A stretch of 64,000 nt of DNA from Naegleria gruberi (taxonomy: Eukaryota), in assembly GCA_000004985.1 (NCBI GenBank), contig GG738848.1. The stretch is one strand, 5' to 3'. The notes beneath the pieces were generated by a model that was not told the origin of the DNA, did no database searches, and saw only the letters and a program-made list of their open reading frames with translations. Every line of letters begins with the position of its first letter. Within the stretch, counting starts at the first letter, position 1. The translations under genes and the position numbers were made by a program. Positions 1 to 64,000 of the stretch are shown piece after piece.

Positions 1-900
1 TGTTTATGTATTAATAATAGGACTATTATTTCAACAGGTAAGTGCCAATTCTTTCTATTTCATTCGAATACACATATATGTAAATTCATTAAGGTGCAAA
101 CTATTTTGGACAGGTAGGTCATTAGCTTTAAATTAAATGCTCAATCCAAAAGTTGGGAATTATAAACACACCAGATTTGGTACCATCAGTTCTCCCAAGC
201 ACTGTTGTCGATGCACTGTACAGCTATACATTCGTTAAAAGTTGGAATGAAGATGGAAAATATAGAGTAAGAGACGTTGCTTGCTCTGGAAATATGACAG
301 CTATTCTCACAGGTAAGCTCAAACCAAAACACCAGATTTAACATTAATTATTAGAATGTGGAAAATTATTTAAAACCTGTAATGCATCTGAACCAATTCA
401 AGCAGTTGTTCTGGATGGGTTTTCACTAACTACCATCGGTGGTAATTGGACTCACATTCTGGCACATACAAGCAAAAACCAAATGATGGGCATTACAGAT
501 AATCATGTTACAGAATTCTTTAGCGAATCTCCCATTAAGAATTGTGATAATTTGCAAATCTCAACAGGAACCAATTCTAACTATACCTATTTTATTTACT
601 CAAATAATGAATTATATGAACCACGCAATCCAAATCCTGTTCTCAAATCTTCTCTGCCAATAGTTGTTTGTAAAATGACATCTAAAGCAACCATGGTTTT
701 ATGTATGAATTGTAAGAACAACAAGTCAATTGTTGCAATGAAACGAAACATGCTCCAATGTACAGTATCACAAGGGTTATCAGATATTCTAATCAATGTC
801 CACCAATAAATTTACGCTCTTTTGGAAATTGGAGGTAACTTTATTGACACGTAAGTTACCATATTTCACTTTGATTTTCACTTTCGAAACAAATAGTTCC

Positions 901-1435
901 AACATTTATGCTATTGGAAAGAGTGAAGAATTAATAGGTAATCTCATTTAGAAACACAGTATTGATCGTGATCAATTAATCATTGCCACTAAATACTCAG
1001 CTCCTTTCGCTCAACATGCCAATGGTGGTGGCAATCATAAGAAGAATTTAATTCAATCAATCAATGCCTCACTCAAGAGATTACAATTAGAGTTTGTTGA
1101 TATATTACACGTTCACTTTTGGGATTTCACTGTTGATGCCAATGGATCTTGGTATTGGTCCTTGGGGAGTACCCGGTGCTGGTAAATTGAGGTAAGAAAT
1201 TGAGAAATCAAGAAAGTTTGTTGAAATGACTCAAGATGACTATGTTGTACTTGAAATTGCAACAGAATTGAATAGAACTCCCTCACAAGTTGCTATCAAT
1301 TGGATGATTTCGCAAGGAGTGTCAAGTGTCTTGATTGGTCCAAGGAACTTTTGAACAATTTGCAGATAACATTAAGAGTTTGGAATTTAGATTAAATCAA
1401 GATCAATTGAACAGATTGAAGATACACAATCTGTT
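901..1435 (+). pseudogene. Degraded aldo-keto reductase (aryl-alcohol dehydrogenase / Kv-beta-like) pseudogene
   Basis: Translation shows AKR blocks (NIYAIGKSEELIGNLI; RDQLIIATKYSAPF; GGNHKKNLIQSINASLKRLQLEFVDILHVHFWDF; EISRKFVEMTQDDYVVLEIATELNRTPSQVAINWMISQGVSSVLIGP). They are interrupted by in-frame stops (TAG after GNLI, TGA/TAA later) and at least two frame changes. No clean intron signals repair them. Confidence 0.5.
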
Positions 1436-1958
1436 AGCATGTTATACTTGAATGGAAACAAGTTCTCTATTAATAAAAAAATAAGTTGGATTCAATTTTA
1501 CAACAAAGCCATAAAATACATATCCAATTAGAATAAAGTAATTTCACCTTCCTCTTGTAGATATGAAGACTTTGATTGTTGTAAAGTTTTGGGTTTTGTT
1601 TTTCGATTTTTTGCATTTTCAAAAATGTGGATGACGCAGATGCATTGTTGTTGTTTAACATGTTATTGAATACAAATCAACAATATTGTTGATTTGTAAT
1701 GATTTGTTATCTGAATCTTGTTTTTTGGAAAGTTATCTGATGAACATTTTGGGACGAAACATTATCTCTTCACAACTTGGAGAGTTTCCAACAACAAGTT
1801 TAAGAGAAAACAATTCCCATTCGGTTCGATACTATCTACTCTTGGGTAATGAGTTTGTTTTTCATTGTTATTTTCATTATCTCTTGCGGTATTTTACGTT
1901 TTGAATAAATAGTGGAAAGCAAAGAGTGAATGTTTGAATCAATAACAAAAAAAACAAA

Positions 1959-3142
1959 ATGAATAACAATTCAAACAAATCATTTGCTACTAGAAGAAAC
2001 TCTTCTAATACTGTTCTCAGTTGTATTGTCTGTTTGGTATTATTCACCTTCATGATGACAATGGTTACTCCAATTGAACTTTCCAAAGGAAACAATAAGA
2101 AACCAATGCCACCAAAGCACAATAACACTCATCCTGTTCATCCAACTCATCCAATTGCTAATCACACTCATGCCAACACTCCTGTCAATGACAAGTCTTT
2201 GATTGATAGAATTAATTCCAATCATACTCATGGATGGAAGGCAACTGAATACTCTAGATTTGATAACATGACCATTTCACAACTTAGAGATAATTTATTT
2301 GGTCTTTCATTGATGAGCTCTGATGAAGACACTCCAAGAATGGCAAGTATTGAAACAAGAGTTGATATACCAATGAATTTCGATGCAAGAACTCAATGGA
2401 AAGGATGCGTTCCAGCAATTAGAGATCAACAAACATGTGGTGCTTGTTGGGCTTTGTAAGTTTTACAATTTGATTTATTTCAACTTACAATTTTCATTTT
2501 TGTATTATTTATAATAGCTCTGCAAATTATGTATTGGCTCATAGATTGTGCATTGCCACCAATGGTAAAACAAATGTTGTCCTCTCACCAGAATATCAAG
2601 TTCAATGCGATACAATGAATAAGGCCTGTCAAGGAGGTTATTTGAAATATTCTTGGACATTTTTGGAAAATACTGGAACACCACTCGATACTTGTATTCC
2701 ATATGCTAGTGGAAGAGGAACCTTCTCCTCTGGTACTTGTCCAACTCAATGCAAGATTGCATCCATGTCCATGAGCAAGTATAAGGCCAAAAATACTGTT
2801 TATATTTCAGGTATCAATAATATCAAGACTGCAATCATGACATATGGCAGCGTACAAGCTGGTTTCACAGTCTACAGAGATCTTACAGGGTAAGTTGAAT
2901 TTGTTTCATATATTCTAATTTGTTTTTCTAGATACAAGTCAGGTGTCTATAAACACGTTGTAAGCACAGTTCTTGGTGGACATGCCGTTGCCTTAATTGG
3001 ATTTGGAGTTGAGGGAGGTTCTAATTATTGGTTAGCTGCCAATTCATGGGGTCCAAATTGGGGAATGTCTGGATATTTCAAAATTGCTCAAGGAGAAGGT
3101 GGAATTGAGAATCAAGTTTATGCTGGAGAAGCTGTCTATTAA
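1959..3142 (+). CDS. Cathepsin B-like papain-family cysteine protease; three exons join(1959..2455,2518..2889,2932..3142). N-terminal hydrophobic signal-anchor and a His/Pro-rich linker.
   Basis: [10 protein letters not shown] active-site Cys block is restored by splicing (donor GTAAGT at 2456; acceptor AATAG|C at 2517). Exon 2 [17 protein letters not shown]. Exon 3 [21 protein letters not shown] (active His) and NSWGPNWG (Asn/Trp). The occluding-loop region is cysteine-rich. TAA stop at a conserved C-terminus. Confidence 0.85.
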
Positions 3143-3276
3143 AGAACAGTTCAAAACTCCAAACATTTGACGGATCTATCGATCTTTCAGAAACAGTTTA
3201 TTCTAACAAAATTATGTTGGAATTGTACATAACAAAATAAATATTTCCATTTTGTATTCCAAATGAGCAAAATGTC

Positions 3277-3348
3277 TAGCAAATCTAGGTTTCGATCCTA
3301 GGACCTATGGGTTATGAGCCCATCGCGCTTCCGCTGCGCCAATTTGCT
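3277..3348 (-). tRNA. Initiator tRNA-Met (anticodon CAT)
   Basis: Minus strand reads AGCAAAT-TG-GCGCAGCGGAAGCGC-G-ATGGG-CTCATAA-CCCAT-AGGTC-CTAGG-ATCGAAA-CCTAG-ATTTGCT-A. It has an A1:U72 pair and an AUCGAAA T-loop (A54/A60), typical of eukaryotic initiator tRNA, with three G-C pairs in the anticodon stem. A T-run terminator follows the 3' end. Confidence 0.85.
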
Positions 3349-3651
3349 TTACATTATTTATTAAAAAATATCTAGTAAAAATATTTAATCTAAAATTATG
3401 TGTAGTCTCACACCAACTACTATTTTTAAAGTGTTATTGATTCTTGAACAAAATGTTTTAACTAAAAAGCAGTCAGTTAGTACCCGAAATGTTAATAATC
3501 AATGGTCGTGAGACCGTCATAGTTTAGCATATCTTATGCTTGTCATCACACTACATCTCTTGCCAAATGCGATATAACTGTTCCTTCTCTCTCCTATCTT
3601 GTTCGCATTTTTTAATTGTGGGAGAATAAAATATTTTTATTAAATAATAAT

Positions 3652-6256
3652 TTATTGCAAGATGAGATGAACTGTAATTTCCTCTTGTTCTGAAGAAATA
3701 TTAAGGATTCTCATCTTTTCATTCGATTTTAATAGAGAGGCTAGAGGAGTAGTCAAGTATGATTGCTCGTTATGTTCTGAGAATATTGATGGAGCAAATA
3801 AAGAACCAGTTTCTCCCTTGGAATTTGTAATGAAAATTGTGTCCATCTCCTGATTGAGTGTTCTAGCTTCCTTCACCAATTCCTCAATGGTATCTGTAAA
3901 TTTCATATGAATTTCTTTAATATTATCAGAAATGTTCTCATAATGAATGTCTAAATCATCCAAACAGATATTATACTTGATATAGGAAAGTTTCTTTGAA
4001 TATTGATTCAACTGTTGAAGATATTGAAGTAAATGAAAACATTGAATTGATGCTGCCACGGATGTGGTAGTAATCAGAGCTGGATGAATTGCTCCAGCTA
4101 TTTTCTTTGCTTTGAAAAACTCAATTGGCTTACAAAGTTTCCTCCCAAAAAGGAAAAAGTTTTCTGCCCTAATATTGGAAGTGTCTTGAACGAACTGAAC
4201 CATCAAATCATCATCTTTTTCATATACTAAAGGTTTGAATGGTGAATTGACCTTCATATTTGAGTGAGTCATCTCTTCACTTTTTTCAGGAATAGTTATT
4301 TGGTGGTGAAACTTATTTTCATATTGTTGCAATTCTTCCCTTGTCAATGGCATGAATGGAAATTCAACACTTGATACAGATCTTGTTGATGGAATCAAAT
4401 CATTATTATCAAGATGTCTGTACAGTAAATAAATAGTAGTATTCATAAATGAGAAGTGACTCTCCTTTTCATAATTCAATTTAGCAGGACGTGGAGTAAA
4501 CTCTACCGATTCATTAAGGAAATATTGAATCTTGTTATCTTCATTCAATTCATCCAAATTGCAAAGTGTATTTTCTTGGAATGGACTGACAAATAACTGA
4601 TTAAACACCTCACGTGCAAGCACATAGAGGTGATTATTGACATTTCCAAGTTCAACCCTTTCTAATAATCTTGGGACCATTCTTGTGAAATAATCTTCGT
4701 ATTTCATTTTACTCCACATGATTAAATCTTCATGTTTTTCAGGATTGCTTTTCAGTGTGCAGGATGTTCTGATCTCTTCTCTTTCTTCCTCCTCTGTTTT
4801 TTGATTCTCATTGTGGAAGGGCTTTGTTGAGGCGTAGAGATGGAATGAATTTTGTGAGTAAAATCCTTGAGTTCCAGAGTTGATGAATGGAATTTTGTAA
4901 AGATTACACTTGTGAGAGAGGAATTGTCTTGCATGGTCATTATCTACTGCACCAAAAACAACGTCAATGGAAGACCAGAATGAATCTTGATTAAGATATG
5001 ATTCACTGTCACTGGTCAACTTTTCTTCAAACGATTCAATATTGACCTTTGAATTAAAGTAGTTGACCATCTTTTTCAATATTTGAGATTTCTTTGATCC
5101 AATATCACTTTGAGAGAAGAAAAATTGACGATTAAGATTTGTCAACTCAATACTATCCATATCTGTCACGTACATTGAACCTCTAGTAGTACATGCATTC
5201 ATGACCATCAAGTTCTTTACCAATTCACAACCTATTGCTCCAGCACCAACAATTAAAATATTCAAATCCTCAAGACCTAGCTCTTGAATTTTGAGTTGGC
5301 TTGGAGCCAAAGATAATTGATCAAAAAAGAAATAATATGGGTGCTTTTCTTTTGACAGCTCCAAAATCTGACACAGAATCTCATTTGCTGTAATTGCAGC
5401 AAAAAAACTTGTCTGTTTGTTCATGAGTAATAAAATACTTTGTAAAAGCTTACCATTGCATAATTGGAAGTTTCTCTAACTTTCTCGTGTTGAATGAATT
5501 TTTCATGATAGAAATTTAACAATTGATCTTTAACTTCATTCTCGTCATATGAGTCAATTGGATTTTCCATTTCTTCCATCTTTTCTGTAAATAAATCAAA
5601 CAAGGTGTTGACATCCATATTGTCAATAAAATTAGAAACAAGAGTTGAGAATTCTTCTAATGAAGTGTTCTCAAATATTGCATTGAGAATAGGACCATCT
5701 AAACAGCTTCTGTGAAAATGAGGAATTTGCTCCGTTTCACTTTTTGGAATAGTCAATATTCTTCCAATAAGCCCACTCACTTGAACACTAACTATTGTAT
5801 TAGAAAGATCATTAAAATTTGATTTTTCAATTCCACATTTAACAATACACTTTTAACCATTAGAGATAAAACCTAAACTTTCACTTACTGAGAACTGTTT
5901 CAAATTATTAGAAACTTCATCTGCTGAAACTTGCTTCACATTTGAGTCAGGGTTTAATCGGTGAATTTCTTCTTGGAAATTTTCTCCTTTCACATAACTC
6001 TGATCAAAATTGTAAGCTATTAGAATAGAAGAAGAATACTTACATCAAAATGGATTGTTGACAAATCTCCTTCTTCAATAGCAACAAGAGCCATGGCTTT
6101 GAATCCTAAAAGGATTAAATTTTTGGTCAACTCGACCAACATTGAACAACTTTGAGTATTCCTTTGGTTGTACTCAATCATCAAGTTACTATTATGAATT
6201 TTACTTGTAGAATCCTGCCCTAAAGCATACTCTTGCCTGTCCCATAAGTTTGACAT
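3652..6256 (-). CDS. Single-chain ubiquitin-like activating enzyme E1 (inactive N-terminal plus active C-terminal adenylation halves; catalytic Cys domain); join(6256..6044,5999..5889,5849..5454,5412..3652), about 826 aa
   Basis: Exon 1 has the E1 N-terminal motif LWDRQEYALGQ followed by a degenerate nucleotide-binding region (LVELTKNLILLGFKAMALV), i.e. an inactive adenylation-like half. The large exon has LNILIVGAGAIGCELVKNL (GxGxxG), IELTNLNRQFFF, and a catalytic-Cys block CTLKSNPEKHEDLIMWSK resembling UBA1/UBA2 PICTLKNFP / PGCTIRNTP. Three short introns (44, 39 and 41 nt) use GTAAGT/GTAAGC donors. The ORF-track start MNKQ at 5424 lies inside the last intron. Confidence 0.75.
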
Positions 6257-6272
6257 TTTTTTGATCGAATGT

Positions 6273-6280
6273 TAACGTGA
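6273..6280. promoter_or_regulatory. TAACGTGA element in the 79-bp divergent intergenic region between the E1 and UEV genes
   Basis: Seen in sequence (gttAACGTGAtttcc). It shares the AACGTGA core with the elements at 7976, 8000, 8512, 9015 and 9036. Confidence 0.4.
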
Positions 6281-6335
6281 TTTCCCAAGTCACTTCACTT
6301 TTCAAACTAAACTAATTGAAAAAAATTGTATTACA

Positions 6336-7064
6336 ATGTCTTCATCACGTTTGAGAAGGATCAAAAACGATCTTACAGAGGTACAACAAAATGCTTCTCT
6401 TCCTCCTTTATTAACATTTACACAGACTGAAAATTCTAGTATCATTCTCTTTAGTTTTAACTTGGACGAAACATCAAGTCTTTATGCAGGTGCCAATTTT
6501 CAGATTGAAGTTTCATTCCCAGAAAATTATCCCCACAAACCTCCTTCTTTCACATTCAAACACACCGTTCCATATCATTTCCTTGTTGATCAAATTAATG
6601 GAAAGGTAATTGGCCTCTCAAAACTTTCGACATGGTCAATGCTATTCACTTTACAATCAATATTTTCTGATCTCTACTCAAAATTTGTAAATGAACCAAG
6701 TCAAGAAGATGCTGAACAATGTGGTGTTAATGAGGATATGATTACAGAATATAGAAACACTCCACAAATCTACAGAGAAAAAGCAAGAAACTCTGTCAGA
6801 AAGTTGCAATTAACTGTAATTGAAAATCCTCTTGATTCAAATGAAATGAAGGATGAAGAATCTACTGAATCGAATGAAACGATTCATGAAGTAGTAGTTG
6901 ATGAAAATAACTTGCAGCCAAGTAATCCAATTTTGGAACAACCACTTGATTCAAGATTTGTTAATTCCAGTAATCACCACAAAATTGTTTCTCATGAAGA
7001 TGAATGGAATTATGAATACGGCTTGTATCATTTAAATATGAGATATGGAAATTACAATCAATAA
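6336..7064 (+). CDS. UBC-fold E2 variant (UEV-like, no catalytic Cys) with an acidic C-terminal extension
   Basis: UBC-domain blocks RLRRIKNDL...FQIEVSFPENYPHKPPSFTFKHTVPYHFLVDQINGKVIGLSKLSTWSMLFTLQSIFSDLY align with E2 FxIxFPxDYPFKPPKVxFxTxIYHPNIxxxGxICLDIL. The HPN triad is replaced by YHF and the Cys position by Gly/Ile. It is divergently transcribed from the E1 gene. Confidence 0.6.
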   Translation: MSSSRLRRIKNDLTEVQQNASLPPLLTFTQTENSSIILFSFNLDETSSLYAGANFQIEVSFPENYPHKPPSFTFKHTVPYHFLVDQINGKVIGLSKLSTWSMLFTLQSIFSDLYSKFVNEPSQEDAEQCGVNEDMITEYRNTPQIYREKARNSVRKLQLTVIENPLDSNEMKDEESTESNETIHEVVVDENNLQPSNPILEQPLDSRFVNSSNHHKIVSHEDEWNYEYGLYHLNMRYGNYNQ

Positions 7065-7114
7065 ATATTTTATTCAGAATATATTGTACATTTGTTTTTG
7101 TAACAGATTATTGC

Positions 7115-7945
7115 TTATTGAAATAACAATCTATTTTCAATTTCGTGCAAATCCTCTTTGGTTTGTGTTGGAGCTACAGGCAATGAACACTTGACATATG
7201 CACCATGAGTTGTTCCAGTTGCTTCTGTACCACTACACTTGAACGGCCATTTACCAGTATTTGTATTGTAAAGAGACAAACAAGCATGACAAAAAACAGC
7301 ATTACATCTTGGACAGTGAGTATGCTTGCACCTGTCTAACTTTCCATCAGATGATGCTTGTCTTTCACAATAATTTCCACAATTAACACATAATCTTGCC
7401 AAAGGAACAACTATTTCTTGATTGGATAGATTAATCTTGGCAGTTACAGAGGATCTAGTTGTCAAGGCAGTGATCAAGGGATCTTCATTAGAACATCCAT
7501 TTCCACAAATTCCTTCACCATTCTTCCATTGATTGCCACAAATGAAACAAAAGTCAAATTTGCAAACATCACAACTCAATCTAACATCGCTGGTGTTTCT
7601 TCTAATGAAGTGATTCTTACACTTATTACAAGTAGTTGCTCTCTTGATCTTGTAATGAATATCATTCAATGCTGAATCAAACTCTTCAATTTTATCATAA
7701 TCGATATTGGCTTGATTGACCCAATTCATTGAAATGGTTTCGCCACAATTAGTTTCATCACTTCCAGTTACATTCTTATTGGAACCATAACAAACCATTG
7801 CTGTTCCTTTCGACAAGTTTTGTAAATTTTCAACAAGACAGTCTTGACAAATATAATGTTGACATTTAAGTTTCAATAATTGTTGAGTGCCAAGACAATA
7901 GAAGCATTTAGACATTTTTTTGACTTGAGAGTTCCCAAATGTCAC
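7115..7945 (-). CDS. Cys-rich RBR-like (RING1-IBR-RING2) putative ubiquitin-family E3 ligase, 276 aa
   Basis: Three Cys/His clusters: CFYCLGTQQLLKLKCQHYICQDC (RING-like C3HC4 start); CNKCKNHFIRR...CDVCKFDFCFICGNQW (IBR-like); CVNCGNYCERQASSDGKLDRCKHTHCPRCNAVFCHAC (RING2-like). About 30 Cys in 276 aa. The assignment is by spacing pattern only. Confidence 0.5.
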   Translation of the reverse strand: MTFGNSQVKKMSKCFYCLGTQQLLKLKCQHYICQDCLVENLQNLSKGTAMVCYGSNKNVTGSDETNCGETISMNWVNQANIDYDKIEEFDSALNDIHYKIKRATTCNKCKNHFIRRNTSDVRLSCDVCKFDFCFICGNQWKNGEGICGNGCSNEDPLITALTTRSSVTAKINLSNQEIVVPLARLCVNCGNYCERQASSDGKLDRCKHTHCPRCNAVFCHACLSLYNTNTGKWPFKCSGTEATGTTHGAYVKCSLPVAPTQTKEDLHEIENRLLFQ

Positions 7946-7975
7946 TAGTCAAGCTGCACTTCAAACAGCTTTTTC

Positions 7976-8008
7976 GAAACGTGATGAAACTTATACACTC
8001 AAACGTGA
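7976..8008. promoter_or_regulatory. Two copies of the (G/C)AAACGTGA element (7976-7984 GAAACGTGA; 8000-8008 CAAACGTGA) in the divergent promoter between the RBR-like gene and the UBL gene
   Basis: Seen in sequence: ttttcGAAACGTGAtgaaacttatacactCAAACGTGAtacacc. Confidence 0.4.
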
Positions 8009-8086
8009 TACACCCCAAAACGCAACACAAGAATTCAATAAATAGATTTTAAATCACAGAATATTAATATCTCAATTCATAAAAAA

Positions 8087-8356
8087 ATGTCCACTCCATT
8101 AAACGTTTCCATTCAACAAGGTGTCCATACTAAAGTACTCTCAATCAGTCAAACTGCAACAGTGAAAGACCTTGCAACCATGTACAAATCCCAAACTGAA
8201 CTTAAAGAATTCTACTTTTTGCATAGAACCACCAGACTTGAAGAAACTACTATTGTTTCTCATATTATTAAACATCCAAACCAAAAGTTAGTAGTTGTTG
8301 GAATTGCTAAAGGTGGTTCTGAAGAAGGAAGAGCATCAATCTTGTCTCTTATTTAA
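8087..8356 (+). CDS. Small intronless ubiquitin-like (beta-grasp-like) protein of 89 aa with an internal Gly-Gly 11 residues before the C-terminus (putative UBL precursor)
   Basis: MSTPLNVSIQQGVHTKVLSISQTATVKDLATMYKSQTELKEFYFLHRTTRLEETTIVSHIIKHPNQKLVVVGIAKGG|SEEGRASILSLI. Alternating hydrophobic beta-strand patterns and a central helix fit a ubiquitin-like beta-grasp. The GG is followed by a short tail, as in precursor UBLs. It sits between the E3-like and E2-like genes. Confidence 0.45.
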   Translation: MSTPLNVSIQQGVHTKVLSISQTATVKDLATMYKSQTELKEFYFLHRTTRLEETTIVSHIIKHPNQKLVVVGIAKGGSEEGRASILSLI

Positions 8357-8511
8357 ACCTAGTTGAGTTTCGTCAAGATATTGAAATAAACTCTCTTTTT
8401 TCAATTAAATCGAAATATTAATCATTTCTGCTGCTTATGAAATCAAGCCGTGTGATCAAACGAGAATCTAATTTTGGTGCCACTGGTGCAAATGATTAAG
8501 TTAGGAAGTCT

Positions 8512-8520
8512 GAAACGTGA
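8512..8520. promoter_or_regulatory. GAAACGTGA element 17 nt upstream of the E2-like gene ATG
   Basis: Seen in sequence: gtctGAAACGTGAaaaaaacaattaaaaaATG. Confidence 0.4.
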
Positions 8521-8536
8521 AAAAAACAATTAAAAA

Positions 8537-9016
8537 ATGTCAAAACAAAGAAGAATTCTGAATGAAGTTGCTGAAGCCAACAAGAACAATCATCCAAAGA
8601 TCAAATTTGAAATTTCCCAAGAGAATTTACATGGTTGGAATTGTTCATTTAAAGGTCCAGATAACACTCCCTATCAAGATTTGCAATTTGAAGGAACTCT
8701 CTGTCTTCCGTAAGTTTAGTTTGGATTAGTTTTGCTAATATTTTGCTTGGTTAGAAATGATTTTCCTTCATCAAGACCAACCTTTGTATTCTCTTCCAAA
8801 ACAATTCCATACCACATCAATGTAGACGATAGTGGTGTAGCTTCTGTCTCTTTGCAATGGACTCCCACACTCACAGGAATAGTTTTTGTCGAAAGTGTAA
8901 TTAACATGTTAGAAACTCCACAACCAACTTGTTCTGTTAGTGATGAAAGATTCAAATTATATCAAAGTAACAAAGATCAATATCAAAAACAAGCCAGCAA
9001 ATTCCTCCAAGAATAA
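8537..9016 (+). CDS. UBC-fold E2-like protein, about 151 aa, with Ser at the catalytic-Cys position and HIN instead of HPN; join(8537..8709,8755..9016)
   Basis: Exon 1 MSKQRRILNEVAEANKNNHPKIKFEIS...GWNCSFKGPDNTPYQDLQFEGTLCL (UBC N-terminal helix and the GPxxTPYEGG block). A 45-nt intron (GTAAGT...TTAG) in phase 2 joins it to PNDFPSSRPTFVFSSKTIPYHINVDDSGVASVSLQWTPTLTGIVFVESVINMLETPQP. This aligns to IYHPNINSNGSICLDIL...WSPALTISKVLLSI with C replaced by S. Confidence 0.6.
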
Positions 9017-9044
9017 ACGTGATCATTGTAAACTTGAAACGTGA
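9015..9044. promoter_or_regulatory. Two copies of the AAACGTGA element (9015-9022 and 9036-9044) immediately upstream of the USP gene ATG (9062); the first overlaps the stop codon of the upstream E2-like gene
   Basis: Seen in sequence: gaaTAAACGTGAtcattgtaaacttGAAACGTGAgacgaatcttaaaaaaaATG. Confidence 0.4.
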
Positions 9045-9061
9045 GACGAATCTTAAAAAAA

Positions 9062-22300: not shown

Positions 22301-22537
22301 ATTGAACCTCACTCTTTATTTACAACAAGATATTTATATGATATTTCAGATGAAATGAGACAGAATTATAGAACAAATCTTATTAATGTTTCTGTGCATG
22401 ATTTGTACTCTGTATGCAAAAAGTACTTGTTGAATCCAGACTTGTATCATGTTACCATTGTTGGAAATGAGCAAAAAATTGATACTGACTTGACGGATAG
22501 AAATGAGTGGGAAATTATCAAGATTAGTTCAAAATAA
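19317..22537 (+). CDS. Presequence protease PreP / pitrilysin-like M16C metalloprotease, about 1055 aa; join(19317..20792,20837..22537)
   Basis: Inverzincin motif [24 protein letters not shown] (HxxEH), plus ENIQSNLTFKGVVYNEMQG. A 44-nt intron (GTTAGT...GTTTAG). The size and two-half M16 organisation match PreP. Confidence 0.85.
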
Positions 22538-22696
22538 ACATTACCAAGTGAAAACACAATATTTTGATAATACCTCACATGTATTGACACAAGAGATCAG
22601 ATTCAAGCCAAAGAAAATGAAGTTCTCATTCTCGAAGTTGAGTTTGTATCTTTACAAATTTTACACTGTAGATTTCTGTATGAATGAGATAAGAGA

Positions 22697-23575
22697 TTAA
22701 CAACAGTAATACTCCTTCAGATTAACTAGTTCTGATCTTAGAATTAAGGAGTCTGCTGATGATATTTTGTTCATTCTAATATCAAGTCGAATTAAGTTTC
22801 TCATATTTTCATAAATTAATTTGGTTCCTTTTCCATTTAGTTTGTTTGCAGCCAAATTCAAACGTAATAGAGTTGCTGAATTAAAGAGATGTTGTGAGTT
22901 AGTATCTATTGAGGATTTTTGAGAATTTTGCACTAAATATTCTAAACCCTTCTCAGTAATTCGATTACTTCCCAAGTTGAGTAATGTTAAATTTGAAAAA
23001 TTGTAACTTTCCGAGATAGATTTCAAGCAAGAATCGTCTACTTGATTTCCTGATACATTCAGTTTCATTAATTTTTTAATTATTTCCCCTTCACTCAAGT
23101 AACGAACCCCCTCAAGTCCAATACCATTTTTGTAAACCTCCAAATGTGTTAAATTTGCTAAATGTTCACATTCTGTAATATATTTCATTCCTTCGTTTCC
23201 TATTTTGTTATCTCCCAAATTCAATGTTGTTAAATTCTTTAAAAACACATAATTAGACTCAATTAATTCCTTCAATCCACTCAAATAAATTCTTTTCACA
23301 TTAAAATACATAGAGACAGGAACCTGACATGCTTTCTCATACCAATCCTTGCTCACCAGAGTACAAGTTTGTATCAAGAAGCTCGACTCTATAAATTGCA
23401 TCATGTAAAATACTGTACCACTTGAAAAGAGTGAATAATCAACAATACAATTCCGATGTTGTTCAATCTCTTCACAATTTATCTTTCTCTTTTTTCCATC
23501 CATTAAATATTCATCATTATCATAATCAGGTATTTCAGCTGTTGTTGGTTGGCTTCGTTTTCCATTATTGAACAT
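22697..23575 (-). CDS. Leucine-rich repeat (RNI-like) protein
   Basis: Repeats of the form LTxLNLGxNxIGxEGxKYI, LTHLEVYKNGIGLEGVRYL, LTLLNLGSNRITEKGLEYL, LLRLNLAANKLNGKGTKLI. These are typical ribonuclease-inhibitor-type LRRs. Confidence 0.6.
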   Translation of the reverse strand: MFNNGKRSQPTTAEIPDYDNDEYLMDGKKRKINCEEIEQHRNCIVDYSLFSSGTVFYMMQFIESSFLIQTCTLVSKDWYEKACQVPVSMYFNVKRIYLSGLKELIESNYVFLKNLTTLNLGDNKIGNEGMKYITECEHLANLTHLEVYKNGIGLEGVRYLSEGEIIKKLMKLNVSGNQVDDSCLKSISESYNFSNLTLLNLGSNRITEKGLEYLVQNSQKSSIDTNSQHLFNSATLLRLNLAANKLNGKGTKLIYENMRNLIRLDIRMNKISSADSLILRSELVNLKEYYCC

Positions 23576-23602
23576 TTTTTAATAATTGGATTTTAAATTA
23601 AT

Positions 23603-24541
23603 TTATAAAAAGCAACCTAACCAAGAACCCTTATAGAAACCTTTCAATCCCTCTTGTTGATACATTTTCTTTACACAATCTGGGTAGCTGGAATAGGTTC
23701 TTCCTTGATCACCAATGTACCTGCTTAATGAGAGAGTGAATGGTGAAGTTGTGGCATCGAAAATGACACTCGTCGAAAGTTCCTCAATTGTTTCTAAAGA
23801 ATCAACTGTTTCATCATCCAAGAAATAATAATCATTTCCAATAACTGATTCAATTACGGAACGAATAGCAACAGATAAACCAAATTTGTAAACTTGTGTA
23901 CCAGCTTGTTGCAACATTGCCCAACCATAGCCACGATAGAGACCTTTAACTCCATTTTCAGAGTAAATTTGAACAGCAGTTTCAACAAATCCTCTTTGTT
24001 TCTTCATATCATCAAATCTCTTATGTCTGGCGAGAGAGGCAACTATTATAGGATGAGTCACAGCACTTGACAGCATATTATCAACAATTGATGAACCAAG
24101 CCTAATAGCCAAACTATTGCTAGAAGTCAAGGGCTGGAAAATGTGTTCTCTAACAGTTAATCCATAGATAAAACTTGCTCCAATTTGAAATACTGAAGGT
24201 AACCATTCCTTCTTTCCCAATAATCCAAGAATTCCTTCTTCGGAATAAACTTTAGATAATAAATCAAAAATTCCTCCATTATAAAAAGGCTTTCCAGTAC
24301 CATTATTTGAATATTCTTCATGAACATAATCCATAACCATTCTCTTCTCCGAAATTAAAAACAACATGGCGTAATAGGAGAAAGCAGAACCATTAAGAGC
24401 AAGCTTTGTATAATTGGAAGTCAAGAATGGAATGGATTGTAAACTTTCCATTGAATGATCGCGTTCCAAGCCTCCATCAAGGGTAATTTCATCAGGGTCA
24501 ACAAGAGCAAGACTTTTGTTCATTTTTTTTAAAATTAACAA
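23603..24541 (-). CDS. Divergent mitochondrial-carrier-like protein (possibly MTCH-like)
   Basis: Weak carrier-like repeats (GVKGLYRGYGWAMLQ; EGLKGFYKGSWLGCFL) and about 300 aa. Low similarity; the call is tentative. Confidence 0.3.
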   Translation of the reverse strand: MLILKKMNKSLALVDPDEITLDGGLERDHSMESLQSIPFLTSNYTKLALNGSAFSYYAMLFLISEKRMVMDYVHEEYSNNGTGKPFYNGGIFDLLSKVYSEEGILGLLGKKEWLPSVFQIGASFIYGLTVREHIFQPLTSSNSLAIRLGSSIVDNMLSSAVTHPIIVASLARHKRFDDMKKQRGFVETAVQIYSENGVKGLYRGYGWAMLQQAGTQVYKFGLSVAIRSVIESVIGNDYYFLDDETVDSLETIEELSTSVIFDATTSPFTLSLSRYIGDQGRTYSSYPDCVKKMYQQEGLKGFYKGSWLGCFL

Positions 24542-24745
24542 TCAAAATTTTCGAAATTGATGAGATTTAGGAAATTTTCGTTGCAAAATTTGAAACTTTT
24601 AACTCAAATCAATTTGATACGAAAATGGTCAACCTCATTCATTCTACTACAACAATGAATAAATATTTAAACTCAAGTTCACATGAGAACTTTGGACCAT
24701 CACAATCTTTGTAAACAAACATTTTCACTTAAACCCTGGAAAAAA

Positions 24746-27090
24746 ATGCCTCCAAAGACCTCCTCAAAAACAACCTCTTCTGATGATGTTGATGAAAGCA
24801 GTGATGTAACCACAAAAAAGACGGTAACAAAATCGACCACCACCAAAACAACAAGTACTTTTGTTAATAAGCCTTTCAAGGTACCTCTAAAATCACCACC
24901 AAAGACTGCAACTTCATCTTCAGCAACAACAATATCTGCTGCTTCATCTTCTTCATCTTCTACAAAGAGTGCTGCTAAAAGTAGTGTTACTGCAAAGGCT
25001 AAACCACTCTTTGAACAGTCCCAAATTTTAGCTCCGAGCGATCCATCTTTGGATGATTCTTTTACTTTTGATTCTCCATTGAAAAACAAGAAGAAGAATG
25101 TGGAAAAGGAAGATGATGAGGATAGTGATAATGATGTAAATGAAAAAAAGAGAAAATTGGAAAGCATTTCAAAAGCAAAGAAGGAAAGTGAAAAAGTAAA
25201 ACCCACTAAAAAATTGAAAGAATCATTGAGTACAGTTTCCGATGAAAAGAAACCCTTCTCTCACAAGGAAATTAAACCAAAATCATCAAACAAGACTTTT
25301 ATTATTGGTGTAAGTGGTGGAGACTTTGCTCAAAAATCAGAAGTTGTGAATATCATTGAAAAGGTAGGTTTGAGAATATATAACTCGTATAACGATCCTT
25401 TTCCTTCATTGAATTAGTTATCAAAAAATACAGAATACGAATATGTGGAAATTGGTAGTTCAAACTTTGAAAGTTATACTCATCTGGTTTGTCTTGATCC
25501 TAACCCAAAGAAAACCATCAAGTTAATTTATTCTATTGCTTTGAATGTTCCAATAATCAAATCATCTTGGTTATATGAGAGTGAAAAATGTAATTATTTT
25601 GTAAAGGAAAGTGATTTTTATTTCGCTCAATATATCAGATCAAGAAGTGAGGGAATTTTGAAAGGAAAAAGATGTTATATTTTAAGAGGAGAAGTGACAT
25701 TTCCATCACCAGAAATATGTGAAAGATTTATTGAACTAAGTGGAGGAGCTTGTGTGGAAGATATTACTCGAGCAAATATTATACTTTCAACAACAGGAGC
25801 AAAAGATTTTGATAATATCATTCCAAGACACACTTCCAGTATGCCCCTATTCCCAGTGGTAACTGTTCGTTGGTTAGTTGACTGTGTTGATAAACAACAA
25901 TATCAAGATCCAAATGAGTATAAGGTATGTGTTTTTAATAATATTTACATTGTGGATTTACAATTCGAAAGGATGATTACTTTTACAGTGAAGCTTGTGT
26001 TTTGAAAGAAAGAGTGCTTGCTGAAAAATCAGCTCGAAAGCATATTGGATGTTTGAGATTATTGACTGATATTACTTGTTCAGCTAATATTATCCCATTA
26101 TATGCAGACAAAAAAAGTATTGTACTGGGAAGAGCAGCTACAGATGTGGATTTCACTGTAGATACTGAAAACTCAAAGAAGAATCCTGTTATTTCTAGAA
26201 TGCACGCTAAAATTGTACAGTTCCAGCAAGAAAGTAACAGCCAAAGTAAGGAAACCATACTCAAGTGGAAGCTCATTGATTCTTCCTCGAATGGTACCTT
26301 TGTAAATAATGTTAAGGTTAAGGAAGCCGTTTTAGCTAATGGAGATATTATTTGTTTCGGTCATTCCAAGGCCTCAGTTAAAGTAGGAGAACAAATTCCA
26401 TTCGCAAATACCAAATGTAAATATGTGTTTGAGACTGAGGATATTGTTTCAAATGAAGAAGCCGAGAAGGAAAAGGAGAGATTAAGAAAAGAGAATGAAC
26501 TAATGAGATTGGAAATTAATGGTCTAAGAGATTACAAACAAAAATCAAGTATGGTAAACCATCAAAAAGAGAAGGAAATTATACGTCTGCAAGAATTACT
26601 TTCCAAAAATCAGAGAAAAGAAATTGTCGAATTTCCACTCTGTCACAAGCTTTATGTATTGGATACAAACGTTCTCGTTGAAAATATTTCAATCCTTGAG
26701 AATCTGTTAAAATCAGCCAATATTACATGCCTTATCCCATATACAGTTATGGTTGAGTTGGATAAATTAAAGACGAGAACAGGTTCAGTTGCCATTAAGG
26801 CAAGAGAAGCAACCAGATTCTTGGAGGAATGTTTCGAAAACAAGACTTATCCAAATTTGATGGGTCAACTTCCAAACCAACAACTGAAAGGTATTGAAGA
26901 TGGAGGTGTTTTTGTTTCATCTGCTGATGATAACATTATCAATTGTTGCCTCTATTTCAAAGATCACGTACTCAAACGAAAGGAAAAGAATCATGAATTA
27001 ATTCTTTTAACATTTGATAAGAATATGAGAGTTAAAGCAGGTCTCTTAAAGATTGTTTCTCCTTCAATTCTTCCATTCAACAATAATTGA
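24746..27090 (+). CDS. Tandem BRCT + FHA + coiled-coil + SMG6/Swt1-type PIN nuclease domain protein, about 747 aa; join(24746..25363,25418..25924,25972..27090)
   Basis: A K/S/T-rich N-terminus. BRCT 1: KTFIIGVSGGDF...YTHLVCLDPNPKKTIKLIYSIALNVPIIKSSWLYESEKC. BRCT 2: KGKRCYILRGEVTF...RANIILSTT...PVVTVRWLVDCV. FHA: IVLGRAATDVDFTVD...VISRMHAKIVQF...WKLIDSSSNGTFVNN. Coiled coil EKEKERLRKENELMRLEINGLR. PIN: LYVLDTNVLVEN...YTVMVELDKLK...DDNIINCCLYF...LLTFDKNMRVKA, matching SMG6 PIN VPDTN / ELDGL / DDLILSCCLHY / LLTDDRNLRVKA. The track ORFs 24683, 25445 and 26002 are joined by 54-nt and 47-nt introns in phase. Confidence 0.6.
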
Positions 27091-27183
27091 AGCTTGTTCA
27101 TGTATAATGGAATTGATTCTCCTCCAACATTTCGATAGAGAAGATTAAATAAAATCATAATTGATTGCAATATTACAAAAAAA

Positions 27184-28593
27184 ATGAGTGACAATGCTAG
27201 TAGTAATACTTCCACATCATCATCAGGTGCAGGAACAACAAATAATTCTTCAGTAGAAGAAGAAGAAGGTGGATCATCCCTCATCAAGAAACTTTTAGGT
27301 TTTATTTTTCTCTTTTATTTATCCTTCGGAATTATTAATCCTGTCAATATTGAACTCTTTGAAAAGATTAATTCTGTTGGAAGTGTTGATGGAAAACATT
27401 CCAAGCATACAGCTTCATTATTTGGTGCATTGTTTGCACTTCCTGGATTAATATTCTTCTTTGTGAGTCCGGTGATTGGAAATTTATCTGATCGATTGGG
27501 AAGAAAATTGTTCCTTACCTTGTTTACTTTTTGTTATACTTTAACATTTGGAATTTACTATTTATTGTGTCATGTTGTGACAAGTCCAGACGAAGAATTG
27601 AATGAAATTTTCATCTATGTCAAGTATAATGGATTGAAATTTTACATTGTTGCTAAAATTATTCAAGGATGCAGTTTGGATATTATTCCATTATGTAATT
27701 CCTATATTGCTGATAATTCTAAAAAGGAGGATTTTGCAACATACTTTTCATATATCTTGGCAGCTATGGGTTTGGCCACAGCCATTGGACCAATGGTGAG
27801 TGGATTTGTGGTGAAGAATTTTGGAATGACACAAGTATTTCAATTGATTTTTATCACTTCTAGTATTACAACATTGTTTGCTGCAAAGTTTGTTAAGGAG
27901 AATGCAAAGAATGACGCTATTCAACACCAAGAATCTTCACTCATCGAGAAGGTTACTACGCCATTCAAGTCTCTGTACAATATTCTTACTCAAGGAGATT
28001 CTGTTTTGATTTCATTGATAATTTCTAAATTGTTAAGCTCGTTTATTTCAGTTGGATTCTTTTGTATTGTTACACAATTTACAAGAATCAAATATTCATT
28101 TGGACCTACTGAAAATGGCTACGTCTTGACACTTATTGGAATAACTGCCATTCTTTCAAATTCCGTTCTATCCAAATTGATAATGTACCTCTCAAAAGGA
28201 AAGGAAACTAATGGATTGATTATATCAGGTGTAGCCAATGCCTTATTCTTCCTTTCTTTTGTGGTGTGTGGAAATGGCGCCTACGTATACTATGGAACTG
28301 TTTTCTTCCTGTTCGGTGCTAAAGAGGATCCACTCAGGTCTGCTCTCATTTCCAAGGTATTCAATGATCCAAATCAACAAGGAGTATTGAATGGATGTTT
28401 AGGATCTATTTCCACAGTTGGAAGAGTAATATCCCCAATCATCTTTTCATCATTGTTAGATATTTTCACAACGAGTGAAACCATGCCTCGTATTGTGGAT
28501 GCTCCATTCATTGCCTTGACAATTACACAAGTTATTTGTGTATTGTTTGTAGTGAGAGCAAAACACTTGATTGAAAAGAATAAGGGAGAATAA
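27184..28593 (+). CDS. Major facilitator superfamily transporter (HIAT1/MFSD14-like)
   Basis: 12 predicted TM segments. The MFS signature GNLSDRLGRK lies after TM2. 469 aa, single exon. Confidence 0.75.
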   Translation: MSDNASSNTSTSSSGAGTTNNSSVEEEEGGSSLIKKLLGFIFLFYLSFGIINPVNIELFEKINSVGSVDGKHSKHTASLFGALFALPGLIFFFVSPVIGNLSDRLGRKLFLTLFTFCYTLTFGIYYLLCHVVTSPDEELNEIFIYVKYNGLKFYIVAKIIQGCSLDIIPLCNSYIADNSKKEDFATYFSYILAAMGLATAIGPMVSGFVVKNFGMTQVFQLIFITSSITTLFAAKFVKENAKNDAIQHQESSLIEKVTTPFKSLYNILTQGDSVLISLIISKLLSSFISVGFFCIVTQFTRIKYSFGPTENGYVLTLIGITAILSNSVLSKLIMYLSKGKETNGLIISGVANALFFLSFVVCGNGAYVYYGTVFFLFGAKEDPLRSALISKVFNDPNQQGVLNGCLGSISTVGRVISPIIFSSLLDIFTTSETMPRIVDAPFIALTITQVICVLFVVRAKHLIEKNKGE

Positions 28594-29027
28594 TTTTTCC
28601 CTTCTTTGCCTCTTCGTTACAGCAACAACCTTTGGTTTTTGTCGTATATTCTTTACCTTAACTGTTGGAAATTACCATAAAAAACCCTGAAATGCTGTTT
28701 CTTCTCTTCTTTCAGTGTTTACTTGATCAATCAATGAACATGTATTGTAAGTTTCCAGAAGGTTGATTATCGTGGTTGATTGTGTGAAAAACTAAAGCTT
28801 CCATCCCCTTAATATAGATGCCCTCAGGTGCGACTGGATCCATATTGAGGTAAACCCAATATACGCACACGTAAACAACCAATAGAAGAGCCTACATTAT
28901 AATATTGAATAAACCGGGTGCGCACCTTAAAGAACAATGACACGGAGCTGATCCGTGTTAGGGAGTTGCTACAGAAACAGAGAAAACAACAAGTGTTGAG
29001 TTATATTGTTAATTCCTTAAAGAAAAA

Positions 29028-29909
29028 ATGGGTATTGTTGGATCAAGGTGCGGAAAGCATTACAAGATTCAGGCGAAAATATCGAGTGAAGTTGTGGAGA
29101 ATGGTCAAACGGTTCTATTCAATGTTTGCAATCGCACTGAACAACAACAACAAGAGGAAACACCAAATGGTGATGATCAATCTGTTACTCGCCATGCCAG
29201 CTCACAAGAATTTTCAGCAAATAGTAACAGCCAAAAACAACTGCTAAGAGGTTCATCATCAAGTTTATCATCAACCTCATCATCAGAATTATTAACATCG
29301 AACGGAACTGCAGAGAGCAGTGGAAATTTAAAATCAATTCTAGGTTCTAATAAGAGCTCACCCACTGCAAGACCATTACGTTCAGTTACCTTAATATTAG
29401 ATACAAAGGAAAAGGAAGAAATATTTGCATCATCAACAATAAGCAAACGTAAAAAAGGAAGAAGAAAAACTGATAAAGACAATGATCCAATAGAGGAAGA
29501 CTGCATAGATATTAGGGTTCTCTCAAGAAGAGCTTCTCTGCCCTCAATGGTGAGTTTTGAAGGTTCTCTCTCCACCACACCAGATAGAAAAGTAACAGGA
29601 AACTTCTTCTACAGTGTATTGGAGGCACCTTACTCACCAGCAGATAGTACCAAAACAGCTCCAACCCTATCAACTGTTTGTTTAGAATCTCCATCTATTA
29701 GAATCATTCCTCCATATGAAGATTTATTGGAATGTGATGTTTACCCATTGCCAAAGAAACATGCACTCAAAGATGAAAAAGCTAGAAAGTTGCAAGAAAA
29801 GAGATTAAATCCAGTCAAAACTTGGTCAAAGGATGAATTGAGAAAGTTAGCAAAGAAGACAAAGCGTGCTACTAATCCAATTGCAGAAGATTTAATGATT
29901 TACAAGTAG
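29028..29909 (+). CDS. Ser-rich hypothetical protein with an N-terminal MGxxxS myristoylation-type motif
   Basis: MGIVGSRCGK start, long Ser/Thr-rich low-complexity middle, KKGRRK basic patch. No recognisable catalytic domain. Confidence 0.4.
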   Translation: MGIVGSRCGKHYKIQAKISSEVVENGQTVLFNVCNRTEQQQQEETPNGDDQSVTRHASSQEFSANSNSQKQLLRGSSSSLSSTSSSELLTSNGTAESSGNLKSILGSNKSSPTARPLRSVTLILDTKEKEEIFASSTISKRKKGRRKTDKDNDPIEEDCIDIRVLSRRASLPSMVSFEGSLSTTPDRKVTGNFFYSVLEAPYSPADSTKTAPTLSTVCLESPSIRIIPPYEDLLECDVYPLPKKHALKDEKARKLQEKRLNPVKTWSKDELRKLAKKTKRATNPIAEDLMIYK

Positions 29910-29913
29910 AAGA

Positions 29914-31356
29914 TCATGATCTCTTTCTTTGTTTGTTTGGAGGAGAAGGTGTACCTGCCACTTCTTCATCACTTGCATTTGAAAGAACATGTCGTTGGGC
30001 AATCATTCCTTCACTGTCATCTTGAACACCATATTCATTGCTTCCACCATTACTTGAATTTGAACTGAAAGATTGGACAACACCCAATTGAATATATCTT
30101 TCATTTTCACCATTAATACCAAATGAAGCACATGGCATATCTTCATTAAGGAATTGATTATGAAGAGATTTTCCTGATGGATTAGATATAATCTCTGGTG
30201 TGACAAATCTATCTTGATTATCTATATATATGGATGATTCATCAAGGTGACTTCTCTTTCTCTTATTAATAGGGGTAGAGAATTGATCACCAGAAGAGAA
30301 ATTATCATCAACCATTTGATTGTCATTAACTTGTTGCTGTTGTTGACTAGCTCTTCTGGATGAAACTTGTTGGTTTGTAGTAATAGTTGAAGTTTCTGCA
30401 GTAGCCATTGTTTCATCATCTGAATCAATAGTTGCCATTAAAAATACAATTTCTACATCCTTTGCTTGTGATTCTGATCTTATTACAATTGGATCTCCTC
30501 TATTTCTTGTCATTGAAAAATGAATATTATATTCAGATAATTCACAAAATCCTATTAATGCCTTTAAATCTTTAAAACTAAAGGTCATTTCACTTTCTGC
30601 TTGAATTGTTTGTTCTGAACCTGGTACTGTTCCTGCAGGTGGGGTTGGTCTATTACTTGCATCATTTTGAACAAATGCCTGTTGAGCTACATTGAATGAT
30701 TCCAAATTTACAGTATCAATAGCAAGTGATGTTTGATTTCCATTTTGTTTTTCTCCCTTTTCAGCATATGATTTCATTTGAATATAGTATTGTGTAAATC
30801 TTCCATCAGTTTGTGATAAATTTGGTTGATTTTGTTGTGATGTAGTAATAACAACTCTCTTTCCCAAAAGAAAGGTAATATCACCAGCCAATTTACCAAA
30901 TGGTGATAATAAATTAGATAAATATGAAGAATTGACTTCAAATTCAAAATCTCTAGAGAGATCATGTTCTGGATTGACCACATCACATGGTGAACAATTA
31001 ATTTGATAAATCTTTTGTACTTGAGAAAGTCCAAACGAATCAAATATAACTTGACTATTATTCCTATCTAGTGTAATTTTCAATTGATCTAAATTAGCAG
31101 CATTCTTAAATACGTGAACAACATTCTTCAGAGTTAGCCTAACAATTTTCGGAGCAGTTTGTAAAAAGGAATATCTATCAAAAAACGAATGTAAAAATGT
31201 GAACCTAGCAAATGTTGATTTTGAAGCATTGACAGTAACAAAAGAAACCCTATCAGGTTTCATATCAAATATTACTTCCTCTCCGACTTTGGCCAAACAA
31301 TTTATCATGTTGGCAAATGTTTTAATATGTTGTCTATTCTTTAATCCAGCATCCAT
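29914..31356 (-). CDS. Rad9-like checkpoint clamp (9-1-1) subunit
   Basis: N-terminus MDAGLKNRQHIKTFANMINCLAKVGEEVIFDMKPDRVSFVTVNASKSTFARFTF aligns with the Rad9 start ([30 protein letters not shown]...LRTVNSSRSAYACFLF). It is PCNA-like in length, with an S/Q-rich C-terminal tail carrying a basic NLS (PNKQRKRS). Confidence 0.6.
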   Translation of the reverse strand: MDAGLKNRQHIKTFANMINCLAKVGEEVIFDMKPDRVSFVTVNASKSTFARFTFLHSFFDRYSFLQTAPKIVRLTLKNVVHVFKNAANLDQLKITLDRNNSQVIFDSFGLSQVQKIYQINCSPCDVVNPEHDLSRDFEFEVNSSYLSNLLSPFGKLAGDITFLLGKRVVITTSQQNQPNLSQTDGRFTQYYIQMKSYAEKGEKQNGNQTSLAIDTVNLESFNVAQQAFVQNDASNRPTPPAGTVPGSEQTIQAESEMTFSFKDLKALIGFCELSEYNIHFSMTRNRGDPIVIRSESQAKDVEIVFLMATIDSDDETMATAETSTITTNQQVSSRRASQQQQQVNDNQMVDDNFSSGDQFSTPINKRKRSHLDESSIYIDNQDRFVTPEIISNPSGKSLHNQFLNEDMPCASFGINGENERYIQLGVVQSFSSNSSNGGSNEYGVQDDSEGMIAQRHVLSNASDEEVAGTPSPPNKQRKRS

Positions 31357-31701
31357 TTTTATGTACAGCCTATACAATGATGATGTTCTATTGAAAGATC
31401 AACTTTAAAGTTGGTTATTGATTGTTGTATTTTTTTCAATTTTGTTTTTTATTAATAAACAGCAAGTTTTTGCATTCCACTCAATACAGGAAATTACAAC
31501 TTTCCACTAAAAACACGAAGAACAACTATCATGAGCGGGAAAAACTTAAAGGATGCATTCCTTATTCAAAACTTTAAGGAATTTGCTCACACCTCAACAA
31601 GTCACAACAATTTGAAGTGTCAAAACTCGAGCCGTTCAAGTAATCACTTTGAAAAGAACGTTTATAGAGATGAAAACACTTGAAAAAATCGTGCAGAAAA
31701 A

Positions 31702-33523
31702 ATGGCAGGAGCAGCAGCAGTTGGAGCCTCGTATTCGAAAAAGATTGCGTTTGTTTATATTTTCAATTTGATTGTAGGAGTGGGCGCTTTGGCTCTTCCG
31801 TATGCATTTCACAAGGCTGGTAGGTTTTTTAGAGGTGATTGAAAATTGGAATTTTATTGTGTTGTTTGATGATGGAAATGATGATAGGAATTATTTCGGG
31901 AGTGATGGTGCTTGCTTTGAATGCATTTATGGCTTTTATTTGTGTTACTTTTGTGATAGAGGTAATGTCCTCATCGAATTACATGTTGAAGAGAAATGAA
32001 GAAGGAAAACGATTGATTGATAATTCGACGTCTGTAAATCTTCCATTGGAGGAGCAGCAACCAACAAAGAAGAAGAAGAAAAAAGCAGAACAAATTTCAC
32101 CTGAATTGCAAACCTATCTCTCGAATCCTTTCTCTATCCTAGAAAGGTATGTAATTTTTATTGGATGAATTGTTAGTTAACTAACAACAATGTTATTTAT
32201 ATCGGAAAAGAACTGAGATTGGTAAAATGACAGAACAGTTTTTGGGAGTTATTGGAAAATCAATTTTCTATGTTGTTATTATTGTGTATTTATTTGGAGA
32301 TTTGGCAATTTATGCTGTTTCAGTACCAACATCTTTACTGAAGGTTACAGGACCTATGTTTGGATTGGATCCAAAATCAACTTATTATATTTATTTGGGA
32401 ATCTTCTCGTGTATTGTGGTTCCTTTCAGTTTCTTCAATTTCCAAAAGACTAAATATTTGCAGTACATGACACTTGCAACAAGAAATATTGCATTCTTCT
32501 TGATGATTTTGCTCAGTTTAATTTTCATTATTGAAGGAAATGGATCAACTAAGAATCTTCAATTCTTTAATTTTTCTATGGAAAGTTTTTCAAAGCTCTT
32601 TTCAATTTCAATTTATGCATTTATGTGTCACCACTCTCTTCCATCCATTATTTCTCCAATTCACGATAAGAGAAGATTAACAATCATGTTTGTGGTTGAC
32701 TTTGTAATGATTTTCTTTGCTTATGGTATGTAGATTTCATGAGTTGCATTTGAGATAACATTTTGATTAGTTTGCATGTGTTATGTAGCAGTTTTTGCTT
32801 TTGGAGAACAACCTTTTGAAACATGTTCAAACAGAATTCATGATGGACCACCATGTGAAATTCAAGCATTATTTACTTTGAATTTCACCACTTATCGTTA
32901 CACCTTAATTGCTGCCTTCTTGGCTCTCTTCCCAGTTTTCACACTCACCAGTAACTATCCTCTTATTGCCATTACCTTGAGAAATAATACTCAAATTTTG
33001 TTCGAAAAAGTCAAAATCATTCACGAGTGGAAATATAACTCATATCTCTTCTCTGCTCTTGCCTCAATTCCTCCAATCATCCTTGCTTTTGCCTATCAAA
33101 ATATTTCAACACTAGTCAGTTTTACTGGTGGTTTTGCTGGATTATTCATTCAGGTAAGTTAATCTTGAGAATATCTTAATAATTTTATTTACACACAATT
33201 AATAGTGCATTTTCCCAACTCTCCTTGCAGTATTTGCAAGAGTAAAAGTTATGAAAATGGAAGAGGAATTAGAAAATGAATCATCCTACTCAATCAATGC
33301 TGAAGAACCACCAGTTCAAACCAAATCAGAGGCCCTGAAGAAACTTGGTAAGAAGATTTTTGTTTTCCTTTTCACAACACCAAGAAGAATCCTCAAAAAT
33401 CCTCACACCAGTCCATTCTCTCAAGGTTATTGGGTTATTGGCATTTTGTTATTCTCTCTCTTTGCTCTCGTTGTTAACAGTTACTCTTTAATTAAGTGTG
33501 ACATTTTACAAGAATGTAAATAA
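31702..33523 (+). CDS. Amino acid/auxin permease-family (Aa_trans, SLC36/38-like) transporter; at least six exons
   Basis: IAFVYIFNLIVGVGALALPYAFHKAG (the Aa_trans N-terminal signature), then a series of TM-rich exons (32227-32733, 32776-33162, 33251-33523) joined by GTAAGT/GTATGT introns. Confidence 0.6.
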
Positions 33524-33700
33524 AAATCAATTAAATATACCCAACTAACAGCAACAAGAACAGCCAATAAATTACATGGTAATTGCAGCTTAGACATTAT
33601 TACTGAGTAAATGAGGAAGGTTGTTGAATAATCTCTTTTCTATCAGCTTTCTAAATGAATTGAGGCGCGAATCACGTTCTTTTTTTAGCCTTCAAAAAAT

Positions 33701-35925
33701 ATGCAAGAACCTCCATCATCGTCATCAGAAGGAAGTGATAATTCATCTACATCAGCAAAACCGAAAGTCATTGAATTGGCTAATATTAAAATACAACATC
33801 AACGCCAACCTCATGTTGAAGTAGTGGAAAATTCACCTTTAAAAACACCAACAGTCAAATATAACGTCGACGATGAGGATAGTGATGATGAAGAAGTTGT
33901 ACAACAATCAAGAGGCAGAGTTGCCGAACATCAAAGTCTATTAAATGGGGAAACGGAACGTGAACATCTCGGAGTCACAAATCTAGATGCCTTCTTTCAA
34001 CAAGTTTATGTATACTTCTATGAAAAAGGCTTTTGGTGCATGTTGGTAGATAGATGTCTACGATTATGGTTTGTTTCGAATATTATTACATTGTTTATTT
34101 ACAATATTATTACAGTACTGTATTTTTCATGATGATATTCTCAACTTTCCTATTTGTATTTCTAAATTGGTATGATATGTGGCATTGTCAGGATGTTGCT
34201 TGTAAAACAGTTCCAGTTTTTCGTAAAAATGTTTGGACAATGAATGCCTTCCATATTGTTGTCCTCTTATTTGAATTCGTTGTTTGTTTTTATTGGATGT
34301 ATTTACTTGTAAAATATCTGAGGGATTTATTGGGAATGTTATCAATCAAACACTTTTTCAATACTGAACTTAATATAACTGAGAAGGATATTCAAACTAT
34401 TCAATGGGTTGAAGTTGTAGAAAAGATTATTGAATTCCAAAATAAGAAAAAGATTAATATTATCAAAAACGTAGACGAATTCGGTATGTATGATTGATTT
34501 TAAACAGTTTTACTGATTGTTATTTAATTAGATATTTTAAACCGTATTATGAGAAAAGAAAATTACTTGATATCATTCATCAATAAGGATGTTATGAATC
34601 TAACACTTCCATTCTCTCAGAAAACTTATCTCTCTGAAATTATTGTTTATAACTTGAGAATTGTTGTAGATAACATGTTCGATAGCGAATTCAAAATTAA
34701 TGAGGCCTTTGTAAAAAACCCAAATGCTCTCAGAGCTTTCTTTGTAAAATTGGGTCTCATTAATTTATTACTCGCACCATTTTTACTTATATATATTATT
34801 TTGTACACTTCATTTAAATACTTAGCCGTAAGTTTTCAGATTGTTTAGTTTAAATTATTTATCATTCAAAAGGAGCTCAAAAACGATCCAAAGAAAGCAC
34901 TTGGAAGAAGGTGGTCATTATATTCCACATTCAAATTCAGAGAGTATCATGAACTTGCTCATGAATATGAGAGAAGACTAAAGGAAGGCTATGGCCCATC
35001 TATTGATTATTTAAATCAATTCCCTAATGTCTTACTTTCTATTGTTGCTAATAGAGCAATGTTTTTTATATCAGCAATAGCCGGAGTAATAATTGTACTT
35101 TCATACTTGAATAACTCACTTACTCTTTATTTGACAGTATTTAATCAAAACTTATTGACTTGGTTGACAACTTTATTATTGGGTTGGGCATTTGCTAAGG
35201 GATTTGTAATTGACGAACATGCCGTTTTCAATCCAAAACAAAAGCTAGATGATGTTTGTGAAATTTTACACCACCACGATCTTAAATGGAAGGGTAAAGG
35301 TCACCATCACGATGTGAGAGATGACTTTGTTGCCCATTTCATTCCTAGCTATTCCTACTTCTTGAATGAAATTGTCAGTGTATTTGTAACACCTATTATC
35401 CTCATTATTTCATTACCAAGAAGTGCAGAGAGAATATCCTCCTTTGTTGATCAAATCACTGTTGATTATCATGGATTAGGACATATTTGTGGTCATGCTG
35501 CATTCAAATTTAATGAATTTGGTAATGATATGTACGGTAGTCAAACTCTTGGAGGTACCAAGCATGCTGCTTCTGAGCATGGTAAAATGGAGTTATCATA
35601 TCTCAGCTTTGTGAATAGATATCCAAACTACAAACCAAAGGATGACAATGGAGAAAAGGCATTTATCAATAACCTTAATCAATCTATTCTTGCAAAGAAG
35701 GAAACCATTAAGGAACAACAACAGCAAGTAGAGCAACCTCCTGTTCAACAACAAGCTGCCAAATTCTCTCCAGTTGTCATAGTGCAACCACCAAGAGAAA
35801 ATACTCTTCGTCCTCCTGTACAAAATGATCTCTCTGAGTCTAGACTTCTTTTCAATATGTTGGAAAGTCAATATCAAATTAGAATGGACCAATCTATGAA
35901 TCAGTCAACCTGGAGAAGAAAATAA
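33701..35925 (+). CDS. ATG9: Autophagy protein ATG9 (multi-exon)
   Basis: NLDAFFQQVYVYFYEKGFWCMLVDRCLRL (ATG9 core start), LNITEKDIQTIQWVEVVEKIIEFQNK, YLISFINKDV, RWSLYSTFKFREYHELAHEYERRLKEGYGPSIDYLNQFP. Multiple TM segments. The upstream region carries a reverse-orientation GAACGTGATT element at 33670-33679. Confidence 0.75.
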
Positions 35926-35934
35926 ACAAATGAT

Positions 35935-36600
35935 TTATTCCATTAAGAAAATTCTGTTTGCAATATCATCAACAATCCAGTCAATACCCTCCGAAATACC
36001 TTCACCAGTTATGGCACTACACCTTTCAACATGAATGTGTCTTGTTGTCTTTGAAGACTTTTGTTCATAGAGGATAGATTCACCAGAGGTAACTACTGTT
36101 GTCTCTGTTGTTTGAGATAATTGTTCCAATCCAAGGAATTTAGCAATATCACTAACACTAAGGGCATTATCTAAATCGGATTTGTTAGCAAGGATCAATA
36201 AACTTGCACCTGCCAATTTTTCCTCTCCTAACAAGAGATTTAATTCTCTCTTACAATCTTCCAATCTGTCAGTATCGGCACTATCAATTACCCAAATCAA
36301 TCCATCTGTATTTTCAAAATAATTTCTCCAATAACTTCTGATTGATTTTTGACCTCCAATATCCCAGAAATTAACCTTAAATGTATTATTAGTTGGTGTT
36401 TGAGCTACATCTTTTGATGCATCCTTTTCATAATAAATTGTGTCAATATTAAATCCTAGTGTTGGAGAAATTTCATCAAGAGGTTGATTTTTCAGCTTTT
36501 TAACGATCGTTGTTTTTCCTGCGTTATCCAACCCGAGAATAAGTACTCTCATTTGTCTTTCCTGTTCACGGAGCTTTTTCAAAATACTCATAAGACCCAT
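35935..36600 (-). CDS. ARL2: ADP-ribosylation factor-like GTPase ARL2
   Basis: [36 protein letters not shown]...[65 protein letters not shown] and C-terminal [25 protein letters not shown] are near-identical in pattern to ARL2. There is a 27-aa in-frame insertion between G4 and G5. Confidence 0.85.
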
Positions 36601-36970
36601 TGTATTGTATTCGGAAGTGTATTAAAATGTGTACAAAATTGTGAGGAGCAAAGAAGGTGATATTCTTTCTTTTTTTTGATTTTGAAAATTGAAAAAGGCG
36701 CCAACACTACCTACAACAACTTTTCGAAGAAAATACAAAATACTGTGGAAGTGAGAACTACAATCGGTAGTAAGGAATATAATTTTGTAAACTTTAATAA
36801 GATATTAATATATTAATATTATAAATTTAATGGAACAATATCTAATATAATTTTTTTAAATTGTTATCCTTAAAATATCCACCTTCTCAATATTAAATAT
36901 TTTGTAATCCTTCCAATAATTATCATCATCACATTAAATATTTAATTCTAAATATCCGATAATCTATTTT

Positions 36971-38763
36971 ATGAAATTCAATCAAAAAAAAATGTCCAAA
37001 CAACTAGTCCGAAATGTTCTCCTCCAAACAAGCAAGAGAAGTTTTCATACCAGTGCTCAATTAAAGAAGGATTACATCTTGGGAGTTTATAAAGATGGAA
37101 GTTTTTCTCCATCAGCCTATAATTTATTATCGGAACAATTCTTGTCATCACCATTCTTTACAAAGAAGGATTGGAAGGAAGGAAAGATTTCTCTGATTGA
37201 TTGTGGAATGTTTTTTGATGGAAATAAGTGTAGTATTGCAAAGAATGAAATTACTACTGATGATAGAATAGTTTTTGTTGGTTTGGGAGAAAAGGATGTT
37301 TCTACAAAGAAAATTTCATACAAGAAGAAGTTGTTTAAGGAACAATTTGGTCAACATGAAATTGTTGATATTAATCAACCAAGTGTTAGAGATTTGGCCC
37401 AAAAAGCTGTTCAAGCCTTGTTGTCTGATGTTAAAAAACCAAAGGAAGAAAAATCTGAAAAGTCTGAAGAAGAGGAAAATGATTCTACTCTTGAAGTTTT
37501 CATTGATGATTTGACTAATGGTCAAGAAGCAGTTGAAGGATTAAAACTTGGAAGTTGGAAGTTTATTAAATTGTCAAAGAAAACTGCCAGTAAGACACTC
37601 AATCAATTATCTGAAGGAAAGGTTAATGTTTCTTCTAATATTGAAAAGGAAGTTATTGATAGAGCTATTATTTATTCTGATGCTCAAAACTTTTCAGCAT
37701 ACTTGTCTGAATTACCTGCCAACTATCTCACTCCAAAGTTGTTCTGTAAAACAGTAACTGAAAAATTCCAAACTGAATTGGGTGATTTACTCTCAAAGGA
37801 AAATTCACCATTAACCATCAAGGAACACGACAAGAAATGGTGTGAAGAAATGAAGATGGGATCTTTCTTGGGTGTTTCTCAAGGATCTGCTGAGGAGCCA
37901 AGAGTGTTAGAAATTACATTCATGAATAATCCAAAAGATAACACCAACTTTGATATTATCTATGTCGGTAAGGGTATCACTTTTGATTCTGGTGGTATTT
38001 CAATTAAACCAGCTGCAGGAATGAAAGATATGAAGGGAGACATGTCAGGTGCTGGATCTGTTATGGCAACCATGTTGGCTGTTTGTAAATTGAATCTTCC
38101 TGTCAATATCAAGTGTATTGCCATGTTGTGTGAAGTAAGTACATTACAATATTTCATTCATAATTAACATTTGAAAGAATATGCCATCCTCCACTGCCTA
38201 TAAACCAGGTGATGTCATTACAGCAAGAAATGGTAAAACCATTGAAGTTGATAACACTGACGCTGAAGGTAGATTGGCTCTTGCTGATGGTTTGTGTTAT
38301 GCTTCAGAATTCAAACCAAATCATTTGATTGATGTTGCCACTCTTACAGGTGCTTGTGTTGTTGCTTTGGGAACCAAATTGACTGGTTGTTATACCTCAA
38401 CTAATGACATGTGGAAGAGATTTGAAAAGTCAGGTATTAACACAAAGGATTATGTAAGTATTTCACAATCTCATCAAATTTCTGACAATTATTCCAATCT
38501 AATAGATGTGGAGAATGCCATTCATGCCAACTGAATATGAAAAGCAAAATGAAAGCAATGTTGCCCATGTCAAGAACTCTGGAGGTAGAAATGCTGGCAG
38601 TATCACTGCTTGTTGTTTCTTATCCGAATTTGTTGATTTTGAAAAGGTTCCAAATTATGCCCATCTCGATATTGCTGGAACCAATTCAGATGCTAAGGGA
38701 ATTCACAATGGTCGACCAACAAGAGCTCTTATTGAATATGTAAGACTCTTACAAGAAGAATAA
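36971..38763 (+). CDS. M17 leucyl aminopeptidase (cytosol aminopeptidase); join(36971..38134,38178..38453,38506..38763)
   Basis: [17 protein letters not shown] signature, [25 protein letters not shown]. Two introns (43 nt GTAAGT...GAAAG; 52 nt GTAAGT...AATAG) restore [19 protein letters not shown] and ...[16 protein letters not shown]. Confidence 0.9.
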
Positions 38764-39013
38764 ACCCTTATTATTATTAATACCTTGATGCAATAATATT
38801 TTCTCTAGAGATTGTCACAGTTTCGGCAACAATTTCGTTCCACTCTTATACAATGTTGCTTAAGAGCTTGATAGTAAACTAAATGAGCACGAAAATGAAT
38901 GAAATATAAAAATCTCTCTAACAGGATAACTAACTTTTGGGAAGATTTAGGATTACTTGCCATCTTTCGTCAGGTTTATTTAAAAAGAAAGCCCTCAAAG
39001 GCCATAAGCATCA

Positions 39014-40492
39014 ATGTTAACTGTGCCTTGTGCCACAACAGAATTCGAAACAATTACCGGTGCCACAGACATTTCGGGCAAAGTAAAAGAAACACAAAAA
39101 ACAATAGAAACAACGAGAAGATCTTCCATTGCAGATATTTCAGAGAGTTACCCAAGTGAATTTTCATTTCATTCAAATTCGTATCTACCACCTGCTAACT
39201 ATTCGAATCCTTCCGAAACCGTTGATGATCACCAACAAGAACCAACAACACTCATTGATCAACTCATACAAACTTTTGACGAATTAATAATTGATAAATT
39301 AGTGATGGGATTACTTACACCAAGAAAAAGAGAACGATTCTCTCTAAATCATCAACATTCGAATAATAATTTAACACCTCTCAGTCCAATAACAAACAGA
39401 AAATCAACACAATCCATGCCAACAACTCCTGTTGGTGAAGATGATTTTGTGAGGATCATGTTGGTGAGTGGAGAAAATTGGGGAGTTGGACAATCATCAA
39501 TTGCAAAGAGATTTGTTTTAAACCAATTTGTAGAGGAAAAGGATTCGGATTTTGTTTCGAAACATGTTTCTAAAAGTTATTCGAAAGAGATTATTCTTCG
39601 AACAGCAACACAAGAAAAGAATAATTTAACACTCCTTGAAGAAAATAACAATAGAATGAAGGAAAATGTTACTGGAAGTGTCGAATCAATTTATTACACA
39701 ACACCACAAATGGCAAATAATAATTTACTAACAATAGGACAGCAGCAGCAACATTCGAATAGTGTTGGGCTTAGTAGTGAAAGGATGAGTTATTTGTATG
39801 ATCAGCAGACAAATGCTTCACCTTCAACTCATTCTCTACTTTCTAATGCTTCATCATCAGTTTCTAATAGTTCAGAATCTTTACTTTTTCATCCAAGAAG
39901 CAATGTAATACTCCAAATTGAAGATTATGTTCCATCCTATATTACTGATTTGGAAACAACCGATGATAGATTATCAAATTGTGAAAATTATTATGATGAA
40001 CAGTTTTATTTGGAATTTAAGAGAAATCAACAAGATTATTATTATGAAAAAGATGTTTTCCTGATTTGTTTTGATGGAAAGAATGAGGATTTTTTGAATT
40101 ATGTGTACAATGAGATTGAAACTATTCGAAATGCATGTGATGAATTCACTGAATATAAAATAATTGCCTTAGTTTTGACTAAACAAGATCTCAACAAGGA
40201 ACAAAATCAAGCAAATGAGGAAATTCATGCCACCACCAGTACTACTATTCTATCTGAGGAGAAACGAGAACAAATGATTGAAAAATTATTGGAAGAAACT
40301 AAATTGGAATTGTTTAGAGTGAGTGCCAAGGATAATGTCAATATTCAGGAATTATTCCAACAAATGGCAGAGAAGGCAATTGCTGTAAAGGAAAAGAAAT
40401 CAAGACTCAAAGCAAAACTGAAAAAGAAAATGGACACTCATCAACATAATAGACAATATGAACAACAAAAACATAAATGTTTATTACAATAA
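39014..40492 (+). CDS. Divergent Ras-superfamily GTPase-like protein with a degenerate P-loop and a large insertion
   Basis: IMLVSGENWGVGQSSIAKRFV occupies the position of a P-loop (GxxxxGKS/T replaced by GENWGVGQSS). LTKQDL (an NKxD-like G4) and FRVSAKDNVNIQELF (a SAK-like G5) lie about 250 residues later. The N-terminal region is Ser/Asn-rich low complexity. Confidence 0.4.
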   Translation: MLTVPCATTEFETITGATDISGKVKETQKTIETTRRSSIADISESYPSEFSFHSNSYLPPANYSNPSETVDDHQQEPTTLIDQLIQTFDELIIDKLVMGLLTPRKRERFSLNHQHSNNNLTPLSPITNRKSTQSMPTTPVGEDDFVRIMLVSGENWGVGQSSIAKRFVLNQFVEEKDSDFVSKHVSKSYSKEIILRTATQEKNNLTLLEENNNRMKENVTGSVESIYYTTPQMANNNLLTIGQQQQHSNSVGLSSERMSYLYDQQTNASPSTHSLLSNASSSVSNSSESLLFHPRSNVILQIEDYVPSYITDLETTDDRLSNCENYYDEQFYLEFKRNQQDYYYEKDVFLICFDGKNEDFLNYVYNEIETIRNACDEFTEYKIIALVLTKQDLNKEQNQANEEIHATTSTTILSEEKREQMIEKLLEETKLELFRVSAKDNVNIQELFQQMAEKAIAVKEKKSRLKAKLKKKMDTHQHNRQYEQQKHKCLLQ

Positions 40493-40679
40493 TTTGATAA
40501 TTAGATTTGGAGCATTTCATTGTAATCTACTCGTTCGAATACAAAAGCAAGCTGCAGTTGATGAAGACCTCCAAACAGCTACTACTTCCTCACAATTTCC
40601 AGAAACAATTCGTTAGCTCCTACTGAATATAAAATTTCAAAAATTAACAATTGTGATTGCAAAAGTTTTGGTTTTGCTA

Positions 40680-41618
40680 TCAGTGAAAGAATTGAATAGC
40701 ATTTCCATTAAGAATCATTTCCAGTAGTCCTAATTGTTGATCCACACAAATTGCTTTAACTATTCCATCAATTTCTTTGGTTTGTTTGTTAATCAAATTA
40801 AAATTCATGTCAATGTGAAATATTTTCAACCAAGTTTTAGGTTCCAAATTCAAAGAATAATAAATATAAATATTATTGGAATTTCTGTCATAATTCATTA
40901 AATATTCTGCTGAAAAATTAATTTCATATCTGCTTGATGAAACCCACTCATGATCACTCACTTTCCTATATATTTGAATATCCTTAACATTACAATAAAT
41001 AATCTCAGTATCTGAAATTGCATCAATCGCATAACAGCAATAAAAGGAAGGAAGATTATTCTTGATTGGCATTCCATCAGAACATTTATAACACTTGGTA
41101 TCTATGGATGAGTATTCAGCAGTGATTAGTATCCTTTCATTATCTAAATTTAGTGTTGTCATGCTAAAAGTTTCGTTTAATCCAAAGCTCCATAATTCGT
41201 CTCCAATTCCACTCAACCATTTGCTAAGTAAATATTTACAACACTTGTAATTGTTTGAGGAATCTTTGGTAATTATATAAATCTCATCGAATTCTTCATT
41301 AATTGTTGAACAAATGTAATCATTTCGGAAATTTATAATATTCGAAACTTTTCTATTATTTCTATTCAGTATAATAATTTCGTTTGGATAGAAAATAAGA
41401 ATACAATCAAATCGATAGGCAATTTTCAAATCACAATATGCTATCTCTTTGGAATTAATTTCTATTGGAATGTCATGAACTAGATCAAAATTCATGGAAA
41501 ATATTCGCTTGGCAGGTGACATTAATTTTGATTTCAACCAAACTTCAAGAATCTCATAATCATCTTCTAGTCTTGTTGAAGTTTTACGAAAATCAATCAA
41601 AGAAACAACAAAAAACAT
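40680..41618 (-). CDS. Hypothetical protein (312 aa), no recognised domain
   Basis: Single long ORF; ATG at 41618 (the track ORF starts at an upstream TTG). Cys-rich in the middle (CCKYLLSKW, CYKCSDG, YCCYAIDA). Confidence 0.35.
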   Translation of the reverse strand: MFFVVSLIDFRKTSTRLEDDYEILEVWLKSKLMSPAKRIFSMNFDLVHDIPIEINSKEIAYCDLKIAYRFDCILIFYPNEIIILNRNNRKVSNIINFRNDYICSTINEEFDEIYIITKDSSNNYKCCKYLLSKWLSGIGDELWSFGLNETFSMTTLNLDNERILITAEYSSIDTKCYKCSDGMPIKNNLPSFYCCYAIDAISDTEIIYCNVKDIQIYRKVSDHEWVSSSRYEINFSAEYLMNYDRNSNNIYIYYSLNLEPKTWLKIFHIDMNFNLINKQTKEIDGIVKAICVDQQLGLLEMILNGNAIQFFH

Positions 41619-41833
41619 TTTTTTACATGTCAAATATCATTTTACCAGTGTTATGATTGGAAGCAAAATGTTCATAATTTTACAATCAAAGAAATTTGGT
41701 CTTCCCTGAATCTAAAAACACCTGACTTCTCAACGTGCAAAATTAGCTTTGCCTGGCTTTAAATCTGAAATGAGAATTGCTGAATCCTGTCCGAACAACA
41801 AAAAAAAAACACCAAAATCCTACCCAGCTTTCA

Positions 41834-42937
41834 ATGTCAGCATCTCCCATAATTTTCGACCTTGGAATTTTCGAACAAGAGTTTCCATTGTTTATCGGAC
41901 CGAATCAAGAAGAAGCATATGATTTTAAAGCAGCTGCATCAAGTGATGAAAATGATGATTTTGAGGTTGATAAGGAGTGTCATGATAAAGTAACTTCAAT
42001 CTTTAGAGATGATGATCAACAACCAATCGTTGATAATCAACAACAAGAAGGTGCCACAGTCAGCCATGATAACCATACTGCTCAAATTTCTTCATCAAGT
42101 GTTGGTGATGATGATGATGATATCTTTCTGAAAGAAGATGACATATTCAGCCATGATAGCAGTACTGCTCAAATTTCCTCATCAAATACTAATAGTGGTA
42201 TTGGTAATGAGTGTAACACTGAAACTGGTTATGAAAGTTTGGCTTTCCAGGTTTCTAACCTTCCTGATTGTACAACAGGTTCCAGTCAGAACACATTGCA
42301 ATGTGCAACCATTTCAATGGAAGACAATAGAAAATCTTCCAGTCGATTTGACACCTCTGCACAAGTGAAGAAGGGCAGAAGAAAGCACTCCCCCAAAAAA
42401 TTAGCTGAACAGAAAGAAGAGGAAAAGCAGGTCAAGAAGGTTGTGGAAACACAAGAAAATCCAACACTTAAATGGGAACACACAAAGATATGTTCTAAGA
42501 ATACATATTTGGAGATTGATATTGGAGAGAGAGAATTCTCTTTAAGTATTGAAGTATTCCAAACTGGCACTGGAAGCCATGGACCACTCGAAGAACTTAA
42601 GGAACACATACAAAAAGTTAGTGATCTTTCGATAACAATTCAAAACTTGAACACCACAGAGAAAAATTATATTTCCCTACAAGATCATCTCCCGAAAGCC
42701 ACATGCAAAGAACGTAAAAAAACAACTTGGATCAAACTTGGTGGTGGAGACTATTTGTTTTTGTGTTGTGATGGACACAAATTCGAAAATGCGCATAATT
42801 TTATTTCAATCAATAACCAGGGCATTAGAACTCGAAACCAAAATCTCAATCAATACTCCAAAAAGTGCAAAAAAGATGCAACTCGTTTAATAATTAGTTC
42901 AGACCTATCTGAGTTAAACACTCTTAAGAAGCAATGA
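41834..42937 (+). CDS. Hypothetical acidic/Ser-rich protein
   Basis: Long ORF with internal duplicated segments (HDNHTAQISSSSVGDDDDDIF / HDSSTAQISSSNTNSGIG), a basic patch KKGRRKHSPKK, and a C-terminal Cys/His cluster (CCDGHKFENAH). Confidence 0.35.
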   Translation: MSASPIIFDLGIFEQEFPLFIGPNQEEAYDFKAAASSDENDDFEVDKECHDKVTSIFRDDDQQPIVDNQQQEGATVSHDNHTAQISSSSVGDDDDDIFLKEDDIFSHDSSTAQISSSNTNSGIGNECNTETGYESLAFQVSNLPDCTTGSSQNTLQCATISMEDNRKSSSRFDTSAQVKKGRRKHSPKKLAEQKEEEKQVKKVVETQENPTLKWEHTKICSKNTYLEIDIGEREFSLSIEVFQTGTGSHGPLEELKEHIQKVSDLSITIQNLNTTEKNYISLQDHLPKATCKERKKTTWIKLGGGDYLFLCCDGHKFENAHNFISINNQGIRTRNQNLNQYSKKCKKDATRLIISSDLSELNTLKKQ

Positions 42938-43174
42938 ACAATGAACAATACGACACATTATTATTTCAAGATGTTACCAGAACTGCCACACCCAGTGTAT
43001 GACAGTTCTTGTACAGTATTTGAAATAATAATATGGAACATTGTTTAATAAAAATACCTTACTTGAATTTTAATGATTGTAAATACTAATTTCTGAAGAA
43101 TAGGTTCTAAGCGTCGATAATTTAGTGGTCCATAGAATACATGGATTTGTGAAATGTAAGTCAACTGATTAATT

Positions 43175-44887
43175 TTATTTCTTCTCTTCTTCAATCTTAA
43201 TTTCGTCTGATTTATCTTTGGCATTATCACTGGTTGTACTTTTATCATCATCTTCCTTCTCTTCCTCAAGCTTTTTCTTTTCAAATTCCTTTCTCAAATT
43301 ATCAACTTCAACCAAATACTCTTCAACATGATTAAGACAATCTTCCTTTTCATAGATATATCTCATCAAGTAGGTTTGAACTTCAGCAGTGGTCAACTTG
43401 TGTTCAGGAATCAATTCAGAAATCTTGGCTCCCAATTCTTCATCCTTAAAGAATCTGGCAGCCATTTGTCTGATTTGATCCTTAGTAGAGTTTTCAAACT
43501 TGATTTTGAAATCAATTCTTCCAGGTCTAACAAGAGCAGGATCCAATCTATCAATGTGATTTGTAGTCATAAAGATAATTCTAGGGAATTGAGAGAATGA
43601 AGCAACACCATCGAGAGCATTCAATAATCCTGAAAAACTAACTCCTTGAACATCTGCAGAGGCCTTTCTATTTTCATTGAATGCTGCATCAATATCTTCC
43701 AATAGAACGATACCTCTTTTTGGGAGCTTTGTTAACATCTTTTGCAATTTGGAATCGTCCAAGCTCTTATCATTCAAACTAACTGAAAATAAACAACACT
43801 TCAATTTGGCAGCCATAGCCAAAACTAAACTTGATTTACCAGAACCAGGAGGACCATAACAAAGATACCCTCTCTGATAATTGAGACTATTTTCCCTGTA
43901 GAAGATTTCATTACTCATAAATCTATCCATGTCCTTAATCAAATTTTGCTTAATGTCTTCTTCCAAATAGACAGTATCAAATGAACGATAAGGTCTATCA
44001 CACAACTTTTCCCAATCTCTATAATAATCAGTGGAGAGAGTATAGACTGAAGTGACACCCTTCTCACTTTGGAAATAACATTCAATGGCTTCTTGAAGAA
44101 TATTCTTCAAAATTTCCTTTCCATTCCATGCAGAAACAGTAAGAACAAGTTTTGTAGTATCTTCCTTGTCACCATTCTTATCCTTTTCAAAACTTGGGTC
44201 GATACGTTGAATGGTAATCTTGTGACCTTTGAAATAAAAGCCATGTGAACCAGGACCTGGAACAAGTTGTAAAACTAGATCATTTTCATTGTCTTCCTCA
44301 TTGTGACGATGATTATTTGAGAGATCATTCTTGGCATGAACTGTCAGATGCTTGGCATTTTGAAAATGTTCAACAGTACCCAACCAATGCATCAAACAAA
44401 CATAAATAGTATTGAACTTGTAATTTTCCTTTTCCTTCACTTCAACAGAATAATTGAAAATATCTCTAATGTAATAATAGATTTCTTCAAGTTTGTTCAC
44501 AACATAGGTCCAAACTTTACCAAACACAACCAATGCAATACCGGCAGTGAAAATATTATTACTCGTCATGAAAGAAAACATGAAGGAAATGAAAAATTGA
44601 AACAAGGCAGATTGGACCACAAAACTTGGAAAACAAACCAAAACCAAAGATTCCAATCCCTTGTGAATATATTGATCAGTCATGGTAGAATTCCATATCA
44701 TTGAACCATTATTTCCGGTGCCACCAAAAGGAGAGGAAGCATTAAAAGAAGAACCAAAAAACATTGATCCCGTAAAGAATTGACTCAAGAATGAATTTGA
44801 TTCAAAGAAACCACCACCCTGCGTTAAAGTAGTCAAGGGATTATGCTCAGAGGAGAGCAATGTACTGAGAGGAGAATCAGTGGCCAT
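43175..44887 (-). CDS. BCS1: Mitochondrial chaperone BCS1 (AAA+ ATPase) with a Lys/Glu-rich C-terminal extension
   Basis: BCS1 N-terminal domain, then Walker A GYLCYGPPGSGKSSLVLAMA, Walker B VLLEDIDAAF, and the arginine-finger region LVRPGRIDFKI. Confidence 0.85.
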   Translation of the reverse strand: MATDSPLSTLLSSEHNPLTTLTQGGGFFESNSFLSQFFTGSMFFGSSFNASSPFGGTGNNGSMIWNSTMTDQYIHKGLESLVLVCFPSFVVQSALFQFFISFMFSFMTSNNIFTAGIALVVFGKVWTYVVNKLEEIYYYIRDIFNYSVEVKEKENYKFNTIYVCLMHWLGTVEHFQNAKHLTVHAKNDLSNNHRHNEEDNENDLVLQLVPGPGSHGFYFKGHKITIQRIDPSFEKDKNGDKEDTTKLVLTVSAWNGKEILKNILQEAIECYFQSEKGVTSVYTLSTDYYRDWEKLCDRPYRSFDTVYLEEDIKQNLIKDMDRFMSNEIFYRENSLNYQRGYLCYGPPGSGKSSLVLAMAAKLKCCLFSVSLNDKSLDDSKLQKMLTKLPKRGIVLLEDIDAAFNENRKASADVQGVSFSGLLNALDGVASFSQFPRIIFMTTNHIDRLDPALVRPGRIDFKIKFENSTKDQIRQMAARFFKDEELGAKISELIPEHKLTTAEVQTYLMRYIYEKEDCLNHVEEYLVEVDNLRKEFEKKKLEEEKEDDDKSTTSDNAKDKSDEIKIEEEKK

Positions 44888-45170
44888 TTTTTTTTGAAGA
44901 ATGTTGGTGAATTTTCTAATTTCGAGCTTTTTGAATCTTTTTACAGCGGCAGATTTGTGAAGTTGAGTTATTTTTAAACTTTATGAAGATGTTTCATTGA
45001 AGTGGAAGGTTCGCTTACTACAGTATTGAAATCCTTAGAGCGGATCAAATGAATTTTTTGTGGGTTACTTTGTTTTTGGGGTTACTTTGTTTTTTTGATG
45101 ACAATTAATTGATGATTAATTGTAAAAGTTGAATTCCTTCATTTTCGAGATTGAAAAAACATGAAAAAAA

Positions 45171-46082
45171 ATGTCTTTTTGCTACCTTGATGTGTTACCT
45201 CCAGAAATCATTACACTAATTCTCCAGCACTTGTCCTTCTCGGAATTGGCTGCACTTTTGAAACGTGAACCGCAATTTTACCAATTAATTTCTGCTAGTG
45301 ATTTGATGTATGCATTTACATGTACATTCACTCATATTTATTCGAATCAAAAAGAAATGGAAAATGCGCCAAGTTGGATTGCATCAAGAGTGTGGAAAAA
45401 AAGAATACCCCTACCAAAAGAACATATTCACCAATTGACCAAATTTCAAAAATTATTAGCAACAACTAGAAATGATTCCTCCAAATACGAAAAGCATTTG
45501 AAACAATTTCACTATCATCGAATTAAATTATTAATGAGTGCTTGGAAGTACAATCTGAAAACAGATATCAGGTTTTTTAGGCAGAGTGGAATTGAAAATT
45601 ATTTACAATATTTTGAAAATCATCTCACTTGGTTTATGGATTACGATATTCAAGCAAATACACGAGAGCTGAGTTATCTGTTGGTTGAATTACCGATTGA
45701 GCTTTGTGGGTCGATTTTTTGGACATTGAAACATCCTAATTATTATACTATTTTGGAACCTTCAAATTTGGAAAGATTTTGTAAAGTATTGCCCAAGTAT
45801 TTTTACATATTACTCAAATTGGGTCATCCAAGATTTTGTCATAGATTTCCCTCATGGAAACATTCATCACGGCTATCCATATTGATCGAACAAAATTCTG
45901 ATGTGATAGTGAGAGTTCCAAATGGAGTTTGTTTACTTTACTTTATTTCCATGTTTGAGAGAGTTAACCCAAGACAAATTCTATCAAAATTGAGTAGTTC
46001 ACCATCGGTTATTAAGAACGGTGCTCTTTTACAGGAAATGTTGGAAGAATTTGAATTTCCCCTCAAGTACTGGTGGGATTAG
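45171..46082 (+). CDS. F-box-like domain protein (paralog of 47156..48049)
   Basis: N-terminal LDVLPPEIITLILQHLSFSELAALLKREPQFYQLI fits an F-box (LPxEIxxxIxxxL). Confidence 0.45.
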   Translation: MSFCYLDVLPPEIITLILQHLSFSELAALLKREPQFYQLISASDLMYAFTCTFTHIYSNQKEMENAPSWIASRVWKKRIPLPKEHIHQLTKFQKLLATTRNDSSKYEKHLKQFHYHRIKLLMSAWKYNLKTDIRFFRQSGIENYLQYFENHLTWFMDYDIQANTRELSYLLVELPIELCGSIFWTLKHPNYYTILEPSNLERFCKVLPKYFYILLKLGHPRFCHRFPSWKHSSRLSILIEQNSDVIVRVPNGVCLLYFISMFERVNPRQILSKLSSSPSVIKNGALLQEMLEEFEFPLKYWWD

Positions 46083-46235
46083 TCTATTCATTAATAGAAC
46101 TATTCCATCAGAAAATGTCATATTAAGGAGTTCTCTTCGATAGTGCTTTATTTAGGTGGAAAGCTATCCGTGGCAACCCTAATAAAGATTCAAGCATGGA
46201 ACCATATGGTGTTTGCATTATTTACAAATTTATTA

Positions 46236-46766
46236 TTAACAACATTGTCCATCAGTTTCTTCTGGAAGTGCCTGTTGCTGAGCTGCACATGGAAGATTCT
46301 CAAAGAAATTAAGAACCGTAGTATTTGGTAGATTGAAGTCTGTTTCCTTATTGGTATAGTAATCCGATTCTCTTACAACGGAGAGTAACTCAGTAATGTA
46401 CTTGATTTTTGAAATTGATTCTTGTTCATCAACCTCTTCGTGTCCTTCATGGTTATCAGTGAAATAAACTACATAATCTCTTGTACAACTGCGTGGAGCA
46501 TCTATCCAATCTTGTTCTTCTTCATTGTAAGGTTGGACATGGAACTGTGGTTGTGTGGCAAAGTACTCTTCCAAATAAGTACTTGGTGAGTAGTAGTTAA
46601 GACTACTGCTGTATTCTTCCTTATTATTGGTATAGTTCAATTGCTCCAACTCATCTACATACAGAACGAGTTTGGTTCTTTTGGCAGATTCGTTGCATTC
46701 ATCTTCGAATGGTACTTGTCTGCTTCTCTTGTGCAAGTTATTCATCATTTTCTTCTTTGTAATCAC
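46236..46766 (-). CDS. Hypothetical acidic protein (176 aa)
   Basis: ORF only. Acidic, with a basic N-terminus (KRSRQVPFEDE). Low confidence that it is a real gene. Confidence 0.3.
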   Translation of the reverse strand: MITKKKMMNNLHKRSRQVPFEDECNESAKRTKLVLYVDELEQLNYTNNKEEYSSSLNYYSPSTYLEEYFATQPQFHVQPYNEEEQDWIDAPRSCTRDYVVYFTDNHEGHEEVDEQESISKIKYITELLSVVRESDYYTNKETDFNLPNTTVLNFFENLPCAAQQQALPEETDGQCC

Positions 46767-47155
46767 TTTGATTCTTCTTTTGAAATCACTTTTAGGCTTT
46801 TTTTTTGAGTAAGTTAATTGAGGGATGTCTGCTGAGCTCTGAGGATACCTTGTAAGAAATCTGACCTAATACCACCATTTGCCTTGCCCTGGATCGAATA
46901 GCCTCAGGCATCAGAAACCTCCTTACAATAGAGGTCTGTTTGAATATTTGGTTCTAAGGGTTTACAATGTGCTTTACCTTAATCGACAAGAATCGAACAC
47001 GCCACTGGTACCTCTTCCCCCATACCTTGACCTCCGCCGTGTAAGTGTTGAAAGCTGGTAAGATATTGCTCTTAATATGAGATTTAAACTAAGCACTTCT
47101 TCCAGTAGCATTCATTTGGCAGATGTTTGTAAAAGAAAATTATAATCAATAAAAA

Positions 47156-48049
47156 ATGTCATCATTGCAACTTCCGAGAGAAATATTTCATGAAATCTTA
47201 TTGTTTCTTCCTCCGATCAGTATGAAAGAGCTAATAATGGTTTCTAATAGAGATTTTCATAATTTGATAAATGATGTAACATTTCACAAATTATATTTAA
47301 TTAATTTATTCAAAATTCCTAACAACAAGCTTTCTTTATCAAATATATTAGAAAATTTAGATATTCCATTTGATTTAAACTATTCTAAAGTATTTAAATT
47401 ATTGTTAGAATGCACTTTCCAATACAAGGATCATATCTTTGATTCTTCCGAATTAATTTTTACAAATTTCAACAAAATCCCAAAAGAAAATATTGAATTT
47501 ACAAAAAGAGTTCAACTTCCATACATGAAAGAAAATCTAATTCTTTGTTATGGAATGAGAATTCCCTTCAAATGTTGTGGAATTAATAATTCGAAACTAA
47601 TCTTTATCAAATCATTGAAAGAATCCAAATTTGAGAAATTTGGATTAGAAACTTTCATATGCGAAATGGAGATGATTCTCTTTTTGGAAAATGGATTCCC
47701 ACTCGAATTATCAATCTATTGCCAAGATCATCGATATCATGGCAGGTGGATTGTTAAAATTTATGGCCAGGATTTTATTGACCTGAAACGGTCTGAAGGT
47801 TTTTGGGATTTTGAAATAGTTCAGGAAGAAATGATGAAGCTCATGGAGAGCATTTTGTTTAGAGATTTGAAATTCGAATTGCAAGAGTGCGAGAAAGAGT
47901 TGGTTGTTGGATGGAAACGGACAAATATGCAAAAATTGAAATTGACGATAATGGTTAATTGGTTTTATATTGCTACCTTTTCATTCTTGGACATGGATGA
48001 ACCATCAGACAAATTTTACATTATCCATGCACAGCCTGGCCAGGAATAG
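47156..48049 (+). CDS. F-box-like domain protein (paralog of 45171..46082)
   Basis: N-terminal LPREIFHEILLFLPPISMKELIMVSNRDFHNLI F-box-like motif; similar length and organisation to the 45171 gene. Confidence 0.45.
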   Translation: MSSLQLPREIFHEILLFLPPISMKELIMVSNRDFHNLINDVTFHKLYLINLFKIPNNKLSLSNILENLDIPFDLNYSKVFKLLLECTFQYKDHIFDSSELIFTNFNKIPKENIEFTKRVQLPYMKENLILCYGMRIPFKCCGINNSKLIFIKSLKESKFEKFGLETFICEMEMILFLENGFPLELSIYCQDHRYHGRWIVKIYGQDFIDLKRSEGFWDFEIVQEEMMKLMESILFRDLKFELQECEKELVVGWKRTNMQKLKLTIMVNWFYIATFSFLDMDEPSDKFYIIHAQPGQE

Positions 48050-48134
48050 GAAATCAGTGAGATAAACCTCATTAGGTTCACAGATTAAGAAAAGTATTTA
48101 AGGCCCAATATTAAGGAGTGATTATCAATGTGCA

Positions 48135-48207
48135 GCTGGCGTAGCTCAGTCGGTAGAGCGTTGGTCTAATAAGCCATTGGTCGCCGGTTCGATCCCGTCC
48201 GTCAGCA
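48135..48207 (+). tRNA. tRNA-Ile (anticodon AAT)
   Basis: GCTGGCG-TA-GCTC-AGTCGGTA-GAGC-G-TTGGT-CTAATAA-GCCAT-TGGTC-GCCGG-TTCGATC-CCGTC-CGTCAGC-A. Acceptor stem with one G-T pair; anticodon loop CTAATAA; one mismatch each in the anticodon and T stems. T-run (ctgtttt) immediately downstream. Confidence 0.75.
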
Positions 48208-48736
48208 ACTGTTTTATAACAGACAACCGTTTCAATTTCTTTTTGTTTTCAAAGATAAGGTGATTTGGAGCGAAAGAAATATTGGATTTGAAAGTTGGGA
48301 CTCTTTTCTAATAAACCTTTCATCTTTCAACTCGAATGATCTTGGTACAAATATCAAACACCCCATATTGAACTAAGTTCAAAAAGAGCTCTATTCCTTG
48401 AATATTGTTTCAACTCATACACCATCAACAAATCTCTTCATTTTCATCTCTGGTATCTTTCCAAGTCAGGTGTCAAATTACTAATAATTGAAATCAATCA
48501 GCTTCACAACTTTTCAAACTTGTTAATTGTCTTTTTTCAGGTTTTTTAAAAACCAAATAGAGACGTTGAACAGTTTTATTGGTGGTGAAAAGTTGATGAA
48601 TCACAACACAAATGTCTTGTTTTTAATATTTTCCTTTTTTGTAACTGACACATTTTGAGAAGGAGTCTTGATGGCTAACCAATCGTTTCGTTGATGTTGT
48701 GGTTAATTGAACAAGATAAACAACATAAAAAAAAGG

Positions 48737-50410
48737 ATGAACCATCCTGACAGCTGTCAAAAGTTCTCGTTTGAGTGGGTAATGGAAAATAATGAATGTT
48801 TGCAAGTGTTTTTGCAATATTTACAAGCCCATCAAAATGCTGAACAATTAGAATGTTTAATCGAAATGAAAGAACTTAAACAGGATATGGATTTGATATT
48901 AAATAGTGTTTCGAATAACAATTCGGAAGAGTTGTGTGTTTCGAATAGTAATACAGTAAGACAAGAATTGCAACGAATGTTGGGCGACTTTCCCTTGACT
49001 GATAAGAAAAAGAAGAGAAGAAGTTTATTCTCTGACTCATCGTCGAATATCAACACAACAGAAAACAGTGTGAAAACAATTTTTAGAAAATTGCTGGAAT
49101 TTTCCACAAGTTTCTTACATGTAAATTCGAAACGAGAACTAAACTTGCCACAAACCTTGAGAAACAAACTGTCGTTACAAATCCAAACTTTTTGGAACCT
49201 ATATTCTAAAAAGTTTGGATTTGATGAACATTTACCTTGTGTAAACAATAATTCGAATAGAAATTCAAGTAATAGTTTCCAACCACCTGTTTCTGCTACT
49301 TCTAATCCTCCTTCTAACTCTTCTAATACCATCTCTAGCCCATCCAATAACAACAATAGACGTTCTGTCAATAGCAATACATTCAATGCTTCAAATGTCA
49401 TTGATATTGAAGTGACAGATTTTTATGATTTCATTACAGACAAGTCACTTTTAAATTCACCAAAACAATTTACTGAACCCCCAGGTGGTTTATCTCCTGT
49501 TAGTTCTCTTTCTGATACTTCATTTTCATTTGATGGAAACTCAATACTCGAAGATTTTCTCATGTGCATTTCAAGAGTTGAAGAAGTTTTGAAGGAATTG
49601 GACACTTTCATTCGATTACAAGTTAAAACAGAGAGTTTTAGAGATTTCTGTAAATCTGAGCAGTTATATACATTCATTCAAAAGTTGAATCCTTCGACAG
49701 AGTTTATGAGAGAATTGAAAAGAAATTACAGACAATCGATGAGGGTTAGGTCAATTGCTAATCTGAAAGATATTGGAGATTCGAATGAGCAAAATTTGTC
49801 AATCATGTTGCTGAATGATAAGCTTCTCAAATGGAGTATGAATGATGTGTTAAATTGGATAGGAGAACATGGATTGGAGGAAATGGAATATTTCATTACA
49901 CAGAACAAAATTGATGGTTCAAAACTTTCACATCTGGAACAATATATCAATGATAGCGTGTATCCCTCTTTTGAAGTTAGGAAAAAATTCGAATATGAAG
50001 TTGATGAGCTGTTGACCTCGTTTGGATTTGAACCTCTTCCAAATACTGATTTTCCAGATATTAATTCAAGAAAGGGTAAATCACCACCAATCTCTAAGAA
50101 TGTAGTTGATATTTCTAATGAGACATTTGTTTTAAATTGTCAAATTTCTCAATCGAGTGAAATCAAAAAGATTAAACTGAAATCCAAACAGCTAGTCAAT
50201 TACTATTCACTTAAGAAAATACTCAAAGATACATTTGGAATTACCAGTGATTTGGAAATTGTACTAGTCAACCAATCCAAAACTTGTCCAATTTCTCCAT
50301 CCAATATTCTAACATCATTCAAGAAAGATATCATGAATCAAATCAAACATCCAAATCATAATTCACACATTACTGAAATTTTCGAAAAAAAGCTGATAAT
50401 AAACATTTAA
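48737..50410 (+). CDS. RGS-like + SAM domain signalling protein
   Basis: N-terminal FSFEWVMENNECLQVFLQYLQAHQNAEQLECLIEMKELK (RGS-like). SAM-like WSMNDVLNWIGEHGLEEMEYFITQNKIDGSKLSHLEQYI. C-terminal ubiquitin-like/PB1-like KIKLKSKQLVNYYSLKKILKDTFGITSDLEIVLV. Confidence 0.5.
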   Translation: MNHPDSCQKFSFEWVMENNECLQVFLQYLQAHQNAEQLECLIEMKELKQDMDLILNSVSNNNSEELCVSNSNTVRQELQRMLGDFPLTDKKKKRRSLFSDSSSNINTTENSVKTIFRKLLEFSTSFLHVNSKRELNLPQTLRNKLSLQIQTFWNLYSKKFGFDEHLPCVNNNSNRNSSNSFQPPVSATSNPPSNSSNTISSPSNNNNRRSVNSNTFNASNVIDIEVTDFYDFITDKSLLNSPKQFTEPPGGLSPVSSLSDTSFSFDGNSILEDFLMCISRVEEVLKELDTFIRLQVKTESFRDFCKSEQLYTFIQKLNPSTEFMRELKRNYRQSMRVRSIANLKDIGDSNEQNLSIMLLNDKLLKWSMNDVLNWIGEHGLEEMEYFITQNKIDGSKLSHLEQYINDSVYPSFEVRKKFEYEVDELLTSFGFEPLPNTDFPDINSRKGKSPPISKNVVDISNETFVLNCQISQSSEIKKIKLKSKQLVNYYSLKKILKDTFGITSDLEIVLVNQSKTCPISPSNILTSFKKDIMNQIKHPNHNSHITEIFEKKLIINI

Positions 50411-50554
50411 CTATCATCTTCATCATTTAAATTATTAAACTGTTATGTATCACTCCCACATTCGAATAAAAATTATTTTCTATTAATTTCTACTATTTTC
50501 AATTGAATCGGAACAACAATTATGCAAACTAATATACATTTTAAACTTACTAAT

Positions 50555-51043
50555 TTATTCCTTTAACAATTTTTGAATATCATCTTCCAAATCCTTTGGA
50601 TTAGTTGTTGGAGAATATCTCTTCAAAACTTTACCACTCTTTGAAACGAGGAATTTAGTAAAATTCCATTTAACAGCATCAACAAGGAAACCAGAACCTT
50701 CCTTCTTCAAATAAGCATAGAGTGGAATGGTACCTGATCCATTAACTTCAACCTTATCGAAAATCTTGAAAGTTGTCTTGAATTTAGATCTGGCAAATGT
50801 ACAAATTTCTTCATTGGTTCCTGGTTCTTGACTTCCGAATTGATTGCAAGGGAAAGCCAAAACTTCAAATCCTTGCTCCTTATACTTGTTGTACACTTCT
50901 TGTAAATCATCATATTGTTTAGTAAATCCACACTTGGAAGCAACATTAACAATTAGTAAAACCTTTCCTTTATATTCGGAGAGGGAAACTTCATTCAAAT
51001 CAGCATCTTTAACAGAGAATGAATAAATATCAGTGGTAGTCAT
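50555..51043 (-). CDS. Glutathione peroxidase (Cys-type, not selenoprotein)
   Basis: [47 protein letters not shown] and WNFTKFLV. The catalytic residue is a TGT Cys codon; there is no in-frame TGA. Confidence 0.9.
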
Positions 51044-51417
51044 TTCTTTATATTATATTGTTTTATTAAAATAAACAATGTATTGGTTGTGTTGGTTAGT
51101 TTTTTTTGTTGATTGAAAACAACTTGTGTGCTCGGACAGTTTTTATTTGATGAAAGAATCGCATTGTTAGGGCAAGCTTGAACACCGAAGAACGTCCATA
51201 GTCCTTCCACCCCAGAGATTTTCAAAGCACGAACGATGGCTTTGGAATGTTTCCAGTGGGTCCTCACACTCTATTGTCCATCAATGTTATTAATATCGAA
51301 GTGGAATATTAGAGGAGGAAATTTGGTAACGGAAGAAACAGATTTGTTTAATAAATAAATTAGTTTAATGGAAATGTTGTTGTTTTGATGTGTGTTTAGT
51401 TAAGAATGCTTAAATGC

Positions 51418-54400
51418 TTAACAAACAGTCATGTTTAGACAACTCTTAGATGGTGTTGTTAGAATGTTTTCGTCTTGTTGTTGTTGTTGTTGTTGCTCAA
51501 CAGCAGTCTTTCTCTTCTTTGACAATTGAGAAAGTGAACTAGTTCTTTGCATGGCTAATTTGGTTTCAGCCATTCTCTTTTGTTCAATGTCCTTCTTGGC
51601 CTTCTTGTATTGGGTGGTAAAATCCTTAATGTATGCAAAGAATTCATCTTCTTCCTCCTTAGATGATTTTGAACATGCAAAGTGGAAATATTCACAACAT
51701 TCCTTATAGGAATTCTTGAGAGATTCATAGGCTTCAACTACACTTGGAAGTGTTGGTGCACATCTAGAGTAGAAGGTATTCAATCTGGTTTCGTATAATT
51801 CTCTTTCATTCTTAGCTCCAACTTGGTGAAGATATTCAATACGATCTTGAATTTGTTTAAATTCCTTGAACAAGATATCAATACTATCAACGGTAATAGA
51901 AACACCGAATGTACAAACACCTGCACTTTCCAATTCCTTTTCAAAGCACAAAGTGTCAATACTATCCTTTTCCAATACTCCAACAAGGTAATGCATAAGA
52001 GTCATTTCCTTATTGGTTGATTTGGTATCACCAAGTTTTGGCAAGATTGAAATGTGGAAACCATTGGCTGCTTCAAGTTGCTTCTTACCTCTGTTCATAT
52101 AGTTACCAACAGTCAAGACATATTTGAGAACTTTGGCAAATGATTCAGAGGTACGAACAATACGAATAGCTTCTTGCTTTCTCTTAATCTTGAGAGTGAG
52201 ATTATCAAGAGTGCTTTCAAAGGTGTGCATGTAACCAATAACATTGACCTTTGCTTCAATGTTCTTAACGGAGAGGAGTGAAAGTAAGAATTCTTCAGTT
52301 CTCAACAACTTTTCCTTTGCCTCGAGCTCCTTCTTCTTACTTGCCAATTCATTAGCAATATTAACCAAACGCTTCAAATTGTCAACATGTTGAATAGAGA
52401 GGACACTGGTATCCAAAATGTTGATAAATTCAGTAATTTGATCATTGCTAAATGTCTTGAAGAGACTATTAAGAATAATCTCAACATTTCTATTGGTTCC
52501 CATATCGAGAATACCTTGATTGGTTGGAGTGGCAGGAACTGAAGACTTTGGTTTCATTGGAGTCTTGGCAGTAGCATCTTCTCTTGAGAACATCTTTTGG
52601 AATTCTCCCAAGTCAAGAATATTTTCATCAATGCTTGAATTATTCCAAACACTATTATTACTCACAACCTTAATTGGTTGCCAGTGAAGCTTTTTGATAT
52701 TGTTATCTTCAACCTTCTTGATAATGAGTGGTTTCTTGAGAGTTGGAATACCTCCCATCATCATTGGTGGAGGTGGTGGAACATTAAGATTGACTGGTTG
52801 CAATGGTGGTGGTGGAGGAACAACACTCAAAGTTGGAGGTGGAGGAACGCTTCCCATCATTGGTGGAGGTGGAATGGTAGAAGGCTTATATGGCTTAATT
52901 GGAGAGAGGCAAGAGGTAAGGACTGGATCATTCATATCAAGAAGAACACATTCGTTTTCCTTGTTTGGATTGTGTTTAGCAGAAGGAGGAGTAAAGTGAA
53001 GCAAGTTTTGTTCTCTCATTGGAGTGAGATTATTCTTCTTCGAACTGCTTCTACGAGCTGAACGTGGAGAGGACATGAGTCTCAACTTGGAACTACTGTC
53101 AGGAGTTAACAATCCTTGATATCTCTTATTGAGTTTAGCAGGTGTTCTACCAACATGCAATTCACTAAAGATGTTTGTTAATTGATCAATTTGTTCCATT
53201 TCAGAGAATATTCTCTTGTTTGGTGATTTTGATTCAATCTTCTTTAACATGGTATCCTTATTTTGAGTGAATACTTCCATTTCTGAAATCAAGTTCTTCA
53301 TATTTCTTCTGTGGGATTGATTTGTAATGTGAGCCAACCTAATGGCCACCTTATTACCCTTCAAGTAATATGGACAACTCTTAACAGTGGAATCCAATTC
53401 TGTTCTATATGTGTTAACCTTAAGTTCTGCAGAACTGTCAATTTCCTTCTTTACAAATGAAAATTTGAGTTGAATCTTGATATTGTCAACAATTTCATTA
53501 TTGGTGTGAGCCCAATCCAATCTATTCTTTTCAATACATAAAATATTGCCATTGTCTTGAGTTTGTAAAAAGACAGTATTGTATGTATATCTGAAAAGTT
53601 GTTGAATAGTACCCAATTCATCCATTTGATAACCAAAGAGAATAAAATCACCAATGAGTTTACATGCTTGCTTTGGAATTGGGAAATGATTATTACCAAC
53701 AGGTTCAACCTTCCTATCACCAACTCCAGCAAGTGAAGTGATTGATTCAGGTTGGGTACCATAAGTTGAATAGACAATTTGATTATTCTGTTTGACAACA
53801 AAGTAAATACCAGATGCTGTATCATTAAAATTCAAAAGATCTTCCTGTTGTGGACGTTGCTTTCTATTAGCATCCTTCTTGAAAACATCCAAAGTTGAAA
53901 GAACAATAGAATCGAGGGACATTAATTGAATTTCAGGAAGTGGCACTCTTGTCAAATAGTTAAAGTATTTGCAATAACGAACAACACTAGGTTCAAAAGT
54001 AGCAATCAAATCAATTTGTTGCTTGGTATAAAGTGATCCCAACACCTTTCCAATTGGTTTCTCTGTAATATACTTTTTCAATTCATAGTAAGCTTCAAGA
54101 GTGGTTCGATAATTTCTCTTGGATCTAAATTCGTTATCTTCAATATAGGAGAGGAAGGAAGCAATTAACAACAAGGCAAAACAAGTGTATTGTGCATTGG
54201 CAACAATTACAATAACACCCTGATTAGTAGTCTTGTTGGTAATGAAATTATACATGGTCTTACACATTTCAAAGAGGTGAGTAATTCTCTCAAAGTGAGA
54301 GATGGAGGCTAGTGTTGTAATTTCAGTGATGGAAGTGTTCAAATCGGATGATGATGAAGTATTCAAACTTGTATTGATTCCACTCTGATTGGAAACAAAT

Positions 54401-54728
54401 TGTCTGGTAAAGTTTATCACCATCACATCACCATACTTGTCTTTCAGCAATTGTTCCATATTATCTGAATTTTCATCGTCTTCCTTGTGGATGACTATTA
54501 AAACATCATCATCATGATAAAGATTAATTATTGTTGGTGTTATTAAAATTGTTGATGATGAATGTTAGGAATATTAGCATTAGAATTAAACATACACTTG
54601 AGGAAAGAACAAATGGAACACTCGTATAGATTAAACTTGTATTTGGTGGTAAAGCCTTCCACCATGTTCATAATCGAGCTTCCGCTGATTTTAACATTAG
54701 GCTTGAGCCACGTTTTAAAATTCATCAT
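51418..54728 (-). CDS. Formin with an N-terminal inactive PTEN-like phosphatase/C2 module, a poly-Pro FH1 and an FH2 domain; at least two exons (5' exon 54728..~54545, main exon ~54500..51418)
   Basis: PTEN-like: VIVIVANAQYTCFALLLIASFLSY in place of the HCKAGKGRTG P-loop (catalytic Cys lost), TLEAYYELKKYITEKPIGKVLGSLYTKQQI, C2-like GIYFVVKQNNQIVYST. FH1: IPPPPMMGSVPPPPTLSVVPPPPPLQPVNLNVPPPPPMMMGGIP. FH2: long helical domain with GNYMN...FLGD-type blocks (VGNYMNRGKKQLEAANGFHISILPKLGDTKS), then a C-terminal poly-Q. Confidence 0.8.
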
Positions 54729-55002
54729 TTTTTTTAAATGATTTTGAAACGTTAGATTGTGGCGCCATTTGTATTGAACGTAACGGTTGTTATTAAACTA
54801 AATAACGATATTTCGGACTAAATATCAACTTCTAACTCTTAAAAATCTTGGAAACGTTGCGTCTACAGTAACTATTAATTCAAGGTAGTCTTGACATATC
54901 AAATCGTCAATCAACTTCTCAATTGATTTGAAAACTATCATAAACTAGTGCAGGCAAAAAAGTAACTGTTTGGGCTGCAAAAAAAATGTAGGATGCAAAA
55001 GA

Positions 55003-55075
55003 TGGGGTCTGTGAGGATCGAACTCACGACCTTAGGATTATGAGACCTACGCGCTACCGACTGCGCCAAGACCCC
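55003..55075 (-). tRNA. Elongator tRNA-Met (anticodon CAT)
   Basis: Minus strand GGGGTCT-TG-GCGC-AGTCGGTA-GCGC-G-TAGGT-CTCATAA-TCCTA-AGGTC-GTGAG-TTCGATC-CTCAC-AGACCCC-A. Perfect cloverleaf; TTCGATC T-loop (elongator type); T-run after the 3' end. Confidence 0.85.
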
Positions 55076-55252
55076 GACACATTAACTTCTTAAATCGGAA
55101 TATATTGAAACCCTCGTAGCTAGTTTAGATATATTTCTTTTGCTCACATGATAATTTCCTATCCAATTCTTTTTCTTTTTTTCAAATAATCATCTCTCAG
55201 CCATTTTACTTTGTTGCTGTTGTGCATTTTCAAAATTGCCTTATTAAAAAAA

Positions 55253-57412
55253 ATGAAACAAAAGCAAAATGCTGGATCTTCCACAACAACGAACGGAGGT
55301 GATTTTCCAAGCCTTCTCTCTCACACTGGACTAATGTTCAACAAGGGAAGTATTTGGATGGGATTTCGGGTGAATGGAAAAACATTCTATGTTGCACCAT
55401 TGATGGAGGATCACCATACGGAAGGTGTTAATTTTCAAAAGATGGATATTTCCGCACCATCATCACGATTTTTATTACTTGATGATATTTCATCATACGG
55501 AGTGGAAAATACAGAAGAACAGAGGACTATTCTCTACAAGAAATTGAACAACTTTCTCTTGAATAATGAACAAGAAATTAAACAAAAACTTGTTAAATTT
55601 TGGGATGAGAATGTTTCACCTGCAAGGTTATTTTCATTGGATGAATTGATTGCTTGTTTGGATTTGGAGCATGAGAAGATTTGTTCCGAGATTGGAAAAG
55701 TCATTTTGCAATTCTCTACATTCTACATTCTTACAGACATGCCACACTTTGAAAAATCCAAGCATGAAATGACATTTAAATCAATTTCTAGAGAACAACT
55801 AAGAGAAAGTACATTAAAGCTAAAATTCACTCACCAAATTGATAATATAACCAAGGGAGATGTAAATATAATTTTGGACCAAGAGGAGCTTATGATTTTG
55901 AAATACAGACTTTTGGAGTGTTTGATGGTTCAATCAGAAAGCAAATATTGGCATGAATTTTGTAAATATATTATTCCTAAAAACAAGACTATGGAAGGAA
56001 AGGTCAAATTTTGGTTGCACCACTTGGGAGTAGAGATTAGTTTACCTGAAGCATTAATTCTCAAATCAAATGTCTTCCCAGCAGAGTTGAATGACCTTGT
56101 AATTAAGTGTATTCTCAAAGTTGCTGACCCAAAGGAGTTGCATCACAAAATGAAGGATATTGTTCACTATACTGGCTACAAGGAAAAGATTCCAGAATTC
56201 ACAAAGGATTGGAGATATTACGATAATGTAATAACAATTGATTCGGAAGGAACTATGGACATTGACGATGCCATTAGTATTTTGGAGAGTAATTCAGATA
56301 GCCTTAAGGTAGCTGTGCACATAACCAATGTCGGTCACTTCCTCTATGAATATCTTGGAGAGAGTGATATTAACAAATTATTCCAGCATCATCTCTTTAG
56401 AGAAGCATCTAGAAAAGTTACCTCTCACTACATCTGCCTCCCAAAGGATTCTCCTCTCTTTAGAACTACTGATAATCACGAGAGACCACTGACAGTATTC
56501 CCGATGTTGCCACCTTCATTATCTGAGGATTTGCTCTCTTTGAAAACTGGAGAAAAAGTTGCAATTACTTATGAGTTTGATATGAAAGTTGGAGAACCTC
56601 CAATCCTTATCAATATTCATCCTTCCAGAGTGAACATTATTGAAAATACTACCTATGAAAAAGTTGAAACTCTATTCGACAGTGATGAGAATTGGGAAAA
56701 ACTCTATCAATACTGTGCCCAGCTCCAAACAAGTCGTCTCACAAATCAGCAAGTGGACAGACCTTACATTGTTCCTCATCCATCTAGTAATACTACAAGT
56801 GATTTGATTATTTCATCACGTAGAAGTCTAAAAGGAAGTATTGTTATTGGAGAATGTGCAATTTTAGTAGGATCACTTGTAGGAGAATATTTCTCAAAGA
56901 ATAACATTCCTGCTATTGCCAAAGTTTTTGAAGATGGCTTAACTAGAATTAAAATAAGCAACGGCTATTTATCCTCTCCTTACATTCAACAAACCAGTCC
57001 AGTCAGAAGATTTATTGATACAATCAATCAAATTCAATTATATTTACACTTGACAAGACAGGCAATTCTATCTGAAAATCAATTAGAACTATTCAAGGAG
57101 AAAATTGATTCAGAGACTCATAAATCACAAGATGTGGAAGATGATACAATCATGTATTGGGTACTTTGTAATTTGTGGGAAAATTACAAATATGATGAAA
57201 ATCAAGCATCTCAACCAAAACATCTAACAGGAATAGTTGGAAAACCAAAAGAAGGTAATCATGTTAAAATCAAATTAGATAAGGAAAGATTTTGTTCATT
57301 CAAAATACTCTGCTCTAACATTGATCCCAGTCTTTTAGATACAACCATACATTTCTTAATCGATTCAATAGATTGGGAAGAGTTAACTGTTAAAATAAAG
57401 CAGTTTGATTAG
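55253..57412 (+). CDS. RNB-domain (RNase II/R family) 3'-5' exoribonuclease-like protein
   Basis: RNB motif I VITIDSEGTMDIDDAISI and about 720 aa. The hydrophobic/basic N-terminus may be a targeting peptide. Confidence 0.6.
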   Translation: MKQKQNAGSSTTTNGGDFPSLLSHTGLMFNKGSIWMGFRVNGKTFYVAPLMEDHHTEGVNFQKMDISAPSSRFLLLDDISSYGVENTEEQRTILYKKLNNFLLNNEQEIKQKLVKFWDENVSPARLFSLDELIACLDLEHEKICSEIGKVILQFSTFYILTDMPHFEKSKHEMTFKSISREQLRESTLKLKFTHQIDNITKGDVNIILDQEELMILKYRLLECLMVQSESKYWHEFCKYIIPKNKTMEGKVKFWLHHLGVEISLPEALILKSNVFPAELNDLVIKCILKVADPKELHHKMKDIVHYTGYKEKIPEFTKDWRYYDNVITIDSEGTMDIDDAISILESNSDSLKVAVHITNVGHFLYEYLGESDINKLFQHHLFREASRKVTSHYICLPKDSPLFRTTDNHERPLTVFPMLPPSLSEDLLSLKTGEKVAITYEFDMKVGEPPILINIHPSRVNIIENTTYEKVETLFDSDENWEKLYQYCAQLQTSRLTNQQVDRPYIVPHPSSNTTSDLIISSRRSLKGSIVIGECAILVGSLVGEYFSKNNIPAIAKVFEDGLTRIKISNGYLSSPYIQQTSPVRRFIDTINQIQLYLHLTRQAILSENQLELFKEKIDSETHKSQDVEDDTIMYWVLCNLWENYKYDENQASQPKHLTGIVGKPKEGNHVKIKLDKERFCSFKILCSNIDPSLLDTTIHFLIDSIDWEELTVKIKQFD

Positions 57413-57615
57413 TAATTGGACACAATTGGAGAATTTCAGTTTTTACAAGAGTTTACTTTTACATGAGTTTACAATAAACATTATAAGAGATCAACGGATC
57501 AACCGATTTGAGAATGGTAAAGTTATCAATTTACTTTTTCATTTCCAATGGCACCTTTCTTTATTTACACATTTCCCATTTATTACTCCAAACCTTTCTT
57601 CTACAAACCAAAAAA

Positions 57616-58782
57616 ATGATTGGAAATCCAAATCCCAATCACTCTGATTCTCCTCCAACAACAACTACCAATTACTATTCAACAATAAATTCAAACTCTG
57701 ACAAGGAATCTTCATCATGCTCCAATAACAATTCGAATAGAAACTATTTGGAATCTATTCAAGCATCCAATGATATGTATCTTGTCCTATTTAAACAAGG
57801 ACTCTACTCCAACTCAACCATTACAATCAATAATGTGCAATATAAGGTTCATCGAGAGATTTTAATGGCCACGAGTGGATTATTCAGTGGTTACTTTTCT
57901 GGAGAGTTTGATGTTGATACTCAGTGGAATATTGAGGTTAAAGATTTGTTTGATGAGATTGCTTCTGTGGAAATGATTGATTTGGTCTTCAAGATTATGT
58001 ATAATAGTTATTGTAACTTTTGTAATGTTGTGGGAAAGAATGATTTTAGTGTTTCGTCTGATATTACAAGAGAAAATCTATTGGAAAGATTGAATTTACA
58101 TTACATTCTCAAATTCTTTTGTTATAATTGTATTGATGAGTATGATCCACATTTGGACAGATTAAAAGATGATTTCCAAAAACTATTCGAAAGATTGCAC
58201 ATTACCTACTCTATCATTCATAACAAGACAAAAATGAATTGGAAAGAAACCTTCCCAACAAGAAACATTGAAGAATCGGTTTATCTACTCAATCGTTACT
58301 TGGAAATCTTTCGAGATAAATCAGTCGAAAGAATGATCAAGTTCGATTCCAAGATTATCATCTATAATGGATTGAGATATAGCCATGGAGATAACGACTT
58401 TTGGATTGCCTACTTGTATCTCAATGTAATGGCTCCAATATTTGGTCAATCAATGAGCAGTAATCCAATTCTTAGAAAAGTTAAGAGAATTCCACATTTA
58501 GATTTAATTTGCTTTAGAAATTTATTATCCATGGACGAAAGTTATTTATTCCTTGCTCCATTAATTGATTTTGATAGTGAAATATTGAGAAATATTGTAA
58601 ATAAGAATGAATTCAATCGTTACAATGAAGATGAAATGAAACAAGCAGAAATTCAAATGGTCACTGATTGTCACATCAACTTTCCACATTCAATTTCACA
58701 TTATTTACTTTCTCTCTTCTTTTCCTCAAGCTTGGTTTTGAAAAATATGCAAAAATCACCTTCTAAAACATCTCTTCCATAA
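57616..58782 (+). CDS. BTB/POZ domain protein
   Basis: YLVLFKQGLYSNSTITINNVQYKVHREILMATSGLFSGYFSGEFD matches the BTB pattern (DVxLxVxxxxFxAHRxVLAAxSxYFxxMF). An S/N-rich N-terminus precedes it. Confidence 0.55.
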   Translation: MIGNPNPNHSDSPPTTTTNYYSTINSNSDKESSSCSNNNSNRNYLESIQASNDMYLVLFKQGLYSNSTITINNVQYKVHREILMATSGLFSGYFSGEFDVDTQWNIEVKDLFDEIASVEMIDLVFKIMYNSYCNFCNVVGKNDFSVSSDITRENLLERLNLHYILKFFCYNCIDEYDPHLDRLKDDFQKLFERLHITYSIIHNKTKMNWKETFPTRNIEESVYLLNRYLEIFRDKSVERMIKFDSKIIIYNGLRYSHGDNDFWIAYLYLNVMAPIFGQSMSSNPILRKVKRIPHLDLICFRNLLSMDESYLFLAPLIDFDSEILRNIVNKNEFNRYNEDEMKQAEIQMVTDCHINFPHSISHYLLSLFFSSSLVLKNMQKSPSKTSLP

Positions 58783-58799
58783 GAATCTAATATTTATTA

Positions 58800-61694
58800 T
58801 TACTTGAGATATTTGTTAATCTTGGTACAGAGTTTTGTGGCAACTGACATTATACTCAATTCGACGCTACCTCCATAACACTTGTTATATTGACAGCTAT
58901 TTCCATAATAAAAGGAGTTACATGAACAAGTATTCAGATTAATGCAAGATCCAACTCCATTACAAACATTACTAGCATTGGATGCAATTCCAAAACATTG
59001 ATAATTTTCACACATTGAACCACTATATCCAGTATTGCATTGGCAATTATTCATTGATTTACAAATACCCCTTCCTCCACAAACAGTTGTCTGATTGGAA
59101 AATGTTCCATTACATGTGAAAACTTCACAATTGTCACCATAATATCCAGTAATGCAGGTACATGTTCCAGATTGCTGGCATACGCCATTTCCTGAGCAAA
59201 CACTTGCATTGGTTGAGGCAATTCCTCCACAATACCAATCAGATTTGGCCAAAGCAGATGCAAATGATCTTCCAGGAGCAATCATGTAGGGCACGAGTCC
59301 TTCAAAGTGAGATTTCGTATAGAGTAATGATGGTGAGCTAACATAGGAAGTTCCTTCCAATAAAGAAGTTTGATAGTACTCATTTTCTCCCATAGCATAA
59401 ACATTACCTGACTTGGTAATGAAATAATAAGCAGTATGGCTTGCAAATATGTCAACTACAATTTCTGGAATATTAAGAATCAGTCCACCATTTTTAAACA
59501 TGGTCACTGAGCCATCAGTTCTCAAAGCAATCACATGTGAACCAACTGCAAGCTTCCTAACGGGATATGAATAATCCAAGTTGATCAATGTTAATGTTGA
59601 TAAGAAGTTAGCTGTTCCTGTTGTTATTTCATTCTTTTGATTGATTCCACATCCATATACAGTTCCATTTTGAGTTAAAATGAATGTCAACTTGTGTCCA
59701 GCATAAATTTCTTGAATAGTATGTCCATCATTAGTGAGTGAGGTCAAATCAACGCTTGTGATTGAGGTGGCTGAAGTGGAATATCCTGGAATTTGCCCTT
59801 CATAACTTGCACCAACTAAGTTACAAAATTATGTGAAATTTAAAATTTCAAATTCTTAACACAACTTACCAGCAAAAAGCATACCATTACGAAGAAGGAA
59901 CAATGAATGATCATAACCTGCAGCTACAGACTTGATTGGATATGGAAGATCTCCATAAAGATTCAAATTAATAAGACTTGTCGAAGTAGAAGTACCACCA
60001 TCTCCCAATTGATAATTATATCCAGCTCCATAAGAGTACCCTTGTCCACTAATTCTGTCCATAATCAATACATGAGAATCTGTAAGGGCAAAATCAGTGA
60101 AATTTTGATTCAAGAAAACAGATGAATCTATTGATGTCACATCAAATACAGGAATAAACAATGCTTTTTGTGACAGATCCATACCATTGGTACAATTACC
60201 CCATAATTTGTTGTTAAATGTTGGATATTGAGTGTCCAATAGAAGTGTACATCCATAACCTGCCTTAATTTGAGGATTATTTCCTAAAATTGCTGCAGCT
60301 GTTATCTTTGTTGGTTTTTGAACTATCTTAGGATCTCCAATACATGATTGGCCAAGATTGTTAGCTCCAAAATAGTACCATCCATCACTTGCAATAATGT
60401 ATCCATTATTGGTTAACAAAGAAGCTTTCAAAACAGTAAACCCTCCTGAAATAGTTTGAAATCCACTATTTTCTGTTCCCTTTTCCTCTGAATATCCCCA
60501 TGAATAGACATTATTCTGATCATCTATACACATAGAGGCATATCTAGAACATGAACAATCCACTATTGGATTAGTAAATAAATAGGTCAAATTAAGTGGA
60601 GCAGTAACTGTATAAACTGAAGTTGGATCCACTTGCCCATAACCATTTCCTCCAAATCCATAAACTCTATGTTGATCTGTCAGTACCAAAACATGCTGAT
60701 TTCCATAACATGTCTTGATCACTTTTCCATCAATGGCTGGTATTGGAACTTGAACTGGAGTTGAATATGGAGCATCATCAATTCCTGATCCAAATCCATT
60801 AGAATTCATGCCCATCATGTACATTTTACCATCAGTATCTACAAATGTCACTGATGTTTTACTGGCAAGATAGGTCAACATGACATAATCTGCCAAACCA
60901 TTAATATATGTAACATTCTTAATGGATGCAATAATTTGAGGAGTCCATGTGATGAGTGAATCATCTCCATAACCTCTAGTTCCATAATTGTAATATCCCC
61001 ACGAATGAACAAATCCACCTGTGGTGAGAACAAACATTGTCTCTCCTTTTTTGAGATCTCCAGCCACTGCAACCATCTTACATTTGTAATCACTTGGATC
61101 GAGCTCATTTGATGGAAGAGTTACCAAACTCCACTCCTTACTAGTTCCATTCTTCCAATAAACACTACCATCACTCAAACAAGCCAAACAAGAGATGGCA
61201 CACTGAATGTGTGAAATGTTTTTTGAGGTCATTGGATTGTAAACTCTCTGATCAGTTCTGTAAACATAAATTGATTGTAATTCCGAGCTCATAAAAGGTG
61301 GAGCTTGCTCATGAATTCCAGAAACTCCATTCTGATTATTTCCACATGTGAAAATGTGTTGTCCAAGAAAAGAATTCGTTACGTTATTGTAAAAATTAAC
61401 AACATAATAATTGTAAAAGTATCCATTGATAATGTGAGGAAGATCAAGAGTTACTCCACTCGTTGATCCGAAGGCTTTCTGATAGGATTCCTCTGGATTC
61501 GTTTGAAACATCCTGGTTAAATAGGAATTATAAAGAGGATACAATGTTGATTCTTTCAGTGCAGTTGCTCTTTGACCAGCTTCTCCAAAGTTATTCTTTC
61601 CCCATGAAAATACTTGTGATGATGCAACAAGTTTCGTTAGCAATAACAAACACAGACAGATGGCAACGTATTTCAATAGTTGTTTGAGTGACAT
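58800..61694 (-). CDS. Secreted RCC1-like beta-propeller repeat protein with C-terminal tenascin-type EGF modules; join(61694..59870,59815..58800)
   Basis: Signal peptide MSLKQLLKYVAICLCLLLLTKLVASS. RCC1-like blades (AAGYDHSLFLLRNGMLFAG; AGHKLTFILTQNGTVYGCG; VGSHVIALRTDGSVTMF; ASHTAYYFITKSGNVYAMG). A 54-nt GTAAGT...CTTAG intron in phase 1. C-terminal EGF modules CSGNGVCQQSGTCTCITGYYGDNCEVFTC and similar. Confidence 0.55.
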
Positions 61695-61803
61695 TTTTTT
61701 AACCGTGTCTGTTGGTTAGATTATACTCCTAAAACGGAATGGTTTACTTTGTTCCCAAGTTCTTCTTAAATTGAGCTACTTGTTTATATTTTACAATTGA
61801 TAT

Positions 61804-62736
61804 TTAGAATTTAGGTTTAACTCCATGTTGTTGTTTTAAATCCAATAAATCTTCTCTCAATTCTTTGATCACTTGTGGATTTGAGTTGGCTATCATATAT
61901 ACATATTGTTTCATTACTCCAGTTTCTGGATCGATTGTGGTAACGGCATCTCTTTTCATTCTTTCACTTGCAGTTCTCAAAAGTCCAAAATCTTGATATT
62001 TAACTCTTGCCTTAACTTCATTTGAATTATAATTCAAAAACTTTAAAGTGAAACGATCAGCCATGTCAGTTCTATTCAATAAGAAACTCTTCCAGAAAAA
62101 TCCAGCCAAAGGCATGTGAACCTTGAATCCCAATTCATTATCGAGAATTAAATTTCTAAAATCTGTAATTGTATCAACAACATTTCCAGAATCATCAAAT
62201 AAATAAAGAACCTTATTCTTACTATCATATTCCAATTTGGTAAGGACACAAATTTTGTGATTAATATTATTAACATGTGATGAATAACTCAGGTAGGAAC
62301 TTCCCATTAACCACAAACAACAAATGAACCAATTTACATTAATATCCAATTCATAGATTGTATAAAGCATTCCTGTGGTTGCCAAGGCATTCAAAATGTG
62401 AGTCTTATTAATTTGATAGGGTTGGATTATGAATCTGTGTACCAGATTATTATATTTTGAATTGTAGAGAATGATTGATTGATTTTCTGTAGTGCTACTA
62501 TTGGCTTCATCTGTACTGTTCTCTGATGAGGTTGCTTCTGATGTTGTTGTTCTTTTAAAAAGGCTTGAAACGAAATTTCCTCTCTGATTAGTATTTAACA
62601 TCATGCTTCCTCCAGAGATTAGCATTGATTTATAATTACTTCCCAAGAGATTTATCTTCCGAAGTGTTGTTGATGCCGATGACGATGATCGCAACGATGA
62701 ATAAACCAAAGATGAAATTCTTCTCATTTTGTTCAC
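61804..62736 (-). CDS. Hypothetical protein with an Arg/Ser-rich N-terminal presequence-like region
   Basis: MNKMRRISSLVYSSLRSSSSASTTLRK (mitochondrial-presequence-like); no recognisable domain. Confidence 0.3.
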   Translation of the reverse strand: MNKMRRISSLVYSSLRSSSSASTTLRKINLLGSNYKSMLISGGSMMLNTNQRGNFVSSLFKRTTTSEATSSENSTDEANSSTTENQSIILYNSKYNNLVHRFIIQPYQINKTHILNALATTGMLYTIYELDINVNWFICCLWLMGSSYLSYSSHVNNINHKICVLTKLEYDSKNKVLYLFDDSGNVVDTITDFRNLILDNELGFKVHMPLAGFFWKSFLLNRTDMADRFTLKFLNYNSNEVKARVKYQDFGLLRTASERMKRDAVTTIDPETGVMKQYVYMIANSNPQVIKELREDLLDLKQQHGVKPKF

Positions 62737-63468
62737 TTGATTTTTTTTAAGCTTGGAAAATTAATTTTGATTGTTTTTTCTTTTTTAAAATGATTTTGAC
62801 CATCTTTTTGATAGGTTTGATAGGTAGGACAAGGAATGGTTGATTAGTGGAAGAGTTACAAGTGTGAAAAGGTTAGTTTTAGTATTATCTAATACCTCGG
62901 ATGGTGTGCAAGAAATTCACATGATTTTTTCCAGTTGGTTGTATTGAAAATTATTAGCTAGTGTCATTATCTTTGCTGACATTCCCTAAAAGGAAATATG
63001 GCTCGTGTTATTGAATATTCTTTTCTTTGATAACGGACGAAGTGTAACACAAGAATTTTGAACGCCCTGAAGTCCAGATGAACCATCCATAATGTTCTCT
63101 GTTCTTCCTCTTCCTTGCCTCACCCATCTGCCAACCATCAAATTGACATTAAAACAAAAACCAACCCACTCACTCCATCATACGAGATAAGATCTAATAC
63201 TCCATACCAATTAGACTTTCCAGTGAGACAATTCTGTCAAAACAACTCTTCTTCACAGTCATCGATTGTCATCAAATCACAAAGAAAAAAAAAATTTCAA
63301 GTGTCGTTGCTGTCATCGACAACGAAAAACTTTCACTCTCTCTCTTTTTATTGAAATAATATAACTTTTCTCACTCCCTCTCGATCGACAAATTCTAACG
63401 ACGAACAACATCACCCACAGTATAATACTTAAATACCAAGTTGACTTTTTTAATACTCCTTTTACAAT

Positions 63469-64000
63469 ATGAGTAAAACCTACGATAAGGAAAAGAGAAA
63501 AAAAATCTTTGATGAAATTATTGATACTGAAGAGAAGTATTTACTTTCATTGGAGACGCTGAATAAGGTTTGTTTTTTCCGCATCAAATTCTTTTAATGA
63601 TGTTGATGGTGATGATAATTTTTATTATTGTTGTTGTATTTAATATTTAATTATTGTTGTATTAATGATGATGATGATGTTTTTTATTGTTGTTGTTGTT
63701 GTTGCTATATTATAATGATGATAATGATGGAAACTAACTCTCCGTAAAATTGTTGAAACTTTACAATATTAAATACTATTATATATAATATAATAACAAT
63801 TATTACAACGACGTGATATAGAATTATATTGTACCATTAAAAAAGAACAAGTACTTGAAATTTGGTAGAGAACTCAACTCTATTGTATCCAATCTGACAG
63901 TTATTGTCAATTTTAATAATCACTTGCTTTCTAAACTAAAACAAACGAATGAAGACGATATTGGTAAAACTTTCCAAATGATAATTCCCTTCCTAAAGAC
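63469..64000 (+). CDS. Partial gene: first exon of a Dbl-homology (RhoGEF)-like protein, followed by an intron containing TGA/TGT-type simple repeats
   Basis: MSKTYDKEKRKKIFDEIIDTEEKYLLSLETLNK matches the start of DH domains (RxxVIxELxxTExxYVxxL). GTTTGT donor at about 63568. The rest lies beyond the window. Confidence 0.35.

What the first reader, a model, noticed from the sequence alone, without database searches (positions are those of the whole stretch)
3652..6256. Compact single-chain E1 (about 826 aa) with fused inactive and active adenylation halves; the annotated ORF start is intronic
Exons 1-3 encode a degenerate adenylation domain (LWDRQEYALGQ ... LVELTKNLILLGFKAMALV, with no GxGxxG). 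It is fused to an active half (GAGAIGCE, LNRQF, catalytic CTLKSNPEKHEDLIMW). The organisation resembles UBA1/UBA6 but is about 200 aa shorter, or a fusion of the SAE1/SAE2 or NAE1/UBA3 halves. The track ORF start MNKQ (5424) lies inside a 41-nt intron (GTAAGC...AACAG), so automated callers would truncate this gene. The gene shares a 79-bp bidirectional promoter with the UEV gene.
Basis: partly seen in the sequence, partly recalled or inferred. Interest (0 to 1): 0.5.

Follow-up and report, generated by a model that had tools for sequence, protein, structure and literature searches.

The report
Compact orphan E1 in Naegleria Ubl-cluster
This is a real four-exon Naegleria gruberi gene for a shortened but catalytically intact ubiquitin-type activating enzyme (E1), already annotated in public databases with a flawed gene model, and it sits in a tight, apparently co-regulated cluster that may form a private ubiquitin-like tagging pathway.

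Summary
The window is Naegleria gruberi nuclear DNA. The gene is already public as 'ubiquitin activating enzyme E1' (XP_002682133.1, 773 aa). That model shares introns 1 and 2, but starts at Met39 and uses a longer intron 3. It therefore lacks the conserved WDRQ N-terminus and the TSFFAAITANEILCQ helix.

Profile alignment, an MSA-based AlphaFold model (pTM 0.82) and Foldseek place the protein in the single-chain UBA1/UBA6/UBA7 class. It has a degenerate inactive adenylation domain, a fully conserved active domain, the catalytic Cys458 in a shortened SCCH domain, and a probable UFD. The FCCH domain is essentially deleted.

It is an orphan paralogue. An exhaustive search of 1.84 billion representatives found nothing closer than about 27-37% identity. 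N. fowleri, N. lovaniensis and Willaertia have only canonical UBA1.

Unexpectedly, it lies in a 6.8-kb cluster with an unannotated 77-aa GG-ended protein, two Cys-less UBC-fold proteins, an RBR-like E3 and a USP protease. The cluster genes share an AAACGTGA upstream motif. The E1 is probably dedicated to that cassette, but this is inferred, not shown.

The parts
6044..6256 (-). E1 exon 1 (aa 1-71). It holds the WDRQ motif (6233-6244) and the degenerate nucleotide-loop region IEYNQRNTQSCSMLVELTKNL.
   Evidence: Met1 is the first ATG of the ORF and sits in an AAAAAAATG context like the other cluster genes. The N-terminus aligns from residue 1 with other E1s (MSNLWDRQEYALGQDSTSKI vs MSSRYDRQSRAWGEDSTNKI). 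Only 1 aa change in the first 38 codons versus L002.
6000..6043 (-). Intron 1, 44 nt, GTAAGT...ATCAG
   Evidence: It shifts the frame and has an in-frame TAA if retained. Splice sites are conserved in L002, which has a 6-nt insertion here; this is the only indel in the E1 part. The public model P0001 uses the same intron.
5889..5999 (-). E1 exon 2 (aa 72-108)
   Evidence: In frame after splicing. Aligns to the UBA1 IAD (RLNPDS vs ELNxYV, with near-invariant L86 and N87).
5850..5888 (-). Intron 2, 39 nt, GTAAGT...AAAAG
   Evidence: Contains an in-frame TAA. It is 100% identical in L002 and is used in the public model.
5454..5849 (-). E1 exon 3 (aa 109-240). It covers the end of the IAD beta-sheet (to about aa 146), then a low-confidence helical segment that replaces the FCCH and holds a shortened 4HB.
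   Evidence: AF2 pLDDT is 80-96 up to aa 146 and below 50 for 147-206. The FCCH core maps to only 13-14 residues.
5413..5453 (-). Intron 3, 41 nt, GTAAGC...AACAG. It contains the ORF-track ATG at 5424.
   Evidence: It shifts the frame and has an in-frame TGA. The short acceptor keeps TSFFAAITANEILCQ (5368-5412), which matches the conserved PMTSFIGGIVAQEVxK helix of UBA1 (near-invariant G245, E251 and K254 columns). The public model's 86-nt alternative deletes it. No transcript or comparative DNA evidence covers this intron.
3652..5412 (-). E1 exon 4 (aa 241-826 plus stop). It encodes the IAD last helix, the active adenylation domain (GAGAIGCE 5224-5247; DMDSIELTNLNRQ 5125-5163; K348 5089-5091; D397 4942-4944), the catalytic Cys458 (4759-4761), the shortened SCCH (about 4237-4758), the return into the adenylation domain (3988-4236) and a UFD-like C-terminus (3655-3987).
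   Evidence: Pfam ThiF 1e-42 and SCCH 2.2e-08. Every invariant column of a 76-sequence E1 alignment is kept. AF2 and Foldseek support the fold.
6257..6335 (.). 79-bp divergent intergenic region between the E1 and the Cys-less UBC-fold gene. It contains AACGTGA at 6274 (+).
   Evidence: 100% identical in L002, while neighbouring coding DNA differs by 1.4-5%.
6345..6352 (-). AAACGTGA motif in E1 orientation, about 90 bp upstream of the E1 ATG (inside the first codons of the neighbouring gene)
   Evidence: One of 7 copies in 64 kb (1.59 expected; 0 of 100 shuffles reach 7). Six of the seven lie in 6345-9044, upstream of cluster genes.
6336..7064 (+). Associated gene: 242-aa UBC-fold protein without a catalytic Cys (UEV-like), XP_002681982.1
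   Evidence: Pfam UQ_con 4e-17. The active-site position aligns to Ile. Accession.
7115..7915 (-). Associated gene: 266-aa Cys-rich RING-IBR-Rcat-like protein, XP_002682134.1
   Evidence: IBR E 1.7e-5, below the Pfam cut-off. Weak ARIH2 hits at E 0.02. A C-K-H-T-H-C-x2-C-x4-C-x2-C motif was read from the sequence.
8087..8356 (+). Associated gene: unannotated 89-aa ORF with ...VVVGIAKGG at residues 69-77 followed by a 12-aa tail. It is a candidate Ubl precursor.
   Evidence: The exact sequence is absent from the 15-billion-protein collection. The only homologue is the L002 copy at 87% identity, with GIAKGG conserved and an in-frame 9-nt deletion confined to the tail. The only family signal is a sub-threshold OTU1 UBX-like hit at E 6e-4 to 2e-3. 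No similarity to Ub or NEDD8 was found.
8537..9016 (+). Associated gene: second UBC-fold protein (144 aa, 45-nt intron 8710-8754) with no Cys at the active site
   Evidence: UQ_con 1.4e-22. Alignment to UBE2A shows no Cys in ...YHINVDDSGVASVSLQW.... Gene model.
9062..10414 (+). Associated gene: USP/UCH-type cysteine peptidase (my 3-exon model, 416 aa) with a Cys box GNTCYLNS and a His box KYGHYVS
   Evidence: Pfam UCH 1.1e-11. Model; the second intron acceptor was chosen only to restore the frame.

Best explanation
The locus is a four-exon Naegleria gruberi gene for an 826-aa, catalytically competent, single-chain E1 of the UBA1/UBA6/UBA7 class that has lost the FCCH domain.

Inferred mechanism, by homology with Uba1: the degenerate N-terminal adenylation domain packs against the active domain as a pseudo-dimer and supplies the WDRQ arginine. 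The active domain (GAGAIGCE, D324, NRQ, K348, D397) binds Mg-ATP and adenylates the C-terminal glycine of a ubiquitin-fold protein. Cys458 in the shortened SCCH domain then takes it as a thioester. The C-terminal UFD-like domain recruits the next carrier.

The enzyme is not the housekeeping UBA1. It is a fast-evolving paralogue restricted to the N. gruberi lineage. Its most likely substrate is the unannotated 77-aa GG-ended protein encoded 1.8 kb away. That gene belongs to a compact, apparently co-regulated cluster that also encodes two Cys-less UBC-fold proteins, an RBR-like E3 and a USP protease; the protease would remove the 12-aa tail and reverse conjugation.

What is shown: the exon structure is consistent with homology and with a related strain, and the domain architecture and conservation of catalytic residues are established. 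What is inferred: enzymatic activity, substrate identity and downstream transfer.

My sub-confidences are about 0.9 for the gene model and an active UBA1-type E1 without FCCH, about 0.85 for an orphan paralogue rather than the housekeeping E1, and about 0.45 for dedication to the neighbouring GG protein.
For: - **Gene model.** The model is in frame, with stop-containing or frame-shifting GTAAG..AG introns. Introns 1 and 2 and the spliced frame are conserved in L002, with the only indel inside intron 1.
- **N-terminus and intron 3.** Homology supports both Met1 and the short intron 3.
- **Class.** Pfam gives ThiF 1e-42 plus SCCH. PDB ranking is Uba1 > UBA6 > UBA7 > SAE2 > UBA3. hhalign gives E 1.8e-79.
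- **Catalytic residues.** All 23 invariant columns of a 76-sequence E1 alignment are retained, including G296, G298, G301, C302, E303, D324, R335, Q336, K348, D397 and C458.
- **Structure.** AF2 with an MSA gives pLDDT 76.7 and pTM 0.82, with the N-terminal 146 aa at pLDDT 80-96 in a Rossmann-like fold. Foldseek hits full-length Uba1 at E 1e-36 and TMq 0.68.
- **FCCH loss.** Pfam finds no FCCH and the domain mapping shows only 13-14 aligned residues.
- **Orphan status.** After the self hit at 1700 bits, the next best of 1.84e9 representatives scores 169 bits. Canonical UBA1s of N. fowleri, N. lovaniensis and Willaertia are 61-86% identical to each other but only 26-28% identical to this protein.
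- **Cluster.**
- **Shared motif.** AAACGTGA has 6 of its 7 window copies upstream of cluster genes, against 1.59 expected in the whole window. It is conserved in L002 inside an otherwise 14%-diverged spacer.
- **Selection.** ORFs are kept intact. There is one in-frame indel in about 2.3 kb of coding DNA, against 8 indels in about 380 nt of introns and spacers.
Against: - No transcript or protein evidence was available, so intron 3 rests on homology alone.
- The AF2 model was built from an alignment of UBA1 homologues, so its agreement with Uba1 is partly circular.
- The UFD is not detected by Pfam, and its pLDDT is only 50-84.
- pN/pS for E1 exons 1-3 between the two strains is about 0.8 (13 non-synonymous versus 4 synonymous changes). 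This is compatible with relaxed constraint on the N-terminal half.
- The candidate Ubl shows no significant sequence similarity to ubiquitin, NEDD8 or any Pfam Ubl family.
- Both UBC-fold neighbours lack the catalytic Cys, so a classical E1-E2-E3 relay cannot be drawn within the cluster.
- The presence of a canonical UBA1 in N. gruberi itself was not verified here.
Confidence: 0.7

Rival explanations
1. It is a second ubiquitin-activating enzyme, a UBA6-like back-up or specialised Ub E1 that charges ordinary ubiquitin. Its position next to other ubiquitin-system genes would then have no substrate meaning.
For: Its closest relatives by sequence and fold are ubiquitin E1s. The best non-self hit is a second UBA1-like paralogue of another heterolobosean, Percolomonas, so extra Ub-E1 paralogues exist in this phylum. 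The neighbouring GG protein has no proven ubiquitin fold.
Against: It is extremely divergent (26-28% identity to Naegleria-clade UBA1s). It has lost the FCCH, which contacts ubiquitin in Uba1 (from my own knowledge of the Uba1-Ub structures). It has no orthologue in sister species. It shares a rare upstream motif with the neighbouring GG-protein gene.
Confidence: 0.25
2. It is a decaying or non-functional duplicate: a young paralogue drifting towards pseudogenisation together with its Cys-less E2-like neighbours.
For: pN/pS is about 0.8 for E1 exons 1-3 and about 1.4 for the UEV-like gene between two strains. The first adenylation half is degenerate, both UBC-fold genes have lost their Cys, and no orthologues exist elsewhere.
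Against: Every invariant catalytic residue of the active half is intact. Four genes stay open in two strains at 5% divergence, with indels confined to non-coding DNA or in frame. Splice sites and the 79-bp promoter are perfectly conserved. The substitution counts are small, and high pN/pS is also typical of conflict-driven genes.
Confidence: 0.1
3. The gene, or the whole cluster, was acquired from a giant virus, since giant viruses encode similarly compact intronless E1s. This concerns origin, not mechanism.
For: Compact E1s of 720-860 aa occur on densely packed contigs with giant-virus hallmarks (L001 carries RNase HII, Rpb5, FtsJ and ankyrin genes). P0137 aligns collinearly from residue 1. 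BFVD contains a Gaeavirus E1. Viral UBA genes are documented (PMC11915834). In an NJ bootstrap the query pairs with such sequences (P0082 61%, P0137 33%).
Against: The distances are saturated (1.65-1.8), so the pairing is probably long-branch attraction. Viral E1s score no better than cellular ones (140 versus 169 bits). The gene has three spliceosomal introns, the cluster GC of 32.9% equals the flanks, and the viral contigs show no Ubl/E2/RBR/USP neighbours.
Confidence: 0.12
4. It is a fusion of the two subunits of a heterodimeric E1 (SAE1+SAE2 or NAE1+UBA3), i.e. a SUMO or NEDD8 activating enzyme.
For: Like SAE1, the N-terminal half lacks an FCCH domain. The total length is close to the sum of small subunits.
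Against: SAE2 (94 bits) and UBA3 (50 bits) score far below Uba1 (165 bits). A UBA1-type SCCH is present. The Foldseek top 50 are all UBA1, UBA6 or UBA7. The nearest homologues are single-chain UBA1-like proteins.
Confidence: 0.03

Closest known systems
Canonical ubiquitin E1, UBA1 (yeast Uba1, PDB 3cmm/5tr4; also UBA6 and UBA7)
   Same: It is a single chain with an inactive plus an active adenylation domain. All invariant ATP/Mg and NRQ residues are kept. The catalytic Cys lies in an SCCH insertion, followed by the EKDDD...IAGxIxPAxxTTT return segment and a C-terminal beta-grasp-like domain.
   Different: It is about 200 aa shorter. The FCCH is essentially absent, and the 4HB, SCCH and UFD are trimmed. 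The IAD nucleotide loop has no glycines. Identity is only 26-28%. No orthologues exist outside the N. gruberi lineage. It is clustered with other pathway genes.
UBA7 with the ISG15 / UBE2L6 / USP18 system of vertebrates
   Same: This is an analogy only. Both are lineage-restricted, fast-evolving UBA1-family paralogues serving a private Ubl made as a precursor with a C-terminal extension after GG and paired with a dedicated USP.
   Different: UBA7 keeps the full UBA1 architecture, and its partners are not clustered in the genome. There is no evidence here for induction or an immune role. The E2-like partners here lack the catalytic Cys.
Compact E1s encoded by giant viruses (e.g. Gaeavirus UBA, A0A3G5A1K2; metagenomic P0137 of 720 aa)
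   Same: Same single-chain layout, reduced length, no Pfam FCCH/4HB hit, and collinear alignment from residue 1. Viral UBA genes are reported in PMC11915834.
   Different: No closer in sequence than cellular UBA1. The Naegleria gene has introns and host-like composition. The viral contigs lack the accompanying gene cluster.
Prokaryotic Ubl-E1-E2-(E3)-DUB operons (e.g. Caldiarchaeum subterraneum, PMC5654768)
   Same: A physically clustered, apparently complete modifier, activator, carrier, ligase and protease gene set.
   Different: Those use a single-domain homodimeric ThiF-type E1, a small RING and JAB proteases in true operons. Here the parts are eukaryotic types (UBA1-type E1, RBR, USP), transcribed separately from divergent promoters and containing introns.
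SUMO E1 heterodimer SAE1/SAE2
   Same: The inactive half lacks an FCCH, as SAE1 does.
   Different: SAE1/SAE2 has two chains and a different Cys domain, and its sequence similarity to this protein is much lower.

Membership tests
Canonical single-chain E1 (UBA1/UBA6/UBA7 class) | Active adenylation domain with GxGxxGCE, a Mg-binding Asp, the NRQ motif and Lys | tested here: met
   G296, G298, A299, G301, C302, E303, K306, D324, D326, N332, L333, R335, Q336, K348, D397 and R402 all coincide with invariant columns of a 76-sequence alignment. Pfam ThiF 1e-42.
Canonical single-chain E1 (UBA1/UBA6/UBA7 class) | Inactive adenylation domain in the same chain, N-terminal to the active one, starting with the (Y/W)xRQ arginine motif | tested here: met
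   Collinear alignment of aa 1-141 and 241-275 with the UBA1 IAD. MSNLWDRQ aligns with MSSRYDRQ. Near-invariant E42, K45, L49, G51, L86 and N87 are kept. AF2 pLDDT is 80-96 with a Rossmann-like topology. The Pfam ThiF model itself does not detect this half.
Canonical single-chain E1 (UBA1/UBA6/UBA7 class) | Catalytic Cys in an SCCH domain inserted in the active adenylation domain | tested here: met
   C458 in TSCTLKSNPEKHEDLIMW aligns with PLCTLRSFPNKIDHTIAW of Uba1 and is an invariant column. Pfam UBA_E1_SCCH scores 2.2e-08, above its cut-off, but covers only part of the model. The domain is 213 versus 246-249 residues.
Canonical single-chain E1 (UBA1/UBA6/UBA7 class) | FCCH domain inserted in the inactive adenylation domain | tested here: not met
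   No PF16190 hit even at E<=1. Only 13-14 query residues span the 70-aa FCCH core of two reference UBA1s. The region aa 147-206 is modelled as low-confidence helix and coil.
Canonical single-chain E1 (UBA1/UBA6/UBA7 class) | Four-helix bundle (4HB) after the FCCH | tested here: inconclusive
   No PF16191 hit. 47-48 residues align to the 70-aa model. AF2 predicts helices at 161-232 with mixed confidence.
Canonical single-chain E1 (UBA1/UBA6/UBA7 class) | C-terminal ubiquitin-fold domain (UFD) for E2 recruitment | tested here: inconclusive
   No PF09358 hit. hhalign and MAFFT align aa 746-821 to the UFD. AF2 gives a beta-beta-alpha-beta-beta-alpha-beta pattern at pLDDT 50-84.
Canonical single-chain E1 (UBA1/UBA6/UBA7 class) | ATP-dependent adenylation and thioester formation with a Ubl, and transfer to a carrier | not testable with these tools
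   Biochemistry is required.
Housekeeping UBA1 orthologue group | Orthologues at high identity across related species | tested here: not met
   N. fowleri, N. lovaniensis and Willaertia UBA1s are 61-86% identical to one another and 26-28% identical to this protein. No hit falls between 1700 and 169 bits among 1.84e9 representatives.
Heterodimeric E1 halves (SAE1/SAE2, NAE1/UBA3) fused | Active half closest to UBA2 or UBA3, with their type of Cys domain | tested here: not met
   SAE2 scores 94 bits and UBA3 50 bits, against Uba1 at 165 bits. A UBA1-type SCCH is present.
Non-canonical E1s (UBA5, ATG7, MOCS3/Uba4) | Single adenylation domain acting as a homodimer, with no SCCH or UFD of the UBA1 type | tested here: not met
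   UBA5 scores 23 bits, Uba4 26 bits, and ATG7 is not hit. Two adenylation-type halves lie in one chain.
Giant-virus E1 genes | Encoded in a viral genome context, or phylogenetically nested among viral sequences | tested here: inconclusive
   The context is cellular: introns, host GC, and cathepsin and hexosaminidase neighbours. The NJ tree is saturated and uninformative.

The most novel reading that the evidence does not exclude
The E1 is the activating enzyme of a self-contained, co-regulated, N. gruberi-lineage-specific ubiquitin-like conjugation cassette. The cassette consists of a GG-ended 77-aa modifier with a cleavable tail, an FCCH-less E1, two Cys-less UBC-fold proteins, an RBR-like ligase with its own catalytic Cys, and a USP. 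This would be a eukaryotic counterpart of prokaryotic Ubl operons.

Because neither UBC-fold protein can carry a thioester, the modifier would pass from E1 Cys458 directly to the RBR cysteine. The UEV-like proteins would act as adaptors, or a housekeeping E2 would be borrowed. The fast evolution would fit a role in conflict, for example against the giant viruses that infect Naegleria.
Probability: 0.3. Interest if true: 0.8.

Novelty: new variant of a known kind. Interest (0 to 1): 0.5.

Why it matters
As a gene, this is an annotated E1. The practical gain is a corrected model: it adds 38 N-terminal residues, including the WDRQ arginine motif, and 15 residues of a conserved helix.

As biology, it shows that the UBA1 scaffold can lose the FCCH domain and still keep every catalytic residue. 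This is of interest for how E1s recognise their Ubl.

The larger point is the context. Modifier, E1, E2-like, E3 and protease genes lie side by side under a shared upstream motif. I know of no such arrangement in a eukaryote, and four literature searches here found none. It offers a small, genetically delimited orthogonal conjugation system that could be reconstituted from six genes. It also poses a concrete mechanistic question: how does the thioester travel when both E2-like proteins lack the cysteine?

Tried and rejected
- **Single-sequence AlphaFold** of the 826-aa protein gave pLDDT 31 and was discarded. A 133-sequence alignment was too large to submit.
- **Exact look-up of the public model** P0001 on contigs returned nothing, so the official neighbouring gene calls were obtained through cluster look-ups instead.
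- **phmmer with the N-terminal 285 aa alone** against session proteins gave only weak but correctly placed hits (E 3e-5 to 6e-4 in a 203-sequence set). Profile and global alignments were needed.
- **A neighbour-joining tree** of 624 conserved columns was uninformative. All distances were 1.65-1.8, and the sister taxon alternated between two long-branch metagenomic E1s. I draw no conclusion on origin from it.
- **Giant-virus contexts** of compact E1s (L001, L003-L006) were inspected for a similar gene cluster. None was found.
- **The candidate Ubl** was compared with PDB sequences, with Pfam at E<=10, and with ubiquitin and NEDD8 by hhalign. The only signal was a sub-threshold OTU1 UBX-like hit.
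- **tblastn of all six cluster proteins** against the window found no second copy.
- **Composition** shows no foreign-DNA signal.
- **Literature searches** for Naegleria plus E1, RBR or Ubl terms found no description of this gene or cluster. This covers only the held library.
- **A search seeded with Percolomonas UBA1** recovered canonical UBA1 from N. fowleri, N. lovaniensis and Willaertia, but not N. gruberi, among the 120 listed. The N. gruberi housekeeping UBA1 therefore remains unverified here.


Full report
**Identity of the window and check of the observation**

The window is AT-rich (33.2% GC) eukaryotic DNA with very short introns. A protein search identified it as Naegleria gruberi. 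The spliced product matches 'ubiquitin activating enzyme E1 [Naegleria gruberi]' (P0001, 773 aa) at 98% identity over 95% of its length; that protein lies on a 712,659-bp scaffold. Its accessions are XP_002682133.1, EFC49389.1 and D2V1X8.

The introns are 44, 39 and 41 nt. All start GTAAG and end AG. Each contains an in-frame stop, and introns 1 and 3 shift the frame. The four ORF pieces seen in the mechanical ORF list can therefore only be joined by these splices. The ORF-track ATG at 5424 lies inside intron 3. The spacer to the neighbouring plus-strand gene is exactly 79 bp.

**Gene model compared with the public model**

P0001 uses the same introns 1 and 2. It differs in two ways: it starts at Met39 (MLVELTKNL...), and it joins ...NYAM directly to ILELSK.

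Both differences go against homology.
- The first 38 residues contain MSNLWDRQEYALGQDSTSKIHNSNLMI. This aligns from residue 1 with the N-termini of other E1s (MSSRYDRQSRAWGEDSTNKILNSSVII in P0144; MEERYSRQILTLGRDAQNSLNNGSVLV in P0137) and with the LYSRQxYVLG consensus of 70 UBA1s. From my own knowledge of E1 and MoeB structures, the arginine of this motif reaches into the ATP site of the partner adenylation domain. A model lacking it would be functionally incomplete.
- The 15 residues dropped by the public model (TSFFAAITANEILCQ, 5368-5412) align with the conserved PMTSFIGGIVAQEVxK helix.
- Met1 is also the first ATG of its ORF. It sits in the AAAAAAATG context shared by the neighbouring genes.

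A 2,710-bp metagenome contig (L002, ENA ERZ929261) from a closely related Naegleria is 94.9% identical to window 5709-8398. In it, the splice sites of introns 1 and 2 and the spliced reading frame are preserved. The only indel in the E1 part is a 6-nt insertion inside intron 1. L002 does not reach intron 3, so that intron rests on homology alone. No transcript data were available.

**What the protein is**

- Pfam finds ThiF (1e-42, aa 287-722, split by an insertion) and part of the UBA1-type SCCH domain (2.2e-08). It finds nothing for aa 1-285 or 722-826.
- Against PDB sequences the order is yeast Uba1 (2.7e-47, 165 bits), UBA6 (130), UBA7 (124), SAE2 (94), UBA3 (50), ThiF, MoeB, Uba4 and UBA5 (23). 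ATG7 is not hit.
- A global profile alignment with UBA1 has probability 100 and E 1.8e-79.
- In a 76-sequence alignment, every invariant column is retained: G296, G298, A299, G301, C302, E303, K306, D324, D326, N332, L333, R335, Q336, K348, D397, R402, G420, T421, P438, C458, P547, K639 and D640. The near-invariant IAD positions E42, K45, L49, G51, L86 and N87 are also kept.
- AlphaFold without an alignment failed (pLDDT 31). With the alignment it gave pLDDT 76.7 and pTM 0.82. Residues 1-146 form a confident (80-96) Rossmann-like alpha/beta domain. Residues 147-206 are below 50. The C-terminal 716-826 shows a beta-grasp-like pattern at pLDDT 50-84.
- Foldseek matches full-length Uba1, UBA6 and UBA7 (E about 1e-36, TMq 0.63-0.69). 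This agreement is partly circular, because the alignment consisted of UBA1 homologues.

I mapped the Pfam domains of two reference UBA1s through the alignment to see where the ~200 residues went:

| Domain | Reference UBA1 (aa) | This protein (aa) |
|---|---|---|
| FCCH | 70 | 13-14 |
| 4HB | 70 | 48 |
| SCCH | 246-249 | 213 |
| UFD | 93 | 76 |

The N-terminal extension is also absent.

The protein is therefore a UBA1-class single-chain E1 with an intact catalytic half and a degenerate, glycine-free inactive half, and it has no FCCH.

**Distribution**

An exhaustive HMMER scan of 1.84 billion representative proteins found the public model itself at 1700 bits. Nothing else scored above 169 bits (E 1.7e-44). 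The best non-self hit, P0041, is a UBA1-like protein of 1038 aa from Percolomonas cosmopolitus, another heterolobosean.

A search seeded with P0041 showed that the database holds canonical, five-domain UBA1s of N. fowleri (1043 aa), N. lovaniensis (1045 aa) and Willaertia magna (1032 aa). These are 61-86% identical to one another but only 26-28% identical to the window protein.

So this is not the housekeeping UBA1, and those genomes hold no orthologue of it. I infer, but did not verify, that N. gruberi has its own canonical UBA1.

Several compact E1s (720-860 aa) in metagenomes sit on dense, intronless contigs with giant-virus hallmarks. BFVD contains a Gaeavirus E1, and viral UBA genes are published (PMC11915834). 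A neighbour-joining tree pairs the query with such sequences, but at saturated distances. The gene has introns and host-like GC, and the viral E1s score no better than cellular ones. I therefore leave its origin open.

**Surroundings**

The E1 is one of six adjacent ubiquitin-system genes in 6.8 kb.

| Position and strand | Product | Main evidence |
|---|---|---|
| 3652-6256 (-) | E1 | above |
| 6336-7064 (+) | 242-aa UBC-fold protein | UQ_con 4e-17; active-site position is Ile |
| 7115-7915 (-) | 266-aa Cys-rich RING/IBR protein | IBR 1.7e-5, below cut-off; ARIH2 E 0.02 |
| 8087-8356 (+) | 89-aa ORF, ...VVVGIAKGG at 69-77 plus a 12-aa tail | see below |
| 8537-9016 (+) | second UBC-fold protein with one 45-nt intron | UQ_con 1.4e-22; no Cys at the active site |
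| 9062-10414 (+) | USP-type peptidase | UCH 1.1e-11; Cys and His boxes intact |

The last zinc module of the RING/IBR protein reads C-K-H-T-H-C-PR-C-NAVF-C-HA-C, the pattern of an RBR catalytic domain.

The 89-aa ORF is absent from the public proteome. Its only homologue is the L002 copy at 87% identity. In that copy GIAKGG is conserved, and the single indel is an in-frame 9-nt deletion in the post-GG tail. Its ubiquitin fold is not demonstrated. The only signal is a sub-threshold OTU1 UBX-like hit, and there is no similarity to Ub or NEDD8.

Flanking genes are ordinary: cathepsin-B-like upstream and hexosaminidase-like downstream. There is no compositional anomaly and no second copy in the window.

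**Evidence for co-regulation and selection**

The octamer AAACGTGA occurs seven times in the 64-kb window, against 1.59 expected; no shuffle out of 100 reached seven. Six of the copies lie between 6345 and 9044. Each sits 24-110 bp upstream of a cluster gene (E1, the GG protein, the second UBC-fold gene, the USP) and in that gene's orientation. The 7-mer AACGTGA adds a copy 62 bp upstream of the first UBC-fold gene.

In L002 the 79-bp E1/UEV spacer is 100% conserved. The first motif in the RBR/GG-protein spacer is also intact, although that spacer is otherwise 14% diverged and rich in indels.

Between the two strains, coding DNA (about 2.3 kb) shows one in-frame indel, against eight indels in about 380 nt of introns and spacers. 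This argues for maintained reading frames.

pN/pS values are high but rest on few substitutions:

| Gene | pN/pS |
|---|---|
| E1 exons 1-3 | 0.80 |
| UEV-like | 1.4 |
| RBR-like | 0.33 |
| GG protein | 0.49 |

This fits either relaxed constraint or rapid adaptive change.

**Mechanism**

By homology with Uba1, the active domain should adenylate a C-terminal glycine. Cys458 should then take the acyl group as a thioester, with the degenerate N-terminal domain acting as the structural partner that supplies the WDRQ arginine. This is inferred, not shown.

The most economical substrate is the neighbouring GG protein after the USP trims its tail. The argument rests on adjacency, conservation of the arrangement in a second strain, the shared upstream motif, the enzyme's loss of the FCCH domain (which contacts ubiquitin in Uba1, from my own knowledge), and its extreme divergence from ubiquitin E1s. 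I give this about 0.45.

The downstream step is unclear because both UBC-fold proteins lack a cysteine. Either a housekeeping E2 is borrowed, or the RBR-like protein is charged directly with the UEV-like proteins as adaptors.

Rivals are a second ubiquitin E1 (about 0.25), a decaying duplicate (about 0.1), a viral origin (about 0.12, and not exclusive of function), and a fused heterodimeric E1 (about 0.03).

**Verdict**

The gene itself is already annotated as an E1, so on its own it is a new variant of a known kind: an FCCH-less, orphan, fast-evolving UBA1-class enzyme.

Interest is raised to moderate by the unreported context. This is a compact, apparently co-regulated cassette of modifier, E1, E2-like, RBR and USP genes that includes an unannotated GG-ended small protein. 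I found no description of it in the searchable literature.

Noticed in passing
window 3652-10414: Six adjacent ubiquitin-system genes: E1, a Cys-less UBC-fold gene, an RBR-like gene, a small GG-ended ORF, a second Cys-less UBC-fold gene and a USP. This looks like a complete modifier/E1/E2-like/E3/DUB cassette in a eukaryote.
   Followed up: partly
window 8087-8356 (+): An unannotated 89-aa ORF ending ...VVVGIAKGG (residue 77) plus the 12-aa tail SEEGRASILSLI. It is absent from the public N. gruberi proteome. It is conserved at 87% aa identity in metagenome contig L002, with an in-frame 3-codon deletion only in the tail. No significant similarity to ubiquitin was found, and its fold was not predicted.
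   Followed up: partly
window 6345-6352(-), 6274(+), 7977, 8001, 8513, 9015, 9037 (+): The motif AAACGTGA (core AACGTGA) is strongly concentrated upstream of the cluster genes, in the orientation of each gene. Six of its 7 window copies are here, against 1.59 expected window-wide. It is conserved in L002. It is a candidate shared cis-regulatory element.
   Followed up: partly
window 6336-7064 (+) and 8537-9016 (+): Both UBC-fold proteins lack the catalytic cysteine. The first has Ile at the aligned position. The second reads YHINVDDSGVASVSLQW with no Cys, but keeps the His and Asn of the HPN-like motif.
   Followed up: partly
window 7115-7915 (-): A Cys-rich 266-aa protein (XP_002682134.1, 'RING-type domain-containing') has RING1-like, IBR-like and Rcat-like modules. 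The last reads C-K-H-T-H-C-x2-C-x4-C-x2-C, which fits an RBR catalytic cysteine. Database support is weak (IBR below the Pfam cut-off; ARIH2 E 0.02).
   Followed up: partly
L002 (ENA ERZ929261 contig, 2710 bp) = window 5709-8398: An environmental contig from a close relative of N. gruberi (94.9% nt identity) is syntenic over the E1 5' exons, the UEV-like gene, the RBR-like gene and the GG-protein gene. It is useful for comparative checks. pN/pS is high for the E1 N-terminus (0.8) and the UEV-like gene (1.4).
   Followed up: yes
L001, L003, L004, L005, L006: Compact, intronless E1 genes (720-961 aa) sit on densely packed metagenome contigs. L001 carries giant-virus hallmark genes (RNase HII, Rpb5, FtsJ, ankyrin). 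None has Ubl, E2, RBR or USP neighbours.
   Followed up: partly
P0041 and P0210 (Percolomonas cosmopolitus transcriptomes): Percolomonas has two full-length UBA1-like proteins only 43% identical to each other. The more divergent one (P0041) is the best non-self hit of the Naegleria compact E1, which hints at an older heterolobosean E1 duplication.
   Followed up: no
window 9062-10414 (+): For the USP gene, my 3-exon model needs a 61-nt second intron (9349-9409) to stay in frame. The more obvious acceptor at 9387 breaks the frame. The long C-terminal K/E-rich extension has no domain hit. My model is not identical to any public protein.
   Followed up: no
window 1959-2893 (+); 10447-12694 (-); 13008-15329 (-); 45171-46082 and 47156-48049 (+): Ordinary flanking genes: a cathepsin-B-like protease (split by an intron), a beta-hexosaminidase-like gene, a protein kinase fused or adjacent to EGF-like Cys-rich repeats, and two F-box-like ORFs (LPPEI... 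motif). The only AAACGTGA copy outside the cluster lies inside the first F-box-like ORF.
   Followed up: no

What the first reader, a model, noticed from the sequence alone, without database searches (positions are those of the whole stretch)
6273..9044. A shared (G/T)AAACGTGA element in every promoter of the UBL-system cluster
Six copies of the AACGTGA core occur within about 2.8 kb, and all of them sit in the few hundred bp of intergenic DNA of this cluster:
- 6273 TAACGTGA (E1 and UEV, divergent);
- 7976 GAAACGTGA and 8000 CAAACGTGA (RBR-like and UBL, divergent);
- 8512 GAAACGTGA (E2-like, 17 nt before its ATG);
- 9015 TAAACGTGA and 9036 GAAACGTGA (USP).
This fits a common transcription-factor site driving coordinated expression (an ACGTG core; GAAAC...GAAAC spacing at 7976-7995). 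The 9015 copy overlaps the stop codon of the upstream gene.
Basis: seen in the sequence. Interest (0 to 1): 0.75.

Follow-up and report, generated by a model that had tools for sequence, protein, structure and literature searches.

The report
Shared promoter motif in Naegleria UBL cluster
A ten-base DNA word (BAAACGTGAT) sits in every promoter-bearing spacer of a six-gene ubiquitin-like-modifier cluster of the amoeba Naegleria gruberi and almost nowhere else in 64 kb, so it is most likely a dedicated switch that turns the cluster's genes on together; this has not been tested by experiment.

Summary
The window is Naegleria gruberi. AACGTGA occurs 10 times in 64 kb, and 7 copies lie in 6274-9044. 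Six are on the + strand in the 532 bp of intergenic DNA of the E1/UEV/RBR/UBL/E2-like/USP cluster. The other 10,365 bp of non-coding DNA hold one copy (Fisher 7e-8; expected 0.05, Poisson 3e-11). No G+C-containing 7-mer reached this count in 3000 shuffles.

All four promoter-bearing spacers carry a copy; the one 3'-3' spacer carries none. It forms an inverted repeat with the 6273 copy.

The motif is not a general core-promoter element: the ATG9 copy is what chance predicts. In a 97%-identical environmental strain (L001), both AAACGTG cores survive in a spacer that diverged 19%, and the E1/UEV spacer is 100% identical.

The best reading is a cluster-specific transcription-factor site with an asymmetric ACGT core. 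Binding, co-expression and genome-wide frequency could not be tested. I class it as a new member of a known kind, of moderate interest.

The parts
6273..6280 (+). Motif copy 1, TAACGTGA. It lies in the 79-bp E1/UEV divergent spacer, 17 nt from the E1 ATG (antisense to E1) and 55 nt before the UEV ATG.
6345..6352 (-). It lies inside UEV codons 3-5, sense-oriented toward E1 (about -89 to -96 from the E1 ATG). It shares the 12-mer AAACGTGATGAA with copy 3.
6258..6367 (.). Inverted repeat TTTTTGATC-N6-WAACGTGAT, arms 6258-6281 (+) and 6344-6367 (-), bracketing the E1/UEV bidirectional promoter.
   Evidence: 2 matches, 0.00 expected
7976..7984 (+). Motif copy 3, GAAACGTGA, in the 171-bp RBR/UBL divergent spacer. 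The block TTTTCGAAACGTGATGAAACT is fully conserved in strain L001.
8000..8008 (+). Motif copy 4, CAAACGTGA, 24 nt after copy 3. In L001 the AAACGTG core is kept, the final A is displaced by a T, and the spacing is 26 nt.
8512..8520 (+). Motif copy 5, GAAACGTGA, 16 nt before the ATG of the E2-like gene.
   Evidence: (D2)
9014..9022 (+). Motif copy 6, TAAACGTGA. It overlaps the E2-like stop codon (9014-9016) and an AATAAA hexamer (9012-9017).
   Evidence: poly(A) signal of N. gruberi from PMC11529991
9036..9044 (+). Motif copy 7, GAAACGTGA, 17 nt before the USP ATG. Its register matches copy 5 (TGAAACGTGA...TTAAAAAAA-ATG).
   Evidence: (D2)
6282..6294 (+). Second shared element, TTCCCAAGTCACT, found only in the two divergent promoters of the cluster.
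   Evidence: 2 matches in the window, 0.03 expected
7932..7946 (+). Second shared element, TTCCCAAATGTCACT, conserved in L001.
8037..8045 (+). TATA-like AATAAATAG, 42-50 nt before the UBL ATG and downstream of motif copies 3 and 4. CAATAAATAGA is conserved in L001.
   Evidence: the function is inferred
3652..6256 (-). E1-like gene (ThiF and SCCH domains, several introns). The likely true start is the ATG at 6256, 38 codons upstream of the annotated start.
6336..7064 (+). UEV-like E2-fold gene (UQ_con/RWD, no catalytic Cys), NAEGRDRAFT_62733.
7115..7915 (-). RBR/IBR-type zinc-finger gene, NAEGRDRAFT_78190.
8087..8356 (+). Orphan 89-aa putative ubiquitin-like protein with an internal GG followed by a 13-aa tail.
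8537..9016 (+). E2-fold gene with one intron (about 8710-8756). Ser occupies the position of the catalytic Cys.
9062..10414 (+). USP/UCH deubiquitinase-like gene with introns.

Best explanation
BAAACGTGA(T) is a cluster-specific cis-regulatory DNA element: the binding site of a sequence-specific transcription factor. It is present once or twice in each of the four promoter-bearing spacers of a six-gene ubiquitin-like-modifier cassette of Naegleria gruberi (E1, UEV, RBR, UBL, E2-like, USP). One regulator can therefore switch all six genes together, including the two bidirectional gene pairs.

Shown: the copies exist, they are specific to the cluster's promoters within the window, they are the only shared non-AT-rich word, and they are retained in a second strain.

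Inferred: that a protein binds them and that the genes are co-expressed. The asymmetric ACGT core has an AAAC half and a GTGA half, the 'T/G-box' type. From general knowledge of ACGT elements, this points to a bZIP- or bHLH-type dimer, possibly a heterodimer. That family assignment is a guess, with probability about 0.25.
For: - 6 copies in 532 bp of cluster spacer against 1 in 10,365 bp of other non-coding DNA. Expected 0.053, Poisson 3e-11. Shuffle and real-sequence controls never reach 6.
- All four promoter-bearing spacers have at least one copy; the UEV/RBR 3'-3' spacer has none.
- ACGTGA and AACGTG are the only non-AT-rich hexamers shared by all four spacers.
- The copies serve both strands' genes in the two divergent promoters, as an orientation-independent DNA site would. 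E1 additionally has a sense-oriented copy (6345-6352, -) arranged as an inverted repeat.
- In the UBL promoter the copies lie upstream of a TATA-like AATAAATAG, the position of an upstream activating site.
- The motif holds 6 of the 14 CpGs of the cluster's spacers, in a CpG-depleted genome. CpG observed/expected is 0.38 for the window, 0.66 for other non-coding DNA and 1.23 for the cluster spacers.
- In strain L001, both AAACGTG cores are intact in a spacer with 19% changed columns, and the E1/UEV spacer has 0 changes in 79 columns while other non-coding DNA differs by 19-48%.
- Heterolobosean genomes are reported to use conventional gene-by-gene promoters (bioRxiv 10.64898/2026.07.29.740908).
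Against: - There are no expression, transcription-start or binding data.
- Only 64 kb of a 41-Mb genome could be scanned, so genome-wide specificity is unknown.
- The cross-strain footprint is not significant for the motif itself: 1 change in about 17 columns against 3.2 expected, P about 0.14 (my calculation).
- All six intergenic copies are on the + strand (two-sided P about 0.03). Three genes have a copy only 16-17 nt from the ATG. Both facts fit a transcribed or start-site-proximal element at least as well as a classical upstream site.
- Spacing between paired copies is not conserved (24 nt against 26 nt).
Confidence: 0.6

Rival explanations
1. The motif is a start-site-proximal core-promoter (initiator-like) element used by a small subset of genes. 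It positions RNA polymerase II rather than recruiting a gene-specific activator.
For: E1 (reverse orientation), the E2-like gene and USP each have a copy ending 16-17 nt before the ATG. The E2-like and USP promoters share the register TGAAACGTGA-N-TTAAAAAAA-ATG. The single outside copy, before ATG9, is also proximal (22 nt, reverse).
Against: The distance to the ATG is 55-110 nt in UEV, UBL and RBR. In the UBL promoter the copies lie upstream of a TATA-like box. The motif is absent from about 25 other recognisable gene starts in the window. Transcription start sites are unknown.
Confidence: 0.12
2. The motif works at the RNA level. It would be a linear GAAACGUGA element in the 5' leaders of the + strand mRNAs (UEV, UBL, E2-like, USP), bound by an RNA-binding protein that co-regulates their translation or stability.
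For: All six intergenic copies are in the sense orientation of the four + strand genes. Two lie within 17 nt of the ATG and so are probably transcribed if the leaders are longer than 25 nt.
Against: E1 and RBR carry it antisense near their starts. E1's sense copy would need a start site inside the UEV coding sequence, and RBR has no sense copy. No significant RNA structure surrounds the copies (z-scores -0.55 to +1.34). Copies 85-110 nt upstream of the UBL ATG lie 5' of a TATA-like box and so are probably not transcribed.
Confidence: 0.12
3. The motif is a non-functional coincidence or a relic: chance recurrence, composition, or leftovers of promoter duplication that accompanied duplication of the two E2-fold genes.
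For: The motif is short. The AATAAA poly(A) hexamer contributes part of the 9014 copy. UEV and the E2-like gene are paralogous folds. The clustering statistic alone, Bonferroni-corrected over 8192 7-mers, is only about 0.04.
Against: The combined statistics are strong. Similarity between promoters does not extend beyond about 10 nt, so they are not duplicated segments. The promoters of the non-paralogous genes (RBR/UBL, USP, E1) also carry it. The CpG-containing cores are retained in a CpG-poor genome and in a second strain.
Confidence: 0.1
4. The cassette was imported from a giant virus or mobile element, and the motif is the donor's own promoter signal, as giant-virus genes carry a shared upstream octamer.
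For: The cluster is compact, functionally coherent and lineage-restricted, with very short spacers and a shared word 16-17 nt to about 100 nt before the ATGs. No orthologue was found outside N. gruberi-like strains.
Against: E1, the E2-like gene and USP contain spliceosomal introns. G+C content matches the rest of the window. The closest E1 relatives are cellular UBA1/UBA7 at about 28% identity. There are no relatives in IMG/VR contigs. The flanking genes are ordinary cellular genes.
Confidence: 0.04

Closest known systems
Hybrid ACGT elements: the plant T/G-box AACGTG (bHLH MYC2, bZIPs), and the E-box relatives TCACGTGA (Cbf1/USF/TFE type) and CACGTT (Pho4 low-affinity site). All recalled from general knowledge.
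   Same: All seven copies contain the T/G-box hexamer AACGTG with an ACGT core. The right half, GTGA, equals the half-site of TCACGTGA.
   Different: None of the copies is the palindromic CACGTG. The extended consensus BAAACGTGAT matches no named element that I could find. No Naegleria bZIP or bHLH has been linked to it, and the binding protein is unknown.
Functional gene clusters with one shared upstream site in every promoter: yeast GAL1-GAL10-GAL7 (Gal4 sites) and fungal secondary-metabolite clusters (for example AflR sites). Recalled from general knowledge.
   Same: Adjacent, non-homologous genes of one pathway, including divergent pairs that share sites in a common spacer, each carry the same short word.
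   Different: No cluster-linked regulator gene is visible in the window. Co-expression is not shown. The organism is a heterolobosean, in which no such cluster has been described.
The vertebrate ISG15 system (UBA7, UBE2L6, HERC5, USP18, ISG15), co-induced through ISRE elements. Recalled from general knowledge.
   Same: A complete, dedicated ubiquitin-like-modifier pathway (activating enzyme, E2-fold proteins, ligase, modifier, protease) whose genes all carry one promoter word. UBA7 sequences are among the best E1 hits. The modifier evolves faster than the enzymes.
   Different: The ISG15 genes are dispersed, not clustered. The ISRE is GAAANNGAAACT, and the single GAAAC-N5-GAAAC at 7976-7990 has the wrong spacing and occurs at one copy only. 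There is no orthology; the UBL is an orphan.
The yeast proteasome/ubiquitin regulon with the PACE nonamer (Rpn4). Recalled from general knowledge.
   Same: A short promoter word shared by genes of the ubiquitin system.
   Different: The sequence is different (GGTGGCAAA). It is a genome-wide regulon of conserved housekeeping genes, not a lineage-specific cluster.
Giant-virus promoter words, for example mimivirus AAAATTGA. Recalled from general knowledge.
   Same: A short word recurs just upstream of consecutive genes separated by very short spacers.
   Different: The genes have introns, host-like composition and no viral relatives.

Membership tests
ACGT-core hybrid element (T/G-box, AACGTG) | ACGT core flanked as AACGTG | tested here: met
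   7 of 7 copies contain AACGTG.
ACGT-core hybrid element (T/G-box, AACGTG) | Bound by a bHLH or bZIP dimer | not testable with these tools
   No binding data exist, and the N. gruberi proteome outside the window cannot be reached here.
Canonical E-box/G-box (CACGTG; CLEAR/CDEI TCACGTGA) | Palindromic CACGTG hexamer | tested here: not met
   There is no CACGTG in 6200-9100 and only one per strand in the whole window. The copies share only the ACGTGA half.
ISRE (GAAANNGAAACT) | Two GAAA repeats separated by 1-2 nt, present in each promoter | tested here: not met
   GAAAC at 7976 and 7986 are 10 nt apart start to start. No second GAAAC accompanies the other copies.
General core-promoter element of N. 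gruberi | Present upstream of a large share of unrelated genes | tested here: not met
   There is 1 copy in 10,365 bp of other non-coding DNA (about 1.0 expected), and none in the 90 nt before other gene starts except ATG9. This covers only 64 kb of the genome.
Co-regulated functional gene cluster with a shared upstream site (GAL/AflR type) | Adjacent non-homologous genes of one pathway | tested here: met
   Pfam finds ThiF+SCCH, UQ_con twice, IBR and UCH. There is also a GG-containing 89-aa protein, for which the UBL fold is not confirmed (pLDDT 46).
Co-regulated functional gene cluster with a shared upstream site (GAL/AflR type) | The same site in every promoter of the cluster and not in neighbouring promoters | tested here: met
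   All four promoter-bearing spacers have 1-2 copies. The flanking cathepsin-like and hexosaminidase promoters have no exact copy.
Co-regulated functional gene cluster with a shared upstream site (GAL/AflR type) | Co-expression dependent on the site and a dedicated regulator | not testable with these tools
   No transcriptome or binding data are accessible. No paper mentions these genes.
Giant-virus-derived cassette with a viral promoter word | Viral relatives, no spliceosomal introns, and composition distinct from the host | tested here: not met
   There is no IMG/VR relative of the E1. Three genes have introns. G+C is 0.33, like the rest of the window.
Structured RNA element in 5' leaders | Stable or conserved secondary structure around the motif | tested here: not met
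   Folding z-scores are -0.55, +1.34, +1.08 and +0.87. A linear RNA motif is not excluded.

The most novel reading that the evidence does not exclude
The six genes form a self-contained, inducible, lineage-specific ubiquitin-like conjugation cassette of Naegleria gruberi. It would be an analogue of the vertebrate ISG15 or bacterial Bil/CBASS-type conflict systems, kept together in 6.8 kb and switched on as a unit by one dedicated factor through BAAACGTGAT. Its chemistry would be unusual, because both E2-fold proteins lack the catalytic cysteine (one has serine). That would make it a eukaryotic 'regulon in a cluster' for a new protein modifier.
Probability: 0.15. Interest if true: 0.75.

Novelty: new member of a known kind. 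Interest (0 to 1): 0.45.

Why it matters
As far as I could find, no cis-regulatory element has been defined for Naegleria. If this motif is real, it offers three things. First, it is a concrete ten-base handle for finding the factor that controls an uncharacterised, strain-restricted ubiquitin-like system. Second, it is a search term for finding the rest of the regulon in the genome. Third, it gives a testable example of pathway-level gene clustering combined with a shared promoter word in a deep-branching eukaryote.

Tried and rejected
**More N. gruberi DNA.** I tried to fetch more of the genome to measure the genome-wide background. The reference genome is not in the contig index.

**Orthologous clusters.**
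- The E1 exon and a chimeric E2-like+USP query found no relatives in JGI metagenomes or in IMG/VR.
- A chimeric protein query at E<=1e-10 returned nothing.
- Only the RBR query found an orthologue, which gave one 2.7-kb contig (L001). The Logan copy of the same run adds nothing. This contig does not reach the E2-like and USP promoters.

**UBL structure.** The AlphaFold model of the UBL from a single sequence is unreliable (pLDDT 46), so I ran no fold search.

**Literature.** Searches for the motif string (the hits are shRNA control oligos), for Naegleria promoter motifs, for the cluster, for the gene identifiers and for expression studies found nothing relevant. The supplement of the N. gruberi direct-RNA paper is not held.

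**Readings rejected.**
- ISRE-like reading of GAAACGTGATGAAACT: wrong spacing, and only a single instance.
- Myb site YAACKG: the sixth base is T, not G.
- Poly(A)-signal reading: only the 9014 copy overlaps an AATAAA.
- Mobile-element or duplication origin: similarity between copies ends after about 10 nt.
Full report
**Source and gene content.**
The 590-aa exon at 3652-5424 (-) is 100% identical to 'ubiquitin activating enzyme E1 [Naegleria gruberi]' on a 712,659-bp contig. The next best hit has only 28% identity.
- E1-like gene, ThiF + SCCH, 3652-6256 (-), with introns.
- E2-fold 'UEV', 6336-7064 (+).
- IBR/RBR-type zinc-finger protein, 7115-7915 (-).
- An 89-aa protein with an internal GG, 8087-8356 (+).
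- A second E2-fold protein with one intron, 8537-9016 (+).
- A USP/UCH protease, 9062-10414 (+).

The flanking genes are ordinary: a papain-family protease, a GH20 hexosaminidase and a kinase. RBR and UEV are the uncharacterised NAEGRDRAFT_78190 and NAEGRDRAFT_62733.

**The observation.**
AACGTGA occurs 10 times in the window on both strands, against 3.86 +/- 2.06 expected. Seven copies lie between 6274 and 9044. The copy given as 9015 starts at 9014 and overlaps the stop codon of the E2-like gene and an AATAAA hexamer.

It shares the 12-mer AAACGTGATGAA with the 7977 copy. With the 6273 copy it forms an inverted repeat, TTTTTGATC-N6-WAACGTGAT, with arms at 6258-6281 and 6344-6367.

The seven copies give the consensus B-A-A-A-C-G-T-G-A-T. 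Nothing is conserved beyond these ten positions.

**Is it more than chance?**
- I masked long ORFs as coding, which leaves about 11 kb of non-coding DNA. The 532 bp of cluster spacers hold 6 copies and the other 10,365 bp hold 1 (Fisher 7e-8; it is the top 7-mer).
- A first-order Markov model of non-coding DNA expects 0.053 copies in the cluster spacers (Poisson 3e-11) and 1.03 elsewhere.
- In 3000 dinucleotide-preserving shuffles of the spacers, no 7-mer with at least 3 G/C exceeded 4 copies. One shuffle in 3000 reached 6 when 2 G/C were allowed.
- Among 35 real groups of four neighbouring non-coding segments, the best G/C-containing 7-mer reached at most 5, in 1129 bp.
- Across all 8192 strand-collapsed 7-mers, AACGTGA is the second most spatially clustered in the window. 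The first, TCCATAA, comes from RCC1 repeats in coding sequence.
- The motif carries 6 of the 14 CpGs of the cluster spacers, in a window whose CpG observed/expected ratio is 0.38.

**Distribution.**
- All four promoter-bearing spacers have one or two copies: E1/UEV 79 bp, RBR/UBL 171 bp, UBL-to-E2-like 180 bp, E2-like-to-USP 45 bp. The single 3'-3' spacer (7065-7114) has none.
- ACGTGA and AACGTG are the only non-AT-rich hexamers shared by all four.
- The distance to the ATG is 16-17 nt for E1 (reverse orientation), the E2-like gene and USP, and 55-110 nt for UEV, UBL and RBR.
- The E2-like and USP promoters share the register TGAAACGTGA...TTAAAAAAA-ATG (D2).
- Where two copies occur together they are 22-24 nt apart.
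- A second word, TTCCCAA(N0-2)GTCACT, occurs exactly twice in the window, once in each of the two divergent promoters (0.03 expected).

**Is it a general promoter element?**
Within this window it is not. The only other non-coding copy is the reverse one 22 nt before the ATG9 start (33672-33678), and one copy is what chance predicts. The other two copies (33957, 45262) are in coding sequence. Of about 25 recognisable gene starts, only the cluster genes, ATG9 and the neighbouring protease (TTACGTTT) have any ACGT in the 90 nt upstream. GAAACGTT occurs three times in the window against 1.34 expected. The limitation is that 64 kb is 0.15% of the genome.

**Comparative evidence.**
The RBR protein retrieved a 95%-identical protein from an ENA metagenome. 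Its 2,710-bp contig (L001) covers UBL, RBR, UEV and the 5' end of E1 at 97% nucleotide identity. Per-region divergence:

| Region | Changed columns |
|---|---|
| UEV coding sequence | 1.4% |
| RBR coding sequence | 2.9% |
| UBL coding sequence | 8.5% |
| UEV/RBR 3' spacer | 18.6% |
| RBR/UBL spacer | 19.1% |
| UBL 3' flank | 48% |
| E1/UEV spacer | 0 of 79 |

If the E1/UEV spacer evolved like the other spacers, zero changes would have a probability near 6e-8 (my calculation). That promoter, with its motif copy and the TTCCCAAGTCACT word, is therefore under strong constraint.

In the RBR/UBL spacer the changes fall between conserved blocks. The block TTTTCGAAACGTGATGAAACT is intact. In the second copy AAACGTG is intact but the final A is displaced, and the spacing grows from 24 to 26 nt. 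CAATAAATAGA, a TATA-like box downstream of both copies, is also intact.

For the motif alone this footprint is not significant (about 1 change in 17 columns against 3.2 expected, P about 0.14). The contig stops before the E2-like and USP promoters. No further relatives were found in JGI metagenomes or IMG/VR.

**Mechanism.**
The simplest account is a DNA site for a sequence-specific factor shared by the cluster's promoters.
- It serves genes on both strands from the two divergent spacers.
- It sits upstream of a TATA-like box in the UBL promoter.
- It is specific to a set of functionally linked genes.
- It is kept despite CpG depletion.
- Heterolobosean genomes are reported to have conventional gene-by-gene promoters rich in factor motifs.
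- The core is an asymmetric ACGT element: an AAAC half like the palindrome AAACGTTT, and a GTGA half like TCACGTGA. From general knowledge this is the type bound by bZIP or bHLH dimers, often heterodimers. This assignment is inference only.

Two facts fit less well and keep the rival explanations alive. All six intergenic copies are on the + strand, and three genes have a copy only 16-17 nt from the ATG. The first rival is a start-site-proximal, initiator-like element. The second is a linear RNA element in the 5' leaders of the + strand genes. RNA folding shows no structure. E1 and RBR would not carry a sense copy in a normal leader, which argues against the RNA reading.

A viral or mobile origin of the cassette is unlikely. 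Three genes have introns, the composition matches the host, the closest E1 relatives are cellular, and there are no viral hits. Simple promoter duplication is excluded because similarity ends after ten bases.

**Comparison with known systems.**
- As a sequence it belongs with hybrid ACGT elements (T/G-box AACGTG). It fails the test for a canonical E-box/G-box (no CACGTG) and for an ISRE (wrong spacing, one instance).
- As an arrangement it works like clusters such as GAL1-10-7 or fungal metabolite clusters, where each promoter of a pathway cluster carries the same site.
- As a biological theme it resembles the ISG15 pathway, whose dispersed genes share an ISRE.
- I found no paper that mentions the motif, the cluster or its gene identifiers.

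**Verdict.**
The interpretation as a common regulatory site is the best-supported reading (confidence about 0.6 for a transcription-factor site on DNA, about 0.85 for some functional shared element). It remains untested at the level of binding, expression and genome-wide specificity. It is a new member of a known kind of feature. Interest is moderate and comes mainly from the unusual cassette it marks.

Noticed in passing
window 8537-9016 (+) and 6336-7064 (+): Both E2-fold proteins lack the catalytic cysteine when aligned with human UBE2D2. The 144-aa 'E2-like' protein has Ser at that position (YHINVDDSGVASVSL). The UEV has Val/Ile. Neither has a Cys in the aligned active-site segment after the HPN-like motif. 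The E1 (CTLK) and the USP (GNTCYLN, GHY) keep their catalytic motifs. So the cassette has no conventional thioester-forming E2.
   Followed up: partly
window 8087-8356 (+); L001 53-313: The 89-aa putative modifier is an orphan. An exhaustive HMMER search of 1.84 billion representatives found only the strain orthologue (90% identity) and one marginal hit. It has an internal GG followed by a tail that carries a 3-codon indel between strains, and it diverges faster (8.5%) than UEV or RBR (1.4-2.9%). The predicted secondary structure order is beta-beta-alpha-beta-beta-beta, but the model is unreliable (pLDDT 46).
   Followed up: partly
window 6142-6256 (-): The public E1 model (P0001) starts at MLVELTK. 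The ORF continues 38 codons upstream to an ATG at 6256 with an A-rich context, and encodes WDRQEYALG, the conserved N-terminal E1 motif. The annotated start is probably too far downstream.
   Followed up: partly
window 8087-8356, 8537-9016, 9062-10414: The exact UBL sequence and the spliced 144-aa E2-like product are not in the 15-billion-protein collection. A combined E2-like+USP query found nothing at E<=1e-10. These genes may be missing or modelled differently in the reference annotation.
   Followed up: partly
window 6257-6335 versus L001: The 79-bp E1/UEV spacer, plus about 80 nt of coding sequence on each side, is 100% identical between the two strains. Other spacers differ by 19-48%.
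   Followed up: yes
window 9012-9061: The E2-like gene and USP are separated by only 45 bp. An AATAAA (the N. gruberi poly(A) signal according to PMC11529991) overlaps the E2-like stop codon and a motif copy. The 3' end of the E2-like mRNA must therefore overlap the USP promoter or leader, or the two genes are co-transcribed.
   Followed up: no
window 8101-8108: A perfectly palindromic AAACGTTT lies in UBL codons 5-8 and is conserved in L001. It occupies a position similar to the reverse motif copy in UEV codons 3-5. It could be a variant site facing RBR, or just coding sequence.
   Followed up: no
window 54708-54858: The long spacer upstream of the formin gene (51418-54564, -) and an RNB-domain gene (55190, +) holds CCACGTTTT (54708, -) and two GAAACGTT (54746, 54851). 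The window total for GAAACGTT is 3 against 1.34 expected. This may be a related T-box-type element, but it is not significant.
   Followed up: partly
window 1894-1901 (-): The papain-family protease gene next to the cluster has AAACGTAA (one mismatch, reverse orientation) about 60 nt before its ATG and just upstream of a TATA-like AATAAATAG.
   Followed up: no
whole window: CpG is strongly depleted: observed/expected 0.38 overall and 0.66 in non-coding DNA, while GpC is 0.80-0.94. This is of interest because N. gruberi has a TET-like enzyme.
   Followed up: no
window 58776-60981: TCCATAA is the most spatially clustered 7-mer of the window (11 of 20 copies). It comes from RCC1-repeat coding sequence in two adjacent - strand ORFs (58800-59828, 59856-61715), one of which also has EGF-like domains.
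   Followed up: yes

What the first reader, a model, noticed from the sequence alone, without database searches (positions are those of the whole stretch)
6336..9016. Both UBC-fold proteins in the cluster lack the catalytic cysteine (one carries Ser at that position)
The 6336 product aligns to the E2 active-site region as YHFLVDQINGKVIGLSKL (HPN replaced by YHF; Cys by Gly/Ile). The 8537 product aligns as IPYHINVDDSGVASVSL against IYHPNINSNGSICLDIL (HPN replaced by HIN; Cys by Ser). Either both are UEV-type cofactors, as in Mms2/Uev1 pairing with a separate active E2, or the Ser-containing protein forms an oxyester intermediate. The latter would be mechanistically unusual. RBR E3s normally need a thioester-charged E2, so the partner E2 may be encoded elsewhere.
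Basis: partly seen in the sequence, partly recalled or inferred. Interest (0 to 1): 0.6.

Follow-up and report, generated by a model that had tools for sequence, protein, structure and literature searches.

The report
Cysteine-less E2 pair in Naegleria cluster
Two ubiquitin-conjugating-enzyme (E2) look-alikes in a six-gene Naegleria gruberi cluster really do lack the usual catalytic cysteine, but both keep a cysteine at the same nearby spot in the catalytic cleft, so they may be enzymes with a moved active site rather than dead cofactors.

Summary
The window is Naegleria gruberi. UBC1 (6336-7064, 242 aa) and UBC2 (8537-8709 + 8755-9016, 144 aa) are complete, confidently folded E2 cores. The position of the catalytic Cys holds Ile92 in UBC1 and Ser88 in UBC2. 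HPN is HFL in UBC1 and HIN in UBC2.

The only Cys in UBC1 (C129) and C117 of UBC2 sit at the same place: 10 residues before the helix-3 Tyr, and 4 residues before helix 3 in both AlphaFold models. This is the "CES/D" gate residue of the catalytic cleft (UbcH5 D117, Rad6 S120).

The neighbouring genes keep their catalytic residues: a Uba1-type E1 (Cys458), an RBR-like E3 (Cys196-x-His198) and a USP protease. There is also an 89-aa candidate modifier with GG at residues 76-77. No other E2 lies in the window. No orthologue of E1 or either E2 was found in any collection searched.

Best reading (about 0.4): these are the cascade's own E2s, with the nucleophile moved to the CES/D cysteine. Main rival (about 0.35): UEV/COP10-like non-catalytic partners. 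A Ser oxyester is unlikely (about 0.08). Only biochemistry can decide.

The parts
6336..7064 (+). UBC1: 242-aa E2-fold protein (core about residues 1-163, acidic/low-complexity tail). It has a single Cys in the whole protein.
   Evidence: ORF. Pfam UQ_con 4.3e-17. Identical to database protein P0041. AF2 pLDDT 85. Foldseek top hits are UbcH5/Rad6/UbcH7. Cys count.
6609..6611 (+). UBC1 codon ATT = Ile92, occupying the canonical catalytic-Cys position.
   Evidence: Profile alignment to UBE2D2. DSSP strand K90-V91 lies immediately before it. Codon.
6720..6722 (+). UBC1 codon TGT = Cys129, the only Cys of the protein. It lies at the CES/D-equivalent position, 10 residues before Tyr139 and 4 residues before helix 3.
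8537..8709 (+). UBC2 exon 1 (residues 1-58, the last codon split by the intron).
   Evidence: Splice model with GTAAGT donor at 8710 and AG acceptor ending at 8754.
8755..9016 (+). UBC2 exon 2 through the stop codon. The whole product is 144 aa.
   Evidence: Pfam UQ_con 1.4e-22 over profile 1-138/140. AF2 pLDDT 94. Foldseek hits.
8843..8845 (+). UBC2 codon TCT = Ser88 at the canonical catalytic-Cys position.
   Evidence: Profile alignment. It is 10 residues after His78, as in UbcH5 H75 to C85. DSSP strand V86-A87 lies just before it. Codon.
8930..8932 (+). UBC2 codon TGT = Cys117 in the CES/D column (UbcH5 D117). It is 10 residues before Tyr127 and 4 residues before helix 3.
3652..6256 (-). 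Uba1-type E1, 826 aa, four exons (6256-6044, 5999-5889, 5849-5454, 5412-3652). The catalytic Cys458 is retained.
   Evidence: Gene model. Pfam ThiF 3e-42 and SCCH 8.9e-9. 98% identical to the annotated N. gruberi E1. Cys458 aligns with yeast Uba1's catalytic CTLRS motif.
7115..7915 (-). RBR-like E3 (266 aa from the first ATG): RING1, IBR, and RING2 with C196-K-H198-T-H-C201.
   Evidence: Weak Pfam IBR hits, 1e-5. Weak ARIH2 match, E 0.02, with RING1 and IBR/RING2 segments. The RING2 Cys-x-His assignment is by eye against the GCNHMxC motif.
8087..8356 (+). 89-aa candidate ubiquitin-like modifier precursor: Gly-Gly at residues 76-77, followed by a 12-residue tail.
   Evidence: ORF. The GG position is read from the sequence. 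There is no detectable sequence similarity to ubiquitin or PDB chains, so the assignment is inferred from size, GG and context.
9062..10414 (+). USP-type deubiquitinase/processing protease (introns 9275-9315 and 9349-9394) with a Cys box (NTCYLNS) and a His box (YGHYVS).
   Evidence: Gene model. Pfam UCH 4.1e-15 over profile 1-235/254.
7977..9044 (+). Five of the six cluster copies of the octamer AAACGTGA, at 7977, 8001, 8513, 9015 and 9037. They lie 17-103 nt upstream of the Ubl, UBC2 and USP start codons. The sixth is at 6345-6352 on the minus strand, 89 nt upstream of the E1 ATG.
   Evidence: Seven exact copies in 64 kb against 1.6 expected, and 0 of 100 shuffles reach 7. Contexts and distances.

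Best explanation
UBC1 and UBC2 are the dedicated E2s of a lineage-specific Naegleria gruberi conjugation cascade. The proposed order is: Ubl precursor, USP processing to expose Gly-Gly, activation by a Uba1-type E1, transfer to the E2, transfer to the RBR E3, then the target.

They have lost the canonical active-site cysteine (Ile92 and Ser88). The nucleophile is proposed to have moved to a cysteine in the loop before helix 3 (Cys129 and Cys117). This is the CES/D gate position that lines the same catalytic cleft.

The E1 Cys458~Ubl thioester would be passed to this cysteine and then by transthiolation to RBR Cys196. An E2 that feeds only a Cys-dependent E3 does not need the Asp or Ser normally found at that position; UbcH7 has His there.

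Shown here: the fold, the loss of the canonical Cys, the shared position of the replacement Cys, and retention of the catalytic residues in E1 and USP. The RBR Cys-His pair was assigned by eye. Inferred: that the shared Cys is charged, the order of transfer, and the Ubl identity.
For: 1. Both proteins are complete E2 cores.

2. UBC1 has one Cys in 242 residues, and it aligns with one of UBC2's three. BLASTP and MAFFT agree on this. The register is ungapped: Cys to helix-3 Tyr is 10 residues in UBC1, UBC2 and UBE2D2 (D117 to Y127). In both independent AF2 models the Cys ends a short helical turn 4 residues before helix 3.

3. That column is the CES/D site of the catalytic cleft. It contacts the attacking lysine next to the catalytic Cys. 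PMC4604453 reports that it is not conserved in Cys-less E2-fold proteins. Conservation of a Cys there across 24% identity is therefore unexpected for dead E2s.

4. The Pro that normally follows the site is replaced by Ser or Gly in a shared C-[SG]-V-[SN]-[DE]-[ED] motif.

5. Context: E1 Cys458 aligns with the Uba1 catalytic Cys. RBR RING2 keeps Cys-x-His (and inspection), and RBRs take ubiquitin from an E2 thioester (PMC3940038). The USP is intact. No other E2 is present in 64 kb.

6. The genes share a cluster-specific upstream octamer.

7. The same swap occurs sporadically elsewhere. In P0067 the canonical site is Ser and the only Cys is C117, in 'NCSV'. P0070, P0198 and P0054 have Ala or Lys at the canonical site with a Cys at CES/D, and it is the only Cys of P0198. 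P0119 shows it too.
Against: No E2 with a relocated nucleophile has been demonstrated, to my knowledge.

No orthologue exists in any collection searched, so selection on the Cys rests on one paralogue comparison.

I could not obtain coordinates, so the Cys117-to-Ser88 distance and the exposure of the Cys were not measured.

UBC1 carries a 4-residue insertion in this loop, so equivalence depends on anchoring from helix 3.

Among 47 other Cys-less E2 domains, column 117 is not a notable Cys hot spot: 3 Cys, against 11 at column 21 and 8 at column 76. P0203 and P0204, close relatives of the P0054 group, lack the Cys.

Arabidopsis COP10, recalled from memory, has Ser at the site plus a nearby Cys (HCN) and is regarded as non-catalytic.

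UBC2 scores higher against Rad6 (61.7 bits) than against UBC1 (35.8 bits), so sister-paralogue status is not proven.
Confidence: 0.4

Rival explanations
1. Both proteins are non-catalytic E2 variants, like UEV1/Mms2 or COP10. They would bind the Ubl, the RBR or an active E2 and act as cofactors or specificity adaptors. The thioester-forming E2 would be a canonical enzyme encoded elsewhere in the genome, and the shared Cys would be incidental or have a non-catalytic role.
For: Loss of the canonical Cys together with a degraded HPN motif is the hallmark of pseudo-E2s. Cys-less E2 domains are common: 47 of 158 domains retrieved by a profile that lacks the Cys. They include a P0203/P0204 pair with no cleft Cys at all. 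UBC1 also gives a partial Pfam RWD match (2e-5). Every characterised Cys-less E2-fold protein I know of is non-catalytic.
Against: A dedicated, highly divergent E1 (27% identical to UBA1) and an orphan modifier normally have a dedicated E2. The cluster would then hold two cofactors and no enzyme.

Both proteins keep helices 3-4 and match active E2 structures best. Mms2/Uev1-type UEVs lack those helices (from my own knowledge).

This reading does not explain why UBC1's sole Cys coincides with a UBC2 Cys at a catalytic-cleft position that is reported to be unconstrained in inactive E2s.
Confidence: 0.35
2. UBC2 uses Ser88 as the nucleophile and carries the Ubl as an oxyester. UBC1 would be its inactive partner.
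For: Ser88 occupies the Cys85 column, and the HPN Asn is kept (HIN). Engineered E2 Cys-to-Ser mutants can be charged by E1 to form oxyesters (from my own knowledge). Natural Ser-for-Cys E2 variants recur in the databases, for example P0044, P0045, P0055 and P0067.
Against: Oxyester E2 conjugates are slow to form and to discharge, and are used as stable mimics. Transfer from an oxyester to the RBR Cys would be energetically uphill.

UBC2 has a 3-residue deletion right after Ser88 that removes the short helix framing the active site. The idea gives no role to UBC1 (Ile92) or to the shared Cys.
Confidence: 0.08
3. The cluster is an evolutionary relic or a recently acquired, decaying set of genes. 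The two E2 genes would no longer be functional, so the missing Cys has no mechanistic meaning.
For: The cluster is found in one genome only, with no orthologues in any collection searched. All members are very divergent from their families.
Against: All six reading frames are intact with clean GT..AG introns. The E2 folds are predicted with high confidence. The E1 and USP catalytic motifs are preserved, as is the RBR Cys-His pair assigned by eye. A shared upstream octamer is maintained before the genes.
Confidence: 0.1
4. Gene-model artefact: the true transcripts are spliced differently and encode a canonical active site.
For: The public model P0042 splices UBC2 differently, directly after Cys117-Ser118, into the USP gene.
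Against: The whole HxN-to-Trp segment of each gene lies inside one uninterrupted exon. No alternative E2-like exon exists in the window (tblastn). The P0042 model removes E2 helices 3-4 and the USP Cys box, both of which are encoded in frame in the skipped DNA.
Confidence: 0.03

Closest known systems
UEV proteins (Mms2/Uev1A, TSG101 UEV domain)
   Same: An E2-derived fold without the catalytic cysteine. HPN is degraded. They act within ubiquitin pathways.
   Different: Mms2/Uev1-type UEVs lack helices 3-4 and work with a separate active E2, Ubc13 (from my own knowledge). UBC1 and UBC2 keep the complete four-helix core and match active E2 structures best. They sit beside their own E1, E3, Ubl and DUB. 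They also share a Cys at a cleft position reported to be unconstrained in UEVs.
COP10 (plant/animal full-length E2 variant, Cys replaced by Ser)
   Same: A full-length UbcH5-like core with Ser at the catalytic position, as in UBC2. Many COP10-like 'HCN + Ser' sequences were retrieved by the profile.
   Different: As I recall its sequence, COP10 is closely related to UbcH5 and keeps Ser-Pro at the CES/D position. Its extra Cys is in the HPN motif (HCN), not at CES/D. UBC1 and UBC2 are orphan sequences, about 25% identical to any E2. COP10 acts in a CDD complex (PMC4661828), not in a dedicated E1/E3 cluster.
UbcH7 (UBE2L3) with RBR/HECT E3s
   Same: An E2 that only hands ubiquitin to a cysteine on the E3 and lacks an acidic CES/D residue (His in UbcH7). 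An RBR-like E3 with a RING2 Cys-x-His lies next to the two genes here.
   Different: UbcH7 has the canonical Cys86 and an intact HPN motif. The Naegleria proteins have neither.
Dedicated Ubl cascades (UBA7-UBE2L6-ISG15, UBA6-USE1-FAT10)
   Same: A Uba1-type single-chain E1 paired with its own E2 and a non-ubiquitin modifier that needs C-terminal processing.
   Different: Those E2s are canonical. The genes are not clustered. The modifiers are recognisably ubiquitin-like in sequence, whereas the Naegleria 89-aa protein is not.
CES/D site of canonical E2s (Rad6 S120, UbcH5 D117, Ubc9 D127)
   Same: The shared Cys of UBC1 and UBC2 occupies this column, in the same register relative to helix 3.
   Different: In active E2s the residue is Asp or a phosphorylatable Ser, and is almost always followed by Pro (PMC4604453). 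Here it is Cys followed by Ser or Gly.

Membership tests
UBC/E2 superfamily (Pfam UQ_con PF00179) | Significant full-length match to the UQ_con profile | tested here: met
   UBC1 4.3e-17, 62.5 bits, profile 3-138/140. UBC2 1.4e-22, 80.3 bits, profile 1-138/140. Both are above the 27-bit cut-off.
UBC/E2 superfamily (Pfam UQ_con PF00179) | Alpha/beta E2 core with an N-terminal helix, a four-stranded sheet and three C-terminal helices | tested here: met
   AF2 pLDDT 94.2 (UBC2) and 85.1 (UBC1), with those elements present. Foldseek TM 0.87-0.92 (UBC2) and 0.68-0.76 (UBC1) to UbcH5, Rad6, Ubc13, UBE2E and UbcH7.
Catalytically active E2 (canonical) | Cysteine at the canonical active-site position (UbcH5 C85) | tested here: not met
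   Ile92 in UBC1 and Ser88 in UBC2. There is no Cys between the HxN His and the invariant Trp.
Catalytically active E2 (canonical) | HPN motif | tested here: not met
   HFL in UBC1 and HIN in UBC2. The His is kept in both, and the Asn only in UBC2.
Catalytically active E2 (canonical) | Asp or Ser at the CES/D site, followed by Pro | tested here: not met
   Cys-Ser in UBC2 and Cys-Gly in UBC1. The feature is defined in PMC4604453.
Catalytically active E2 (any) | Forms an E1-dependent thioester with its modifier | not testable with these tools
   This needs an in-vitro charging assay.
UEV (Mms2/Uev1/TSG101) | E2-like fold lacking the catalytic Cys | tested here: met
UEV (Mms2/Uev1/TSG101) | Truncated core without helices 3-4, or a match to a UEV profile | tested here: not met
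   Helices 3 and 4 are present in both models. No Pfam UEV hit at E<=1 for UBC1 or at E<=0.01 for UBC2. That Mms2/Uev1 lack these helices is from my own knowledge.
UEV (Mms2/Uev1/TSG101) | Works as a heterodimer with an active E2 | not testable with these tools
   No multimer prediction or interaction data were available.
RWD domain | Match to the RWD profile as the best description of the domain | tested here: inconclusive
   UBC1 residues 35-78 match RWD at 2e-5 (25.2 bits, cut-off 22.8). This is partial and far weaker than UQ_con. UBC2 gives no RWD hit.
RBR E3 ligase (neighbouring gene, context for the mechanism) | RING1-IBR-RING2 with a catalytic Cys in RING2 | tested here: inconclusive
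   Pfam IBR_1 scores 25.6 bits and IBR 21.7 bits, both below their cut-offs of 27 and 24.3. The ARIH2 match has E 0.02, with segments for RING1 and the IBR/RING2 pair. The C196-K-H198-T-H-C201 pattern matches GCNHMxC by eye.

The most novel reading that the evidence does not exclude
These would be the first E2 enzymes whose thioester-forming cysteine has migrated out of the canonical position, into the CES/D gate position of the same catalytic cleft. They would operate in a self-contained, co-regulated six-gene eukaryotic cascade (E1, two E2s, RBR E3, orphan Ubl, USP). The same Cys85-to-Cys117 swap may have arisen independently in a few other protist, fungal and plant E2 variants, such as P0067, P0198/P0070/P0054 and P0119.
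Probability: 0.38. Interest if true: 0.8.

Novelty: new variant of a known kind. Interest (0 to 1): 0.55.

Why it matters
E2-fold proteins without the canonical cysteine are routinely filed as inactive. If the shared cleft cysteine is charged, that rule fails. The E2 active site would be shown to be movable, and many "pseudo-E2s" in databases would deserve re-examination.

It would also show how much geometric slack E1-to-E2 and E2-to-RBR transthiolation can tolerate.

Independently of mechanism, a compact, apparently co-regulated eukaryotic gene cluster encoding a whole orphan Ubl cascade is unusual. All its parts are small enough to express, so the system is directly testable.

Tried and rejected
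**Exact-sequence look-ups.** UBC1, the Ubl, the RBR and the annotated E1 gave no contig on record. I therefore could not get independent N. gruberi context or other strains.

**Homologue searches.**
- The word-based search with UBC2 found nothing.
- The exhaustive HMMER search with a UBC1+UBC2 profile returned only the two N. gruberi proteins below 1e-30, then generic E2s from 7e-19.
- The E1 search gave only N. gruberi (98%), then canonical UBA1 at 27%.
- Scans of viral contigs and metagenome contigs with E1 found no relatives.
- The UBC-profile metagenome scan found one unrelated Cys-less E2 exon, L001, with 'PYHINVD' and no cleft Cys.
- There is no support for a viral origin.

**Test for a general pattern.** I asked whether Cys at CES/D is a general feature of Cys-less E2 domains. 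It is not enriched by column count. Two relatives of the P0054 group lack it. I therefore treat the parallels as anecdotes. The sample was also biased, because my query profile contains that Cys.

**The Ubl.** No similarity to ubiquitin or to any PDB chain was found.

**Other points.**
- Cys36 and Cys56 of UBC2 lie on strands 2 and 4, away from the cleft, and are not shared with UBC1. I rejected them as candidates.
- UBE2S Cys118, seen among the Foldseek hits, lies in helix 2 and is not equivalent.
- Literature searches for this cluster, or for an engineered D117C E2, found nothing.
- I could not measure inter-residue distances, because model coordinates are not exposed.


Full report
**Source and gene content.** The window is AT-rich eukaryotic DNA (about 33% GC) with short GT..AG introns. 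The E1 encoded at 3652-6256 is 98% identical to the annotated "ubiquitin activating enzyme E1 [Naegleria gruberi]". The next best hits are ordinary UBA1 proteins at about 27% identity.

Six genes lie between a cathepsin-like gene and a hexosaminidase-like gene:
- E1, minus strand, four exons, 826 aa
- UBC1, 6336-7064, plus strand
- an RBR-like protein, 7115-7915, minus strand
- an 89-aa ORF, 8087-8356, plus strand
- UBC2, 8537-8709 + 8755-9016, plus strand
- a USP-type protease, 9062-10414, plus strand

**Checking the observation.** Both quoted peptides are present.
- UBC1 matches Pfam UQ_con at 4.3e-17.
- Spliced UBC2 matches at 1.4e-22 across profile positions 1-138 of 140.
- AlphaFold models, built on a 65-sequence alignment of E2 relatives, are confident: pLDDT 94.2 for UBC2 and 85.1 for UBC1.
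- Their best PDB neighbours are active class-I E2 cores (UbcH5, Rad6, Ubc13, UBE2E, UbcH7). UEV and RWD structures are not among them.

I built an HMM from 68 E2 sequences plus human UBE2D2 and read off the reference columns.

| Reference column | UBC1 | UBC2 |
|---|---|---|
| HPN motif | HFL | HIN |
| Cys85 | Ile92 | Ser88 |

DSSP on the models supports this register. The two-residue strand that precedes the catalytic Cys in E2s is K90-V91 in UBC1 and V86-A87 in UBC2. A pairwise alignment to UBE2A slides UBC2 by two residues, because three residues are deleted just after the site. No register places a Cys there.

UBC1 has a single cysteine in 242 residues, Cys129. UBC2 has three: 36, 56 and 117. 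BLASTP and MAFFT both align UBC1 Cys129 with UBC2 Cys117.
- The register needs no gap. The Cys lies 10 residues before the conserved helix-3 Tyr in UBC1 (Y139) and in UBC2 (Y127). UBE2D2 Asp117 lies the same distance before Y127.
- In the two independently predicted models, the Cys ends a short helical turn exactly four residues before helix 3.
- The HMM places UBC2 Cys117 directly in the Asp117 column. It places the UBC1 Cys in an insertion two residues before column 119, which is the same position counted back from helix 3.

This column is the "CES/D" site (Rad6 Ser120, Ubc9 Asp127). It lines the catalytic cleft and contacts the attacking lysine next to the catalytic Cys. It is normally followed by Pro, and it is reported not to be conserved in Cys-less E2-fold proteins such as UEVs (PMC4604453). 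In the Naegleria pair the Pro is replaced, giving a shared C-[SG]-V-[SN]-[DE]-[ED] motif.

With 1 and 3 cysteines in about 144 aligned positions, a chance coincidence of the sole UBC1 Cys with a UBC2 Cys is about 2%. That it should also be one of the few cleft-lining positions is less likely still. This estimate is my own rough arithmetic, not a formal test.

**Context.**
- The E1 keeps its nucleotide-binding motifs. Its Cys458 aligns with the catalytic Cys of yeast Uba1, CTLKS against CTLRS.
- The RBR-like protein matches only weakly: Pfam IBR hits are below their cut-offs, and the ARIH2 match has E 0.02. Its C-terminal zinc-binding module reads C196-K-H198-T-H-C201. By eye this matches the RING2 catalytic GC-N-H-M-x-C motif.
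- RBR ligases accept ubiquitin from an E2 thioester onto that Cys (PMC3940038).
- The USP has both its Cys box and its His box.
- The 89-aa ORF has Gly-Gly at residues 76-77 followed by 12 more residues, as expected for a modifier precursor. It shows no sequence similarity to ubiquitin or any PDB chain, so its identity is inferred only.
- tblastn finds no other E2 in the 64 kb.
- The octamer AAACGTGA occurs seven times in the window against 1.6 expected. Six copies lie inside the cluster, in sense orientation 17-103 nt upstream of the E1, Ubl, UBC2 and USP start codons. This suggests co-regulation.

**Relatives.** None were found.
- A profile of UBC1+UBC2 was searched by HMMER against 1.84 billion representatives. 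It recovered only the two N. gruberi proteins below 1e-30, followed by generic E2s.
- Word-based, viral and metagenome searches added nothing useful.
- The public model of UBC2 (P0042) splices out helices 3-4 and the USP Cys box to fuse the two genes. The skipped DNA encodes both elements in frame, so I regard that model as wrong.

**Parallels elsewhere.** The profile, which lacks the canonical Cys, pulled out many Cys-less E2 domains (47 of 158). A few show the same swap:
- P0067, from a metagenome, is 31% identical to UBC2. It has Ser at the canonical site, and its only Cys is at position 117, within 'NCSV'.
- P0070, P0198 and P0054 are 42% identical between P0054 and P0070. They have Ala or Lys at the canonical site and a Cys at CES/D. 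It is the only Cys of P0198.
- A yam protein, P0119, has Ala at the site and 'ECC' in the loop.

The pattern is not general.
- Two fungal relatives of the P0054 group have no such Cys.
- Column 117 is not a Cys hot spot among Cys-less domains.
- My query profile itself rewards that Cys.

I count these cases as anecdotes.

**Interpretation.** Three readings survive.
- **(a) Relocated nucleophile, about 0.4.** The cascade's own E2s are charged on the CES/D cysteine and pass the Ubl to the RBR Cys. An E2 that serves only a Cys-dependent E3 does not need Asp or Ser at that position, as in UbcH7, which has His there (from my own knowledge). This reading explains the shared Cys and the absence of any other E2 beside a dedicated, very divergent E1. 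It has no precedent that I know of.
- **(b) UEV/COP10-like cofactors, about 0.35.** The real E2 would be encoded elsewhere. This is the default for Cys-less E2 folds. It leaves the conserved cleft Cys unexplained, along with the complete E2 core and a cluster holding two cofactors and no enzyme.
- **(c) Ser88 oxyester, about 0.08.** This is chemically possible for UBC2 only. It is unfavourable upstream of an E3 thioester, and it gives no role to UBC1.

Gene decay (about 0.1) and a gene-model artefact (about 0.03) are less likely, for the reasons given under the rival explanations.

**Limits.** I could not access model coordinates, so no distances were measured. Orthologues are lacking, so selection cannot be quantified. 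There is no expression evidence. The decisive experiment is an E1-dependent charging assay with the C117A, C129A and S88A mutants.

Noticed in passing
window 6345-6352(-), 7977, 8001, 8513, 9015, 9037 (+); also 45261(+): The octamer AAACGTGA occurs 7 times in 64 kb against 1.6 expected. Six copies are inside the cluster, in sense orientation 17-103 nt upstream of the E1, Ubl, UBC2 and USP start codons. This is a candidate shared cis-regulatory element. It contains the ACGTG core typical of bHLH-type sites (that resemblance is from memory). The seventh copy lies inside an F-box-like ORF.
   Followed up: partly
window 8537-10414: The public N. gruberi protein model P0042 (299 aa) fuses UBC2 to the USP. 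It splices from just after Cys117-Ser118 into USP exon 2. This deletes E2 helices 3-4, the UBC2 stop codon and the USP Cys box. The skipped DNA encodes all of these in frame, so the two are most likely separate genes only 45 nt apart.
   Followed up: partly
window 3652-6256 (-): The annotated E1 (P0001) is 773 aa. My four-exon model gives 826 aa with a degenerate N-terminal first adenylation-like repeat. No Pfam FCCH hit was seen. The segment from Cys458 to the SNIRAEN motif is about 190 residues, and from memory the SCCH region of Uba1 is longer. No match to the Pfam E1_UFD profile was reported, so the C-terminal approximately 110 residues are unassigned.
   Followed up: no
window 8087-8356 (+): The 89-aa ORF has GG at residues 76-77 plus a 12-residue tail. 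It has no detectable sequence similarity to ubiquitin or any solved structure, and its beta-grasp fold is unverified.
   Followed up: partly
database proteins P0044, P0045, P0091, P0099, P0071, P0057: This is a recurrent two-domain architecture in sequences with AT-rich, protist-like composition. An N-terminal UbcH5-like domain has the catalytic Cys replaced by Ser or Thr ('ISLDI') in most members (P0057 keeps the Cys). It is followed by a second, degenerate E2/RWD-like domain and often a long coiled-coil tail.
   Followed up: no
L002 8001-8585 and neighbours (JGI metagenome contig, 31.8 kb): P0198 is a Cys-less E2 variant with Ala at the canonical site, and its only Cys is at the CES/D position. 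It sits between a protein-kinase gene and an NPHP3_N/NACHT (NLR-type) gene, and the NACHT gene is also its neighbour on a second contig (L003). No E1 or E3 lies nearby.
   Followed up: no
L001 537-800 and 2593-2844 (metagenome contig WLWI01023865.1): An intron-containing E2-like gene shares the 'PYHINVD' motif of UBC2 and also lacks the canonical Cys ('GAVHMAL'). It has no Cys at the CES/D position. The contig also carries sequence that looked transposon-like to me, which I did not test. It appears unrelated to the Naegleria cluster.
   Followed up: no
window 45171-46082 and 47156-48049 (+): Two ORFs have N-terminal F-box-like motifs (LPPEIITLILQHLS and LPREIFHEILLFLP). These were judged by eye only. 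A BCS1-like AAA ATPase ORF lies at 43175-44887 (-).
   Followed up: no
window 12824-16615 (-): This is a multi-exon gene region. It encodes NHL-like repeats, many EGF/tenascin-like Cys-rich repeats, a transmembrane segment and a protein-kinase domain, so it is probably a receptor-kinase-like protein. These were judged by eye from the ORF translations.
   Followed up: no

What the first reader, a model, noticed from the sequence alone, without database searches (positions are those of the whole stretch)
8087..8356. Candidate novel ubiquitin-like modifier: 89-aa beta-grasp-like protein with Gly-Gly 11 residues before the C-terminus
By eye, the sequence LNVSIQQ / HTKVLSIS / QTATVKDLATMYK / FYFLHRTTRLEE / IVSHIIK / KLVVV follows the beta1-beta2-alpha1-beta3-beta4-beta5 periodicity of ubiquitin. 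It ends ...VVVGIAKGG followed by SEEGRASILSLI. This mirrors UBL precursors that need C-terminal processing (SUMO, NEDD8, UFM1, ATG8), and a USP-type protease gene lies 700 bp downstream. The gene is intronless, which is unusual here, and it is flanked by E3-like and E2-like genes.
Basis: inference. Interest (0 to 1): 0.7.

Follow-up and report, generated by a model that had tools for sequence, protein, structure and literature searches.

The report
Orphan ubiquitin-like gene in Naegleria cluster
A small, unannotated Naegleria gruberi gene ending in ...KGG plus a 12-residue tail lies inside a tight, apparently co-regulated cluster encoding its own E1, two E2-like proteins, an RBR-type E3 and a USP protease, so it is probably a new lineage-specific ubiquitin-like modifier, although its ubiquitin fold could not be demonstrated.

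Summary
The window is Naegleria gruberi nuclear DNA.

The ORF looks like a real gene:
- Its codon usage matches that of its neighbours.
- It is kept in frame in a sister strain, where the flanking DNA has diverged more.
- It is absent from the protein databases, so it is unannotated.

It is an orphan. Its only homologue among billions of proteins is the sister-strain copy.

It sits in a six-gene cluster (3652-10414): a Uba1-type E1, E2-like a, an RBR-like E3, the Ubl, E2-like b and a USP. An 8-mer, [AT]AACGTGA, lies upstream of all six genes and is almost absent elsewhere in the window.

Evidence for a beta-grasp fold is weak:
- Two AlphaFold models have pLDDT 46-47, and fold searches with them were uninformative.
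- Pfam PF00240 does not match.
- The only positive signals are a sub-threshold UBX-like hit and a small ubiquitin-family profile signal (empirical p about 0.001-0.002).

Neither E2-like protein has the canonical catalytic cysteine, so the simple E1-E2-E3 relay is not established.

Verdict: a plausible new Ubl conjugation cassette, supported mainly by genomic context. Confidence about 0.6.

The parts
8087..8356 (+). Candidate Ubl precursor gene, 89 aa, single exon. Not annotated in N. gruberi.
   Evidence: ORF. Coding score. Homologue P0001 and synteny. Exact sequence absent from the protein collection.
8087..8317 (+). Predicted mature modifier, residues 1-77, ending ...KLVVVGIAKGG. The GG codons are at 8312-8317.
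   Evidence: Read directly from the sequence. GG is conserved in P0001. Weak ubiquitin-family and UBX-like profile signals fall on residues 7-42.
8318..8353 (+). 12-residue C-terminal tail, SEEGRASILSLI, the presumed propeptide. The sister strain has LRASILSLI.
   Evidence: An in-frame 9-bp indel lies immediately after the GG.
3652..6256 (-). Uba1-type E1 gene, multi-exon, about 811 aa starting MSNLWDRQ. It has the adenylation motifs, and catalytic Cys443 aligns with yeast Uba1 Cys600.
   Evidence: Pfam ThiF 2e-42 and SCCH 2e-8. Alignment to PDB Uba1. 100% identical to the N. gruberi E1 annotation P0002. Exon mapping.
6336..7064 (+). E2a: a 242-aa protein with a UBC/UEV-like fold. It lacks the HPN motif and the canonical catalytic Cys. 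Its only Cys is C129, in the loop after helix 2.
   Evidence: Pfam UQ_con 4e-17 and RWD 2e-5. PDB alignments. Cys positions. Annotated as XP_002681982.
7115..7915 (-). RBR-like E3, 266 aa. RING1-like finger at ~4-42, IBR-like finger at ~92-133, RING2-like finger at ~176-215 with candidate catalytic Cys196 (RCKHTHC).
   Evidence: Pfam IBR_1 1e-5 and IBR 2e-4, both just below the gathering cut-offs. Weak ARIH2 match, E = 0.02, over three fingers. Annotated as XP_002682134.
8537..9016 (+). E2b: a 144-aa UBC-fold protein in two exons (8537-8709 and 8755-9016). The canonical Cys column holds Ser or Val. Cys117 aligns with UBE2A Ser120. Not annotated.
   Evidence: Pfam UQ_con 1.4e-22. HMMER alignment to UBE2A. 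Cys positions. Absent from the protein databases.
9062..10414 (+). USP-family protease, 421-aa model in three exons (9062-9274, 9316-9348, 9395-10414). It has the Cys box GNTCYLNS, a QNDSSEF motif and the His box GHY...ND.
   Evidence: Splice enumeration. Pfam UCH 4e-15, above the cut-off. No PDB hit by phmmer.
6273..6280 (+). TAACGTGA motif, 56 bp upstream of the E2a ATG.
   Evidence: Conserved in L001.
6345..6352 (-). AAACGTGA motif on the E1 strand, about 90 bp upstream of the E1 ATG.
   Evidence: Conserved in L001.
7977..8008 (+). Two AAACGTGA motifs (7977-7984 and 8001-8008) in the divergent RBR/Ubl promoter, 110 and 86 bp upstream of the Ubl ATG.
   Evidence: The first is conserved in L001; the second differs by one base.
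8513..8520 (+). AAACGTGA motif, 24 bp upstream of the E2b ATG.
9015..9044 (+). Two AAACGTGA motifs (9015-9022 and 9037-9044), 47 and 25 bp upstream of the USP ATG.

Best explanation
The ORF encodes the precursor of a lineage-specific ubiquitin-like modifier of Naegleria gruberi. It belongs to a six-gene, apparently co-regulated conjugation cassette: E1, E2-like a, RBR-like E3, Ubl, E2-like b and USP.

Proposed mechanism:
1. The USP removes the 12-residue tail and exposes Gly77 (inferred).
2. The dedicated Uba1-type E1 adenylates Gly77 and carries the modifier as a thioester on Cys443. The E1 active-site residues are shown to be present; its specificity for this protein is inferred.
3. The modifier passes to the RBR-like E3, candidate Cys196, and then to substrate lysines. 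The USP also reverses the modification (inferred).

The E2 step is unresolved. Both cluster E2-fold proteins lack the canonical cysteine. They may act as UEV-like cofactors alongside a housekeeping E2 or direct E1-to-RBR transfer. Alternatively, they may use a relocated cysteine in the loop next to the active site (E2b Cys117, E2a Cys129).

The fast protein-level divergence and the shared promoter element suggest an inducible, ISG15-like stress or defence role. This last point is speculative.
For: The gene is real:
- Codon-usage score of +0.34 bits per codon, equal to the neighbours; all other frames are negative.
- The syntenic sister-strain copy is kept in frame, with more divergent flanks.

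The C-terminus resembles ubiquitin's:
- A hydrophobic strand is followed by IAKGG at residues 73-77. Ubiquitin's GG is at 75-76.
- GG is conserved, and the only indel lies directly after it.

The surrounding enzymes are present:
- E1 with ThiF and SCCH domains, the adenylation motifs, and a catalytic Cys aligned to Uba1 Cys600.
- USP with Cys and His boxes.
- RBR-like protein with three zinc fingers.
- Two UBC-fold proteins.
- The E1 is only about 28% identical to any Uba1, Uba6 or Uba7, so it is not the housekeeping E1.

Co-regulation: AAACGTGA occurs 7 times in 64 kb (1.6 expected), and 6 of the 7 lie in the cluster. For [AT]AACGTGA the count is 7 of 8, with at least one copy 24-110 bp upstream of each of the six start codons.

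Weak fold signals:
- The best Pfam hit of both homologues is the beta-grasp OTU1 UBX-like domain (E = 0.0023 and 0.0007, below the cut-off).
- hhalign against a ubiquitin-family alignment aligns in register, p = 0.028.
- An HMM of 13 Ubl sequences gives an empirical p of 0.0023 and 0.0007 against 3000 shuffles.
- The AlphaFold secondary-structure order is beta-beta-alpha-beta-beta-beta.
Against: - No significant homology to any ubiquitin family. PF00240 gives no hit. HMMER against 1.8 billion representatives finds only the sister-strain copy. A PDB phmmer search returns only noise.
- The ungapped, GG-anchored comparison with ubiquitin is not significant (p = 0.2).
- Neither cluster E2-fold protein has the canonical catalytic Cys, so a dedicated E2 step is missing or unorthodox.
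- dN/dS against the sister strain is not low (Ubl 0.51, E2a 1.4, RBR 0.32). The counts are small, and relaxed constraint cannot be excluded.
- The last eight tail residues, RASILSLI, are identical in both strains. A discarded propeptide would not require that, although the strains are only about 5% diverged.
- There is no expression or protein evidence.
Confidence: 0.6

Rival explanations
1. The protein is real and belongs to the cluster, but it is not conjugated. It would be a non-covalent partner, for example a Ubl-domain or other small adaptor or regulator of the E1, RBR or USP. The E1 would activate ordinary ubiquitin or another Ubl encoded elsewhere. The GG would then be incidental and the tail would stay attached.
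For: - The fold and ubiquitin homology are unproven.
- The distal tail RASILSLI is conserved.
- Both cluster E2-fold proteins look like non-catalytic UEVs, which typically bind ubiquitin non-covalently.
- The E1's closest relatives are ubiquitin E1s.
Against: - The GG sits at residues 76-77, preceded by a hydrophobic strand, exactly as in ubiquitin. From the composition (5 Gly in 89 residues), a GG at one given position has a chance of about 0.3%, so about 3% for falling anywhere in a 10-residue window.
- A highly divergent E1 at 28% identity, a private USP and a private RBR are hard to explain if the substrate is invariant ubiquitin.
- No other Ubl candidate was found in the window.
Confidence: 0.2
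2. The cluster is a decaying or neofunctionalising duplicate of ubiquitin-system genes, and the small ORF is a young orphan gene of unrelated or no function that happens to lie there.
For: - Protein-level divergence is elevated (E2a dN/dS 1.4, Ubl 0.5).
- The E2 catalytic Cys is lost twice.
- No orthologue of the E1 or the Ubl exists outside the N. gruberi lineage.
Against: - All six reading frames are intact.
- Indels are about 40-fold rarer in coding than in non-coding DNA, and the one coding indel is in frame.
- The catalytic residues of the E1, the USP and the RBR RING2 are retained.
- The codon usage is gene-like.
- A shared upstream motif is conserved in the sister strain.
Confidence: 0.12
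3. The ORF is a spurious open frame in an intergenic region and is not a gene.
For: It is not annotated in the reference proteome. It has no homologues beyond a strain that is 95% identical at the DNA level.
Against: - The coding score equals that of the bona fide neighbours, and the other five frames are negative.
- The CDS is 94.6% identical between strains, against 85.7% for the upstream spacer; the downstream spacer aligns poorly.
- The indel is in frame.
- The A-rich start context (aaaaaaATG) matches the other cluster genes.
- E2b, a clear UBC-fold gene, is also unannotated. Missing annotation is therefore uninformative here.
Confidence: 0.06

Closest known systems
ISG15 system of vertebrates (ISG15, UBA7, UBE2L6, HERC5 with RBR partners, USP18)
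   Same: A fast-evolving Ubl made as a precursor with a C-terminal extension after the GG. It has a private Uba1-family E1, a private USP, and is co-induced as a set. UBA7 and UBE2L6 are among the better database matches of the cluster E1 and E2a. The features of the ISG15 system itself are stated from general knowledge.
   Different: ISG15 is a tandem di-Ubl with clear ubiquitin homology, its genes are dispersed, and UBE2L6 has the canonical Cys. Here the Ubl is a single domain with no significant ubiquitin homology, the six genes are adjacent, and both E2-fold proteins lack the canonical Cys.
Ubiquitin, NEDD8 and FAT10 with Uba1, Uba6 and NAE
   Same: A mature length of about 76-77 residues ending in a basic residue followed by Gly-Gly. 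The E1 has an adenylation domain, an SCCH domain and a catalytic Cys. The protease is a USP-type enzyme.
   Different: No PF00240 match. Ungapped identity to ubiquitin is 11 of 76 residues, which is not significant. The E1 is about 811 aa, with no Pfam-detectable FCCH, 4HB or UFD modules.
Operon-encoded ubiquitin-like systems of archaea and bacteria (e.g. the Caldiarchaeum Ub/E1/E2/RING/Rpn11 operon, PMC5654768; bacterial E1-E2-JAB-Ubl defence operons, from general knowledge)
   Same: The modifier, activating enzyme, conjugating-type protein, ligase and protease are all encoded side by side as one cassette.
   Different: The components here are the crown-eukaryote types: a Uba1-like E1 with SCCH, an RBR, and a USP rather than a JAB/Rpn11 protease. 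The genes contain spliceosomal introns, have separate promoters on both strands, and sit among ordinary nuclear housekeeping genes. No prokaryotic or viral relatives were found.
UEV proteins (Mms2/Uev1a, Tsg101) and RWD domains
   Same: E2a and E2b have the UBC fold without the canonical active-site cysteine. E2a also scores against the RWD family.
   Different: E2b keeps an H-x-N motif (HIN). Both proteins carry a cysteine in the loop that aligns at or next to the 'gateway' residue (UBE2A Ser120). Classical UEVs are not known for this feature.

Membership tests
Conjugatable (type I) ubiquitin-like modifier | Beta-grasp (ubiquitin) fold | tested here: inconclusive
Conjugatable (type I) ubiquitin-like modifier | C-terminal Gly (usually Gly-Gly), either at the end or exposable by removing a short extension | tested here: met
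   GG at residues 76-77 followed by 12 residues. It is conserved in P0001, where the tail has 9 residues.
Conjugatable (type I) ubiquitin-like modifier | Sequence membership of the Pfam ubiquitin family (PF00240) or another named Ubl family | tested here: not met
   No hit at E up to 10. The only homologue in 5.8 billion and 1.8 billion protein sets is the sister-strain copy.
Conjugatable (type I) ubiquitin-like modifier | ATP-dependent activation by an E1 and covalent attachment to substrates | not testable with these tools
   Needs biochemistry or mass spectrometry.
Uba1-type (canonical) E1 | Active adenylation domain motifs (GxGxxGCE, DxDxIExSNLNRQF, DN..AR) and a catalytic Cys in the SCCH domain | tested here: met
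   Pfam ThiF 2e-42 and SCCH 2e-8. The alignment to yeast Uba1 shows the motifs and pairs Cys443 with Cys600.
Uba1-type (canonical) E1 | FCCH, four-helix bundle and C-terminal ubiquitin-fold domain | tested here: inconclusive
   Pfam detects none of them, unlike in all other top homologues. The protein is about 200 residues shorter. A reduced inactive adenylation domain is visible by eye.
Catalytic E2 (UBC) | UBC fold | tested here: met
   UQ_con 4e-17 for E2a and 1.4e-22 for E2b.
Catalytic E2 (UBC) | Active-site cysteine at the canonical position after the HPN motif | tested here: not met
   E2a has no Cys before residue 129. E2b has none between residues 57 and 116. The canonical column aligns to Val or Ser in E2b and to Ile or Gly in E2a.
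RBR E3 ligase | RING1-IBR-RING2 arrangement with a catalytic Cys in RING2 | tested here: inconclusive
   IBR_1 scores 25.6 bits against a cut-off of 27, and IBR 21.7 against 24.3. The ARIH2 match has E = 0.02 with three fingers in the right order. The middle finger has Asp at the catalytic column, and the third finger has a Cys in RCKHTHC (the finger 3 assignment is by eye).
USP (peptidase C19) deubiquitinase | Cys box, QxDxxEF motif and His box | tested here: met
   The spliced 421-aa model scores UCH 4e-15 (56.5 bits against a cut-off of 23.9). GNTCYLNS, QNDSSEF and GHY...ND are all present.

The most novel reading that the evidence does not exclude
Naegleria gruberi evolved, or acquired, a self-contained and transcriptionally co-regulated ubiquitin-like conjugation cassette. 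It is built around an orphan modifier with no detectable sequence relationship to ubiquitin. Its two E2-fold proteins have moved the nucleophilic cysteine from the canonical site to the adjacent 'gateway' loop, giving a new active-site geometry for E2 enzymes. The cassette would work as an inducible stress or anti-viral tagging system, analogous to ISG15 but of independent origin.
Probability: 0.2. Interest if true: 0.85.

Novelty: new variant of a known kind. Interest (0 to 1): 0.62.

Why it matters
Eukaryotes are known to have only about a dozen Ubl conjugation pathways, and almost all of them are ancient and widespread. A young, lineage-restricted pathway with its own E1, E3 and protease would show that whole Ubl cascades can still be invented or rebuilt.

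The clustered, apparently co-regulated layout is rare for eukaryotic ubiquitin genes. It offers a compact six-gene system that could be reconstituted in vitro.

The two cysteine-less E2-fold proteins raise a testable question: can E2 chemistry use a relocated cysteine, or can an RBR be charged without a canonical E2?

The locus also shows that short orphan genes, here the Ubl and E2b, are missing from the N. gruberi reference annotation.

Tried and rejected
Searches for homologues of the Ubl:
- The word-indexed search of 5.8 billion proteins and the full HMMER search of 1.8 billion representatives found only the sister-strain copy.
- Scans of metagenome and viral contigs with the Ubl, the E1 and the RBR found nothing. 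No diverse alignment could therefore be built.
- A search with E2b returned no candidates at all.

Structure:
- AlphaFold was run on the single sequence and on the two-sequence alignment. Both models were low-confidence.

- Ungapped, GG-anchored BLOSUM62 score: p = 0.2.
- Hydrophobic-pattern agreement: p = 0.05.
- phmmer against PDB returned only FGF1 and ribosomal protein L6 noise.

Ideas considered and rejected:
- A paralogue or a ubiquitin gene elsewhere in the window: none found by tblastn.
- Giant-virus or prokaryotic origin of the cluster: no related viral loci, the genes contain introns, and the flanks are housekeeping genes.
- The ORF as an exon of a larger gene: the start has the same A-rich context as its neighbours, the upstream spacer is the divergent RBR promoter and is less conserved, and the sister-strain gene call uses the same boundaries.
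- Pseudogenisation of the cluster: rejected because the frames are preserved.

Literature: searches for the locus tags, for Naegleria Ubl systems and for the 8-mer motif found no prior description.

Full report
**Origin and observation.** The window is Naegleria gruberi nuclear DNA. The large ORF at 3652-5424 (minus strand) is 100% identical to the NCBI protein 'ubiquitin activating enzyme E1 [Naegleria gruberi]' (P0002), which lies on a 712,659-bp contig. GC content is 30-37% throughout.

The reported ORF exists exactly as described. It runs from 8087 to 8356 on the plus strand and encodes 89 aa: MSTPLNVSIQQGVHTKVLSISQTATVKDLATMYKSQTELKEFYFLHRTTRLEETTIVSHIIKHPNQKLVVVGIAKGG-SEEGRASILSLI. The Gly-Gly occupies residues 76-77 (nt 8312-8317). 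Twelve residues follow it, not eleven.

**Is it a gene?** Four lines of evidence say yes.
1. I built a codon-usage log-odds score from the long ORFs of the window outside the cluster. The ORF scores +0.342 bits per codon in its own frame. E2a scores +0.335, the RBR +0.317, the E1 +0.304 and the USP +0.241. The other five frames of the ORF (-0.15 to -0.84) and both flanking spacers (-0.82 and -0.63) are negative.
2. A metagenome contig (L001, 2,710 bp) carries a syntenic E1 5' end, E2a, RBR and Ubl. It is 95.5% identical to window 5709-8357 and so comes from a sister strain. The Ubl CDS is 94.6% identical. The upstream spacer is 85.7% identical, and the alignment breaks down after the stop codon.
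3. Between the two strains, about 400 bp of spacer and intron carry 7-8 indels. About 2.2 kb of coding DNA carry one: a 9-bp in-frame event in the Ubl, directly after the GG (SEEG versus L).
4. The start codon has the same aaaaaaATG context as the other five cluster genes.

dN/dS for the Ubl is 0.51, from 9 non-synonymous and 4-5 synonymous differences, so the test has little power.

The exact protein is not in the 15-billion-sequence collection, and no database protein contains it. The gene is therefore unannotated in the reference genome.

**Homology and fold.** The protein is an orphan.
- The word-indexed search of 5.8 billion proteins and the exhaustive HMMER search of 1.8 billion representatives return only the sister-strain copy, P0001 (86 aa, about 90% identical).
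- Metagenome and viral contig scans add nothing.
- Pfam ubiquitin (PF00240) does not match. The best Pfam family for both homologues is the OTU1 UBX-like domain, which is a beta-grasp. The hit covers residues 15-42 with E = 0.0023 and 0.0007, but the 18.9-bit score is below the 22.7-bit cut-off.

- hhalign against that alignment gives an in-register local match (Ubl 18-55 to Ub 15-54) with p = 0.028.
- An HMM built from it scores the two homologues at 7.6 and 9.3 bits. The empirical p against 3,000 composition-preserving shuffles is 0.0023 and 0.0007. The signal lies on the beta1-beta2-alpha1 region.
Hydrophobic-pattern agreement gives p = 0.05.

**Genomic context.** This is the strongest evidence. 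The ORF lies in the middle of a six-gene cluster at 3652-10414. The cluster is bounded by an unrelated cathepsin-like gene and a hexosaminidase gene and is embedded among ordinary housekeeping genes.

1. E1 (3652-6256, minus strand).
   - Pfam ThiF scores 2e-42 and the SCCH domain 2e-8.
   - The alignment to yeast Uba1 shows the adenylation motifs (GAGAIGCE, DMDSIELTNLNRQF, DNDHAR) and pairs TSCTLKS Cys443 with Cys600.
   - The protein is only about 28% identical to any Uba1, Uba6 or Uba7. It is about 200 residues shorter and has no Pfam-detectable FCCH, 4HB or UFD modules.
   - The annotated model appears to lack the first 38 residues.
2. E2a (6336-7064).
   - It has a UBC fold (UQ_con 4e-17) and an RWD hit.
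   - It has no HPN motif, and its only cysteine is C129.
3. RBR-like protein (7115-7915, minus strand).
   - The IBR hits fall just below the cut-offs.
   - A weak three-finger match to ARIH2 (E = 0.02) runs in the order RING1, IBR, RING2.
   - The third finger carries a candidate catalytic Cys in RCKHTHC.
4. The Ubl.
5. E2b (8537-8709 and 8755-9016, 144 aa).
   - UQ_con scores 1.4e-22, and the motif HIN stands in place of HPN.
   - Ser or Val occupies the canonical cysteine column.
   - Cys117 aligns exactly to UBE2A Ser120.
   - This gene is also missing from the protein databases.
6. USP (9062-10414, three exons, 421 aa).
   - UCH scores 4e-15.
   - The Cys box, the QNDSSEF motif and the His box are all present.

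BLASTP of E2a against E2b (24% identity) aligns C129 with C117. Both proteins thus share a cysteine in the loop that flanks the normal active site.

**Co-regulation.** While reading the spacers I noticed a repeated octamer. AAACGTGA occurs 7 times in 64 kb, against 1.6 expected, and none of 100 shuffles reached 7. Six of the 7 copies lie between 6345 and 9044. Relaxed to [AT]AACGTGA, 7 of 8 copies lie in the cluster, and each of the six genes has at least one copy 24-110 bp upstream of its ATG. Three of the four copies covered by L001 are conserved. The motif was defined after I saw it, so the enrichment statistic is optimistic. Even so, the pattern fits a shared regulator.

**Mechanism.** The most economical reading has four steps.
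1. The 89-aa product is a precursor.
2. The USP trims the tail to expose Gly77.
3. The private E1 activates the 77-aa form.
4. The modifier reaches substrates through the RBR-like ligase, and the USP reverses the modification.

Shown: the presence and integrity of the catalytic motifs of the E1 and the USP, a candidate cysteine in the RBR, the GG, and the cluster with its motif. Inferred: every transfer step and the pairing of the Ubl with this E1.

The E2 step is open, because both E2-fold proteins fail the defining test for catalytic E2s. They may be UEV-like cofactors, or they may use the relocated loop cysteine, which would be unprecedented as far as I know. Elevated amino-acid divergence (E2a dN/dS 1.4, Ubl 0.5, RBR 0.3) and restriction to the N. 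gruberi lineage resemble fast-evolving, inducible systems such as ISG15. That functional analogy is speculative.

**Rival explanations.** I rate them as follows.
- A non-conjugated adaptor: about 0.2.
- A decaying or neofunctionalised duplicate cluster with an unrelated orphan gene: about 0.12.
- A spurious ORF: about 0.06.

Frame preservation, retained catalytic residues and gene-like codon usage argue against the last two. The ubiquitin-like placement of the GG and the existence of a very divergent private E1 argue against the first.

**Novelty.** Searches for the locus tags, for Naegleria Ubl systems and for related terms found no description of this cluster or protein.

It works like a ubiquitin-type conjugation system, which is a known kind. 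Three features set it apart:
- an orphan modifier outside all named Ubl families;
- an operon-like, co-regulated gene layout in a eukaryote;
- E2-fold components without the canonical cysteine.

I classify it as a new variant of a known kind. The central claim, a conjugated beta-grasp modifier, rests on context rather than on demonstrated fold or chemistry.

Noticed in passing
window 6273-9044 (sites at 6273, 6345(-), 7977, 8001, 8513, 9015, 9037); one more at 45261: The octamer [AT]AACGTGA occurs 8 times in 64 kb, and 7 of the 8 copies lie 24-110 bp upstream of the start codons of the six cluster genes. It is probably a shared cis-regulatory element. Three of the four sites covered by the sister-strain contig are conserved.
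   Followed up: partly
window 6336-7064 (E2a) and 8537-9016 (E2b): Both UBC-fold proteins lack the canonical catalytic cysteine. Each has a cysteine (C129 and C117) in the loop after helix 2. The two cysteines align with each other, and E2b C117 aligns with UBE2A Ser120, the 'gateway' position beside the active site. The nucleophile may have been relocated, or these may be UEV-like pseudo-enzymes.
   Followed up: partly
window 8537-9016: E2b is a clear two-exon UBC-fold gene (UQ_con 1.4e-22). Like the Ubl, it is absent from the protein databases. This points to an annotation gap of about 1 kb in the N. gruberi reference.
   Followed up: yes
window 6044-6256 (-): The annotated E1 (P0002, 773 aa) starts at MLVELT. 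The exon continues 38 codons upstream to MSNLWDRQEYALGQ..., which resembles the conserved start of the E1 inactive adenylation domain and has the cluster's aaaaaaATG context. The annotated model is probably truncated at the N-terminus.
   Followed up: partly
window 3652-6256 (-): The E1 is about 811 aa instead of about 1,020 and shows no Pfam FCCH, four-helix-bundle or UFD modules. Its crossover-loop region before the catalytic Cys is unusually acidic (NENQKTEEEEREEIRTSC).
   Followed up: no
window 6336-7064 versus L001 634-1362: E2a differs from its sister-strain orthologue at 10 nucleotides, and 8 of them change the amino acid (dN/dS about 1.4). The counts are small, but this hints at positive or relaxed selection.
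   Followed up: partly
window 9062-10414: The USP has a C-terminal extension of about 170 residues, including a Lys-rich stretch, with no Pfam match. The whole protein has no phmmer hit in the PDB, so it is a very divergent USP.
   Followed up: no
window 24683-25417, 29028-29909, 45171-46082, 48707-50410: Four long ORFs (244-567 aa) have no Pfam family at E up to 1e-5. The ORF at 45171-46082 contains the only copy of the AAACGTGA motif outside the cluster.
   Followed up: no

What the first reader, a model, noticed from the sequence alone, without database searches (positions are those of the whole stretch)
24746..27090. Unusual domain fusion: tandem BRCT + FHA + coiled coil + SMG6-type PIN endonuclease, near a Rad9 gene
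Three track ORFs (24683, 25445, 26002) join in phase through 54- and 47-nt introns into one product. It combines phosphopeptide-binding modules typical of DNA-damage mediators (BRCT-BRCT and FHA, as in NBS1/MDC1) with a PIN domain. That PIN domain conserves the SMG6/Swt1-like acidic motifs (VLDTN, ELDKLK, DDNIINCCLYF, LLTFDKNMRVKA). Coupling a PIN RNase/nuclease to DNA-damage phospho-reader modules is, to my knowledge, not a described architecture. The Rad9 clamp subunit gene lies 3 kb downstream (29914-31356), which hints at a DNA-damage-linked neighbourhood.
Basis: partly seen in the sequence, partly recalled or inferred. Interest (0 to 1): 0.65.

Follow-up and report, generated by a model that had tools for sequence, protein, structure and literature searches.

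The report
Phospho-reader-tethered PIN nuclease of Naegleria
One real Naegleria gruberi gene joins two phosphoprotein-reading modules of the DNA-damage-signalling type (tandem BRCT and FHA) to an intact SMG6/SWT1-class RNA-cutting PIN domain. The combination is conserved in heterolobosean amoebae, sits in the databases under a wrong name, and has never been studied.

Summary
Exons 24746-25363, 25418-25924 and 25972-27090 (+) splice in frame through GT..AG introns of 54 and 47 nt into a 747-aa protein. Its layout is a disordered N-terminus with a KKRK motif, tandem BRCT, FHA, a roughly 53-residue helix, then PIN_4. All four SMG6 catalytic acidic residues are kept (D606, E637, D694, D724), as are the phospho-binding residues of BRCT1 and FHA.

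The window is N. gruberi NEG-M. RefSeq XP_002681986.1 uses the same two introns. It then wrongly splices out the stop codon and fuses the gene to the downstream MFS transporter, which explains the name 'multidrug-efflux transporter'.

Orthologues with the same architecture occur in N. fowleri, Willaertia magna, Acrasis kona and four unnamed assembly or metagenome contigs. An exhaustive search of 1.84 billion representative proteins listed no other FHA+PIN protein among its 150 best hits.

'Not a described architecture' is only partly right. FHA+PIN defines plant Parallel Spindle 1, and a 2011 paper already listed this Naegleria protein as the sole non-plant case. The BRCT addition is undiscussed.

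The Rad9 neighbour is real but not conserved, so it is not evidence.

Most likely function: an endoribonuclease targeted by phosphorylation marks, probably to damaged chromatin. This is inferred, not shown.

The parts
24746..25363 (+). Exon 1. Residues 1-206: S/T/K-rich disordered N-terminus (S 20%, K 18%, T 13%); SPxK sites at residues 50 and 110; KKRK putative nuclear localisation motif at residues 134-137; conserved PFSHK.IKPKS motif; start of BRCT1 including strand beta1 and S190-G191.
   Evidence: The N-terminal motifs FTF(D/E)SP.K, KKRK(L/F) and PFSHK..KPKS are shared with N. fowleri and P0002. The start codon is the same as in XP_002681986.1.
25364..25417 (+). Intron 1, 54 nt, GTAGGT...TTAG, phase 0. 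It interrupts BRCT1.
   Evidence: The junction sequence IIEKL|SKNTEYEY is colinear with IIKKLSKNSEYEC of N. fowleri. RefSeq uses the same intron.
25418..25924 (+). Exon 2. Residues 207-375: the rest of BRCT1 (K238, T239, K241 in KKTIK) and BRCT2.
   Evidence: Pfam BRCT/BRCT_2, E=7e-8. MDC1 BRCT alignment places K241 at K1936 and K238 at R1933. AF2 model pLDDT about 90, with Foldseek top hits MCPH1, BRCA1 and MDC1 tandem BRCT, target TM-score 0.63-0.76.
25925..25971 (+). Intron 2, 47 nt, GTATGT...AAAG, phase 0.
   Evidence: The alternative acceptor at 25988 gives a frameshift with stops. The junction EYK|DDYFYSEAC matches EYLDDYFYSGEC, EYRDEYYYSAEC and EYKDEYYYNEEC in relatives.
25972..27090 (+). 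Exon 3. Residues 376-747 plus the TGA stop: linker, FHA, long helix, PIN. The true C-terminus is ...KIVSPSILPFNNN*.
   Evidence: This is a single ORF. The C-terminus matches N. fowleri (...KIYAPSNFE*) and Willaertia (...KICSPSVLPFQ*).
26047..26436 (+). FHA domain fold, residues about 401-530 (Pfam core 425-505). Phosphothreonine-binding signature G428-R429, S450-x-x-H453, N482-G483.
   Evidence: Pfam FHA, E=9.3e-14. These residues are conserved in relatives covering this region. The model shows a beta-sandwich at model residues 233-362. Nearest FHA-only relatives are FHA-coiled coil-RING proteins.
26452..26610 (+). Long helix, residues 536-588: a probable coiled coil.
   Evidence: AF2 predicts one continuous helix at model residues 368-420. 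The best heptad register has 8 of 16 hydrophobic a/d positions. A helical E/K/Q-rich spacer of variable length is present in all family members. Oligomerisation is inferred.
26653..27057 (+). PIN_4 domain, residues 603-737. Acidic tetrad: D606 (26662-26664), E637 (26755-26757), D694 (26926-26928), D724 (27016-27018).
   Evidence: Pfam PIN_4, E=1.1e-25. phmmer to the SMG6 PIN structures 2dok/2hww, E=3e-7, and family profile E=1e-17. Foldseek to 2dok E=2e-8 at 31% identity. The tetrad is conserved in the N. fowleri, Willaertia, Acrasis P0006, P0008, P0009 and L007 proteins.
27056..27138 (+). Not a real intron. RefSeq XP_002681986.1 removes this 83-nt GT..AG stretch, losing the stop codon at 27088-27090 and fusing the gene to the MFS transporter ORF 27184-28593.
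   Evidence: N. fowleri has two separate genes, of 745 aa and 468 aa. The orthologue C-termini match the unspliced reading.

Best explanation
The locus is one protein-coding gene of Naegleria gruberi. It encodes a 747-aa protein, probably nuclear, in which a catalytically intact SMG6/SWT1-class PIN endonuclease sits at the end of a phospho-reader arm.

Proposed mechanism:
1. The tandem BRCT binds a phosphoserine motif. Its pocket is of the BRCA1/MDC1/MCPH1 type (S190-G191, T239, K241).
2. The FHA domain binds a phosphothreonine motif (R429, S450, H453, N482).
3. Together they tether the protein to partners or chromatin marked by checkpoint or cell-cycle kinases. The most likely place is a site of DNA damage or replication stress, because the nearest relatives of both reader modules are DNA-damage proteins.
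4. The long helix probably dimerises the protein.
5. The PIN domain then cuts single-stranded RNA locally, for example nascent transcripts or the RNA of R-loops, using metal ions held by D606, E637, D694 and D724.

Shown here: the gene model, the domain identities, the conservation of catalytic and phospho-binding residues, and the conservation of the whole architecture across Heterolobosea.

Inferred: nuclear localisation, RNA as substrate, dimerisation, the identity of the phospho-ligands, and the link to DNA damage.
For: Gene model.

Domains: Pfam; PDB by sequence; AF2 model with mean pLDDT 90.2; Foldseek.

PIN:
- All four SMG6 active-site residues are kept (residue list in PMC5499597).
- They are conserved across the family.
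- SMG6 PIN cleaves ssRNA and not ssDNA (PMC5499597).
- Yeast Swt1 is an endoribonuclease that prefers single-stranded regions (PMC2613419).

BRCT:
- Best structural matches are phosphopeptide-bound tandem BRCTs: MCPH1-gammaH2AX 3szm (E=5e-11), BRCA1, MDC1-gammaH2AX, PTIP-gammaH2AX.
- The family profile also hits fission-yeast Brc1 and Mdb1.
- K241 aligns with MDC1 K1936.
- S190-G191 sits at the beta1/alpha1 junction of the model.
- One of the nearest BRCT-only relatives is named microcephalin by its source.

FHA: the signature residues are conserved. Of the seven nearest FHA-only relatives scanned, five are FHA-coiled coil-RING proteins, the RNF8/CHFR type of architecture.

Nucleus: a KKRK(L/F) motif is present in the three Naegleria-type sequences and KKRK in Willaertia.

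Selection: the full architecture is kept from Naegleria to Acrasis at 26-36% identity.
Against: No experiment or expression data exist for any family member.

BRCT and FHA domains are not confined to DNA-damage signalling. ECT2, FCP1 and Ki-67 are examples from general knowledge.

The closest known FHA+PIN protein, plant PS1, acts in meiotic spindle orientation rather than repair.

The residue matching MDC1 R1933, which reads the gammaH2AX carboxyl terminus, is Lys in both Naegleria species and Gln in P0002. It is Arg only in Willaertia and Acrasis.

I could not check whether Naegleria has an H2A.X tail of the SQ(E/D)-hydrophobic type.

Rad9 adjacency is not conserved.

The model's pTM of 0.51 gives no fixed arrangement between domains.
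Confidence: 0.45

Rival explanations
1. Transcription-coupled nuclear RNA surveillance. The protein is the heterolobosean functional counterpart of SWT1. Its BRCT and FHA domains read phosphorylated RNA polymerase II CTD, or other phosphorylated transcription or export factors, and bring the PIN endoribonuclease to defective nascent mRNPs. DNA damage is not involved.
For: The nearest PIN-only relatives that carry a function name are called SWT1: Musca XP_005186135 at 62 bits and a mosquito SWT1 at 128 bits. An SMG6-like protein scores lower, at 48.6 bits.

Acrasis orthologues are auto-annotated as Swt1.

SWT1 in some lineages carries a WW domain, another phospho-Ser/Pro reader (P0164 has Pfam WW+PIN_4; PMC3710099).

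A BRCA1 BRCT-RNA polymerase II pSer5-CTD complex (9qpx) is among the top structural matches.

Yeast Swt1 is a nuclear mRNP quality-control endoribonuclease.
Against: The feature that defines SWT1, a C-terminal dyad of HEPN domains (PMC3710099), is absent. The protein and its orthologues end about 10 residues after the PIN domain.

The tandem BRCT and FHA are closest to DNA-damage proteins (MCPH1, BRCA1, MDC1; RNF8/CHFR-like), not to known CTD readers such as FCP1.

I could not check whether Naegleria also has a canonical SWT1.
Confidence: 0.2
2. A regulator of cell division like plant Parallel Spindle 1. The FHA and BRCT domains read CDK- or Polo-type phosphorylation, and the PIN domain degrades specific mRNAs to control spindle or division events. 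Naegleria has an unusual closed mitosis and builds its microtubule cytoskeleton anew on differentiation.
For: FHA+PIN_4 is the architecture of PS1, whose loss causes parallel spindles in male meiosis II (PMC2581889; PMC3071787).

S-P-x-K (minimal CDK consensus) sites lie in the disordered N-terminus at residues 50 and 110. The second sits in the conserved FTF(D/E)SP.K motif.

MCPH1, a close BRCT relative, also regulates mitotic entry (general knowledge).
Against: No long plant-type FHA+PIN protein is among the 150 best hits of the exhaustive profile search. This gives no sign of specific kinship with PS1.

PS1 has no BRCT domains. Its FHA and PIN are separated by about 1000 residues of biased sequence.

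The molecular mechanism of PS1 is itself unknown.
Confidence: 0.12
3. A DNA nuclease rather than an RNase. The PIN domain cuts DNA structures such as flaps, forks or ssDNA at lesions, as the PIN-like FEN1/EXO1/GEN1 nucleases do. BRCT and FHA recruit it in the way FHA recruits PNKP or aprataxin.
For: The PIN-like superfamily includes DNA-repair nucleases (PMC5499597). Phospho-reader domains fused to a DNA end-processing enzyme are a known design (PNKP, APTX, APLF; general knowledge).
Against: The domain belongs to the VapC-like PIN_4 group, not the FEN1/XPG group. Characterised members are RNases. SMG6 PIN does not cut ssDNA (PMC5499597). Swt1 is an endoribonuclease. PhoH2 PIN is an RNase (PMC5499597).
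Confidence: 0.08
4. Gene-model artefact. The BRCT, FHA and PIN parts belong to two or three adjacent genes that only appear to join in frame.
For: No transcript data were available here. The RefSeq model of this very locus does contain one false intron.
Against: BRCT1 is split by intron 1, so exon 1 and exon 2 cannot stand alone.

FHA, helix and PIN lie in a single ORF in N. gruberi.

BRCT1, BRCT2 and the start of FHA lie in a single ORF in Willaertia, and in P0002.

Intron positions differ between genera while the protein stays colinear.
Confidence: 0.02

Closest known systems
Plant Parallel Spindle 1 (AtPS1/PSL)
   Same: It is the only characterised protein family that combines an FHA domain with a C-terminal SMG6/SWT1-like PIN (PINc) domain (PMC2581889, PMC3071787).
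   Different: PS1 has no BRCT domains. Its FHA is at the N-terminus and is separated from the PIN by about 1000 residues of biased sequence. It is confined to plants and acts in meiosis II spindle orientation. Several PSLs have lost catalytic Asp residues. No PS1-like protein appeared among the 150 best hits of the exhaustive search, so a shared origin of the fusion is not supported. I could not obtain a PS1 sequence for a direct test.
SWT1 (yeast Swt1, human SWT1/C1orf26, insect SWT1)
   Same: The PIN_4 domain has the same acidic tetrad. SWT1-named proteins are the nearest function-named PIN-only relatives. Some SWT1 proteins also carry a phospho-reader, a WW domain. Swt1 is a proven endoribonuclease of nuclear mRNP surveillance.
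   Different: SWT1 is defined by a C-terminal dyad of inactive HEPN domains (PMC3710099), which is absent here. SWT1 has no BRCT or FHA.
SMG6 (EST1A), the NMD endonuclease
   Same: Its PIN domain is the best match among solved structures: family profile E=1e-17, Foldseek E=2e-8 at 31% identity. D1251, E1282, D1353 and D1392 are all matched.
   Different: There is no EST1/14-3-3-like TPR region and no evidence of an NMD context. The reader modules here are BRCT and FHA.
NBS1/Xrs2 and MDC1/Mdb1 DNA-damage mediators; MCPH1
   Same: FHA plus a phosphopeptide-binding tandem BRCT in one polypeptide. The BRCT pair is structurally closest to MCPH1, BRCA1 and MDC1.
   Different: Those proteins are non-enzymatic scaffolds. 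The domain order differs: FHA-BRCT-BRCT in NBS1, and FHA at the N-terminus with BRCT2 at the C-terminus in MDC1. Here the order is BRCT-BRCT-FHA, followed by a nuclease.
RNF8/CHFR-type FHA-coiled coil-RING ligases; FHA-enzyme fusions PNKP, APTX, APLF
   Same: The FHA followed by a coiled coil and then a C-terminal effector mirrors the FHA-CC-RING proteins, which are the nearest FHA-only relatives. The design logic, a phospho-reader recruiting an enzyme, is that of PNKP and APTX (general knowledge).
   Different: The effector is a PIN nuclease instead of a RING or a DNA end-processing enzyme. Orthology to RNF8 or CHFR was not tested. Human RNF8 and CHFR FHA structures were not among the best 60 PDB sequence hits.

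Membership tests
PIN_4 / VapC-like PIN nucleases (SMG6-SWT1-PhoH2 group) | PIN fold matching Pfam PF13638 above its gathering score | tested here: met
   90.9 bits against a cut-off of 21.9, E=1.1e-25. Foldseek and profile hits to the SMG6 PIN.
PIN_4 / VapC-like PIN nucleases (SMG6-SWT1-PhoH2 group) | Four acidic active-site residues (SMG6 D1251, E1282, D1353, D1392) | tested here: met
   D606, E637, D694 and D724 align to them. They are conserved in orthologues. The residue list comes from PMC5499597.
PIN_4 / VapC-like PIN nucleases (SMG6-SWT1-PhoH2 group) | Metal-dependent endoribonuclease activity | not testable with these tools
   Needs a biochemical assay.
SMG6 orthologue | EST1/14-3-3-like TPR region N-terminal to the PIN | tested here: not met
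   No EST1 or EST1_DNA_bind Pfam hit. The N-terminal part is BRCT-BRCT-FHA.
SWT1 orthologue | PIN domain closest to SWT1 proteins | tested here: inconclusive
   The PIN-only hits that carry a function name are called SWT1, and the top PIN-only hits outscore an SMG6-like protein by 13-19 bits. No phylogeny was made.
SWT1 orthologue | C-terminal dyad of (inactive) HEPN domains after the PIN (PMC3710099) | tested here: not met
   The protein ends 10 residues after the PIN. The same holds in the N. fowleri, Willaertia and Acrasis proteins.
Plant PS1/PSL | FHA and PINc in one polypeptide | tested here: met
   This protein was listed as the sole non-plant case in PMC3071787.
Plant PS1/PSL | Specific sequence kinship (orthology) with plant PSL proteins | tested here: inconclusive
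   No PS1-like protein is among the 150 best of 1099 hits in the exhaustive search. No PS1 sequence was available for a direct comparison.
Phosphopeptide-binding tandem BRCT (BRCA1/MDC1/MCPH1 class) | Two BRCT repeats packed as one unit | tested here: met
   AF2 pLDDT about 90 over this region. Foldseek E=5e-11 with target TM-score 0.73-0.76 to the MCPH1 tandem BRCT, 0.68-0.73 to BRCA1 and 0.63-0.67 to MDC1. Profile E=1e-15 to BRCA1.
Phosphopeptide-binding tandem BRCT (BRCA1/MDC1/MCPH1 class) | pSer pocket: S/T-G at the beta1/alpha1 junction and Lys in alpha2 of BRCT1 | tested here: met
   S190-G191 follows strand beta1 of the model. T239 and K241 align to MDC1 T1934 and K1936. Conserved in the family. 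The correspondence to BRCA1 S1655/G1656/K1702 rests on general knowledge.
Phosphopeptide-binding tandem BRCT (BRCA1/MDC1/MCPH1 class) | gammaH2AX-type reading of a C-terminal carboxylate by Arg (MDC1 R1933) | tested here: inconclusive
   This position is K238 in N. gruberi, K in N. fowleri, Q in P0002, and R in Willaertia and Acrasis.
FHA phosphothreonine readers | G-R, S-x-x-H and N-G signature on the FHA beta-sandwich | tested here: met
   G428-R429, S450/H453 and N482-G483. The beta-sandwich appears in the model.
NBS1/MDC1-type DNA-damage mediator | FHA plus tandem BRCT, together with partner-binding motifs (MRE11/ATM-binding, SDT or TQXF repeats) | tested here: inconclusive
   FHA plus BRCT2 is present, but in a different order and with an enzymatic C-terminus. 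Only two SQ/TQ sites exist. Partner motifs were not searched systematically.

The most novel reading that the evidence does not exclude
Heterolobosean amoebae have a dedicated endoribonuclease that is recruited to DNA damage. A gammaH2AX/MDC1-style phospho-reader arm (tandem BRCT plus an FHA whose nearest relatives share the RNF8/CHFR-type architecture) delivers an SWT1/SMG6-class PIN RNase to broken or stalled chromatin. There it removes nascent RNA or R-loops. If so, RNA clearance at lesions is hard-wired into one polypeptide, something that other eukaryotes achieve with separate factors.
Probability: 0.3. Interest if true: 0.65.

Novelty: new variant of a known kind. Interest (0 to 1): 0.45.

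Why it matters
If the inferred mechanism is right, this would be the first case of a PIN-type RNase coupled directly to DNA-damage-style phospho-readers. That would give a simple, testable handle on how RNA is removed at damaged or stalled chromatin.

It also corrects the record in three ways:
- The N. gruberi database entry is a chimera named 'multidrug-efflux transporter'.
- The plant literature still states, as late as 2025, that FHA+PIN proteins do not exist outside plants.
- A conserved family exists in Heterolobosea, including the pathogen N. fowleri (XP_044557073.1). I found no counterpart of the whole architecture in animals.

The limits are clear. Everything functional is inference, the organisms are non-model, and each domain on its own is ordinary.

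Tried and rejected
Word-indexed protein searches. These returned few relatives. A low-complexity N-terminus swamped the first, and the second missed even Willaertia. The family picture therefore rests on the exhaustive HMMER search.

I re-ran it with the exon 3 and exon 2 translations plus relatives.

Alternative acceptor at 25988 for intron 2. Rejected because it shifts the frame.

MAFFT alignment A4 with BRCT-only fragments. The fragments were misplaced onto the PIN region, so I dropped them and rebuilt the alignment as A5 for structure prediction.

AlphaFold-database fold search for whole-architecture matches. The library was not available.

Direct test of kinship with plant PS1. No PS1 sequence could be obtained from paper supplements.

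Rad9 as functional context. Rejected, because the synteny is absent in N. fowleri and Willaertia.

Reading the RefSeq 1220-aa BRCT-FHA-PIN-MFS protein as real. Rejected.
Full report
WHAT IS IN THE SEQUENCE. Joining 24746-25363, 25418-25924 and 25972-27090 removes two GT..AG introns of 54 nt (25364-25417) and 47 nt (25925-25971). The result is an in-frame CDS of 2244 nt encoding 747 aa. The other candidate acceptor for intron 2, at 25988, breaks the frame.

SOURCE ORGANISM AND EXISTING ANNOTATION. The product is identical over residues 1-736 to GenBank EFC49242.1 / RefSeq XP_002681986.1 / UniProt D2V1Y8 of Naegleria gruberi NEG-M. The window is therefore N. gruberi genomic DNA.

That database model is 1220 aa long and is named 'multidrug-efflux transporter'. 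It uses the same two introns. It then removes a third stretch, 27056-27138, and with it the TGA at 27088-27090. It reads 15 residues of intergenic DNA and runs into the MFS transporter ORF 27184-28593 (MFS_1 Pfam E=1.6e-29).

This fusion is an artefact, for two reasons:
- N. fowleri has two separate genes at the syntenic place, of 745 aa and 468 aa.
- The C-termini of the N. fowleri and Willaertia proteins (...KIYAPSNFE*...KICSPSVLPFQ*) match the unspliced N. gruberi reading ...KIVSPSILPFNNN*.

IS IT ONE GENE? Yes, on comparative evidence.
- Both exon junctions are colinear with relatives: IIEKL|SKNTEYEY against IIKKLSKNSEYEC, and EYK|DDYFYSEAC against EYLDDYFYSGEC.
- Intron 1 lies inside BRCT1.
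- FHA, helix and PIN are one ORF in N. gruberi.
- In Willaertia magna the N-terminus, both BRCTs and the start of the FHA are one uninterrupted ORF (L001 10001-11116). That species' two introns instead split the FHA and PIN domains.
- P0002, from an ENA contig, likewise has BRCT-BRCT-FHA-helix in one ORF.

The protein stays colinear while intron positions differ. This excludes separate genes.

DOMAINS. Pfam on the spliced product gives PIN_4 (603-737, E=1.1e-25), FHA (425-505, E=9.3e-14) and BRCT/BRCT_2 (284-374, E=7e-8, with two BRCT stretches).

A profile of nine family members against PDB sequences gives:
- SMG6/EST1A PIN, E=1e-17
- BRCA1 tandem BRCT, E=1e-15
- MCPH1, E=6e-14
- PTIP, BARD1, fission-yeast Brc1, MDC1 and Mdb1, with weaker scores
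- a series of FHA domains

An AlphaFold2 model of residues 169-736, built with a 41-sequence alignment, has mean pLDDT 90.2 and pTM 0.51. The domains are confident but the arrangement between them is not fixed.

Foldseek against the PDB puts phosphopeptide-bound tandem BRCTs on top:
- MCPH1-gammaH2AX 3szm, E=5e-11, target TM-score 0.73
- BRCA1, including the pSer5-CTD complex 9qpx
- MDC1-gammaH2AX 2azm
- PTIP-gammaH2AX 3sqd
- the SMG6 PIN 2dok, E=2e-8 at 31% identity

Between the FHA and the PIN, the model has one continuous 53-residue helix (residues 536-588). It shows a moderate heptad pattern.

The first 168 residues are S/T/K-rich. They carry a KKRK(L/F) motif, two S-P-x-K sites, and a PFSHK..KPKS motif. 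The KKRK(L/F) motif and the second S-P-x-K site (FTF(D/E)SP.K) are shared by the Naegleria-type sequences; Willaertia has KKRK and PFSH...KPKS.

FUNCTIONAL RESIDUES. In the phmmer alignment to SMG6 (2hww), D606, E637, D694 and D724 align to D1251, E1282, D1353 and D1392. This is the active site listed in the PIN superfamily classification. That paper also records that SMG6 PIN cuts ssRNA and not ssDNA (PMC5499597).

The tetrad is kept in the N. fowleri and Willaertia proteins, Acrasis P0006/P0152, P0008, P0009, and the L007 contig protein. One Acrasis paralogue (P0007) has Asn at the D1353 position.

In BRCT1, S190-G191 follows strand beta1 of the model. T239 and K241 align with MDC1 T1934 and K1936. 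Together these form the phosphoserine pocket of this BRCT class. K238 occupies the place of MDC1 R1933. That position is Arg in Willaertia and Acrasis and Gln in P0002.

The FHA keeps G428-R429, S450-x-x-H453 and N482-G483.

DISTRIBUTION. I ran a profile of the family against 1.84 billion representative proteins, using exhaustive HMMER. It gave 1099 hits at E<=0.001 but only 7 below 1e-30.

I re-scanned the 150 best with separate BRCT, FHA and PIN models, with the cluster members fetched added to the set. The combinations BRCT+FHA+PIN, FHA+PIN and BRCT+FHA occur only in the following:
- N. gruberi
- N. fowleri (XP_044557073.1)
- Willaertia magna (ABK040_009853)
- Acrasis kona (KAL0478389 and KAL0480520, named 'Swt1', and KAL0486804)
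- four unnamed proteins: P0002 and P0003 (partial ORFs, the latter clustering with the N. fowleri protein), P0008 and P0009

For the unnamed P0008, P0009 and P0010, the missing domains lie in neighbouring ORFs of the same contig:
- A BRCT ORF lies upstream of P0008 on JGI contig Ga0401357_00261.
- BRCT ORFs lie upstream of P0009.
- A helix-PIN ORF with an intact tetrad follows P0010 on L007.

All named carriers are Heterolobosea. Identity between Naegleria and Acrasis is 26-36%, so the architecture is old within that group and is maintained.

NEAREST SINGLE-DOMAIN RELATIVES.
- PIN. Some of the best PIN-only hits have names or taxa, and these are insect SWT1 or SWT1-like proteins and amoebozoan PIN proteins. 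An SMG6-like protein scores lower (P0144).
- FHA. Five of seven scanned hits are FHA-coiled coil-RING proteins, the RNF8/CHFR type of architecture.
- BRCT. The hits include a protein its source calls microcephalin, and proteins with multiple BRCT domains.

WHAT IS KNOWN. FHA plus an SMG6/SWT1-like PINc domain is the signature of plant Parallel Spindle 1, which is required for spindle orientation in male meiosis II. Its molecular mechanism is unknown (PMC2581889).

Cigliano et al. [quoted passage not shown] Naegleria gruberi' (PMC3071787). That is this locus. It is the only paper in the library that mentions it. A 2025 paper still states that FHA+PIN does not occur outside plants.

Neither the PIN superfamily classification nor the HEPN/Swt1 analysis mentions a PIN fused to BRCT or FHA. 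The HEPN analysis defines Swt1 as a PIN plus a dyad of inactive HEPN domains, sometimes with a WW domain. The Naegleria protein ends 10 residues after the PIN, so it is not a canonical Swt1. It has no EST1 region, so it is not SMG6.

No PS1-like protein is among the 150 best hits. Common descent of the FHA-PIN fusion with plants is therefore not supported, but I could not test it directly.

RAD9. The Rad9 gene is real (29914-31356, minus strand, Pfam E=4e-39). It is separated from this gene by the MFS transporter gene and an unknown ORF at 29028-29909. No Rad9 lies within 10 kb of the orthologue in N. fowleri or in Willaertia. In a eukaryote this adjacency carries no functional weight.

MECHANISM. 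The best-supported reading is an active, metal-dependent PIN endoribonuclease whose location is set by two phospho-reader modules. The tandem BRCT reads pSer and the FHA reads pThr. The helix probably dimerises the protein, and a basic motif probably sends it to the nucleus.

The nearest relatives of both reader modules work in DNA-damage and checkpoint signalling. I therefore rate recruitment to damaged or stalled chromatin as the most likely context, at about 0.45 for the whole statement.

Three alternatives remain open:
- transcription-coupled nuclear RNA surveillance, like SWT1 (0.2)
- cell-division control, like PS1 (0.12)
- DNA as the substrate (0.08)

None of these functional steps has been shown. 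They are inferences from domain identity and residue conservation.

VERDICT.

The thing is a new variant of known kinds: a PIN_4 RNase with a BRCT-BRCT-FHA reader arm. It is conserved in Heterolobosea, mis-annotated in N. gruberi, and has been mentioned once in passing. Interest is moderate. The domain logic is familiar, since a phospho-reader recruiting an enzyme is a known design. The specific pairing with an RNase is new, and it offers a direct experimental test of RNA cleavage at phospho-marked chromatin.

Noticed in passing
window 27056-28593 (+): RefSeq XP_002681986.1 / EFC49242.1 ('multidrug-efflux transporter', 1220 aa) is a chimeric gene model. A false 83-nt intron (27056-27138) removes the stop codon of the BRCT-FHA-PIN gene and fuses it to the separate MFS transporter gene (27184-28593). 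N. fowleri annotates two genes.
   Followed up: yes
window 29914-31356 (-): Rad9 checkpoint-clamp subunit gene (Pfam Rad9, E=4e-39). Its adjacency to the BRCT-FHA-PIN gene is not conserved in N. fowleri or Willaertia.
   Followed up: yes
window 29028-29909 (+): A 293-aa serine-rich ORF between the MFS gene and Rad9, with no Pfam match. It ends 4 nt before the 3' end of the convergent Rad9 gene (29909 and 29914). Whether it is a real gene is unknown.
   Followed up: partly
window 23603-24541 (-): Mitochondrial carrier family gene (Mito_carr, E=4e-18), divergently oriented upstream. The roughly 200-nt gap to the ATG at 24746 probably holds both promoters.
   Followed up: partly
Acrasis kona KAL0486804 (P0007): This paralogue of the family has Asn at the SMG6-D1353 position and ELV instead of ELD. 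It may be a catalytically dead partner, recalling SMG5 versus SMG6.
   Followed up: partly
P0164 (Malaya genurostris SWT1) and PMC3710099: Insect SWT1 combines a WW domain with the PIN_4 domain. Pairing an SWT1-type PIN with a phospho-Ser/Pro reader is therefore not unique to Heterolobosea. This supports the transcription-surveillance rival.
   Followed up: no
L001 10001-12195; L007 2289-3789; L002 5306-7116: Intron positions in this gene differ between genera. In Naegleria they lie in BRCT1 and after BRCT2. In Willaertia and in the P0002/L007 organisms they lie inside the FHA and at the start of the PIN. This shows intron turnover within Heterolobosea.
   Followed up: partly
PMC12403409 (2025), PMC2581889 (2008): The plant PS1 literature states that FHA+PIN proteins are absent outside plants. 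The heterolobosean family contradicts this.
   Followed up: yes
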